A DNA stretch of 63,036 nt, filler included, from Syncephalis fuscata S228 (taxonomy: Eukaryota; Fungi; Zoopagomycota): the NCBI GenBank assembly GCA_025786725.1. It is 3 parts of 3 records of this genome, joined end to end, with 100 filler letters (N's around TTAATTAATTAA, not from the genome) between each part and the next. Parts side by side here need not be neighbours in the genome. Positions count along the whole stretch, not along the records: positions 28,247 to 57,006 come from JAHLTZ010000097.1; 2 more parts are not named here. One strand, written 5' to 3'. Below are positions 1 through 63,036 of this stretch, piece by piece; within the stretch, counting starts at the first letter, position 1; each line of letters begins with the position of its first letter. The translations under genes were made by a program, and so were the position numbers. The notes beneath the pieces were generated by a model. That model ran no database searches. It had not been told where the DNA came from and was given only the letters and a program-made list of their open reading frames with translations.

Positions 1-1254
1 ATGCAGTATTAAATGTAGTTACTTGTAATCTAGCCATTCAAGTATCAGTGACTTTAATTGAATACATGTACCAGTATTATAGTTTTAATAAACATAATAA
101 GCACAACATTAGACAACTAGTAATGGAGTCACAGTGTTATGTCGATTCAGCAAACACCTCATGCGCTTCTTTATTAATCTACCATTTCAATGTAATATAT
201 GTGTAATGCCCACCACCTCCCTCTTTATTACCACCACTTCAATCAAACCAAAGCATTTAGCAGATGCGCAATAGCAATGCCAGTTAGTGTTGGGTAATAT
301 AAACCAGATAAGTATATGTCCCATTTAGAATCCAGCCCAAACAATAGTACCAACGACAGTATACAGTATTGTTGTCGATGCTTGTGCCAACGAATTCTAT
401 AGTTGGTATTGTAAGTTGCATGCAAATATTTGTGCCCGATAACAAATGCAGTTTGATATACTTGTTGATCCGGCACCAATGCTTGAATAGCTATAATAAA
501 AGTGCGTTAGTATTGTTTAGTAGTAATAAGCACCTACATCTAGTTGATTGTTCCTTGCGTATAGTTTATAGTGTACACGAGTGTAGTTGTTTGTGTATTG
601 TTGTTATTTGTTATACAAATAAACTAGAAATGTTGTTAAAAGTTGTTAAACAAGATAGCAGCTAATGCAGCAACTATACGTCCACCTGGAGTACCGGCAA
701 TACTACGACTTGGGCGTAAGTAATATTTGTCGGATGCGTACAGCTCTATATTAGCTGCTATCTTGATGGCAATGCTGTTCAATAAATGTTATAAGATGTC
801 ATGGCAATTCAAGCGTAGCAATAAGCTGCACCAAACTATGGATTCACCCATTTGTAGTTGGTGTCTAGAGCTGAACACATGAACACCACAACATATTACA
901 ACTAAACAGCACGTTTCATATGCTGATGCACTATTAAGGTCTCAATATAGCATTAATACCAAGCTTCATTTATAAAATCCCGTGCTAATAACGCTAGCAC
1001 AGCGCATCATACACTATAGCCTGTTGCCAGGGAACGGGCATTTAAATGGTTTGATACTAGTGCTATATTACAATTTATAACCTGTGCCCACAAGTAAACA
1101 ATAGGTGATATATGGATACATCCACCCAGATAAACCACATATCACATCAATCTAGTGTGTGATGGCAGTGTTCAGCAAGTTGAACAATACCAACACACCT
1201 CCAGCGCGCGTTACAAACAGGTGAGCACTAACATATGGCCACCCATCACAGGTC

Positions 1255-1445
1255 GCCGCATCCATATGAGGGAAACACACAGCAATAACTGACTTGCTAA
1301 ATACTGTTGCTGCGCGCTCTAGCCTTTACAGGAGGGAGCATAGAGCAGTATTAAGCTAATACTGTGCGCCCTAGCGTCCCCCATGAGAGAGCGTGCAGCA
1401 ATACCGACTTATGTCCTATCACTGCACGCTCCAGCATCCCACATA
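1255..1445. repeat. Degenerate tandem array of about 60-bp GC-richer units with hairpin potential (3-4 units)
   Basis: Recurring ctg(c/t)(g/a)cgc(t/c)c..agc...gag(g/a)gagc(g/a)t..agca(a/g)ta units; cagcaata(a/c)c(t/-)gactt occurs twice. Confidence 0.5.
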
Positions 1446-2607
1446 TCTCCGCACTACACTAGTATACAGCCGCCTATTACGGGCAGCCATATAATTGTTG
1501 AGCCAGTATAATACAGCAGTCTGCAAATACTGTATTGCACATTCAACACAGCTCAAAAGCAAGAACACAGTATATCGTGATCAACCAACAAGGGGACCCC
1601 ACACCACTGGATGTAACTACTAGATTTAATGCTAACCATTAACAAACGGTTTACAGCACATTAACAACTAGAAACAGAAGAAGGCGAGATAATGAGCAAA
1701 AGTAAGCTCAACACAACCTTATAAACTTCAAAACATATCTACCAATTAGAATAGACAATATTGGTAAATAGTATGTGGCAACTGTTCATTGGCGTATTGC
1801 AACTGACTGACACCTTCTAATGTCAGATACCATCTTATCAGTAAATCGGATTATAATCCCTTTCTTGTTTCCATATTTGCTCACTTTCTGCCTTCCATTT
1901 GCCAATTATTTCTGTGCATAATCAGCATATCTACACTGGCTAGTTGAATCAATTGGCCATTGCGCCCGAAACATCACCTAATCGACCATATCAGCGGTAT
2001 TTTCCGGCACTAGCGGATACGCCCTTTTTTCAAAATGCTTTTATCATTTTGCACGCCATTAAATTGACTAATCCACACACAAATTTATTACTTTATTAGA
2101 TAAATAAAATGATTTGCCTTTTAAAATATGGTATATCACATAATTAACCAATTGAGTTTTAATGCTTTAAATAAAATAAAATAATTTATACGATATTACA
2201 AAATACATTAAAGTTAATTGAATGAAAACCGGAATAGATACGTAATCATATTACTTTCAAATGTCTATATAAAAACCGGAATAATGTAGCACATGCATGC
2301 ATGACCAAGTAATTATCTAAAATACCAATAAACATGACAGCTTGCTATACAATTTGTGAACCGTATTGTAATATCAACAAATATACTAGGCTATGACAGA
2401 TGTAGTATTAACATATTTGTAAAATAAAGTGTTATTATAAACATATTATTTTCATACTGATTGACATTGTAATACTGTACGTTCGTTTAAATACATGCAC
2501 GACGCAGTACATTGAGGCTTTTTGTTTTACTTGTTTCTTTATTCAACTTTTAACACGCTCTTTTATTGAACAACTGTTTATCGCCTTTTCTTGAAACTCA
2601 AAACGCC

Positions 2608-4849
2608 ATGAGTTCAACTATTAAAACACTCTCCAATGCTACTCCTACGATTGTTGCTCCTACGCCACAGCCAGACGCTCCTGCTGCGGCTGTAGCTCCT
2701 GCCACATTGCCACAAAATCCTTTAAGGGATGATGGCATGTTTTATTCAAGGCTTCCAGCTTGCTGGGATGCTTTATCAGAAGAAGAGCGCCAGAGCGCCA
2801 CTGGCTGGGTTGAGGTGTATGGTATTACATCACAAGGTATGTTAAAGTTATATTAAGTGTATATTCATTTAAACAATAATTACTTAGAATTTATGTTAAC
2901 TGCTGATCAAGAATTCCTTGTTGGAGCCAGTCAACACTGGTAAGTGACATCAATGTTCATATACAGCACTTAATTAACAATATGTCATATGTCAAATAGT
3001 GATTATCAACTGGATGCGGACGATATTCCACAGTCTTGTTTTAAAGTATCGGCAGTAAGTGAGCTATATACACTGATGAACTAGACTAACCATAAACTAA
3101 TACAGAACAACGATACTGTTATATGCACAGTAAGTGAATGGCAATTTAATTTTTTTATTACTAATCATTAGTTTAGAACATCAATGTGCCAAAGCTTATA
3201 GGTTAGTTTTTATAAGTAATAGCTAGTAAATTACTAACATTTGATTTAGTCAATAACGCTAGACTAAGCAGAAATGTTGTAGAGCAACATAACGACAGTT
3301 GCTTTATTACAATCCCCGGTTGTAAAAGTAAGTAATAACTATTTATTATTATTATTATTAACCACGAGTTGTAGCAACCTTTACCGTTCATAAACTCAAA
3401 CTTACTGGCTCAACACCAATAGAAGATAATATTCAATATGAACGAGTAAGTATATAAATATAGCTAAATATTAAAATAACATATTTATTAATATTATAGG
3501 TCATTCGCCCACGCTATATCATCCTTAATGGATTTATTGGCGAGTAAGTATTAAAACTAAATGAAACAACTGACTGATTAATTTATTGAAATAGTGGCCA
3601 ATTTGGTATAGTTCGTATTGGACTAGACCGCAACACGCTAGAGCGTGTTGCGGTCAAAATTTCGCCGTGCAATCGCGGCTATAGAAGCTTCAGAAGAGAG
3701 CTTCGCACCTTGAAAGAGGTGGGCGACCATCCACATGTCGTAAAACTGTTAGGGGAGGGAGCCACCGACCTAAATACGTACTTGTTTATTGAGTACGCAG
3801 CAGGCGGTGATCTGGGCAGCTATATTGAGCAGCACTTCCCCCTTCCAGAAATGGAAGTAAAATATATTTTCAAACAATTGCTTAAGGGAATTAAGGTAAG
3901 TATTTTTATAATTTAATAATTAAAACACTAACATTGTATTAGCATTTACATGACAAAGATATCATTCACGGTGGTAAGTAAGCTTTTATTAATTAATACA
4001 ATTACTAACTATTATTATTATTAATTAGACATTAAGGTGGTTATTTATTTAACTAATATTATACATCATTACTAACAATTAAATAGCCCGAGAATATATT
4101 ATTGGCGGCACACCATGAGTGGCCCAGAGTCATGCTTACTGACTTTGGGACAGCTCAGGTGGTGGGTTCCTCGGTGCGGCCCATATTTTGCGGCACCATC
4201 CCGTACATGGCGCCAGAAATGGTGCTATGTAGCGACCAGCGGGGTGATATGCTGGAACGCGCTAAAGCGTTTCCAGCTATTCACCGCCAACTAACATCGC
4301 CGCCATTCGATGTTAATGGATATGGTGTATCCATTGACATGTGGAGTTTGGGCGCCACATTATACGCGATGTTAACAAGTAAGTACAAATAAAATAAAAT
4401 AACTATACTAACTATTCTATAATACAATTAGAACAATTTCCCTATGGTCGACCAAGGGATTTCTTTATTTATATCAAGACCGTATTTACGGCACAGCTCA
4501 ATTTTGGGCAAGAAGCAGAACAAATAAGCAATGAAGGTAAGTCAACTACATATTTATTAGCAATAACTAACATTGCGCAGCGGTCGATCTAGTGAAGCGT
4601 CTACTGGACATCGACAGTAAAACACGCTTCACTGCGGATCAAGCATTAGACCACGACTGGTTTAAGGAAGAAGTACAAGAAGTAGTGCCAGCGGTAGAAG
4701 TAGAAGTTCCGCTGGAAGAAGAAGCACAAGAAGAAGTTGTGCCGGCAACAGAAACAGTACCAGTTGCAGAAGTGCAACAGCAGCCGGTATCTAAAAAACG
4801 GGTGCAGCCAGATCGTCAGGCTCGTCACGGCAAAAAGTATTATAGATAA
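2608..4849 (+). CDS. Multi-exon Ser/Thr protein kinase with N-terminal degenerate FHA-like domain (Chk2/Rad53/Mek1-like architecture)
   Basis: Spliced motifs GxGQFGIV, VAVK, HPHVVKL, EYAAGGDL, HGDIKPEN, DFG, GTIPYMAPE, DMWSLG and RFTADQALDHDWF; many GT-AG introns; stop at 4847-4849. Confidence 0.85.
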
Positions 4850-5029
4850 AAGGTAAGTAATTACTAACAATTAAACAAATCATTATACTAATTATTTAAA
4901 TACCTAGATGACAGTATATTACTCGCTTATTACTCGTTTGTTTATTTGAACAAATATATTATTTTTTATTTAGTATATAAATCATCGTTTCATTTTCTAT
5001 AATGCAATAAAAATAACATGCTTCATTTT

Positions 5030-5285
5030 AATGACTTTTATTCTTTTAATACATTCGCCATTATACTGAAACTGCGTTCTATAATAATGAGTAGTTTTTT
5101 GGGTGTAAAATGACTTTTATTCTTTTAATTGATCTTTTATTACATTCGCCATTATACTGAATATATGTTCTATAATAATGAGTAGTTTTGGGGGTAAATA
5201 ACTTTTATTCTTGATGCATTTATTCATTTACTATTAATCTGTTCTATGATGTACCGACATGTTGGGTAGATAGACTTTTATTATT
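5030..5285. repeat. Local tandem duplication of about 80-90 bp (3 diverging copies)
   Basis: tgacttttattcttttaat...acattcgccattatactgaa...gttctataataatgagtagtttt occurs twice, followed by a decayed third copy. Confidence 0.75.
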
Positions 5286-6421
5286 TCACACTCCATTTAT
5301 TAATCAATTAAACTCAACTGTCTATAAATATTGACTGACAGGTTTACATCTTACAATCTACGTCATCACATTTCCTTTCTCTTTCTTCACACTTGATAGC
5401 ATATATCCATTGCATATACTTGTACACTCCATATATACCATCTAAATAGTGTCAGTAGTTGACTGGCTACTAGTTATGTACAAACACTATTTACACTATG
5501 TACTTGCATTGCTCTTTTGTAATCTGACCTTTTTTTGCAAATCACTTTCATTGCTCTGATCGTTGCTTTTGGCAGCTTTATTGACACGGTAGGTGCATTC
5601 CTGGCTTGTTTTATGTTATTTTGAGCATATGCTGTGAAATCTCACTATATGTTTTATTTTTATTATAGATTGCAATTGCAGGTTATCTAACAGCAAATTT
5701 GCGAACAGCTACTGTTGAGACTGTGCAGTCTATTATTAGCATGATATGCAGTGGCAATCTATGGTAAATTAAATTATAAATAACTTTGGCAGCATATAGC
5801 CACTACAATAACCGTAATAGCTATACAAGTTGTTACTTCTTCATTTCTTTCTGGTATGTAGTCATTAGTGACTCTACAGAACTGCATTGACCTTACCAAT
5901 ATTGTTTTGTTTTTCTGAACCAGCATTATGACTGGCATGAAAATTTATGTTTAGTTGTTATAAATTCTCTCATTAGTTGCCTATTAATATACATTTAAAG
6001 CAAATACCATCCCTCTAGATTCGTAGGTAAGCAATACTACATTTTATTGAATTTGCATATTATTAGCAGACGTAAGCAATGCAACGTAAATAGTCGTTGA
6101 AGTGTCCATCGCCCATTGTTTAACAAGAATATAGACAGTTAAAACTATATTGTTGTTATAAATGACTGAAAATGCCACACAATAAAAGTTTATTTTTTAT
6201 ACATCAATCTATCGTCTATACAGCTATCACTCTATGTGTGCGCTGTTGTATAAATTTAACGATAAAATATTACTATTTGTGTCTATATTTGCTTTGGTCT
6301 TAAAAATAAATAAATAAAATGATTATTATTCATCAATATACACTAATTACAAATAGTACACGATATAGTAAATTTGAATACGTATTGTTTATCCTTAGAT
6401 TAGCCAATATTACGAGCAATA

Positions 6422-9400
6422 CTAGTCTTTGACAATATGAGCAATAAGGTCGCCTGCTACCAATGAGTCATTTGCTGCAACCAAAATACGTTCAACTCGG
6501 CCGGATACTGGAGCAGAAACAACGGTTTCCATCTTCATGGCGCTTAATACACAGATAGGATCACCGTCATTAACATGGACGCCCTCTGTATTATATTGCA
6601 ACTGTATCAATAACGGCAATCATAAAATACTATTGATTAACTTACCTTTCACGCGTACTTCAACAACAACACCCGACATTGGACAGCCAATATCTCCTGG
6701 CTCATTAGCACTGGCCTTTTCGCGCTGTACATGCTCAATCGCTATTGTAATAATGTCAGTCGATCATCAATATATAAACATGAATAATGTATTCAACTTA
6801 CCGGCATTCTTATCATCAATACCAACGACACGGGTCTCACCGTTTAATTCAAAGAATACGTCACGTAATCCAGTATGGGAGTTAAGTGGGCCGATGGCTA
6901 ATAGCTTAATAATAATAATCTTGCCCGGCTCAAGTTCGACTTCAAATTCTTCGTTGATATGTGGCTTGGCCAAAAAGTATTGCGTTGGCAGTAGAGAAAG
7001 ATCGCCATACTTTTCAACAACCTCTTGGAATTCATCGTATACTTTAGGATAGAGTGCAGCACTAATCACATCAACATCACGCACATGTCGTCCATTATGG
7101 GCCTTTTCAAGCTTGACTTTTAATGATTCAAAGTCAAATGGCGCCATAGATTCGCCGGGACGACCTTCAATAGGTGGCAAGTTTTTAATGATCTATAGAC
7201 ATAGTATATTAGATTAGATTAGCCAAGTGTATACTCATTGATTTGTATAATAAATACTTACATTTGAACGAAGTGGTTCAGGGAATCCACCAACTGGCTG
7301 GCCCAATTGACCCTGGAAGAATTCAACAACTGAAGTAGGGAACGATAAACTACGTGCTTTCTCCTTGACTTGCTCAGCTGTCAACTTGTTTGACACCATA
7401 AACTGAGCCAAATCACCAACCACCTTAGATGATGGCGTGACCTTAACAATATCACCACAGAGGTCATTGGCCGCACAGTATGACTTCTTTACTTCTTCCC
7501 ATTGTTCACCAAGACCAAGAGACTGAGCCTGGAAAAGTAGATTCGTATATTGTCCGCCCGGCATTTCATGCTCATAGACACCTGAATCGTTACTCTTTAG
7601 TCCAGGATCAAAGCAGCTGTAGAGCATGCGGATCTGTTCCCAATAAGCATTGATAGCCTGTATATCGGCATGTCTAATACCAGTATCAAGGGAGGTGCCT
7701 TGCAACGCAGCAACAATTGCTCCCATAGATGGCTGCGATGTTAAACCAGACATGCCTAATTGATAAATTAATAAATAACTTATTATATTGTATTACATTC
7801 AAGTGACGACTTACTATCAACGGCCACATCAACAACATCGGCGCCAGCTTCGGCAGCAGCCAACATACTGGCCACACCTGTACCAGCCGTGTCGTGTGTA
7901 TGTACATGAATTGGCAAGTCAGGGAACTTTTCACGAATGGCCTTTACTAGCATGGTAGCAGCTCGTGGTTTTAATAAACCGGCCATATCCTTAATACCCA
8001 ATACATGAGCACCCTCCTTGACAAGTTGTGCCGTTAAATCAAGATAGTAATCAAGATTGTACTTTGTCTTTTGTGGATTAGATACATCACCTATAAAACA
8101 TTAATAATAAGTATAGCAATAGTAATAATTGATTAGTCAAATTAATCATAATTCAAGTGATTAACGTACCAGTGTAGCAAATAACTGCTTCAATAACACC
8201 GCCTGCTTGTCGTACAGCATCCATACCAAGTTTGAGATTTTCCATATAATTCAAGCTGTCGAACACACGGAATACATCAATACCGTATGATCGGGCCTTT
8301 TTACAGAATTCATAGGTCACATTATCGGGATAGGATGTGTAGCCGACTGCATTGGCGCCACGTAGTAACATTTGGAATGGAATGTTTGGGCAAAGTGCAC
8401 GTAACTTCTTTAGACGATCCCATGGATCTTCATAAAGGAACCGCATAGCTACGTCAAATGTCGCACCGCCCCACATTTCCATACTAAAGGCATTCTTAAA
8501 GGCATGAGAAGAAACGACAGCTACACGGGCAATGTCAATTGTACGGAGTCGTGTGGCCAGTAAACTTTGATGTGCATCACGCCACGTTGTATCCATAATC
8601 AATGTACCCGGGTGCTTTCGAATGGCTTGAGCAAATGCTTCAGGTCCATTTTCAAGCAGTATTTTACGCCAACCTTCTGCGCATGGCTTTGTCGTATCGG
8701 GCAAAAGATCATTAGGACCACTGCTGCATGGTGGCGGCAACACAGGGATTCTTAACTTTTCTCTATAAGTAGGTTCGCCCTATTAATAGCTGATTAATAA
8801 GCGGACCATATGTTAATAAAATTAAGCTGCTAGAACCTACCATTTGTCCTTTAATACTGCTACCATTGACGGCAAGATCGCCAAGGTAGGCAAGTAAACG
8901 CTGGGCACGGTTAAGATTGGGAACAAGGTCGAATAGTTCCGGTGTATCATCGATAAACGTCGTCCAACAAATACGCTCACGGAATGTTTCGTGCTGAATA
9001 AGTTGTTGTAAAAATGAAGTGTTGGATTTAACACCACGAATACGAAACTCGGTTAAGGCACGGAAGACACGGTCTACAGTTGTTGAATAGTCCATGCCAC
9101 GGCAGGTCAACTTGACCAACAACGAGTCATAGTGTGGCGTGATTATACTGCCGGCAAAGCCACTTGCACCATCAAGTCGAACACCTGGACCGCCTGCCGA
9201 TCGATATACCTCAATTCGTCCAGTATCTGGCTGGAAGTTTTGCTGCGGATCTTCAGTCGTAATACGACATTGAATAGCATAGCCGCGTAGTTGGATTGAT
9301 TCTTGAGTTAAATTTAATTCAGGCAATGTCACGCCAAAGGCGATTCGCAATTGAGCAGCAACAATATCAATGCCAGTAATTTCCTCTACACACATTATAT

Positions 9401-10664
9401 TAATTCATTGATAACATATCTATATTGTTCACTTTATACCCCTTACCAGTAATGGTATGTTCCACTTGAATACGTGGATTAATTTCGATGAAATAATGGC
9501 GGCCATTTTGGTCAAGTAGAAACTCGGCTGTGCCAGCATTTCGATAATTAACATAACGAGCCATTTTAACGGCATCGTCTAGAATGGCTTGGCGTATTTT
9601 TTCCTATTAATTATAAATTGTATTGGTGTCTATTAATTAATAAAGCACATCTTTTGGCTTAGCGTAAATACTATTCTACTTACATCAAGGAATCGAGCTG
9701 GAGCAATTTCAACTACTTTTTGATGACGACGTTGAACGGAACAGTCACGTTCAAATAAGTGAATTACGTTGCCGGCACTATCGGCCAATAGTTGTACTTC
9801 GATATGACGTGGCCGTTCAAGGAATCGCTCAATGAACACAGTACCATCGCCAAATGCGGCCAGTGCCTCGCTTTGAGCCCGTTCAAATGCATCTGCTAAT
9901 TCAGACTGGGCATTAACTACACGCATACCGCGACCACCACCGCCCATAGCAGCCTTGATGATGATAGGAAAACCATGTTCGGCACAAAATAACTCGGCTT
10001 CCTTTAATGATTTTAGGGGTCCTGGTGTACCTGGAATAACCGGCACACCACACTCGATAGCTATTCAAATATCATCAACGTGCAAATTAGTACTTAGTTG
10101 GATCTATATCCCGTTGGTGTATTGATAACATAAATATTTCCCATTTCATTAAGCTTTTAAAAATAGCCCGGAACACACTTGCCGCTTTCCGTTATCAGGT
10201 CCGCAGACCAATCAACGTGCGGCTTGTCATAGCTTCTTACCAATTTGACGAGCTCGTGTTTTATCGCCTAGCTTCTCGATGACATCAGCCGGTGGCCCGG
10301 CAAATGCAATACCGGCTTGCTCGACCTTTCGTGCAAACTCGGCGTTTTCTGACAGAAAGCCATAGCCTGGATGGATAACATCGACGCCCTGTTGCAAGGC
10401 AATACGAATAATTTCGTCCTGTGCTAGATAGGCACCTACTGGACTAAGCTCTCCTGGCTTGCTAATCATGAAGCCGCCATCAGCGTGCGAACGATGTAGC
10501 GAAAAGCGATCCTCATAACTGAATATCGCTACAGTGCGCAGACCAATCTCGTGAGCAGACCGGAAAACGCGTGTGGCAATTTCACCTCGATTTGCAACTA
10601 GTACTTTAGAGTTTACGCTAGCACCACTGCTACGTCGACGAATACTTTCCACGGTCGGTTGCAT
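6422..10664 (-). CDS. PYC1: Pyruvate carboxylase (multi-exon)
   Basis: [30 protein letters not shown] (biotin carboxylase); RDAHQSL, WGGATFD, HVHTHD (carboxyltransferase); AMKM biotin-attachment motif. Confidence 0.97.
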
Positions 10665-11444
10665 GTTAATGGCGCGCGTTATTCCTGAGATAGACGGACT
10701 AAACCAAGCTAATGGTAAAAGACAATCCTTATTAGTAACCGTGGCTATTATGCAGGCTAAAGAGTCGCTACAAGAAAGTAGAGACCGCTATATACCACGT
10801 TGAAAGAGTAGAGAAGAGATGAAGGAATACAAGTAGTGGTAGAGAAGAGATAGCGGTTGAAACGGGTGGTTTAGAAAGTAAAGAGAAAAGAAGCAGTAAC
10901 AAGCCTTCTAGACGTGGCAATATATTGTATCATGTGACCATGACGTTGCCATGATTGAATCCAAGTTGTTCCAGCTAATTTATATTAGCTAAATACAACT
11001 TATTGACAACTAACTGATTAACGATAATATATAATATATAATCAAGTTGGTGAAGCTACTATTGATTAAATCTTATTACTAATTACAAGTTTGAGTAGAT
11101 GGGAATTTTATTAGGTGCAGCTATTTAATATTACTCCAAATCTATTGTGATGATTTAAATTCTCTTTTATAATACATATAAACATGTACAGTATATCTAT
11201 GTAATTTATAAGCTATAAAATCTATTTATTAGCTTAGTATCATACTTTATTAATACTTTTAAATAAAACTAGCAAATATATATGGATTAATTTGCATTAT
11301 TGCTATTACCAAATGCATGTTAAAATGCAGTGCACAATTAAAATTACAGATTTTGGCCAATTAAAAGATTTCATCGATCTCACCTGCCTTTCTTTCAATT
11401 GTCTACACTTTTACTCTTGTTTGATACACATAGTCTATCTAGCA

Positions 11445-13413
11445 ATGGCTGACTCTCAATCAGCGTCTACCGCTACTAAATCGGAAACGACTACCACGTA
11501 AGTTGATCAGAATGTAGCTATTAACGGCACACCTACTGAACTGTGGTGAAAATTCAGCACGGCGAAAGAACATGAACAAGTTGTCACGCCCTGGGATGTA
11601 AGTAGAATTTGCGTGGTATATTTAAATCTGTAATAATCTCTTTATTATACTGGGAGTATAGGTTGAAGGCGCTGTAGTGGATGGCCAGGCACAAGCAATT
11701 GATTATGACAAACTGGTTATTCAGTTTGGTACTCGTTCAATTGATGCTGCTTTGCTAGAACGCTTTGAGAAGTTGACTGGTAAAGCGCCACATATGTTTT
11801 TACGCCGTGGTATCTTTTTTTCTCATCGGCAAGTATTGCTTGATAAGCACATTTGTCATTTTTATATTAATTTTTTATTATTGTTATTATTAACAATAGT
11901 GAATTGACTCGTGTATTGGATCGATATGAACAGGGCAAACCATTCTACTTGTATACAGGTCGTGGTCCAAGCAGTGCTTCAATGCATCTTGGTCATATGA
12001 TTCCATTCATATTTTGTAAATGGTTACAGGATGTTTTTGATGTGCCACTTGTTATTCAGCTAACTGGTAAATATACAGTTTATAATTAATATGAGCTTAG
12101 TAATAAGCTGTTCTAATAGATGACGAAAAGTTTTTGTTTAAGAACAATCTGACTATTGAGGCATGCTTACAATATTCACGAGATAATGCCAAGGATATTA
12201 TTGCCGTAGGATTTGATCCAAAGAAAACATTTATCTTTTCCAATTTATCACATGTTGGGTAAGTAGAATATTAATAGATTAATAGATTAATAATAATGGT
12301 AATTAGTGGTGCATTTTATCATAATGTTGTCAAGGTATCTCGTTGTATTACATCCAGTGCCTCAAAAGCGACATTTGGATTTACGGATAGGTAGAATAAA
12401 TGAGCGATTGTTTATATAAATACTAATTATTTGATTTTATTAGCGATTGTGTAGGCAAACTGCACTTTGTGGCTGTTCAAGCTACACCATCATTTTCCAA
12501 TTCATTCCCTCATATCTTTGGCGAAAAGAAGGATATTCCATGCCTTATTCCATGTGCTATTGATCAGGTAGATATTCTATAATAATGTATTCAATAGACA
12601 GTTACTAACTAGAAAATAGGATCCATACTTTAGATTGACTCGAGATGTGGCACCTCGACTAAAATATCAAAAGCCTGCTTTGATTCATGCCAAATTCTTC
12701 CCGTCATTAAAGGTTGGCACTTTAATGATATTCAAATATACTGAATCTAATATTATTATTATTACTACTATTAGGGACCACAATCTAAAATGAGTGCATC
12801 TGATGATTCATCCGCCATTTTCATGAGTGATACACCTGCCAAGATTAAGAACAAAGTAGCTTATTAATAGTAATTACTCATATTGTGTTATTAATAATGT
12901 ATTGTAGATTAACCGATATGCATTCTCCGGTGGCGGTGACACCATTGAATTACATCGTGAACACGGTGGTAATCCCGATGTTGATGTGGCTTACCAATTC
13001 CTTGGCATGTTTTTGGATGATGATGCCGAATTAAAACAAATTCACGATGTAACTAGCTGAAATCAATTACTAATCACAATGTAGCTTACATGAAAACTGT
13101 AGACTTATCGTACCGGCGAATTGTCCACCAGTGAATTAAAGAAACGCTGTATCGAAGTGCTTCAAGGCATTGTTGGCGATTTCCAAGAGGCAAGAGGCAA
13201 CAAATACATCATCTACATTATAAACTAATACATTTGCTTACTCTACAGAAAAAGGCCCAAATTACCGATGCAGTAATTAGTCAGTTTATGGATGCATCTA
13301 AACAGATGGAATGGTCCGTTGCCAAAGCAGCTGCCAGCACTGCCCCAACCAGCGTAAACACTGCTTCGGATAGCACGAATCTTGAAACGGAAATTAAAGT
13401 TATTGCATCTTAG
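11445..13413 (+). CDS. WRS1: Cytoplasmic tryptophanyl-tRNA synthetase (multi-exon)
   Basis: [49 protein letters not shown] and YAFSGGG motifs read across introns. Confidence 0.96.
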
Positions 13414-13643
13414 CTGACAATAAATGAACATGACTCATTATTCGCACGTTCGGAGAAATTCTGGATGCCGAGTGTATAAAATTGATCGATTTGATTCCTA
13501 CAAATTCTACACAAATAAATACATTCATCACAACGCGGTACACATCACATTCTATTGTTATTTTTCACTTTTCCAGATCTCACTTTTGAATTGCATTTAG
13601 CAATCGCTGCTACTACTACCACTACTACCACTACACATTCAGT

Positions 13644-14226
13644 ATGGCTCGTCGTCGTTCCGCCCCTATGCAGCAGCGCCGTTCGGCATCTACTATGGCT
13701 GCGCCAGCTCGTGCTGCACCTGCACCTCCTCCACCAGCTAGATCGGCTGCTGTAGCTCCACCGGCACCGACCGCACCCACTGCTACTGCCGCCGCACCTT
13801 CTCAAGGTCCAGGTCTTTTTGCTCAGGTAAGATTCATTGATGATCGTTATTAGTCATAATAATGACACAGTATGGAAATTCAAAACTTACTCTATTGATC
13901 TTGCGCGATGACGTATTTAGATGGCATCGACAGCGGCTGGTGTTGCCGTAGGTTCGGCAGTTGGCCATACCCTTGGTGCCGGTCTTACCGGTATGTTTAG
14001 CGGCAGTGGTAGCGAGGCAGCTCCCGCTCCAGCGGCCGAACAGCCTGCTCCTCAGCCATACTACGCACAAGCCAACACGACAACATCGTCGGTAGGCGCT
14101 ACTTGCGAGGCAGATGCACGCGCTTTTACGCGCTGTATCGAACAAAACAACGGTGATATGAATTCCTGTCAGTTCTATTTTGATATGCTTCGCCAATGCC
14201 AGCAATTCCAGGCCAATAGCATGTAA
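13644..14226 (+). CDS. MIX17: Mitochondrial intermembrane-space CHCH protein (Mix17/CHCHD2/CHCHD10 family), 2 exons
   Basis: Arg/Ser/Ala/Pro-rich N-terminus, GLFAQ|MASTAAGVAVGSAVGH hydrophobic motif, twin CX9C; intron 13827-13920. Confidence 0.92.
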
Positions 14227-15151
14227 TTGTCGAGCTCATCACGACTGATAATAAAGAAAATCAATGCATTAATTTTATTATAGATTTAGCGCATATAAAA
14301 CTAAAATACTTTGTAATTAGCTTAATTTATAGTGTATTACTGTGGAATTTTTTATCAGTGTTTAATTCAAATATAACAAAACATAGTTACTATTCCACTG
14401 TTTAAGTATAATAAGCAAAACAAATAGATTTGTAATTATGAACTTGCCTAGAGTAATAGTTGCTTTGTATTAATAATACTAAAAATATTGTTCTATAAAA
14501 TACATTGAAATAATATTTAGGTCAGCACTGTGTCTACTCAACTAGCTATTCAGATGAATAAGTAGATGTAATTGTTGGTATAGTAATATGGATTAGATAT
14601 TGATAAACACAAACTTATTGTGTGCAAATGAAACGACCATATTTATAGCTCGTGTAAATTGTTTGTATGCATTTGACGATTGTAAAATAATAACAATATT
14701 AAATTCTACAAATAGCATGTAGCAGAGTGGTAGATTTGATAGTAACTTTAATTATACTGAGGCTATAATTAAATTAATATATTAATTTTATTTGCATATT
14801 ACCGATGTTTTATTATTTATATTATCGCTAGCATATAGTATACAAGTTTGAATTTAAAATTAATAATGCGATAGTAAAAGCACAATATGTGCATTATTTA
14901 GTATTTTTATAAGCTGCTATAATAATTTGATTCAACACTAGCGCATATTCATCCATTAGTATTATTTTGCGCTATACTTTGATTTACGTAATGGAAAAAT
15001 AAAATGGCCAGTCGCGTAATTATAGTTTTAAACAAATTGATTAAAAATGGCGTCAATAACAGTAATAATTATCAATCAATAATACTAGTTATAATAATAC
15101 TAGTGTTTTAATATAAATGGCAATAGCATATTGTACAATGAATAGTAGATG

Positions 15152-16148
15152 TTAGTTATCAGCTAGTGAAAATTCATTGGCAGTCTCAGTTTGTGGGATA
15201 TTTGGCGTATGAGTGGTTTTTGGACAGCTGGACAAAGTGGCTCTTCGCGTACCATTACAATGCCGTATTAGAATAGTTGAGGAAGTTACCCTAGTTAGAG
15301 TTAGTATTGCCATTCTACTAGCAAAATTATTAACGTTCTTACCAATCAACAAGGACAAATATTTCGGATAAATCTCCAAATGCATCAAAAATAATAATTG
15401 CTCCACAAACTAGTTTGCATAACATCGCTAAACACATTACTTGAATGCCTTCACGTGCCAGCCTTCTCCAGGCGTCCGAGCCGAACATCCTGTACTGTTG
15501 GTGTGCAACGTAGGCAAAGATAGTTGTAAACATCAACTGGCTTGGTGCTTCAATGCCCATCCAGATCCATGGAAGATAGTATGGGTAGTAAAAGGTACAC
15601 CCACGCTTTAGGTCGATGAGTATCGGACAAATTGCCCACGTAATTATAGAAATTATTATTTGTGGCAAAATAAATATTATTCCAACTATAAGAACCCATC
15701 GTTTTCGAAGTAGAATTAAGTATGCCTTTTGTAGTATTATAGCACTGTTGCACATCGAAGAAATGGCAAGACCAAATGCCAAATACCAAATCGCCATTCG
15801 ACAAGTAAGATATATATAGGACATTGCTAACATAACACACATGACCCAGGTAATACCAAATATCGGCGATATGATACAAAACCAGCCTGAAAGCACGCGT
15901 GGGCGGCTTTTGATCATTTTAAAGGCAATGCCTAGATTATTGAAGAATATCCAGGCAAGAACGATATTAATGAGTACCTGTCTTTGTAAGCCTTCAAGGC
16001 AGTCTTTTGGCGTCTTGGTTTGTGACTCTCGCTCTATTAGAACCGAAGGATCTATCTCACCGAGCGGATGCAGCGGAATACCAAGCACATATGTGGCGTT
16101 TACTAGCCATTTTGTACCGAGCTGGTCGTTATTGTAAAAGACGGGCAT
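15152..16148 (-). CDS. Multi-pass (about 7 TM, GPCR-like) membrane protein of unknown function, 2 exons
   Basis: 269-aa ORF with successive hydrophobic helices; a short GT-AG intron after VDW joins in frame to VTSSTILIRHC...LADN*. Confidence 0.75.
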
Positions 16149-17511
16149 AGAATTAAAAACAAATGCAAATTTAAGGGCTAGAAAGTTGAGCTTGAAACAG
16201 AATTAATGTATATATGTGCCAGATAACTAACAAAATGTAAAAATACAAGGTTAAGTCTCAAGTTGCTAAGTAGTGCAACATGTAACTACCTCAGGCGCTA
16301 CCATCTCAATACAACGGTTGGTAATTAAATCAAGTACCTCGCATATTGGAGATATTCATTTATTTGGGGATACGCTAAGGCAAGACGCCCTATGCCTGCA
16401 TTTGGTTCATCATGCACGAGGCCACCAGTTGGATAATAGACATGCGTAGCCGATAAAACGATATCATAATTTGTACTGCATAAATGTCGACACCATTTAA
16501 CATCAAAACAGGAGTGTAGCACAGATAAATTAACGAACGCTTTTGGACAAAAACCATTACTGCAGTTACCGACTTTAATCGATTTTACTGAGCAGAAAGT
16601 GAATATTTCAGTATATCATTTACCGCTTATTCTTTGCATTGTACATTAAATGAAGCAATATGCATCCGCCATGCTACAGACATATACAGAAGTGGTGGGC
16701 ATGCTGCAGTAGCCAACCCTGCAAAAGGCTGAATTGGAAGTATAGGACTGTATTGCAGTGTGAAGACTAAGCGGCATATTCATTATGAAAATAGGCGAAT
16801 CACAAAGATAACAAAGAAATTGCTGCAAGGATGCAAGATCGGTACTGATAACCACATGGACAGGCAGAAACTGTACCACCAATGAGGTCTAGACCAAACA
16901 GATAGTTTTGTTTGTAGTTTTAAATAATTGCCCTTCATTAGTTTACAAGCTATGAACAACAGTCCATTGGTGGCAGGAATAATGCCGATAAACTTTGTCA
17001 ATGGTACTAAAAATAAGCACCTTAGTTTGATCGGCATGCGCAATGTAACAACAATACATTGTAGTTATAGATTATTGCTAAATAAAGCAGGTTTATATAT
17101 ATATGTAATAGTAATATGGTCTATTTAAATCATTAATTGTAACTTAATAATAATAACAAACAATTTTTTGTCACAAATATCACATACGTAGTATTAGTTA
17201 TTGCTCACAAGACATTATTCTTGAAAGTAATAAGTTTATATATTATGCAAAATATTGTAAATAGAAATTTCTTGGGTGGCAGTTCACCATAAATGCATGT
17301 TGATGCTTTGCAATACACGATCTAGCAAATGCTTGTGCAAATATTTCTAGCAATTATACGGTGCTACTGCAAACTACCGCATGATCTATAGATATAGACT
17401 GCCAAATAAAGTAATGCTGTATTGCGACAAGCACACATAATTGTAAGCTAGAATTTAGATATTATCCGTTAACTGAATAGATTCTGCGTAAGAATTTGAT
17501 ATGGTATTAGT

Positions 17512-19016
17512 TTATTTACTTTTACACAAGCATGATGGAGTTTTCCCGAGTATGCCGGCACAAAGATTTTCAACTGCTGTAACTGCCATTGCATTGCGTG
17601 TCTCATGCGTTGCACTAGCAATGTGTGGTACAACAATGCAGTTTTTTAGTAATAGTAATTCGTGATTTGCTGGCAATGGTTCGGGCACAGCTACATCCAA
17701 ACCGGCACCGTATAACCGGTTTTCTTTCAGTGCTCGCACAAGTCCATCTTGATCAATAACACCGCCACGTGCTGTATTTACCAATATTGATGACGATTTC
17801 ATTGCGCAGAATTCATTGTAGCCAAGTATATTGCGTGTTGTATTATTAAGACTACAGCAAACACAGAGAATGTCCGATTCTTTTAACAATGTATCCAGCG
17901 ACACAAATTCGCCATTGACCTCGTCTGCTTCTGGACGCGGCGAGTTACCGTGATACAAAATACGACCTACGTTGAATGCACGCAATCGTTTTGCCGTAGC
18001 CAAACCAATGCGTCCCATGCCAAGAATGCCGACAGTCTTGCCTCCGATGTGCATTCCTGATCATTTTTTCAGTTAATTTAATATTATATAAATTTAATTG
18101 CACTAACCTCGTATCCAACTCTGTAGCCATACTCCTTCCTTATAGTAATATTAATAACTGCAAACATCAACCCATTTAAAAAATACCTTTTCCATTCGTG
18201 CCGCATCAATGGCCTATTGCCAATGCATCAATAATAGGAATTGTGAACATATCATTTTCCTACCTCATTGAGCCTTCGAGCAACTGCCAATACCAGGGTA
18301 ACAGTAAGATCAGCACTGGCGTCAGTAAGCGCATCAGGTGTATTACATACGGTAATACCGTGAGTTTGAGCTGTTTCTACATCAATATGATCAAAGCCGG
18401 CCGACATGGTTGATACAATCTAAATAAGCGTTAATCCAGCTATTTTCTAGCGTATTGTACTAATCAGCATACTTTTAAGCTGGTTCCTTATTATTTAAAA
18501 AGTATGTTTGGTATTAGTGATAATGTTTAGATCAAACAATATGATGGAGCTGCGTACCTGCATATGTAAGTACTTCTTTATTGATCGGCAAATCTACTTT
18601 GCATAGTATACCGTTTACGCCTGTAAGTAACAAGGCCATTAAATTAGATCTACGTATATGATGCGCTAATAAAAGCACGCTACCTTTTTTTAACAGTTCA
18701 TAAAATGTTTGCTGTGAAATAATTTGTTCATGCTCCCATTGCTCAATGATCCATCCGTATTTCCTATTTATTTGTTAATAATGGTAATAATTCATTTATA
18801 TTCTTACCTTGCCCTCTCATTCAGCAGTTTCTGTCCTTCATGTGGAAGCGGAAATGTAACTACTATCCGCTGTGTATTTTGAATTGGCGATCGTTTAATT
18901 CTTGATGATTTACAATTTGTAAGTGATCTGCTAAAAGGTACGAGTATATCGCGTGCCAGAAGAATGTTTGATTGACCGAAAGTACCGGTGATTTGCTTGG
19001 TGCTTATTTCTTCCAT
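17512..19016 (-). CDS. D-isomer-specific 2-hydroxyacid dehydrogenase (glyoxylate/hydroxypyruvate reductase-like), copy 1
   Basis: [57 protein letters not shown]. Confidence 0.9.
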
Positions 19017-19613
19017 TTTAAAGAGTTATAATAGTAATATTGTGTATTAAATTGCTGATCTGAACGGTAAGAAAATCATGCTAAAGCGTAGACGTAGACA
19101 AAACTCCACATACCTAACTGCTTTTAAATTAATCTCATCAATAAATAGCCTCTTTGCATTAAGCATATGCGCGAGATATCCAATGCCTCAGGGGCAATAC
19201 CAAGTCTATGTAAACTAAGGCTTCGCTAGGGGTAGCGTTAAGGAGATTGATTGTCTGATATTGTGGCGTACCAAATCACAGTCATTAAGATTTGACTATA
19301 CGGGTGTGTAGTTTAATGCATTCTATTGTTATGCAGTAGTGACCATTAATCGAATATAAAAGCATTTACATTACATTGCATGTATTTATTTAGCAATGCT
19401 TTAAAAATGGCCAATTGTTTTATTGAACATTACATAATGTTTGCAATGATTTTTATGCAAATTTGTCTACTAACATATGCAAAAATGCTAACAATATTTA
19501 TTTAAATAATAGTATAGATAGTTAGAATAATAGCTAAATAATAAAATCATATACTCAATGAAATTATTAAACTTTTAAATGGTTTATAATAAAACATATG
19601 TACATGGCATTGA

Positions 19614-21067
19614 TTACAATGAATAAGGTAATGGTTTTGCCATTAATCCAGCGCAAAGATTTTCAACAGCAGTAACCGCCATTGTGTTGCGTGTCTCGTG
19701 CGTTGCACTAGCAATGTGCGGTACAACAATGCAATTTTTTAACGACAATAACTCATGATTTGCCGGCAATGGCTCAGGTATTGCTACATCTAGACCGGCA
19801 CCGCATATCTGGCCTTCTTTCAGTGCTCGTACAAGTCCATCTTGATCAATAACACCGCCACGTGCTGTATTTACCAATATTGATGACGATTTCATTGTGC
19901 AGAATTCATTGTAGCCAAGTATATTGCGTGTTGTATTATTAAGACTACAGCAAACACAGAGAATGTCCGATTCTTTTAACAATGTATCCAGCGACACAAA
20001 TTCACCATTGACCTCGTCTGCTTCTGGACGCGGCGAGTTACCGTGATACAAAATACGACCTACGTTGAATGCACGCAATCGTTTTGCCGTAGCCAAACCA
20101 ATGCGTCCCATGCCAAGAATGCCGACGGTTTTGCCTCCGATGTGTGTTCCTATTTAATGAATATTAGTTATGTTACAGCATCACTAAATTTTCATACCCA
20201 AAATCCAGCTTTGCTCCCAAGTTCCTGGCTAAGTTATTTAAAAAATGTTAAAAGCGGTGTAAAATAATTACAGTTGTATACTTACTCTGCCTTCACGCAC
20301 AGCATCAATGGCCTGAATGATAATGACAGTTAATGTATATTTTAGTTACTTTTTATTATTACCTCGTTTAGTCTGCGTGCAGTAGCCAATACTAGCGTCA
20401 CTGTCATATCTGCGCTGGCATCTGTAAGAGCGTCGGGAGTGTATCCTACTTGGATGTTACGCTTTTTGGCAGCTTTTAGATCAATATGATCATAACCGAC
20501 CGACATGGTCGAAACCACCTATTGATTAGCCAATTTAGCTAGCCTACACTTTATTGAACGTGCTTCGAATCTATTATACCTTCAGTTCGTTTCCTGCATT
20601 GACGTCAATAGGAAGAAACCAAGCTATATAAAAAACACTTACCTGCCTCGTAAAACATATCGTTTCCAATAGGTACGCCTAGTTTACAAATAATTCCATT
20701 TGGTTTACTTGCAGACAGGGCAAGTAGAAGATTGCAGGGAATCGTTGTATCTTTTCTCCATTGTATCAGAGACCAGCCATGCTGCCTATCACTACTGTTA
20801 GCATAACTAGATTATCGAGTATTTTGGCACTTGCTTCACTCTGTCCTCCAAAACACGCTGGCCATCAGGTGGAAGGTAGTAAGTGGCTAGAATGCGCGGG
20901 CTACTGGGTTTACTTCCGGGCGTAACATGAACATATTTGGACAAATCCTCAGCTTGAAGTAGCAGATCTGGTGGTGTTGCAATATGCGCAATAGATAGCT
21001 CTTTGGTCGTTATGTCATGCTGTAAAATGATATCGAGAACGCTTGGTGTTTGTGTTGTGTGCTTCAT
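19614..21067 (-). CDS. D-2-hydroxyacid dehydrogenase, copy 2 (N-terminal extension)
   Basis: Same motif set ([40 protein letters not shown]); intact spliced frame. Confidence 0.88.
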
Positions 21068-21402
21068 ATTGGTGAAATATATTACCACTGAACGATGTGT
21101 TTGCAAAAAAACAGCTAAACGCTTTCGCAAATTTATACTAAAGCTTTTGCAATAACTTATTTTAAATATGAAGGCTTAGTAACCATTGCCAAGTTATACA
21201 AAATATAGATAACGCTGATACTCATGTTATTTAAATTTATTGGCTCGGCAATTTACACGAAATTAAATAAATTTAGTATTTGCCAGCAATAAGTTGGGCT
21301 GAAGTAAAAGCCGGTCTATTTAGTTTCGCTTGGTTTATAAAATAATTACAACGTTTTTAAATTGTATCAATTTTGCCTTGATATAGGCTTATTGGCGGTT
21401 TA

Positions 21403-22644
21403 TTATAGCCGACATATTAATGAGCTCCAGAAACACCAGCACAGAGATTCTCCACAGTTAGTATAGCCATTTCATTATAAGTTTCAACAGTGGCACTACC
21501 AATATGTGAAAGTACTGTGCAATTTTAAGACTTAGTAGGGGATAATTGGGCGGCAATGGCTCGGGAGTGGTGATGTCCAAGCCAGCCGCAGCAATACTCA
21601 GCTCCTTAAGTACGCGCAATAGTCCATCCTGTTCAATGATGCCACCACGGGCTGTATTCACAATGATAGATGTTGATTTTATTTAGCAGAAATTATTTTA
21701 GCAGCTGCTTATACAAAACAATTTCACTATTCATTTCAGTTACTTCAGGCCATGGTGCGCAATTATAATAAATAATACGGTTTATTCCAAATGTTCCCAT
21801 TTCTTTGCTGTTGCCAAACTAATACGGCCATACTAAATACACTTAAAGTTTTGCCGCCAAGATCTATTCCTATGGCGATAGTTAGAACAGATGCTATTCA
21901 CACTAGATGACGTACCAAGAAGCCATGTTGCATTTCCTAAGACCCACGACAATCGGCTTACAAATTAACTATTATTAATAAATTGGATTACAAATGACTT
22001 ACTGTTCCATTTTTCACGGCATCGATTGCCTATCATTTACAAATAATTGTCACCATCTTGGCATTAGCTGTATTAGTGTAATCACCTTATCCAAGCGATG
22101 AGACACGGCTAATGCCAATGTCACGAGCAGATTGGCCGTAGCATCAGTCAGTACATCTGGTGTATGGCCAACTTAAATACCGCATTGTTTCACATACTCA
22201 AAATTAATGTTCATAGCCCACGGCTATTGTAGATATCACCTAAAATAGCATGTGAAGTAGCAGCATCTTACAGTTAATCGATATTCTGACCTTTAATCGC
22301 TCACTTATATCTACTCTATTAGCTATTATAGCAGTTTATATTCTACTGCCTACCAGCAAGCTTAATTAACTTTTTATCAATAGTATTTGCTCCTCTGTAT
22401 ACTATTTCATCAACTCATTAAAACTATATTAAAATCAGCACAAAGATACACATATATTATTTGCCTGGTGTCACTACGTTGAATAATTTTTTACAAGTCA
22501 TTGGTGTTGCATTTTGAATTGGTTCCCAGCCATGTTCACTATTCAATGATTAAATGGTTTTTTAGCGTAAATGTCACTTGCATATTTTTCATGCATTTTC
22601 TGCCCAGCCTATGCTAAAATAGAATTTGCTACGATACGTATCAT
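21403..22644 (-). pseudogene. D-2-hydroxyacid dehydrogenase, copy 3 (pseudogene, closest to copy 4)
   Basis: Collinear with copy 4, including introns, but has in-frame stops (CAA>TAA near 22174; TGC TAA near 21684), frameshifts and a deletion in the DILCICCSL region. Confidence 0.85.
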
Positions 22645-23009
22645 TGTTGCTAGTTTGCAGATATATGAAAGTAAAAGCAAAGAGATATAAGTTTTACAAT
22701 AGTTAAACCAATGCAAATATTTTATTTAAAGTAACGCTGTAATTCAATAGTGGCTGCTACACGAATTACAGTTTTGAAGCAGGTAAAGCAACAAAGCAAC
22801 GCTTATAAATAAATACAACTTTTTAAAAATATGCTAAAACTTATTATTTTCTATCTAAATGCAAAATAGCGTTTGGAATATGGCAAAGTTTAGAATATGA
22901 AGCTGAATGTGAGAAAAGTTAATAATTACTAAATATAATAATAACTATATTAACAAAATATGTTGTGATAAGATCTAGCTAAATGCTAATAAAAATCATT
23001 AACAGTTTA

Positions 23010-24334
23010 TTATAGTCCACGTATTACTGGGGATCCAGAAACACCAGCACAGAGATTCTCCACAGTTAGTATAGCCATTTCATTGCGAGTTTCAACAGTG
23101 GCACTACCAATATGTGGCAATACTATGCAATTTTTGAGACTTAGTAGGGGATGACTGGGCGACAATGGCTCGGGAGTGGTGACGTCCAAGCCTGCTGCAC
23201 CAATCTTCTTTTCTTCAAGTGCACGCACCAATCCATCCTGCTCAATAATGCCACCACGAGCTGTATTCACAACGATAGATGTTGATTTCATCTGACAGAA
23301 TTGTTCGTATCCTAGCATGTGCTTGGTACTTTCAGTGAGACTGCAGCAAATACACAGAATATCCGATTGTTTTAGTAGCTGCTCAAACGAAACAAGTTCG
23401 CCATCCACCTCCGCTGCATAGGAACTTGATGAGCGATTATAGTAAATAACACGATTCATGCCAAATGCCTTCAGCCTTTTTGCTGTTGCCAAACCAATAC
23501 GCCCCATACCAAGTATGCCTAGTGTTTTGCCACGAAGTTCCATTCCTATGGCAATAGTTAGGATAGATGCTATTTATAATAGGTAGCATACCAAGAAGCC
23601 ATGTTGGATCCCATGTCGTCCACTGCAGTCAGCTTGTAGATTAATTGCTATTAATAAGTTGGATTACAAATGACTTACTGTTCCATTTCTCACGGCATCA
23701 ATTGCCTATCATTTACAATTGTTATTATTTGATAATAGCTATACTAACACACTTACCTCGCCCAAGCGGCGACATATAGCCAGTGTCAATGCCACGGTCA
23801 GATCGGCCGTAGCATCAGTCAGCACATCTGGTGTATGGCCAACTTGAACACCGCACTGTTTTGCATACTCAAGATCAATGTGATCATAGCCCACACTAAG
23901 TGTAGCTATAACCTAAAGTACGATGTAAAACAAAAAGCATTCCACACTCGACCAATACACTAACCTTTAGTTGTTGACCTATATTCATCTTATTAATTAT
24001 AATAGCAACTTTATATCCTACTACTCACCAGCAAGGTCTATAATCTTTTTATCAATAGTATTTGATGATTTGCACACTATTCCATCGACTCCTTAAGTTC
24101 ATACTGAGATCAATACATACAAATAGAAAAAGATATACATATTATTTACCTAAAGCCACTGCTTCAGCTATTCGTTCATAAGTCATTGCAGTGCTGTCTT
24201 GAATTACTTCCCAGTTGCGTTCACTATTCAATAGTTAAACAGTTTTCTTAGTAAAATGTCACTTACCTTGCATATTTTTCAAACAACTCCTGTCCAGCTG
24301 GGGGCAGTATATAAGTTGCTACGACGCGAACCAT
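23010..24334 (-). CDS. D-2-hydroxyacid dehydrogenase, copy 4
   Basis: MVRVVATYILPPAG start; [63 protein letters not shown]. Confidence 0.92.
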
Positions 24335-24691
24335 TGTCGGTAATATGTTGGTATGTGAAAATAGAAAATAGAAAATGTTACGACAATTAAATCAATAAAC
24401 GTACGTCATCGTTTACATTTAGTTCAAGATGGTGCTACATATAATTCGTATGACATTTGCTGTTGATGCAAATTAAATATAGATGCAAGAGTCGTACTTT
24501 GTTCTTGTTATTGCCGTAGAAAAGCATCGAATGTGTATATTAGCTATAGATTATATTGTATTTTCATGTTAAACAGTCAGCAAACCACTGTATCATCTGT
24601 TATTTTGCAATCATTTCTTATAAATATAATTCACTGTAACATCAAACATTTAAAATTTACTAATACATAAAAAAGATAGTGCTGTAGCCGT

Positions 24692-25951
24692 TTATTTGCC
24701 GATAATGCCTGCAGAGAATCCTGTTTGGAATTTAAAAATAACACCCGGCCAGCACCAGCCAGCAGTAGGCAACAGTGCTAGCACGGATGGTAATATAATA
24801 CGTATATCCATTGTTATAAAAGTATGTATTGGGTCAACATGGGCCAATATGAGATGATAGGCAACAATAGGCAATATGCTAATTATATTTGCCAATAATA
24901 TCTTGATTTGTAGCCTTTTTCTCTCTACAATATCGCCTCGTATAGCCCAGACGTTACTGTAATCGACAATCATCCATATACATATCGTCAATCCGGTCAG
25001 CAGACAAATTGTAACCAGCCAAGCACCAATCATTTGCATTAACGAAGCATCCAATGTATACACCGTGCCGAGTGTTCCTTGCGAAGCCGCAAGTGCAATT
25101 TTTCGAATTAGTAACGCGGTGCCACTGATGTACAGTATTGTGCCAATTAAGTTACCGGCAAGGCAGCGTAGTAAAGGCCCTTAGCCGCTGCATAAACTCT
25201 ACTGGATAGCTCATCTTTAGTCGATAGCGCCCTAATTGATAAATTATATTAGCTATTTATTAAGTTAGAATTAAGCAACCTACCACCAACGTAATAGTAG
25301 TAAATTAAGAAGTACAAGCAATGACGTAGATAGCTGCTGTATAGCATCCGACCATTCTACCATCGGAACTATTTGTACTTCTTTTTTGCCATTGTTTTGT
25401 GTATTGCTATCATACATTGGTGGAGTAACAGTTGGTTTGATAATTGGATGAAGGGTCAATACTTTGGTTGGGGGTGGTTGTACCGCTGGATTAACTGCAT
25501 TATCGAACTGACGTCGTACGAATTGAGGCTGCCAGGTGTCTTTTGACGATAAAGTTTCATCCAGTTTCAATCGGGATGCGCCCTTGGCTGATGCCAACTG
25601 AAAACTATCTGTATTTCTCAAAATCTTATTGACGATTGCTGGCGGTTTTTGTTCATTTGAAAGGGCCGGATCTGCAAAATTTGATTTTGCTTCCGCGTTA
25701 GCTACAGCATTCGGACTTGCGTTAATATCCGTAAACAGTACAATAACTGACGCCGTAATACGAGCTAGATGAATAAAACTGTATTAGTAAAAAAGATTGC
25801 ATTATTGCTTGCTAGTAATTATTTACCAAATATCAGTAGTGCTAATAATAATAGACATACAGTTTTTTATGTCGGTAGAATAGCATATGGGCAGAGCCAA
25901 TAATGCCGTGTAGATGCACGTTGCCACCAATGGAACAATGTTGAGGGCCAT
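24692..25951 (-). CDS. Multi-pass membrane protein of unknown function (multi-exon)
   Basis: Hydrophobic N-terminus MALNIVPLVATCIY..., Pro-rich loop and hydrophobic C-terminal ORF 24692-25063; joining them needs GT-AG introns, one only 31 nt long. Confidence 0.55.
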
Positions 25952-28146
25952 TTGTAGCAAGCGTTTTTAGTACGTAAATATCGTTAATATGGCTTAGATG
26001 GAAGAGTAATAATATGTGCTAGTTAATTGATATCGCCTTGGTTTAAATCATAAAGTAATTGCCGCGGCTGTCTGGGCCTCCACACAGTAGCACCCGTGGA
26101 TAAAATTGCGTAATGTTTTATCGTAAAAAAATAAAAAAGATATTGTTGAACACGAGACGGAAAAGGAAAGAAAAACGTGCACACTGCACCTAACTGAATG
26201 GAAAGTGGAAAGCTGGCGAGAGCGCTATCTACGTGGCGTAAAGAAAGGAGAGTGTGAGAATTTGACTTGAACTTCCAGCCGGAGGTGTTCTTGCTGATTA
26301 TATATCATCAAAGTGCAACAGGAGATGGTAGCACGTTATGAGAATCCATTGCCTTTTTCCGGCAAAAAATATATTTTTTAGGAGTTGTATAGTATATATG
26401 TAAATGTACACGTGTAACTAATTTAAAACAGATGGAAACTGGCCAATTCGCTTGATATTTACCATTAGTAGCACGGCAATCAAAAAAAGCAACAAGGCAA
26501 CAGTCCTTAGAACTATTTTAGTACAGGGACAGCTTTAAAACACCGTAGAAATCGATAGATAGTTTGTGTATTACATGATGTCATGATTTAATCAATAACA
26601 ACACTATAAATCGTCGTTACATATAAATAAATTTATATTTCAATCACAGCTTATCTAGATTGAATTAATGGAAAGCATAAGTACCATTTCAGTTATTAAA
26701 AAACATGTTAGTGACTGCGAAATCTTATTATCTTGACCCCCATATTAACTTGTTAAATTAATTGAATTTATTAGCTATTTATTATCATTTTGAGGATTGC
26801 GTAATTATTTAATGGCATTCGTTTTATTGAACATGATGGCGGGTGGTGAATGACATTAGTTATCAAAATACTTATCTTTAATTATCCAGTACGTATATAT
26901 CCTATATATCTATTGTTATGCCTATACTACTATATATCATTTTATGCCATGTGTAGAAAGATTAATCAAATATTAATAAAAGCCATTGATTGCGATTCCA
27001 TATCGTTCCGCAGTTGTTATTGTTGTTACTAAGTAGAGTGTGGTTTTTTCTATTTTCCAATCTTCTACCGTTGCATTTTGGGCATATCTACAATGTAAGA
27101 TACTTGTCTATGATGGCAGGGAAGGTAGGACGACTAACATTTCTGATATTCACCATTCTCTTAAGCATTCTTAGTATTAACTTGGTAGGCACAGTTTATT
27201 TGTCTACCATTGATGAAGCAAATGGCCTCCACCATATGCAATAATGATAGGTTGAGTGTCTTCACCAGGAAGATCTTGTGGCGACAGTTGTAACTAGAAT
27301 ATACGGCATGCCGTTGAGGTTACTTGAACAGATGTTAATGTAAAATAAGAGAAATAAAGCCTAGAGACTGAATAACGTTCTTTATTAATGTTCAAATATG
27401 CATGTTACTTATATTGTTATATTCGGCATTATTATATAATATATTACCGAATAGAACAATAAAATAGTAATAAAAAATGGTGAAAGGAGTAAATAAAAGA
27501 TATGGAAGGCAAAGTACAGTAAAACCATTAAGTCTATTTAATACCAAAGCCGTTGTTATAAAACATACTACCAATAAACTACTAAGTGTAATAAAAATGC
27601 AATCAAGCCAATGTTTCTTAAAGACAAGTGTAGTCATAGAAGGTGTCATTATTAAAATAATGAAATATAGTCATATTATAGACGATGAAGCAATAGACCA
27701 ATGATTTATATGAATGAATAAATAATGCGATGTTAATACCAGCAGAAACATGCACTGTATATTCAGTACAATGGCCAGTGGTGAACCAAGGTCTTCTAAT
27801 TTCTTACTATCTATTAGTATAAGAAATCAAACTGACACTGTTGCATCAACATTACAATCAAATGTAGCATTTTATTGTAAGTAGCATGGAATACTATTTA
27901 ACATTTATTAACAAATATTAAGTATAGAAAATAGTGCAGATTAATTAAAACTTTGATTAATTCAATCGGAGTTGATATGGCACTGCTTCAACAAACCACT
28001 TCTCAGTAGTAAAAGCTGATTGACGATTTAATATTCAAATTATTGATCTCTTTGTCCCAGTTTAAAGCTAGGGCTCAAAGAAAATAGATTAATAATGATT
28101 ACTGTCCCCACACACACAACGATAACACTATTGGTGTTATGATGTT

Positions 28147-28246
28147 NNNNNNNNNNNNNNNNNNNNNNNNNNNNNNNNNNNNNNNNNNNNTTAATTAATT
28201 AANNNNNNNNNNNNNNNNNNNNNNNNNNNNNNNNNNNNNNNNNNNN
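28147..28246. other. Artificial contig linker
   Basis: N44-TTAATTAATTAA-N44, which has stops in all six frames. Confidence 0.97.
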
Positions 28247-29227
28247 TTTGCAAAAATCATTGTTCTAGATTTTATACCATTTATTACAGCTAAGCATGAA
28301 GGGCTCGAATTTAGCAATTATTTTGCTATCTTTTAGTTATATAAGCCATGATTGGTAAAAAACTGCTATTTTTACACGTTTAGTCATGATAAATACAGCA
28401 TCACACAGTACAATCACCGTATACTTTGCAAATAGCTATCTATATGTTATACGCATACTCGTGCAAATTTCATACAATTTGCTTGATCCTACATAAAGTT
28501 GTAAACAAGTTAAAAAGTTTTATTACTTAAATGATTACTACCTTTTAACGTACATTTCACTGCTGCTTACTAACTAGTTACATTAAAGCACTCGTTTAGT
28601 ATTGCTGCATACTGTCATACATTGAAACAATAATTCCACGTTTGGAGTTGCAAAATCACGTTTTATCAACATGTTATGGTATCACGAATAAAAATATTAC
28701 ATTTTATAACGGTTATATATAATAAAATGAATAATCTACATTACAGCCATAGTTATTATAAATACTATATGACAATGGTCATAGCAAATTAAAAGGAAAA
28801 AGTAGAAGTAACCAGAGCAACTATATTGAATAAGTTGTCTTGGATGTAATTATCTAGGATTATAGGCATATTTAATTGAAATTATAGTGAAAATAGCCGA
28901 TTATTTGCGATAAATTAGCGTTTTGATGCCAATTAAGCCGGAATAAGCGGATTTTAAGATTCATTTCTAACATAATACGATGGCGCGCATCGAATAGAAG
29001 TAAAAACAGGAAAAAAAATAAAATTTATAAAATTTATAAATATTAACAAGAATTAAATTAAAGATTATACTAGTTTATATGTATATATTTTAAAAAGCCA
29101 AAAAGTGGTAAAAAAGCGAATTAATTGAAAAAATAAATGTTTATTTAATATAGTATATAATTGGTATGATTTTTACGATGAATTACGAGTCAAATGGCCA
29201 ACATTTATAAAATTGATAGATAAGAAG

Positions 29228-30347
29228 TGTAACAAGTAAAGTGGTAACAACTTTTTTGTTACGACAAACCAAGTGTTAGAAGTACGACAATATTAGTTAC
29301 ACCACCTTCATTGCACTTATATAAAGAATAGTGGTATGTAGCTGACGATCCCTGACGATTTCTGACGATCCCTGACGATTTCTGACGATCCCTTAACTAT
29401 TTCCTGATATGGAACCTACGCATTTAATGTGTTAGCACAATACATTTACTAACAAATATCACCACTATAAATGTTTACAATACACTGTTACCAGTCGCTT
29501 ACTTGATTGTTTATGATATTGTAAGCTACTTAATAATTATTGAGTAATTAACGATTACATTAGTTTATATAATAGTAAACTAGATAATACTTGTAATGAA
29601 ACTAAAGAAATGAAATGAAGTAACTGATATCGCTTATTTAAGATAATAAAAAAAAGTGCTTTTTTATACCAAAAATGAGTTAAATTTAAAGATATTTGTA
29701 AAGGAAGAATCTGTTCGTTTCTTCCTTTTGGTATTGTATATGGGTATTAATTTACTTTAAGTGAATTAGCACCCATTTAATGTGCTAAATATTAAATAAA
29801 ATTGACAGGGCCTTTAAAAGAGTCCTGTCTTATTTACCCAGTATGTTAATTGGGGTACTGGCCGCGTGCTAAGCGAAAGCTACACAAATATTGTGCCTGA
29901 TTAAGTCACGTGATTATATGTCATATTAATTGTAATTACCGTATATGGTAATGAGGTATATAAAATCATGTGATTAGATTATTATATTTATTAGCTACGA
30001 AAGAGGTGGAGGGGTAAATGGGTGCAACAAAGTAATATTTAATAATATTCTGATTGGGCCATTAACACCATCTATGAATAATTCTAATCAATCCAAAGTG
30101 TCTTTACATACACACACACACACACCACAAGCTCACACAAAAAAGTGCCCACACTTCACAACCTGGTCTAATTACTAAAACCATATTTTATTTTTCTCGT
30201 TCTGTAATACTTTTTATTATAATAAAATATGGCAATTAACACCAGTTTTTTTAAAATAAAATATTATATTTAGTGTCCGTAACAACACACACGTAATAAA
30301 AAACATGCTCTATTTTTATTCACAATATTGCGTTTACGGTTGTTACA
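29228..30347 (+). mobile_element. Family-A LTR (TGTAACA...TGTTACA) interrupted by an about 0.8-kb insertion at 29486-30284
   Basis: 5' part nearly identical to the LTR at 36106-36402; the LTR resumes after the insertion; 4-bp TSD ACAC. Confidence 0.8.
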
Positions 30348-31150
30348 GTCGCGATAATCCGTGTCGATAACACCAGCTAGTACATTGATCCTGTGTTTTG
30401 CTGCCAGCCCACTTCTTGACGCAATACGTTTATAAATCCCTTTTGGTATTTCCATCGCAATATCCGTATTGACTTCTCGTCGTTTACGCGGGGGCAGCTC
30501 AACCGTTTCTGCGGCATATAAGTCATAACCTGCAGCTCTCTTAGTTGCTTATTAGAAATATCAGCTTTAGTACTTAATAAACTAACTAACTATTTTTCTC
30601 CCATTCTCCACTTTACTTTCCTCATCGTTACCGCCCATGGCCACATATCCTTTCCGTATTCCACTTGCCACGAGAGGTGGTCGTGATAATGCATCTGCCA
30701 CAACATTGCTGGAACCTTTTTATATTTCAGTTCATAGTTGTATTCGGATAGTTGTAGGGCCTATTGGGCTAACTTCCGGTTTAACGTTTTATTGCGCGTG
30801 ATGTATGGTAGTGCTTGGTGGTTCGTTCGTATAATGACTTTAGTATGTAGGATGTAGTGTCGGAACGTGTCCAAAGCCCAAATAACTGCTGCGGCTTCTA
30901 GTTCCGTTGCGCTGAGGTTCTTTTCAAGTTGCGACAGACTTCGGCTGGCGAATCAGACAGGACGTATTTCTCCAACGTCATTGACTTAAGCCAAGACTGC
31001 ACACATACCACTATAGGCTGAGTCGGTTTCTAGGATAAACGTGTCGTTGAAGCTAAGATTTACTAACACTAGGATAGCTGCAAGGGCCTTTTTCAAATCT
31101 TCAAATTTAGCTTGATGACTATCGTTCCATTATTCTTCAACAGACTTCGT
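30348..31150 (-). pseudogene. Ty3/Gypsy RNase H-dUTPase fragment (mirror copy)
   Basis: Reverse complement of 36836-37638; ORF 30270-30455 translates identically to ORF 37531-37716. Confidence 0.88.
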
Positions 31151-31882
31151 TGTAACAAACCGTAAACGCGATGTTGTGAATAAAAATAGATAATAATTTT
31201 TATTATATATGTGCGTTGTTAAACTATTTTATAGTTGCGATATTTTTAGTAAGTGTATTATGCTAATAATGTTAAATGTGTAATTTTCATATTAGAAGAT
31301 AGTTAAGAGATTGTCAGGGATCGTCAGGGATTATCGGTTACATACTGTAATATGTAAAACAAACGAAATAAAAGTAATAAATTAGTTTTTATTGAATAAT
31401 GTTTTATATATCAAAATAAAGGAGGTATTATAGACATGTGTATTACATTTCAGTAAACAATGCAATATAATGTTTGTGTATAGCATTATACTGGCTTTAT
31501 TGTAGTAAATGTAACATTACACATGCTACACATACCAATATTATTTATATAAGTGCAATGAAGGTGGTGTAGTTAATATTGTTTGTAACAACAGTAAACA
31601 CAGTATAGTGAATAAAAACAGATAATAATTTTTATTATGTGCATGTATTGTTAAACATTTTATAGTGGTGATATTTGTTAGTAAATGTATTGTGCTAACA
31701 CATTAAATGCGTAGGTTCCATATCAGGAAATAGTTAAGGGATCGCCAGGGATCGTCAGGGATCGTCAGCTACATACCACTATTCTTTATATAAGTGCAAT
31801 GAAGGTGGTGTAACTAATATTGTCGTACTTTTAACACTTGGTTTGTCGTAACAAAAAAGTTGTTACCACTTTACTTGTTACA
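31151..31882 (-). mobile_element. Nested LTRs (mirror of 36106-36835): family-A LTR 31584-31882, older family-A LTR part 31151-31583, and 185-bp solo LTR 31346-31530
   Basis: TG..CA termini; CATAC TSD around the 185-bp element. Confidence 0.8.
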
Positions 31883-32574
31883 GCAAGTAGTCATGGCCGC
31901 TCAACAGCTATCAGGAGCCGCCGCTATTTGGTATTAGTCGATACGCAGTAGTGCTACACCCTACAAAACATGATAACAACTGAATAATGGCATATTGGAA
32001 CGCTTTAGCGATAATCGATTAGCAGACATTGCCCGTCTGGAACTTACACGGCTACGCTGGTCGGAAAATTAAGATATTGAAGAACATAGCAGTAACTTCA
32101 CTACGTTACGTAGCCGTATCCCAGACGCCGCCGACATGGAGCTAGTCACGGCCTTTCGAGTTACATTACTTCCTGAATATTTGGCAGATTCAATTTGTAA
32201 TACGCCTAGTAATATCAGCAAAGTTTATACCTCTACGCGTGATTTTATTATTTAAGAAAGCACAGATTACAACACTTGGTACAAGCGCCAACTGAATTCA
32301 ACAACGGGCCAACTCCAATGGATTTGGATACAATAGTACAAGTTTTAAATAGCCTAGGCTTTACTAATAATAGCAATAATAATAGTAGTACCAGTAATTA
32401 AAATAATGCGTCTAGATGCTATGCATGTAACAGACACGGTCATTTAGCCAGAAATTGTAATCGCAATAACAACTGTAATTACAACAGTCGTGACAACAAC
32501 AATCAACAGCAAGCCAATAGTCTATATTTACAGCCAGCAAATGTCGGCGCCCAAGCAAACAATAACGTAATACA

Positions 32575-32620
32575 GGGAAACGACAACGGTCAGTAATCAA
32601 GTGCGGCACACTTACTGACG
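32575..32620 (+). promoter_or_regulatory. Putative -1 ribosomal frameshift signal at the gag/pol junction
   Basis: Slippery GGGAAAC followed after about 7 nt by stem GTCAGT..AAGTG/CACTT-ACTGAC; gag stop lies inside the stem; the -1 frame runs toward the protease. Confidence 0.7.
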
Positions 32621-35600
32621 GCCAGTTTGCCGCTAATACTCCGATACCACTCGGATTTGAGCAATCCACGCTCATTCAAGACCACGTTAGTTCCGGAGTA
32701 ATTAAAGTATCACCTAAAATCAATGGTGTTCCAGCTCATGTATAATCGATTCTGGTGCATTCACCAACTTTATGGATATTGAGTTTGCCAAGAAAGCACA
32801 AGTACATGTTACGGAACAAGCAAATTCAACAAATGTGAAGCTGAGAAATGGTATGGAGTGCGGTTTATTTGGTACTGCTAATACAGTGCCTACTATTTTC
32901 AAATATTTAAAAAAGCAAATTGATTTTACTATTATGAAACTAGGCAATTATAATGCAGTGCTAGGTATGCCGTGGCTGAGAAGACATGAAGCGCATGTAG
33001 ATTGGAACGCTGGTGTCATTAATTCTAATTGTAATTCCGTACCTAAAATTACAGTAGAAAACAACGACAAATTACATTTTTATTCATGAAATAGAAGAAG
33101 TAGAACAGACGGAGGCCAACGATATGATTTTATTAACAATGATAAAAGAAAACAAAGAAAAAAATAATACATTGTTAAATGGCCGTCACGCACGACTGTT
33201 GGGTGAGTTTGCCGATGTTGGGCTGGAAGAATTGCCATCTGGTTTACCACCAAAAAGAGACATTGACATACGTATCAATTTGGTGCCACATCAGCAGCCA
33301 CCATTTCGGCCTACATACCATTTGGCAAAGAAGGAGTTAGATGAATTGAAGAAGCGGCTTGATGATTTGCTGGAAAAGGGCTTTATTAGGCCTAGTACAT
33401 CACTATTTGGTGCGTCTGTGCTATTTGTGCGGAAGAAAGGAGGTGATTTACGTATGTGTGTGGATTACAGAATGTTAAACGCACAAACAATTCGTGATCG
33501 TTATGCGTTGCCACTGATCGATGAATTATTCGATCAGTTACATGGGGCAAAGGTGTTCTCAAAAATAGATTTGAGAAGTGGATATCATCAAATAAGAGTA
33601 AATGAGGATGATATTCACAAAACAGCGTTTAGAACGCGCTATAGGCATTATGAGTAGACGGTGATGGGATTTGGATTGACTAATGCACCGTCAGTATTTA
33701 TGCAATTAATGCATAATTCATTTCATAAATTACTAGACAATTGTGTAGTGGTATTTTTAGACGATATTTTAATTTTCAGTAAAAATCATGCGGAACATGA
33801 GTAGCACTTACGGCAAGTGTTACAGTTATTAAGAGAAAATAAATATGTCAAATTAAGTAAATGTAAATTTGGCAAAAATGAGGTGGAATTTTTGAGACAT
33901 ATTATTAGTGGCGATGGTATAAGACCATTACACGATAAAGTGATGGCTATTGCGAATTGGCCTATACCAAACAATCTAAAAGAATTACGCTCATTTCTCG
34001 GATTAACCGGCTATTATAGACGGTTTATTTGTGGATATGCTGATACTGCATGAAATCGAACAATTTACTAAGCATAATGGACCATTCAGATGGGGGAGGG
34101 GTAATCAAAATGCAGCGTTTGGCGCACTGCGTAAAGCGATTATTACAGCACCGGTATTAACAATATTAAATGTTAATGCGCCATTTATCGCTACTACAGA
34201 TGCGTCTGATTATGCAATTAGTGCGGTATTATCGCAAGTAACTGATAATAATGAACATCCTGTTGCGTTTATGTCGCTAATATTACAGGCAGCTGAAAAG
34301 AATTATGTTACTACGATAAAAAATGTTAGCTATTCTAGAAGCTACTAAGCTGTGGTGCCCATATCTTAGCTATGGCCATTTTGTAATATATACTGACCAT
34401 GCACCGCTCATGCGCCTGTTTAAGCAAAAGGAAATGCCATCGCTTCAAACGCGTTGAATTGAACAGTTACATCAATATGGTTTTGATAGCATATATAAGC
34501 TAGGCCGTCCTAGTGTTGTAGCCGATGCACTGTCGCGACGTACGTCGCCTAGTTGTAGCGCTATAGATGCTACAAATCTCTCTTCATTTCAACAGCGTGT
34601 TTTAGCTGGTTAAGATTATGATGAGCACCTTACAGGTGTAAAGAATGTTCTTATGGAACGAAGGGCTGCAGGCAATGCTGCTGCAGTTAAAATTTTGCGA
34701 CATTTTTGGCTTAACAATCATGGATTAATGTACAAATTAAAATACATTGAGCCACGATTATGTATATCAAATTACAATAATTTGTATTTGGATATACTGA
34801 ATGCTCATCATGATGCTGCTGCTCACTTCGGCGAAAAAAAGACTATTGCAGCCATTAAGCGTAAATATTATTGGCCTAAATTGTCTAATATGACAAAGCA
34901 TTATATCCAGTCATGTGAAGTGTGTCAACGTACTAAACACTTACAGCAGCTATCTGGCGGATTATTGCAGCCACTACCAATTCCAAGTGGACGTTGGCGC
35001 GATATTTCAATGGATTTTATAGTACATTTACCACGCACTAGCGGTGGTTACGAGGCCATTTTTGGTATAGTTGGCCGCTTTACCAAGCGTGCTTACTTTG
35101 TACCAATGAAGACGACAGCTACGGCTGTTGATGTTGCCCACTTGTTCATGCAGAACATTGTACGTCTTCATGGTATGTCCCAATTTATTGTATGTGATTA
35201 CGACGCCAAGTTTACCAGTAAATTTTGGCAAGAATTGCATAGAATACTTAACGTACGTATATTTATGTCAATGACATTCCATCCTGAAACAGATGGCCAA
35301 ACAGAACGCGTAAATCGTACATTAGAACAATGTTACGTGCCTGTGTTAAATATCAACAAAATGACTGGTATCAACATTTAGCATTGATTGAATTTGCCTA
35401 CAATAATGCTAAGCAGTCATCAACTGGCAAATCGCCGTTCTATATTGATTTAGGTAGTCACAGATGCATGCCAGATGATTTAGTGCGGCAACACAACTTT
35501 GACAATAACACTAACGTGCAAAGTGCTGCAGCATTCTTGAAGAAAAAAAAGAAGGACATTTATTTAGAAACACGCGAAGCATTAAAGAAGGTACAAGAAC

Positions 35601-36105
35601 GACAAAAACAATATGCGGATCAGAAACGACGAGAAGTGGAATTTAAAGTTGCTGATTTGATACTATTATCAGCAAATAATTTAATACCTGAAGCAGAATA
35701 TGAATGATTAAAACGTAAATTGACTCATCAATTTACTGGGCCATTCAAGATTGTTAAATGTGTATTGGCCGTAGTGTACAAATTACAATTAGCACCTAAT
35801 ATGAAAATACACGATGTATTCCATGTTAGTCTATCAAAGAAGTACGAAGAAAATCCACCAAAGTTTGTAGATCGTTATCCATTATCGCCACCACCAGAAA
35901 TAATATATGGAGAAGAAGAATACGAAGTAAAGGCCATATTATCTAAACGCATCAAGTGTAATAAGGTGGACTATTTTGTTAAATAGAAAGGCTATGCAGT
36001 ACACGACGCAGAACGGCAACAATTACATGACTTGGATAACGCCCAAGAGCTTGTACAAGAATTCGAAAAGCAACACCAAAGTCGGCGTTAATCTAAGGGG
36101 GATGA

Positions 36106-36402
36106 TGTAACAAGTAAAGTGGTAACAACTTTTTGTTACGACAAACCAAGTGTTAAAGTACGACAATATTAGTTACACCACCTTCATTGCACTTATATAA
36201 AGAATAGTGGTATGTAGCTGACGATCCCTGACGATCCCTGGCGATCCCTTAACTATTTCCTGATATGGAACCTACGCATTTAATGTGTTAGCACAATACA
36301 TTTACTAACAAATATCACCACTATAAAATGTTTAACAATACATGCACATAATAAAAATTATTATCTGTTTTTATTCACTATACTGTGTTTACTGTTGTTA
36401 CA
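36106..36402 (+). mobile_element. 3' LTR (family A, 297 bp)
   Basis: TGTAACAA...TTGTTACA termini, directly after the PPT; TATA-like tatataaa and aataaa; internal ctgacgatcc decamer repeats. Confidence 0.88.
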
Positions 36403-36455
36403 AACAATATTAACTACACCACCTTCATTGCACTTATATAAATAATATTGGTATG

Positions 36456-36640
36456 TGTAGCATGTGTAATGTTACATTTACTACAATAAAGCCAGTATAA
36501 TGCTATACACAAACATTATATTGCATTGTTTACTGAAATGTAATACACATGTCTATAATACCTCCTTTATTTTGATATATAAAACATTATTCAATAAAAA
36601 CTAATTTATTACTTTTATTTCGTTTGTTTTACATATTACA
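36456..36640. mobile_element. 185-bp solo LTR (family B) inserted in an older family-A LTR
   Basis: TGTAG...TTACA ends with perfect 5-bp TSD GTATG; the host LTR resumes on both sides. Confidence 0.8.
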
Positions 36641-36835
36641 GTATGTAACCGATAATCCCTGACGATCCCTGACAATCTCTTAACTATCTTCTAATATGAA
36701 AATTACACATTTAACATTATTAGCATAATACACTTACTAAAAATATCGCAACTATAAAATAGTTTAACAACGCACATATATAATAAAAATTATTATCTAT
36801 TTTTATTCACAACATCGCGTTTACGGTTTGTTACA

Positions 36836-37638
36836 ACGAAGTCTGTTGAAGAATAATGGAACGATAGTCATCAAGCTAAATTTGAAGATTTGAAAAAGGC
36901 CCTTGCAGCTATCCTAGTGTTAGTAAATCTTAGCTTCAACGACACGTTTATCCTAGAAACCGACTCAGCCTATAGTGGTATGTGTGCAGTCTTGGCTTAA
37001 GTCAATGACGTTGGAGAAATACGTCCTGTCTGATTCGCCAGCCGAAGTCTGTCGCAACTTGAAAAGAACCTCAGCGCAACGGAACTAGAAGCCGCAGCAG
37101 TTATTTGGGCTTTGGACACGTTCCGACACTACATCCTACATACTAAAGTCATTATACGAACGAACCACCAAGCACTACCATACATCACGCGCAATAAAAC
37201 GTTAAACCGGAAGTTAGCCCAATAGGCCCTACAACTATCCGAATACAACTATGAACTGAAATATAAAAAGGTTCCAGCAATGTTGTGGCAGATGCATTAT
37301 CACGACCACCTCTCGTGGCAAGTGGAATACGGAAAGGATATGTGGCCATGGGCGGTAACGATGAGGAAAGTAAAGTGGAGAATGAGAGAAAAATAGTTAG
37401 TTAGTTTATTAAGTACTAAAGCTGATATTTCTAATAAGCAACTAAGAGAGCTGCAGGTTATGACTTATATGCCGCAGAAACGGTTGAGCTGCCCCCGCGT
37501 AAACGACGAGAAGTCAATACGGATATTGCGATGGAAATACCAAAAGGGATTTATAAACGTATTGCGTCAAGAAGTGGGCTGGCAGCAAAACACAGGATCA
37601 ATGTACTAGCTGGTGTTATCGACACGGATTATCGCGAC
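36836..37638 (+). pseudogene. RNase H + dUTPase fragment of a second Ty3/Gypsy family
   Basis: FILETDSA, FASRSL..LEKN.SATELEAAAVIWAL, NVVADALSR, then dUTPase motifs AGYDL, RSG, GVIDTDYR; stops present; cut by LTR ends on both sides. Confidence 0.88.
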
Positions 37639-38775
37639 TGTAACAACCGTAAACGCAATATTGTGAATAAAAATAGAGCATGTTTTTTATTACGTGTGTG
37701 TTGTTACGGACACTAAATATAATATTTTATTTTAAAAAAACTGGTGTTAATTGCCATATTTTATTATAATAAAAAGTATTACAGAACGAGAAAATAAAAT
37801 ATGGTTTTAGTAATTAGACCAGGTTGTGAAGTGTGGGCACTTTTTTGTGTGAGCTTGTGGTGTGTGTGTGTGTATGTAAAGACACTTTGGATTGATTAGA
37901 ATTATTCATAGATGGTGTTAATGGCCCAATCAGAATATTATTAAATATTACTTTGTTGCACCCATTTACCCCTCCACCTCTTTCGTAGCTAATAAATATA
38001 ATAATCTAATCACATGATTTTATATACCTCATTACCATATACGGTAATTACAATTAATATGACATATAATCACGTGACTTAATCAGGCACAATATTTGTG
38101 TAGCTTTCGCTTAGCACGCGGCCAGTACCCCAATTAACATACTGGGTAAATAAGACAGGACTCTTTTAAAGGCCCTGTCAATTTTATTTAATATTTAGCA
38201 CATTAAATGGGTGCTAATTCACTTAAAGTAAATTAATACCCATATACAATACCAAAAGGAAGAAACGGACAGATTCTTCCTTTACAAATATCTTTAAATT
38301 TAACTCATTTTTGGTATAAAAAAGCACTTTTTTTTATTATCTTAAATAAGCGATATCAGTTACTTCATTTCATTTCTTTAGTTTCATTACAAGTATTATC
38401 TAGTTTACTATTATATAAACTAATGTAATCGTTAATTACTCAATAATTATTAAGTAGCTTACAATATCATAAACAATCAAGTAAGCGACTGGTAACAGTG
38501 TATTGTAAACATTTATAGTGGTGATATTTGTTAGTAAATGTATTGTGCTAACACATTAAATGCGTAGGTTCCATATCAGGAAATAGTTAAGGGATCGTCA
38601 GAAATCGTCAGGGATCGTCAGAAATCGTCAGGGATCGTCAGAAATCGTCAGGGATCGTCAGCTACATACCACTATTCTTTATATAAGTGCAATGAAGGTG
38701 GTGTAACTAATATTGTCGTACTTCTAACACTTGGTTTGTCGTAACAAAAAAGTTGTTACCACTTTACTTGTTACA
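37639..38775 (-). mobile_element. Family-A LTR on the minus strand, interrupted by a 796-bp element (37702-38497)
   Basis: Insert has TGTTAC...GTAACA ends and a 4-bp TSD GTGT; removing it restores a collinear LTR. Confidence 0.8.
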
Positions 38776-40463
38776 CTTCTTATCTATCAATTTTATAAAT
38801 GTTGGCCATTTGACTCGTAATTCATCGTAAAAATCATACCAATTATATACTATATTAAATAAACATTTATTTTTTCAATTAATTCCTTTTTTTACCACTT
38901 TTTGGCTTTTTAAAATATATACATATAAACTAGTATAATCTTTAATTTAATTCTTGTTAATATTTATAAATTTTATAAATTTTATTTTTTTTCCTGTTTT
39001 TACTTCTATTCGATGCGCGCCATCGTATTATGTTAGAAATGAATTTAAAATCCGCTTATTCCGGCTTAATTGGCATCAAAACGCTAATTTATCGCAAATA
39101 ATCGGCTATTTTCACTATAATTTCAATTAAATATGCCTATAATCCTAGATAATTACATCCAAGACAACTTATTCAATATAGTTGCTCTGGTTACTTCTAC
39201 TTTTTCCTTTTAATTTGCTATGACCATTGTCATATAGTATTTATAATAACTATGGCTGTAATGTAGATTATTCATTTTATTATATATAACCGTTATAAAA
39301 ATGTAATATTTTTATTCGTGATACCATAACATGTTGATAAAACGTGATTTTGCAACTCCAAACGTGGAATTATTGTTTCAATGTATGACAGTATGCAGCA
39401 ATACTAAACGAGTGCTTTAATGTAACTAGTTAGTAAGCAGCAGTGAAATGTACGTTAAAAGGTAGTAATCATTTAAGTAATAAAACTTTTTAACTTGTTT
39501 ACAACTTTATGTAGGATCAAGCAAATTGTATGAAATTTGCACGAGTATGCGTATAACATATAGATAGCTATTTGCAAAGTATACGGTGATTGTACTGTGT
39601 GATGCTGTATTTATCATGACTAAACGTGTAAAAATAGCAGTTTTTTACCAATCATGGCTTATATAACTAAAAGATAGCAAAATAATTGCTAAATTCGAGC
39701 CCTTCATGCTTAGCTGTAATAAATGGTATAAAATCTAGAACAATGATTTTTGCAAAAAATATTAGTCAAAAATGTATTTTTGTGTAACTTTTTTGCAAAA
39801 GAGTATGTAAATTTGAAGATTTTAGAAATACTAATATTAAAACAAATATACATTCATTCAAATACAAAAAGGCTTTATAATGCTAAACAAGCATAATAAC
39901 AGGTTGACATACAGAAGTTCTAATTTACAGTGGCAATTTATGCCATTCATATACACATATAGCGTAAAAACAATGTGGCATGTCATGTACTGAATTCTAC
40001 GTCAATTTATAGCCATTAAGTTGTAAATATGGATGGTAGATAACAGTGTACGCGATTTCAATACAAACGATATAGATTGATGAAAAATTGCAATAATTAC
40101 ATATAATTTTGGATATATACTACGTGATCTATAACGTTTGAATATTGGCTATATTACCACTGATTATTTAGTTGAATCCATCATATATTACATACTTTTC
40201 ATTCATATATGTATTTTTCATAAGCCAAACACTGACGTAATAATTGTGACTTACAGAAAGAACTGTTATAAGCATTAAAAGACCATTTTTAATTAGTGTA
40301 AATATTTGTATTTCAGTGCAGTGTGCAGCCATTTGTCTTAGACTTAAGTAATAAGATAATAACGCTGTTTTGATTTATGTTAATTCGTGTAAACTTAAAT
40401 AAAGATTATTAGTCAAATAAAATAATAGTAATAATAACAATTTAGACTACATGGCCAGCATTC

Positions 40464-42286
40464 CTAATGTACTTTCAATTGCGGCGTAGCCGAAAGACTG
40501 CGCTTGTGTAGTACGCCAATAGGTGTTGAATCCTGGTCATTTGCAGGATATCGTCGCTGCGCTTGTTCCTGCTGTTTTAGCTTTTTACTAAGCAGTGCCA
40601 AGTCGAAATTGTTAGGCAGCGAAGGTTCATCTTCAGCCAATTTCGGTGTCTTTCTCTGACTTGAGCTCGACCGTCTCGACTGATTATCATGGGATGATGC
40701 AGTTCGACGATGTGTGCTACCGCCTGCTGGCTTCGCGCCAACCTTGCTTGACGATTTGGAGCGACGCATTGGTGAATCAACTGGTATCGACTTGCCAGTA
40801 ACTGTAGAGGAACGACTAACAACTGCATGCTTGTCACTATGCAATCTATGCGTACTTGGTTGTCGTGAAACCGATTTTCCCGCATCACTATGTTCATTCG
40901 CTGTTTGTCCCAATGACGTTTGGCTTTTGTGCGCTGCACTATGGCCAAATGTATTGGCGCGACGTGCCGTTCCTGAGCGATGTACCGATGATTTGCGCGA
41001 AGCAGCACGCGACGCCGATCTAGACACCGGCTGTGACGAGCCTGTTGATGTTTGGTTATCACGTGTTGCGGACGGCTCTACGCCCAAATCAACAACTACC
41101 GATGTCATCATAGCCGTTGGATTTGCATTGCGAGTACTTGTTTTCAACGGCATTATTTCCGCTATATCTTTGACAACTACCGCTTCTACAGGCGACATTG
41201 TCGCTGCTCTGTTCATATTAATTTCTTTTTCATTGAAATCCTGAACATTAGTGTAGCCGTCGTCGCGACCTTTACGCTGGCGCCCATTGCTACTATTGCC
41301 TAATGAGGCTGCAGCACCACCCATAGCATTCCAAAGACGGCTTTGGCGTATATTATTTCTTAGGCCGCCACTATTGCTTGTTCCATTTGGTCCTGATCCT
41401 GCGCCATATGCTGCGCCTGGATCGCCGTCTTTATCATTGCCACGCGATTCCATCGGTATCGTGTTGGTATAATGCGTGGCCGGATTAGGCGTTCGTACAA
41501 TGGTACCATTGGATTTGCCAGGAAATACTCGGCGAATGATGGCATAGGCAACACCGATAGCAATAATGCCGAATGCCACGCCAATGCCAATAGCTACTGG
41601 CTTAGTAACATTGCCAAATGGACCAAGATAAACTGTCTCATCGCCGCTTGAAGAAGGCTTGCTTTCCGACGAGTCCGTCATAACATCGGGACATTGAATG
41701 TTTTGCTCACATCGATCTTTAAAAATCGACAGCTCCACTGGTGGAGTGCCGCTAACGTTTGATGGCTGTTGTACTACTATTTGCGCCTCAAATTTGTTTG
41801 GATTATTGCCGGTGCAGTCATAACTGGTGGGTACAGTGCCGTTTGTACAGGTTGCGCCACCCGTGGCTGACCCGACAAAACGATACGTAGCTGGAAATGA
41901 GATAAGTGCCCGATAAATGTTATTGTTATCTTTAATGTCGGAGTGCACACCAAAAACTGTGATATTGTAAGTGTGTGTGCTGATTTCTGTCGTGCTTGTA
42001 GTAAAACAGCATGCTAATTACATATCACTGGTTAGTTTCCGGTTCTGTATATTGCCATTAAACCAATTTAATTCAATTGCCGTGTGTTCAATTTGCTACT
42101 TTATTATTACACAAGATATAGCATATTTATTATCTTCCATGCTGTCTCAGCCGTCGTTGCATTACTCTCCTACCCCCTTGATACTATCAATATACACGTA
42201 TTCTTACCTCCAGCCAGTACTTGAGTGATGCCGGTGCAAAGCAGCACCAATACTGCTGCGTAACGCTGTATCAAGCAACGACTCAT
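40464..42286 (-). CDS. Single-pass type I membrane protein: signal peptide, Cys-containing ectodomain, TM helix, long Ser/Arg-rich disordered tail
   Basis: Exon 1 MSRCLIQRYAAVLVLLCTGITQVLAG spliced (phase 1) to the long open exon; TM VAIGIGVAFGIIAIGVAYAII followed by RR. Confidence 0.8.
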
Positions 42287-44679
42287 ACCAGTGACAATAT
42301 TCTAAAAGGCGGCCACAAGGTTGAAAAAGGTTTGTGCAATTGTTTTAAGAGCAGAGATGTGGAAGTGCGTGAATGTATGTGAACAATATGCAGCGTGCAA
42401 TAGTGCTAGTTAAAAGAAAGAGAACAAAAGCTAGACACTCAGATAAGTAGTAGCCAGCTGGTTAGTGAAGACAGAAGAAAATGGACAAGGATTGGAGGTC
42501 AAGGTGCCCAAAATAGGCATAGTGGTGTGGGTGTTACACGATAGCAATAAAATAAAACACTGTACTTTGGCCTTGGTGTTTTTCATGCTGCTGTGGCACT
42601 AGTCTGTAGCCACACAATGCCACTGTACGCAATTCACCTTGAATAAGTAGAATCGCCTGTTCTAACGTTGGTATAATGGCCTGCCTATTGCCAGTATAAT
42701 GGTATCCATCGTTCATGCTTGGCGGATTATCATGCCGGATCGGAGTCGAATTTGTCGATACTGAGTTTGGTGCCTGATCCAAAGGCACTTACACGTCTTT
42801 GCTTTGCCCCTTTCGCTCTTTCGATAAGCACAGCGGAACAGTTTCGGTTGAAGCATGGGCAAATCGCATGGCTTGACCAGGACTCAACTATTAGGCGACG
42901 TATCAAACGCTGCCTATTTTATTCCCTATATTTAGCGACATGCATAAACATAAGGACTATTTAGTCTAGGCTTTTTTTTGGTTTATTACATCTATCGCCA
43001 GCTACCCAATGACCAGGCGACTATATTTATATTCAGTTAATGCTAATTTTATCCAAAACAAACTGGCTTATTCTTTCCATAAGTACTATTAACTTGGTCG
43101 AATAAACCGTTGTCATACTCTGAATATTCACCAATAATTGAGCAATAAACTGCTGGCCATGTTTATCCGCGTTGTTGTTGTATATTTTGTGAGAAATGCT
43201 TTAATACATTTTCTACTAATATACTAAATCTAATCTATTTGATCGTAAAACACCCCTTATTTGATAATGATAAAATTAATTGATTCAGCCGATACAGGAT
43301 CCTTTAATTACCCCGTTACAATAACACCTATTTGTATTGAAATACGATTATGCTTTATTTATCACTACTGGTTTTCATACCCATCTATCGCTAGCTATGC
43401 GTATGTGTATGTATAATAGATTATGACCACCGAAATACCCATCTACTTGCTGTGCCTATCTCGCATTGCAAAATAATAAATACAGATTCAAAATAGTATA
43501 ATTTGTGTGTAAATAAAGCTTGCTCTGCCATATTTAAATGTACTCAGCCATTGGCATAGTCTTTACTTTCACACGTAATGCCACAATGGTGCCATTCTAT
43601 AATAGTTCAGTCGCCGTATTGGTATTTCAATGCCATCCACTTGATAGCAGCCAAAATGCCGCTATTCTCATACTATACAAAAATACATACCGCTTGAAAC
43701 TGCGACGGAAAACGCCTTCATGTCGGAGTCCCAATAGTAACGATCCGCTTTGCTTTCAGCCTTTACAGGATTGCCACTATGGCACGCTGTTGTGCTGGTG
43801 AGTTACTCCAGTCAATGCTTACCAGTATTAACAGGAATTGTACCCACCATTATGCCAAACCATAAGATTGTGTAGATTCTGTCAGGGCGTTAAACCAGTA
43901 TTGCCCGTAAATGGCAATAGCATGCTTATTATTCAAGCACTAATAAAAATGACCGCTATTGACATCATACTATTGTTTGAAGGCAATTGCTCAATTATTA
44001 GTGTCGTAGTCAGCGTGTTGCGCCATATGTCTATGCCATGAATGGAGGCGCAACGCTTCGATATCGTGGGCGTGGTGGTGCTGCCGCCAATAGATCATTA
44101 GCTGCTGTAATAATGATAGTAGCACGTACTGCAACCGTTATGGCTGACAAATATGAAAAATCGCCAAACAAATTCAGGGGCAATCCCTCACAGCTACTTT
44201 CTTATTAGCGACAACTGCAATAAAGAGCAAGTAAGCAGGCTAAAGAAAGCTATGCGCCGTATTTACACCCGCACTACCCGTTAGCCATCCACAGAGTCAA
44301 ATGGCCGGCTTGCTTGGGCGACAAAACAGGTTTGCCGAATATGGTAGCGTGGTATGACGAAGCCTGCTCATTGGTGGGTGGATCATTTCGCCTATGTTGC
44401 GGCCATACATCAGGGCAACGTGCCGTTGTCATTGCCCAGGCAAAGGAATGGAAGGCAGAGCCGCTTAGAGAGCATCTGCACGCGTCTGCAGATTATTGTC
44501 ACCACTGACCGGTTGTCATCCTGTCGCCTCTGCACCTCCCATTCATTGTCTGTCTTCGACTATCCAGACGTATTTTGTCGCTGCCCTCTTGTGGCGCTTC
44601 TCGCAACCTCGCCTTTTCCTTATTGTGCGCTGCCGCTTGTTGTTTCTTCTATATCGTTTAATACTCCTACTATTGTTAC

Positions 44680-44735
44680 AACTACTATTTCTACTATTAC
44701 TACTATTACTACTATTACTCCTCCTCCTACTACTG
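44680..44735. repeat. Imperfect (CTA/TTA/CTC)n trinucleotide microsatellite
   Basis: actactatttctactattactactattactactattactcctcctcctactact. Confidence 0.8.
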
Positions 44736-46918
44736 TCCACTACTATACTGTGTCCTGGTGGTAGATATTTTGTACGGACACCTCCACACTCCTTACTTTC
44801 GTGTATACAAACCAAAAGCGGCTTGCTGGCCACTGGTTAATATTGCCGCCTGCGTTGCGCCTTTTTATGCGTGCTTCCTTACAGTAATTACCGTTTTGCC
44901 TGGCGCTACTTCATCTTGCGCGCTACGTGTTCTATAAAGTTTTGTCCGACTGTCTAATATTAGGTAAGTTTAGAGCGGTGTGGCTGTGTGTGGGCGGGTA
45001 TATAGGTGTGTGTGGCTGCGTACGTTATCCACATCGCCGTCAATGTTTGTTTATGTATTGCCGATGCTCTTACGTGTGTACATTACTGCTTGCTTGGCCG
45101 ATGCGTCTTACTGGCTATCGATGGCGGCGATAGAATGATTCGGCATCTATTCCACTCTTACATTGTTTCATCCTTTTGCGGATTGTGATGTACGGTGAAA
45201 GGGACCGTTATGCCTTATCCGCTACAATAATGGCCTCTCTCTATGTTTATCGACGCACTCGGTATCTGCGCATCTCTTTCATTTATTATCTGCTTGAATT
45301 TTGCCACAACTCGTTTATCTTCCGTCTTTCTATTAACTAACTACAGTAACTATTGTCGGCATTGATCAATCCGACATCGCTGGTCGACTACACATCATAG
45401 TTTTATACTAATACCTATCGCGTATTGTCGCCTATATATTCTCTTTAAACTAATACTAGCTACCTACAAGTTTTTGGTAAGTAGCTTAGTAAGAGCGATG
45501 CTATTTGTCCTGTTGCACAAATTACATCTGCTTTGCAATTTAATGTAATAACAATACACTATTTTAAATGGCGTTTATAATATCTTCACTTTATTGCTTG
45601 GCTTTTTGGCCATTTTGTATATTCAAAAGATGGCTGAGGAGCAATATTTTATTATTACTGAGATCTAAATACGGAGTTTAAAGGCGGTCTTTTTTGCTAT
45701 TCATAGCATCTTCATTTTTTTCACTTTCTGCAATACAAAACAGCTACTATCGCTGCTATCACTATTTCGGCTCGTTATCTATCCATTTTATGACGCACTG
45801 ACACATCCTCACTCAATTATTCTCGTTACATGTCGTAATACACTTTGAGTCTTCTGTGCTCCTGCGTTTCTACGACACCATAAAACGAGGTTCGCCTTTT
45901 CTCGATAATACTATTATGGTACGTTGTTAGACGATATTTCCATCTTACGGTGCGATCCAATGCACCCGCCAAGTAGATATATGGCACAGCGCTGCTATGC
46001 AACTCCAGATGGCACTGCTAGTGGTAGCAGTAGTCTACTGTGGGAGAGTAGCCGCGTAGTGTAGGATTGTCGAGCATGGCATAGACAAGGAGATGCACAT
46101 AATGCTGTAGCCGCTTGTGAACAAGCGATAACGACAGCGCCAATGGCACTCCTTTTCTCGCATCCTACTGGCGCAAGCTAGATACACGTTTCTATTTTGT
46201 GTTCTCCATTCTACTGGTATCTATTATTATGCTGGTTTGGTTTTTTATGTCGACACGACAAACAGATTGGAAAGTGTAGACAGCCACCTCATTTGCACAT
46301 GGCTTCTATGGCAATTTTGCATGATCTCTCTTTTTGGAACAACAGTATCCAATTAAAGCAACTGTAGTGCTCCGTTTTCCTTTTTTGGTAATCTCGCATT
46401 TTCTCTATGGATGTGTCGGCATAAGTGGAAAAATAGTCCATTCTACACACACACACACATAATTCCTATGACAATTGCGCTATCATTCTACGGCTACTCC
46501 AGACCGTGGCCTTAGGAACCTACAATCTTACACGTGCTTCAGTAGCCTCTCTTATTCACCTTGAAAACTTTTGCTATAATTATTTCTATTTGTCCTCATC
46601 ATCTACTTACACCTACTTGCTTGGTCATTCTTATCCACTCGGCCGCTACTTTTTTTTACGTAGACAAGCCGCCACCCATCAATTAACATCTTGCGTGCCG
46701 GCAGCTTATTATTATTACGGCCGTATACTTTTGTGACGGCCACACCGCCTCCTTTTCCTTGCACCTATCTATTCGCTTATTCTAATTAGTGTGCAATAGT
46801 TCCACACGCGCGTAGACCGCCGAGTCTTAGACTACACTCTGCTAGCGGCTTGACTTGCTCTATATTGGATCTAAATACTTACCTATTATTATATTATAAT
46901 TGCTAGTTTCAACTCGCT

Positions 46919-48503
46919 ATGGTTTCACTTACAGCTACATTATCCCGACGATGGAAACAATCGTCATCGACCACGCTACTTGCCGTCGGCCTTCTAAGTA
47001 ATCTTTTGTCCATGGTGTCGGTCGTGTCATCGGAAGCCACGGAACAAGCACCAAAATACGACGCTGCTCTGTCACCCGAGCAAAATCCATATGGCTTCAA
47101 AGTAAGCTACGGCGTGGTCTGGCTAAATGAAGAACAGCACGCCTTTGGTGGCCAGTTCAACATTTCAATGTCCAGGCCCATTAAAGGTGCCAGCTGGGTG
47201 CTAAAGTTCCAGTTTGCCGACAGCAATACGCGCGCCGATAATTACTGGGGCCAATGGGACCTAGAACATATTACAAACACCACCTATAATCTTGCTAAGC
47301 CAAAGCCACTAGATAATGGTGTGGATATTGTAGAAGAAGGTGACACAACGGTCCATTCCTATGCCTTCAACGGAAAATACAACAACGATGATAAGAATGC
47401 CATCTATCCAAACTACTATGCCTACGCACCCAACGACAAGGTTAAACCCGTTATTTTGACACCGTTTGAAGTGAGCAATAAGAAGTTACCAGATACACCA
47501 TTGCCCACTTCCCCACCTGGCGAATACAATCGTCAGCAACGTACGGCCAGTGCGGGTAGCGCCACAAACGCAGTGGGCGGCAACGATTCAAACAGTGCGA
47601 GTGCCGACTCTAACTCGAGCGGTAATGTCAGTGCTGGAAGTGGTTCATTAACAGGCATTACCATTCTTGGTGGTATTCTGGCTGTTGGTCTAACTGTTGT
47701 AGGCATTGCCACGTACCGCCGTCGTGAATATCGCCGAGATGTCGCCACCAAAAAGGACGATACAATCCTTCCCAAATTTGCTCCTGACAGTATGGCAAAG
47801 GATGCCGTTAAAATGCCACCCCCTTCGGCTATTAACAACCATTCAGTAGCTGCCCGTGCTGCCGCCGGTGCAGTAATTATGGAGGAAATGAATGCCGATC
47901 AAGCCATGGCCGAAGAATACTACGTCATGGAGGATGTGGCACCCGATGCCCACCATCACCACTTGGAGATGGCGGCCGACGAATACAACGCCATAGAAGC
48001 CATGCCGGAACATGACGATGGCGTCTATTATGCTGAATACGATGCTGAGATGCACCAAGAGTTCTACCCGATGGAAGGTGAAGGCCAATACGAAATGGAA
48101 GAGCCATACGTGATGGTCATGGCGAGGCCATGTACGAAGGCGAATACGTTGAAGGCCTTCCAGACTACGCCATCCAGTATGACGATGAGGTTGGCTATGA
48201 CGGCATATGGACGAAGCCAACCATGAAGTCTACCACGTAGAAGAGACTGCCAACCATAACAATGCGTCTGGTGGCAACGGTGCAATTGAACACGTTGATC
48301 TTCGCGCACCAGTGGCCCAGGAATACTACGTATCTAATGCCATTGCCTATGACGATGAGGGACACGATCTAGGATTAGACCAATCAGCACATGATGGCCA
48401 CGACCAAGGTTACGGCCATGCCTACGAGGCTGGTGACTACGAGGCCACAGAGTTCGACGATGGTCAATATGAACAGCAACAACACCACCACCACCAATAC
48501 TAA
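46919..48503 (+). CDS. Single-pass membrane protein: signal sequence, aromatic beta-rich (possibly carbohydrate-binding) ectodomain, Ser/Asn linker, TM helix, acidic Tyr/His-rich tail; two apparent frameshifts
   Basis: 435-aa ORF with TM GITILGGILAVGLTVVGIATY-RRR; acidic tail composition continues in two other frames to TAA at 48503. Confidence 0.75.
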
Positions 48504-51077
48504 TTCAATGTAATATGAGTGAGCGAAAAGTCACCCGTTAACCAAGTATTTAATTGTTTTCCCGCTTGGTTTACCTTGCATAACTCTGTGATCTTTCCTT
48601 CTCTTCGTTACACTACTATCCCTTTATACTGCTTGTGCTGTCGTGCCGGCATTGCAGTATGTGTGTGTCCACGTTTCCTTTTTTGCGATTAGACAAGCGC
48701 CTATTATTGAACCACTTTTTGATTGCTTGTGTGCACGGCTCTAAGCAATTACTTCTCCGTATACATGTTCGCTCGCATTGATTGTTTGTCTGAGCGTGAA
48801 AGATTTCTGAAGAATAAGATTACATTTTCTTTCTCGATGGCAATTGTAAACTATAAGCGTGTGCCACATGTTGTGTGATTAAATGAATGTTTACGCATTG
48901 ATAAATACTAATACCAATAACAATTCAAATTGAATGGATATGCTAATAGTAATAAGTATTGATGAGCTAGTAATATATACATAAATCATAATGATGGCCA
49001 ATATGAATTATTTAGTTTTACAATAATGATGATGAATAATTAGAAATAGTTGACTGTTTATGTATTGTATTTGTGTTCAAATAATGAGTATTAGCCACTA
49101 GTCAATTGATGTTAATATATATATGATCAATCTGGGATATTATTGAATAAATAGCCAATGATGAGCTGTTAATATACAATATTTATTATTTATCTGGCTG
49201 CATTGTACTTTGACTCCAATTGGGACGAATTTTGCTTTGGAGACAAATGTGAAGTTGCACTATTATGCACAACATAATTGTATTGCTTTTTATTAAGATT
49301 ATGTTAATAAATTGATTTAACATAGCATAACATAACATACCATTCGACTACTTTGAAACATTTGAGGCTGATTATTGTTGTCGATGCTATGTAGAAAAAT
49401 TAATTGAATATTAATAGAAGCCATATGGTTGCAGCTCTATGTCATTTTGCATTGATTATTATTACATCTACGTACAGCATAGATTATTACATCTAAGTAG
49501 TCTCTTTTATTTTCTAATATTCTACTATTGCATTTTGAGCATATTTGCGATGTAAGATCAAAATTAATATAACCATTATAAAAGTCGTTTATTAAACAGC
49601 CACTTCCCATATAGCCAATCTGACTAAATAAAAAACAATATATACATTAAAGCAATAATAAAGATAACTAATTAATTACATTATTATACTGATAATTACG
49701 CATGAATTAATTAATGTTGGATGTAATATTATGCATGTTACAATGCACATGGAATAGTGATGATGGGTGTTTGATTTTGTTTAAGTGTTAAGAAAGAGGC
49801 GGCGAAATGAGTAAGTAAAAAATGTGGGAGTCAAAGTACAATAGCTTCCTTTATCTAATCTATATGGTGTGTAAAAATGGTATACAAATTTAATAAATGA
49901 AATAAAATAACTGATACTTTTTTATTAAATAACCAGCACCAATCAGCTAGCTAACTTTCCAGTAGTCGGCTATTTGGTTTGTTATTTGGTTTTATTAATA
50001 ATAGTAATGAAATTACTAAACTGAAATCAGTAATAAATTAACACGCGTAGTAACATAGTTTATCGTTTATTATCAATAAGCAGTATGTTGTGACCAGTAG
50101 CTTATGTATGAGTTACGTAATTGTGCTTTTTAAATTATTAATTAATTAGCCATTACAAGCACTAAGGTCAGTAGCGGTTTATTAAAAAATGGTTATTAAG
50201 TTAAGCGGTAGTAGATATTTAGTAATTAGCTATTGCCATAGTTCAATGGCTATACACTAAATAATATCTGTAATAAAACTAGAAACTATGAGATGAGATA
50301 ATTACTACTTTTTTATTTGAATAATAAAAATATGTTAATATTTATGCTGGATTATTCTATGCTTGATAGCGGTTAATTAATATATAACTCAAACGCCATT
50401 GTTTTCCGCATTCTCCACGCGGTATTATTTGTCCATATGATTAATCGTATGTATTCAACGAGTAAATGCAATAATGTATCATTTCGTTCATTATTGCTAA
50501 TGTACACTATGTATATACAGCATAATTGCTAATACTCTGTAACAATTTATGCCATTAACAAAACCAAATACAATAAGCGTAGATATTGTTGATTACATAC
50601 AATACTGACAGATATACTGCTATTGGTTGTTGATTTCATTGCTATTAAATTAATATGTTCAATGATGATAATAATAGAAATAGTATGTATTAATACTAGT
50701 ATCATAACACTATTAGCGGTTAGTAATTAATTATAGCTATAAAAATGCATCAGCCATATACCAAATGTTAAAACTGGCTTGTATAAGTAGGTATAATATA
50801 TATATTGTTTAGTAAAATGGCATGCATTTTATTAATATTTATACAATTTATATTATTTATTTAATTGGCATTATAGCATAATATGGAACTGTACTTACTA
50901 TGAGAATATTTTATTTAATAATGGCTTAAATAGATTTGTTCACTAATTTAAAGAAACAAATATATAAAATAATGGCTAGTAATTGCTTTTTAATTAAGAT
51001 TTGCTATGATAAAAGCCAATAATTTAATTTTAGGAATATATATTTTTCGGAGGCTAAAATTTTATTGAGCATTGCCA

Positions 51078-51148
51078 GCTGTAGTGGTGTAGTGGTATCA
51101 CAAGACGTTGTGGCCGTCTTAACCCTGGTTCGATTCCAGGCTATAGCA
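51078..51148 (+). tRNA. tRNA-His (GTG)
   Basis: Acceptor GCTGTAG/CTATAGC+A; A-box TGGTGTAGTGG; anticodon stem AGACG/CGTCT with loop TTGTGGC; T arm CCTGG-TTCGATT-CCAGG; downstream T5 terminator. Confidence 0.95.
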
Positions 51149-53343
51149 ATGCTTTTTGCTCCATTTCGGTACACAACAACGTACTGTCGTTGCCTTTTTG
51201 TTAAACACAAAAGCTTGAACTGTTATCCTTGCGTCTATTTTTTACTTTTTTATATAGATTATTTAATGACATTTATTACACTATTAGTTAATTCATAATT
51301 ATTTCAAGAAAATAGCAAATTCAATTCAAGAAAATTGAAACGACGTACAAAAAAGATATATATCATCTAGCTGTTTAATAACTAAATTTAACAAATATTA
51401 AACCAAATCAAGAAAGTGCGGCAAAAGGGATGTGCTGTAATGATTATTGATTAGATAACATATAGCTTACTTAATAAATAGCGACTAATCAAATGCGTCA
51501 TGCTTTATTGGTGCTATGTCTACTAGCTATTAACAATCAACGAAACATTGTTGGTAATCAAACAATTAAAAACAATACGTAATTATCCAGGTCCCACATA
51601 ACGTTACATTGATGTATAACAGATATGCTTTAATCAAAACGTAGTCCGGTTGTTATATATAGTCAGCTATAATACACAAGTGACCATAAGTTGCAATCAA
51701 GACATTGGTATTGCTGCTGTTTACTGATACAACGCATGTATGTAGATTTAGCGGCTGCATTGGTTGTATAGAAGCGTACTACTGTTGCTGTTTTAAAAAT
51801 TGGAGACAATAGCAAGGTGAATAAGTAGCACATTACGTATTTAATGTATACATAATGCCAGTGATTAATGATGTGTCTACGACCATATACTGGAAATGAA
51901 CATGTCGAGTGAATTGATAATTCCATAAATAATACTAATTCTATATTACCACTAACATCTATAAATGATAATCTGAATACACACCAATAAAATATGTTGT
52001 TTAATCAAGGTAATACACAAGCATTGAATTGGCGGCTGATTCAAGTGGAGATAAATTGGCATGCATCTAAGGGAGGGAAAGACAAATATGAAAGCAGTGT
52101 AATAGACGATAACGCAATATAACATTAATTTCTCGGTACTTTTAATACTCTGCAATAACTATCAGTGCTGTAGCCATTGGCTACAACCAGTATACGCATT
52201 AATAAATAGTTATGCATCAACTGGTGTTGCGCTATAATGAACATGTGTTAATAGGAATTGGACAATTGATTGACATGTCGATATGTATTACTTGAATGTA
52301 TTGTCACGTAATACAACAAACATTATATACGTCTTACTAGCGTGTATTGAAATTTGTTACTATATATTTTAGTAAGTTGTTACCGGTAACGTTACAAACA
52401 CAACAAACAGTAGCCACTATAATTGCATTTATTACTGGCCATTAGCAATGTTTTTGCTGTTGTTTATGATTAACTACACATATATATACACATAGGCTGT
52501 TTATCGTATCGTTTATTTATGAATAAACATAGTGCTAACAACAACTATGCTTACGTAAAACGTTATGTTTTTGACGCCTTACTAGCTAACACATGTCATA
52601 TTGCCATTATATTATAATACCGATAAAAGCGCTAGCAATGGATGTTTCATCAATGTAACCGACAATTTAATATGCCAAGTAGCCTCTGATCCGTATGGCT
52701 GTACTGCCATTGGCTAAGGTAGTAAACCGCGTTATTGTTCTTGTGTATAGCTAGCATGGATGTGCAATATGTAAGGCTAAATTAGCATATCAAATCGCCA
52801 GTGCTCTTGATAATGGCTACTAATCAAAGAAAGACAAATTAGGTATAAAATGGGTACAGTAATGTATGCATTCATTTAAGTGTGTGAAGATTGCTGTATC
52901 AGTAAACTAGTATATGTAGCTGTTGACTAGCTATTTATTACGCATCATATAAACAAATTGATATTATATTAATTCCAGGCAAGTTAAATTGTCACGGGAA
53001 TAAAATTAACTTATTAAACATGTATTACTGGCATTATTAATCAGTCGTTAGGATCTAGTTAGATACACCGGGGGTGTTGTAAAATATACCATCAATGTGC
53101 TTCAATTAGTCTTTCAACAGTCGTTTATTAATTATAAGTATGTGCTATTAAAATATTGTTGCATGTAGTATGCAATTGCTATAGCTACATTTTTAAACAA
53201 TACTATTATTTATAACAATGACACTAAACGCACAAACAGGTATTCATTATTATTGTGATTATTCAGACGAAAATTAACAGCAATTTAGCAATAATACAAC
53301 ATAATCAGCAGTGTAGCTTTAATATTACAATGATTTAGCAATC

Positions 53344-54643
53344 ATACTAGCATACTATCGGCTGTAATAATGCATCAATCAGCTATACGTGTACCGATAC
53401 TAATTGCCACATTGATCAGTCGTGCCATTGATCAGTGAACAACAACATACTGTGGCTAATTACGGCCAATAGTTGTAGCTGTATAGCAGCAACAATCATC
53501 GGTAACGTTAACAACGAAATCAGCTGTAAAATATGTGATTATTAGTCGATATTAATTAGTGGTATTGCGATAGAGTCATAATGACACCAATCAGTATTGG
53601 ACAGCAGTATTGATATCGCAATGTATATGTTCGACATCAACAACTGTTAAATAACAGATATACTGACATACATGCAGCTACTAGCAGCCGCTCATAATAT
53701 TATTAATCATGTTAATAAACGGAATTTATTATACAGTCAATAGTAATCTTAGTTACCATATTATATTTACAGTATAAAGCAGCACAATTGAATATATAGC
53801 AATAATAGTAATCGGTATGAAATTGATTACGTCAACGCCACATGTTGCTATATGTTATATACAGCCACTAGTTACTAGTGATATATGACATTCCATCAAT
53901 GCTATATTAGCTGGTTTATTAACCAGCTGGCAAGTAGTACGACATTTATTTACGCACAAATACATTAATACAATGCTACTAACCAGATGTATGTTAGCTA
54001 CTATTAAGCAGCCAATAGTGTTAATCAGAAATGGCAATGTTTTATTAGCAATTACATGCACAATAGCAACTATCAACAATCAGCTTCGGTAATATAATTG
54101 CTGTATATCTATATATACTGCTATTGTTGATTGGTAATAGTAATATTGGCTATTGTAAAACCGTGGATCAAGCAAAATAATTGTAACAAGCATTTTTGCC
54201 ATTTTTATCAGTTATAATAGTCAGTAATTGCTGGTCATGCATAATGATATGTGTACTAATAGCTATTGACTAACCAGATAAAACCATCAGTAGTGATTAG
54301 CACATTGACAATACATATGCCAGTATATCTGTTATTTAACAGTTGGTTGATGTCGAACATATACATTGCGATATCAATACTGCTATCCAATACTGATTGG
54401 TGTCATTATGACTCTATCGCAATACCACTAATTAATATCGACTAATAATCACATATTTTACAGCTGATTTCGTTGTTAACGTTACCGATGATTGTTGCTG
54501 CTATACAGCTACAACTATTGGCCGTAATTAGCCACAGTATGTTGTTGTTCACTGATCAATGGCACGACTGATCAATGTGGCAATTAGTATCGGTACACGT
54601 ATAGCTGATTGATGCATTATTACAGCCGATAGTATGCTAGTAT
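53344..54643. repeat. Foldback: about 325-bp near-perfect inverted repeats (53344-53670 / 54316-54643) around a 650-bp non-coding spacer
   Basis: atactagcatactatcggctg...ataacagatatactg matches its reverse complement cagtatatctgttat...cagccgatagtatgctagtat. Confidence 0.9.
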
Positions 54644-56219
54644 AGTTTCTGGCTTTTTAGTTAGTGCTAATATACGTACGACAGTATTAAGCTACTAACG
54701 CATGTACTAAGTATTACATATAGCGTTATCTGCGCCAATGGCCATCAATTTTTGTATTAAAAATTACCGTAATATATAGCTGCGCAATCAATTATACACA
54801 TACTTTGTTATAATATTAATGTTTGTTTACAGGCTGTTTATGTATTCCTTCTATTGTTAGTATTGATATGTTAATCATTTTACATATATTATAGCTATGT
54901 ATAATGGCAACTTGTATGCTACTAATGTGCTGTTTACAATGCATCAATGCGTGACTACTACACAGCAATACGATGGCCATGGTATAAACAGCGCACATCG
55001 CCATGTACGAGTGTATTGTGTGCTATACATGCCGCTAATATAAACGCCAACGTCATCAACAACGTTAATGTACTTTAATTCATGAATGTTATATGTACTA
55101 GCCATTAACATACAATGGCCTAATATTATTAATCAACTCATTGCAAACTATACGCAGTTATTTATACACTATATAATGATACATCAACATGTAGCAAACA
55201 TAATGGCCACTGTACTAAACAATGGATGATCCAGTTGCACATACGTATAGTCAGCTATATACACACAAATGACCATACGTTGTAATAATAACACCAGTGT
55301 TACAGCAATTTACTGATGTATCATTACATGGAACTGCGACAATTGCATTGACTACATTGTATATACTAATGGTGTTAACAACAGTAGCCATTATGCTTGT
55401 TTATATATATATTACAATGATGGATTGATTGCAATGTTGTATTGTAGTCATTGGCGTCTGTAGTATAGCAATGATTGCTGCTGATGTACATATTGTGCAC
55501 TACATTAACCATACAATACACTTAGTAAGCGTTATTTTTATTTAGCTAATGAATTAATGTTACAAGGCACACTAATGATATACAGCTGTTATCCATGATG
55601 ATTGTATACTTAATTCTACTATCATTTGCAAGAGTTACACGACATGTTATACATGGAAATGAGTTGTATTAATGTATTTAATAATATGTAGATAGTCATT
55701 AGTCAGTTTAGCCATAATTGCTGAAGCTGATGTTGCAGAATTTGCAATATAGTACTACGTATTTATCATGTCATTAAAGCTGCAGGTTGCTATGCAATGC
55801 TATTTATGCTGGCAAATTACGTATAAGTGATCTATTGCATTGACCAACAACAGCACTGGCACACTGACTGCTAATTGGCGTGACATAGTCACGACTGGCC
55901 ATTAATGTTAGTATCATTTGCGTCACTAGACATTAGCGTGTCATGCATGGTCAATGCATTAACACAGCATTTATAGGTGCTAGTCTTAACAAGTAATATG
56001 ATTAACTAATATACAGCAATATATTACCGCTGATGGATATGCAATTGTACACACAATGTTAACAATTGGCACAGTTGGTATGATCATGCAATAGCTAGCA
56101 CCATTATTTTTGGATGTATCCAGCATATACACTATTAAGCATTTGTGCATCGCCTAGCACCAATGTTTTAATACACAATCATATATTATTAATAACATCA
56201 ATACACTAACCATAATATC

Positions 56220-57006
56220 GGTGACATTATTTAACCAATTGACTGATTAATTAACTATCAAACGAATTATTAACTAACTAGTTGATTGACCAATGTTAGC
56301 TGGCTATTACTCTTAGCTAAACTAGTTGACAAGTATTGAATAGCAATCATTACTAATTAACTAAATTAATTGATTAATTATTAAACAACAATTATTATTA
56401 ACTAGTTAGCTAATTAACAAGTATTAAACACCAAGTACTATTGACTAGAATAATTAATTAACTATTAAACAACTGTCATTATTAGGCAATTAGGCAATTA
56501 ACTAATATTAAATATACTATTGATAACTAATTAATTACTAGTATTAGATAAATTATTGCTAACTAATTATTAAACACCAATTATTAATAATTAATTATAT
56601 TTTATTTATCTGTCCAATCTACAGAGCAAAACTTTTAGCAACTAACTTTTCAGATCGATCTGAAAAACCACTTTATTAATTAATTAACTATTAGCTAATA
56701 TTAAACAAATTATTGTTAACTAAAGGTAATTGACTAATCTTAGCTGGCCATTACTATTTATTAACTAGGTTAATTAATTTACTAGTGCTAGACAACAATC
56801 GCTATTAACTAGTTAACCAATTGACAAGTATTAAACGGCAATCACTATTAATCGACTAGAATAATTGATTAATTAACCAACTAATTAACTAGTATTAAGT
56901 GCACTATTAACATCAACTATTACCTGAATTACTATTAGCTGGCTATTAATATTAATTAACTAATATTAAATAAATTATTAACTAACTATTAACTGGATTA
57001 CTATTA
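56220..57006. repeat. AT-rich low-complexity, satellite-like tract at contig end
   Basis: Dense ttaattaacta/actag words; tagctggc(t/c)atta three times, ttgacaagtatt twice. Confidence 0.7.
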
Positions 57007-57106
57007 NNNNNNNNNNNNNNNNNNNNNNNNNNNNNNNNNNNNNNNNNNNNTTAATTAATTAANNNNNNNNNNNNNNNNNNNNNNNNNNNNNNNNNNNNNN
57101 NNNNNN
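57007..57106. other. Artificial contig linker
   Basis: N44-TTAATTAATTAA-N44. Confidence 0.97.
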
Positions 57107-59000
57107 ATTTATTGTGTCTGTTGCATACGAATTAATCGCTGCGGAGTTTTAAGGACCAAAACTTTATTACGCTTGTAGAGGATGTCGAGGAAATTACTGG
57201 GCCATTGTTAACAGGAATCAGGGAAGTTGGTACGGGCCACAGGACATTGATTCCGAAGTAAAATCACGAGTGGTAGAACGCGTCAAGCTCGAATTCCTTG
57301 CACGAATGCTCTTCCTTCAGTATCTCCTGGAAAACAACCCTGATTTAAAGCCGCAGCAGTTCTTCCATGAGCAGATTACTGCAGGTAGCTTGACTATCGG
57401 CGAGCTAGTTAGCAAGCTGCGGAAATACGACAACTACACAATCCAAGCCATGCTTAATAAAGTCCAAACCAAGCTTCGGTCCCATTTATCTTCCAAAAAA
57501 CTTGGAATGGTAATTGCTCTGGATGAAGCTCAGGTTGCGGTGACTAGGATCTTATCCAATAAGCTTATTTCTCCGTCCGCTTTGATCAAGAACAAAGATA
57601 CCCTTTTTGATGACAAGAATCAAATACAACCTCGCTTCCGCCGCGGCTTTCTTACGCTTTTATCAGCTACTCTGCGCAATATGCAGGCGACACTGGTAAT
57701 ACTAGGCACAGCAACCTCATTGCAGGATACCGAACATGTGTACTCGGCCATCGCCAAACAAACCAATTTTTTGAGGATAACGAACTTTCCGAGCTTCGAT
57801 GAAGGCGATGTGAGCAGGCTATACTCGGATCTAATCGACATGTCAGGCTGTGAAATTCCGCCTGCCAAACTCCGCCTGCTAACAGGACGACCTCGATTTT
57901 CCATTTTCGTCATCAACCGTCTCGCCGCGTTTCGCGCTTTTCAAGACTCTAAACAAGCTACTTTGGAGCACGCTATTTACAAGTCGATTGAGTATACGAT
58001 GAGTGGTCTTCGGGCCATGATACACACCATTCTTGACAACGATCAAACAGGCGAGGCAACTCGGCTTCTCTCTCGGATGGTAATGGCTTATCATCTTCAC
58101 GGTGGCAAAGTATCCTTCTTGAGCAAGGGCCAGTTTGACTTTGTGGACAAGGCTCTGTGCAAACTACGATTACATTACGGTAACATTCACTTGGTCATGG
58201 ACGAGCCAATAGTTGTTGAGACAGTGCAGGAAGAGCTAAAGGCTTCAGACAAGAATCCGGTGTTCTTGGAGCACCTAAATCAGATGTACCAGGTTGTCAC
58301 CAACTTTGGCATCACTTCAGCTTCAAAAAGAGATGCGTTGGGGCCACTTGTTCGTCAATCACTTCAACGCTTCAATGGCTACCGTCTTGTTGGTCTTCCT
58401 TTTCTTCAAGGCGTCACATTGCCCGCCTGGTGCAACAATCTCCAGCTCCAAATTGATGAGATTAACACAGCCAACGGATTTGGATACACCGACAGTGGTG
58501 TCCGTGCAGATCTCGCCTTCCTCACCGAATGTCCTCCGAACAAGATGCTTATTGCCAATAATGGCACATGTCCGGACGGAGTCTGGTTTTTTTCTGACAA
58601 ACGTTACGCCGGCTCTCTTGCGATCAAGCTCCGCAGCGACCGTCTGAAGCAGTCCACCCACGAATCAAACGAAACTTCCAGCAATATTCGAAGTTGCTTT
58701 TTGAAACAGAGTCGTGCCAACGTGATTCAATCACTGGCAGACATTCGACATGACTTTGAGGCTTCGGGTACTTCGTCCAACCTCAGGGGCATCCTCCGCA
58801 TCCATCTCGAATTCCCTGGCGTCCAGGACGGTAATCCAGTTACCTATGTCAAAAAGGACCCTGCGACTGGTATTGAGGATGTAATGGTGTATATAGACCT
58901 TTCAAACCTGGACGATTTTTTTTTCGAGGGCATCGCAGAAAACAAGGACGATATGGTCAAATTGAAAAAGCTGATCAAATTCGTCTCCATCTCAGAGTAA
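57107..59000 (+). CDS. 5'-truncated Crinkler/RHS-type P-loop NTPase + PD-(D/E)xK-like nuclease protein
   Basis: Intronless ORF of at least 576 aa; Walker-B-like VIALDEAQ, LVILGT, LTGRPRF, C-terminal PDGVWF...SLAIK; N-terminus cut by contig start. Confidence 0.65.
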
Positions 59001-59169
59001 AGATCGTTTAGAAATAACACTACAATTTCTAATTCGAATTCTCTACTTTTTTGTCCATATGCCTTACGTTCTAGCGTTTCTTCATTGTTTTATACGACTT
59101 TCGAGCGCTGCCAGCTGTCCTACTGCAACGCGTGTTAGACGCGTCGAGACTAATTTTTCACGCCGTCAA

Positions 59170-59345
59170 CTGGTCATCGTATACATCCTACTTGTGGTAA
59201 ATACAACTCAAAAAACGCAATACAAAAATATGCTCTGTAAGGATTAGTACTAATAGTATTGAAACAGTAGTTGATGTCGAAATAAACGTTTTATTGAAGA
59301 GTAAATACAAATTACTAATGAAACAGCTATACGAAAAGAAAGCGT
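59170..59345 (+). mobile_element. Remnant of a MULE transposase 3' end
   Basis: Similar to 61230-61380 (caatacaa.aa.at..ctgtaa...tgaaaca; tttattgaa.ag.aa.tacaaattactaatgaaac.gctata). Confidence 0.65.
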
Positions 59346-59639
59346 ATTGTTATAAATAATAACATAACATGATGAACATGTATAAATATGGCAGTATTTA
59401 CTATCGATATATTTATACAGATACTGAGTGTAATATTATATGATAAAAACAAATAATGAAAAATGAATATACAACGTTAGGTAAAAGTATAAATGAATAC
59501 ATTTATTTAATAGTAGATATTATAGTGTACATTTGTAAATATATAAATAATTATTTAATGTAGTATAAAATTGGAAAATTAGAAAAATAGACAGTCGCTA
59601 AATTTAATTTTATTAATTTTATTTAATAAATAAAATCTG

Positions 59640-61380
59640 CCAAATATCTACTAAACTATCTAAAAAAGCTATATTTAACAGTATTAAAAAACTGAGAGCC
59701 GCTGTTGACGAGTTTAAGCTTGTTAGCGGCTGTGATTTTAATAGGAAAAATAGTGATTCAACAAGATTGCAGCTTATTTGTCCTCATAAAGACCGTTACA
59801 GCAACAAATATCAGTTTATTTTGACTGCCAGAAAGCAGAAAACTGGCCTAATAAAGATTATCCAGTGCAATATTAAACATTTTAATGGTTGTTCATATGA
59901 TTTGGCAATAATACTATTAAATCTATTATTAAGTCCATTACAAATGATGTTACTACACTTTCAAATATGAAATTAAAAGATGCACAAGTGAAAGTATTAA
60001 GTACATATTTAATTATTTAATATACACTAACAATTATATCAGCTATTTATTTATTAAAGATTACCTTGTCAAATTCAAACACTTTAATACTGACTCTGTT
60101 CAGCACTTTTTGCAAAACTAGTCTGGTAATTTTGAAAGAACATTTTTATGTCATTTGGCATTTATCAAAGCTTACCAGTATACTCGTAAAGTACTGGTAA
60201 TTGATAGCTGCCATTTAAGATATTCTTATAACGGTGTTACTCTTGCTGCAGTTGTTAAATATGGAAATAACAATATTTTTCCTTTGGTTGGTGCTATAAT
60301 ATCTCATGAAATAAAAACAACTGGGTTTATTTTTTTAAACATTTATTAGATTTGATACTTGAATTAAAAGAAAAAACCAAGCTATTGTTAGCGACAGAAA
60401 TAAAAAAATACATTCTTTGGTAAAAATTGTATTTCTCTTGGCGCGCCACTCTGCATGCATTGCTCATATCGAAAAAACAAATGCTGAATTTAAAACAAAG
60501 CTTTAACTAGTAAAGAGGTTGCTGCTATTTATATTTATTTAAATTACATTCAAAGTACTAATTTATTTTCTAGATTTAATGAAAATGATACGGTCATTAA
60601 ATGAGCCAGCCTATAACAATCTAATAAACTCAGCAAAAAACTGGGCTAGATTGTTTTTTAAATAGCCAAGATTCGGTTGAGTTTAGATTCATCAGAACCA
60701 TTGAACTCGTGGATGAATGATCCTTGGAACAAATCCCATTATCAGTTTTTCACTGGATTTGTCATTAAAGTTGGAACTTTATTAAATAGCCGTAGGATTA
60801 AGTATCCACAAGCTCAAGAATTGTTATCTAATAATACCCGATTGTTGTATAATTCAACGTTAACTGACGCCAATAATTATATAGTTGACAATTATTTGGA
60901 TACCAAATTTTAAGTTAAAGATACTAAGCCCGGTATTGTCAGAACAATATATTTAACTAAAAAACCTGCACGTATGGGTACTGGGAAGAAATAAAGCTTA
61001 TTTGTAGTCATGTAGCAATAATTTTGAAGAATCTTAAGCTTTTATTAAATAATTTTATTGATAAATCTTACACCATTGATTGTTTAAGCAAATTATCTGT
61101 TTCATATATTTGTCCGGTTGAAATAGAATCAATTACCGCAGATATTTTGTGTTTGCCACCGAAAATAACGAAAAAAGCCGGTAGACCAAGAGTTAAAAGA
61201 ATCAGATCTTGTGGTGAAGCTTTGGAAGCCTCGCAACGATATGCTTGTCGTAATTGTAGCTCAAAGGACACAATACAAGAACATACACTGTAAACGCTAG
61301 AATTAATAATGTTGAAACAAGCACCTTTATTGAATAGCAACTACAAATTACTAATGAAACGGCTATAAAAAAGAAAACAA
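59640..61380 (+). mobile_element. Degenerate Mutator-like (MULE/MuDR) transposase
   Basis: N-terminal NSDSTRLQLIC..FILTAR..IKH; MULE core VIDSCHL.YNGVTLAAV..GNNNIFPL, SDRNK, ACIAHI; SWIM-like C..CSH; PPK..KKAGRPRVKRI; CRNC zinc knuckle; stops and frameshifts. Confidence 0.88.
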
Positions 61381-61469
61381 GTCATTAAAGAATGTTTAAT
61401 TTGTAATGAACGCCATTAGAAAAAACAAAGTGTGGAGCAAATAAAGAATGATTTTATTAATTAATAAAT

Positions 61470-62690
61470 TTAATGAATTTTTAAGAAGAATTTATATGAT
61501 AAAATTAGAAACAATGTATGGCAAAGACTGCATATGAATAAATTGCAGACGCTTCGGGCTTTTCTAAAGAATTGTTCCAAATATGCATATGGCGGCTCGA
61601 GGGCAAGGGGGATTAAATAAGGCGTCGGCCACCAATGGCCTTCAGAGTCCATAAGAATATGGCGTGGAGAGGCGAAAGCCGTCCTGGAGATTGTAAGTAA
61701 TACGTACGCAAATGTACCAAGAAAAAGCAGGCGTGCTTGTTGGATATTGAAACAAGCGGGAAAATAAGAAATGGTAATTGATTTTTGTACAGCTGATGAA
61801 ATAATGTATTGTATTCATAAATGCTACATAGCAACGGAAGCTGGCAAAAAGGGGGAGACGAGAACTCAACCTAAAGCGACGACCAGGAGTATATTTGGAA
61901 AATCTATGTTGAAAGTTGGAAGTTGCGTAAGAGTTGTGTGTCCCAGGAAAGAGTGCACTTTATCCATCTTGGTGGAAGTGCAATTCGTTCAGTTCATTGT
62001 CCACCAAATTTAATTTTTTTAATTTTGCGCAGTTATCAAATTCAGCTCAAATAAGGTTACATTCTTGGGCATAAGCTTCTTTTAGTCTAGTCAAATTAAA
62101 GCAAAACAGCTGTTCTATCATATCCATATAACAATATAGCTTTTCTAGATTGGGAAAGTCTTTAACATTCAAAGCTCTAAGGTTATTGTTATTACAATAA
62201 AAAGTTTTCAATCCTTTGCAATTGGCTATCTCTAACTCTTTTAACCAATTAAAAAAAACATAGATGCGCTCTAATTTGGAAAAATTATTGAGTTTCAATG
62301 CTTCAATCTCGTTGTTGCAGCCTTGGATATTGACTAGATTAGGGCAATTCTCAATGATGACACCACTCAGTCCGCAGCCATCAAATTTAACAACCTTTAA
62401 GTTGGGACAATTTTTGATGACTAGTGTTTTGCCCTTTCATCCTTTATCATTGTCGTCCAAGCATATACAGTCTCCCTCTTATCCATCAGATTCATTTTGA
62501 ACAGCCTTTATGTTTTGATACTGCTCTTCTATTTATACTACATTTCTCTTTTGGTTCTTAATGATATCAGTAACCTCTTTCAAATAAGCTTCATAAGACC
62601 TGCGAACTTCGCCGGAGATACTACTATCTCTTCAAATACCTTTCTAACTTTTTTTGTAAATTTCGTTTTGTTCTACAATAATAATTGGTG
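61470..62690 (-). pseudogene. Leucine-rich-repeat protein pseudogene
   Basis: Repeats such as LEIANCKGLKTFYCNNNNL, LNVKDFPNLEKLYC and NCAKLKKLNLVDNEL, broken by stops and frameshifts. Confidence 0.65.
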
Positions 62691-63036
62691 ATATGATACA
62701 TAATCGTGAGCAATAGAGAAGAGAGCAAATTGTCAACCAACGCTCTATCTATAATATAGTTTTAGCATAAAACTGATGCTGCAGTACCAAGAATGTGCGA
62801 AAACCGACAGCCATGCCTAAAGTTAACACTGTAAGGCGAATATTGACTCATTAAAACAGCGTGGAACGGAAAAAGAGCCAGAATGAAATGCTCGAAACTT
62901 GATTCTTGAACAATGTTAAATGTTCACTTTGTCTGGTTTTATTGCAGTGCGCCTCATATTATTAAAATACAGTAACAAGTATAAACATATGTAAATGTAT
63001 AGAATATGAATAGAAATAATTTACATACTTTCTATT

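Follow-up and report, generated by a model that had tools for sequence, protein, structure and literature searches.

How did a Ty3/gypsy coding region of Syncephalis fuscata S228 come to lie between two long inverted arms: through an unusual mobile element, a rearrangement in the cell, or an artefact of the assembly? The window, meaning the whole stretch of DNA that was analysed, is 63,036 nucleotides long. It includes JAHLTZ010000097.1, the whole 28,760-bp contig, and position 28247 is base 1 of that contig. The deposited sequence does contain the palindrome. An arm alignment shows that 28247-31882 is the reverse complement of 36106-39756, as the sequence-only reading had proposed. The arms are identical in 3,626 of 3,657 columns, with 10 difference events over ~3.64 kb and perfect inverted blocks of up to 1,645 nt. 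An inverted repeat of this kind cannot be chance. The arms enclose a 4,223-bp spacer (31883-36105), a decayed Ty3/gypsy chromovirus that starts inside gag and ends with the polypurine tract, and an LTR terminus sits exactly at each of the two inner junctions. The right arm opens at the T of TGTAACA (36106), straight after the purine tract at 36095-36105, and the left arm closes with TGTTACA at 31882 against gag. Both placements agree with the sequence-only reading, and the LTR start is confirmed independently by copy d at 29228, which opens with the same bases after unrelated flank. The features are collected in Table 1.

Table 1. Features of the palindrome, its spacer and its arms (window positions)
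Feature	Position	Strand	Remarks
Left arm	28247..31882	-	mirror copy of 36106-39756, from contig base 1
AT-rich flank, mirror	28247..29227	.	mirror of 38776-39756, ~1 kb
LTR copy d (29228-29484), 795-bp stretch, 68-bp fragment c (30280-30347)	29228..30347	+	left-arm mirror
Mirror of RNase H + dUTPase fragment	30348..31149	-	other gypsy family
Mirror of truncated older LTR b	31150..31583	-	
Antisense LTR a'	31584..31882	-	U3-start terminus adjoins gag
Internal region of dead chromovirus	31883..36105	+	single-copy spacer; Pfam, tblastn
Partial gag with CCHC knuckle (32402-32593)	in spacer 31883..36105	+	
Protease	~32730-33041	+	
RT	33112-34050	+	
RNase H	34082-34312	+	
Integrase	34320-35330	+	
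SH3 + chromodomain-aligned end	35720-36079	+	
Polypurine tract	36095..36105	+	immediately 5' of 3' LTR
3' LTR a, 297 bp	36106..36402	+	8-bp terminal inverted repeat TGTAACAA / TTGTTACA; three 10-bp tandem units
Older LTR b	36403..36836	+	without first ~55 bp; 184-bp insert; ~81% like a
pol fragment of different gypsy family, with stops	36837..37638	+	Pfam domains
RT_RNaseH_2/RT_RNaseH in pol fragment	36857-37222	+	
dUTPase in pol fragment	37438-37636	+	PF00692 in public gene call too
LTR 3' fragment c (37639-37706), 792-bp stretch, LTR copy d (38499-38775)	37639..38775	-	right arm
AT-rich flank	38776..39756	.	last mirrored stretch

The spacer had been taken for a Ty3/gypsy element with a DDE integrase, and its contents agree: rve and H2C2, a CCHC knuckle, protease, RT, RNase H and SH3. 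Pfam matches in the spacer are RVT_1, RT_RNaseH_2, Integrase_H2C2 and rve, and by tblastn 32730-36079 is colinear with polyproteins in the order PR-RT-RNase H-integrase. The stretch 35321-36079 aligns to P0017 940-1187, where 1135-1184 is Pfam Chromo; in the spacer the chromodomain-aligned stretch is split in two by a stop, and Pfam scores neither piece. The pol has at least six in-frame stops and at least four frame changes. The polypurine tract and 3' LTR are both present at the right end. Other copies of the element in the same assembly were sought with the integrase ORF, which matched nothing above 57% identity; two database matches belong to other assemblies, and the search yielded no canonical 5' end. 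Copies of the family are 6-10% apart.

One can imagine a very large mobile unit, foldback-type or DIRS-like, that carries gypsy genes between long inverted termini and moves as a whole, as the sequence-only reading offered as an alternative. What it explains is the overall shape, long inverted arms around coding sequence, and nothing else. The Pfam search finds the DDE integrase (rve, H2C2) and no tyrosine recombinase, and 28247-40500 contains no further long ORF. The arms are nested LTR debris plus flank, not element termini: three unrelated LTR-element fragments are followed by flank that runs straight into host genes. Past 39756 the mirroring stops, and the contig runs on into two Syncephalis-like genes, one at 40464-41948 (-) and the other at 46919-48503 (+). 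Terminal subrepeats are absent. The tandem repeats in the arms are short arrays (9-20 bp, 2-7 units) that mostly lie within LTR copies, and the arms are not built of subrepeats. No second palindrome unit exists elsewhere in the contig, and the genes of this one are dead. We find a mobile unit scarcely credible.

The same debris dates the mirror. Copy d is 84-90% like 3' LTR a, and the direct LTR-like copy at 29228-29484 belongs to the mirror. Since the same broken debris is found in both arms, the duplication came after the decay, as had been argued from the sequence. Another candidate, that the left arm contains the missing 5' part of gag, is rejected, as its antisense LTRs adjoin an antisense RNase H-dUTPase fragment. 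RIP-type indices are uninformative in the AT-rich DNA of this locus.

The new junction is at 31882/31883. There the antisense LTR terminus is fused to gag with no PBS, as previously described, and ~12 residues precede Retrotrans_gag, compared with 39-128 in relatives. Neither a PBS nor a self-priming match is recognisable at this junction, and no direct LTR with a PBS is found there. Antisense LTR a' differs from LTR a at two sites only. Both are 1-bp homopolymer indels, situated 29 and 53 bp from the junction, and in each case a' has the length of paralogue d. The chance of both differences falling within 54 bp of the junction is ~0.03. A hybrid LTR with one switch point would be expected to show this pattern, and a' may well be such a hybrid. 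We argue that an antisense LTR copy probably does adjoin the truncated gag. It could also be that the junction is the native boundary of LTR and leader and that the strand folded back on the 8-bp terminal inverted repeat of the LTR itself. The in-frame ATG that follows the junction by 10 nt would suit this, but the 39-128 residues of the relatives and the lack of a recognisable PBS make it rather unlikely. Auto-integration had been suggested as the source of the inverted LTR. On that model PBS and gag should both stand, in antisense, on the left side of this LTR; neither is there, and the auto-integration circle is rejected.

Where the symmetry ends is a separate matter. Base 1 of the contig already belongs to the left arm, which the contig end therefore truncates. 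The outer ends of the palindrome lie beyond the contig, and within it there is no sign of an outer junction, of a telomere repeat or of a deletion partner.

A retroelement could have made the mirror without being a mobile palindrome. In an inverted 3' transduction, a DNA copy that begins exactly at the U3 end of the 3' LTR and extends through several kb of host flank would be captured antisense in the element's own gag. The copy would start by read-through or PPT priming and insert by its LTR end, leaving a palindrome of host DNA. This scenario accounts for a junction exactly at the first base set by plus-strand synthesis or integrase processing. It also fits an antisense LTR that is a post-decay copy of 3' LTR a and not a fresh family member. 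However, the element and its relatives look old, with copies 6-10% apart and a pol full of stops; neither an outer end nor a poly(A) stretch or target duplication is visible; and a fold-back covers the same facts with known steps. We consider it highly improbable. Even taken together, explanations that are retroelement-specific or mobile in any way are very unlikely.

This leaves a fold-back, and the question becomes whether two physical copies exist. The arm differences named earlier are present: the 20-bp unit (2.6 copies in the left arm and 3.6 in the right), the AC-repeat length, and sites 28958, 29116, 29715 and 30601. Four 1-bp homopolymer differences can be added to that list (28701, 30191, 31829 and 31853). 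The ten differences are 8 indels and 2 substitutions, both transitions, scattered across both arms. It must be noted that two 1-nt frame breaks, within ~90 nt, interrupt 1.5 kb of a nearby conserved single-copy gene of this contig, while the alignment to its homologue runs on unbroken. This implies that the record is an indel-noisy consensus of long-read type. By this comparison the arm differences do not exceed the noise of the assembly, and the arms are indistinguishable from identical ones. The differences are real, but the idea of two diverging copies does not follow, as noise of this level matches them.

Public data are four small 2017 runs from one sample, which were compared with 30500-36500. 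They cover 6-15% of words in run-specific patches of 150-800 bp at a depth of 3-10. This patchiness looks like that of separately amplified low-input libraries, and the DNA behind the assembly may likewise have been amplified. At this 6-15% coverage, exact contigs end at 31808 and restart at 31913. None of the contigs from these patchy runs crosses either inner junction or covers an arm-difference site in 30500-36500. A search by accession and prefix found no literature naming GCA_025786725.1 or its prefix.

We argue that the palindrome is, on balance, a technical product, a fold-back sequencing or assembly chimera, and that the mirror join was most likely made outside the cell. It lies at a contig end, no contig from the patchy runs bridges it, and its arm differences are at noise level. 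A left arm that begins at base 1 of the contig is how the overhang of a chimeric read would end. The right-hand 25 kb of the contig would be genuine genome: a dead chromovirus that lacks its 5' end and spans part of gag through the polypurine tract, then its 3' LTR of 297 bp, older LTR debris and host genes. The ~3.3 kb to the left of the antisense LTR would be a second rendering of the right flank, added when a DNA end or nascent strand within that LTR folded back, paired with the near-identical 3' LTR 4.2 kb away and was extended along the right flank, leaving gag-pol as a single-copy loop. The likeliest route would be a strand-displacement amplification chimera, or a similar read or assembly chimera, kept as a contig-end overhang. 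Displacement amplification makes mostly inverted chimeras, primed at complementary sequence, and they are a known source of mis-assembly in assemblies of amplified DNA (PMC1855051; bioRxiv 10.64898/2026.06.11.730069). LTR-primed fold-back copying, as first suggested, is the best-fitting mechanism; its placement in the cell is not supported, given an arm that runs off the contig end and no bridging contig.

Other technical routes can be set aside. Plain short-read graph traversal is excluded by the 1,645-nt identical block with differing variants on both sides, and a missed-adapter or template-complement palindromic read would leave no 4.2-kb spacer. There are also points against a technical chimera. 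Had the assembly been made from unamplified long reads, inverted chimeras in register would be rare. A false overlap of 297 bp is below the usual thresholds of long-read assemblers at default settings. A genuine fold-back duplication gives the same sequence, and long real arms also break a contig. The two substitutions that separate the arms are transitions, which predominate among natural changes between copies of this family, and this mildly favours two physical copies.

The strongest competitor is an inverted duplication in the cell. An antisense LTR, solo or nested, would have lain in gag and later paired with the 3' LTR. A break or stalled fork would then lead to a fold-back or faulty template switch that mirrored the right flank, with gag-pol as the single-copy spacer. 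The arms would be kept identical by arm-to-arm gene conversion or by youth, and could be far longer than 3.6 kb, hence the contig break. The layout, with inverted copies, a 4,223-bp single-copy spacer and a 297-bp LTR pair at the spacer edges, is that of known fold-back inverted duplications (PMC3907307). In these, the single-copy spacer measures 766-70,466 bp (median 3,428), and at some junctions two Alu or L1 copies of ~300 bp in opposite orientation form a hybrid repeat (PMC3907307). In yeast, widely spaced inverted repeats fold back well in single-stranded DNA (PMC10164571). The hybrid-LTR pattern is seen here, the transitions point the same way, and a long real palindrome would by itself account for a contig that stops inside an arm. 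Against this, the patchy public runs give no read-level or depth support, just 3.6 kb of overhang was assembled, and a single contig on record carries the neighbour gene at 40464-41948. The contig shows neither an outer junction nor a telomere repeat or deletion partner, and noise-level differences do not demonstrate two physical copies. We hold this origin to be a serious possibility, if one that falls short of probable.

A technical chimera is thus more likely than a real inverted duplication, and the locus is not a new class of mobile element. If it is technical, it is a contig-end inverted chimera seeded at an LTR pair, and contig-terminal palindromes or 'inverted-LTR gypsy' calls from this assembly should be discounted. 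If it is genuine, it is a natural case in which retrotransposon LTR pairs of an early-diverging fungus gave rise to a fold-back inverted duplication. That would be a known kind of event, well studied in yeast and human disease. Either way, no Ty3/gypsy element with inverted termini is shown. Fold-back or template-switch joins are known both in cells and, as inverted chimeras, in amplified DNA (PMC3907307; PMC1855051).

The locus can be set beside several known systems. The spacer is like fungal Ty3/gypsy chromoviruses (Metaviridae) in its gag(CCHC)-PR-RT-RH-IN order, with a stretch that aligns to the chromodomain of relatives after it, and in its PPT and TG...CA LTRs, and it lies inside a nest of older LTR fragments, as in nested-insertion clusters of these elements. 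It departs from their layout at the left junction, which has no direct 5' LTR, PBS or gag start and where the LTR is antisense. The palindrome shares inverted terminal sequences around coding sequence with DIRS and Foldback (FB) transposons, but has no tyrosine recombinase, internal complementary region, subrepeat arms or sign of mobility, its arms being flank and debris. A kb-scale single-copy spacer is found in human inv-dup/terminal-deletion chromosomes (PMC3907307) and in yeast foldback inversions and inverted-repeat fusion (PMC7467729, PMC10164571). As in those cases, inverted homology marks the spacer edge and the point where the duplication begins. In the present contig two LTRs supply that homology, the host is a zoopagalean fungus, and the case is known from a deposited contig only. 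Multiple displacement amplification yields inverted chimeras with reported priming homologies of 2-21 nt, far shorter than the up to 297 bp here (Lasken and Stockwell 2007, PMC1855051; bioRxiv 10.64898/2026.06.11.730069). By sequence their product is the same as that of a cellular fold-back, and, as at this locus, nearby stretches of one molecule are joined in inverted orientation.

The contig that carries the inverted repeat is one entire public record, JAHLTZ010000097.1 (28,760 bp, assembly GCA_025786725.1), at 28247-57006. A full alignment of the arms shows that 28247-31882 is the reverse complement of 36106-39756, as a sequence-only reading had proposed. Identical bases fill 3,626 of 3,657 columns, and the longest perfect inverted block is 1,645 nt. 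The symmetry ends sharply after TGTTACA, before a G, on the left (31882/31883), and between an A and TGTAACA on the right (36105/36106). The arm alignment finds no shared bases past either point, so that reading was right to put both inner junctions exactly at an LTR terminus. The left arm begins at base 1 of the contig, which means the true end of the symmetry is out of view.

The arms themselves are not element termini. They hold a series of broken pieces (see the table). The same broken debris is present in both arms, so the mirror must postdate the decay of all of it, and the earlier claim of a late duplication stands. The pol fragment of the right arm belongs to a second Ty3/gypsy family with its dUTPase downstream of RNase H (36857-37636, mirrored at 30350-31129); P0009, a distant relative, has the dUTPase placed before RT. 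The public annotation has a 198-aa "gene" at 35801-37716, pieced together out of the tail of the integrase, LTRs and second-family debris.

Features of the spacer and the right arm, in order along the contig
Feature	Position	Remarks
CCHC knuckle	32402-32593	
Purine tract	36095-36105	directly before the 3' LTR
3' LTR (a), 297 bp	36106-36402	8-bp terminal inverted repeat TGTAACAA/TTGTTACA
Older LTR (b)	36403-36836	without its first ~55 bp
Different gypsy pol fragment	RNase H 36857-37222; dUTPase 37438-37636	with stops
LTR end (c), 68 bp	right arm, after the different pol fragment	antisense
Stretch without assignment, 792 bp	right arm, between c and d	
LTR copy (d)	right arm	antisense; 84-90% like a
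AT-rich flank, 981 bp	last mirrored part of right arm	

Between the arms, the spacer (31883-36105) consists of a chromovirus-type Ty3/gypsy element. After the CCHC knuckle a domain search gives protease, RT, RNase H, H2C2 and rve integrase and a Tf2-type SH3, in that order, and full polyproteins are colinear with 32730-36079 by tblastn. Its final stretch aligns to the Chromo domain of relatives; Pfam gives no score to its two stop-split halves. The element is dead. In pol there are six or more in-frame stops and at least four changes of frame, and no frame of gag has fewer than 16 stops. Other family copies in public-run contigs are 6-10% different from it, with transitions dominant. Over 33251-34505, contigs from three of the runs (X2-X4) lie at that distance, with transitions outnumbering transversions about 4.5 to 1 in both directions, and show other genomic copies of the family. 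Cytosine deamination or a RIP-like process could explain the excess; dinucleotide indices are not decisive.

Gag text starts about 12 codons ahead of the Retrotrans_gag-like motif at the left junction, while in six relatives this domain begins at residue 39-128. No PBS or self-priming match was found at this junction. The short lead and the lack of a PBS mean that the gag start, PBS and 5' LTR are most likely missing, in agreement with the earlier remark that PBS and direct 5' LTR were absent there. One can imagine that the junction is instead the native boundary of LTR and leader, and an in-frame ATG 10 nt past it fits that idea, but given the short lead we consider it unlikely. A tRNA-His (GTG) gene lies at 51078-51148 (+); its 3' end shows no match to what follows the junction at 31883.

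The antisense LTR that abuts gag (a', 31584-31882) has no substitutions relative to the 3' LTR. With copies in this family several percent apart, so close a match would be unusual in an independent insertion. Only two differences separate them, 29 and 53 bp from the junction, and at both a' has the length of paralogue d while a has a 1-bp deletion. By chance, both would land among the innermost 54 of the 297 bp with a probability of about 0.03. The pattern fits a hybrid LTR. We propose that the inner few dozen bases of a' would be a separate antisense LTR truly abutting gag, joined there by integrase, which would give the exact terminus. After one switch, the 3' LTR and its flank would have served as the template for the rest of a' and all sequence leftward. 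In that case a fold-back or template switch would have joined two repeats of opposite orientation, and whatever lay between them would have stayed single-copy, as a loop. Auto-integration into gag, also suggested by the sequence-only reading, fails, since it would place antisense PBS and gag next to the inverted LTR and neither is there. That the retroelement itself made the mirror is very improbable. A missed-adapter palindromic read fails too, as it would leave no 4.2-kb spacer.

The ten arm differences are two transitions (29715, 30601), five 1-bp indels (28701, 30191, 31829 and 31853 in runs of 3-6 identical bases, 28958 outside runs), a complex change next to an A-run (29116), one AC-repeat unit (30110) and one 20-bp tandem unit (29341, 2.6 vs 3.6 copies). 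The arms are therefore similar but non-identical, as had been said. The Syncephalis-like gene at 46919-48503 (+) aligns to homologues without gaps in the query, yet its frame jumps near 48112 and at 48204. For two 1-nt breaks in an otherwise conserved gene, errors in the consensus are the best reading, which makes the record an indel-noisy consensus of the long-read kind. The public model of this gene (514 aa, 1,585 bp) appears to span the jumps by treating about 40 nt as an intron. Two independent noisy consensuses of one sequence would be expected to differ by about as much as the arms do (ten differences, eight being indels, distributed over both arms), so at this noise level the differences do not show two diverging copies. 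A short-read graph walked twice is ruled out: both arms would then be the same, and an identical stretch of 1.6 kb is too long for short reads to phase variants across it. Non-identical arms around such a block imply that each was built independently from long molecules or reads.

Past the right arm the symmetry is gone and the contig enters two genes, whose best-matching named relatives are proteins of Syncephalis (42-60% identity) and Thamnocephalis (46%), so the organism is a zoopagalean fungus. A second, small inverted repeat lies at 53344-54643 (arms 53344-53670 and 54316-54643, 99.1% identical, spacer 645 bp), its arms differing by two transitions and one 1-bp indel. It has no clear target duplication, with TA on both sides, and may be a small TIR element or foldback. 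At 56267-56992, diverged repeats of ~60-290 bp (67-82% alike) form an AT-rich array that reaches the right end of the contig and probably explains the stop there.

The same palindrome product is known from cells and from amplified DNA. In human inverted duplications the single-copy spacer measures 766-70,466 bp (median 3,428), and some of the junctions sit in inverted Alu/L1 pairs of ~300 bp, making a hybrid repeat (PMC3907307). Single-stranded DNA in yeast folds back at inverted repeats that lie far apart (PMC10164571). Of displacement-amplification rearrangements, >85% join two parts of one molecule in inverted orientation after priming at complementary sequence (PMC1855051), and inverted amplification chimeras lead to mis-assemblies (bioRxiv 10.64898/2026.06.11.730069).

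Four public runs exist for this organism, all from 2017 and one sample. They hold only 6-15% of words, in patches of 150-800 bp that differ from run to run and have a depth of 3-10; this looks like separately amplified low-input libraries. Such libraries are usual for these hard-to-culture fungi. In these four patchy runs (6-15% of words) no contig crosses 31882/31883, where exact contigs end at 31808 and restart at 31913, and none covers an arm-distinguishing site. Same-sample run contigs differ from the contig and from one another in homopolymer length at 31234, 31386 and 31413 (T5/T6, T5/T4, A4/A3) in b', the left-arm mirror of LTR b. The depth is appreciable and these are not arm-difference sites; either other LTR copies or read errors are responsible. 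The contig-end position, an overhang of only 3.6 kb, the lack of support and the probable amplification incline us slightly to a technical artefact, such as an amplification chimera. A genuine fold-back duplication in the cell is a serious possibility, if one we hold in some doubt. In its favour, amplification-free DNA seldom gives in-register inverted chimeras, a real palindrome of great length would by itself break a contig, and both arm substitutions are transitions. A 297-bp repeat is also too short to mislead long-read overlappers, whose default thresholds exceed this length. The LTR-primed fold-back of the sequence-only reading is the best-fitting mechanism for the join at inverted LTRs, though the join more likely took place outside the cell. 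The observation of that reading is confirmed and its interpretation partly supported; the feature itself is more likely an artefact than biology.

It scarcely seems credible that the whole is a mobile foldback or DIRS-like unit. DIRS elements differ, since the domain search gives a DDE integrase here and no tyrosine recombinase. Foldback transposons differ as well, because these arms lack a subrepeat build, have no further copies in the contig and show no target duplication within its bounds, and the suggested giant mobile foldback element finds no backing. The spacer is an ordinary dead chromovirus set in a nest of LTR debris, and the palindrome behaves like a fold-back inverted duplication, a known kind, cellular or in vitro.
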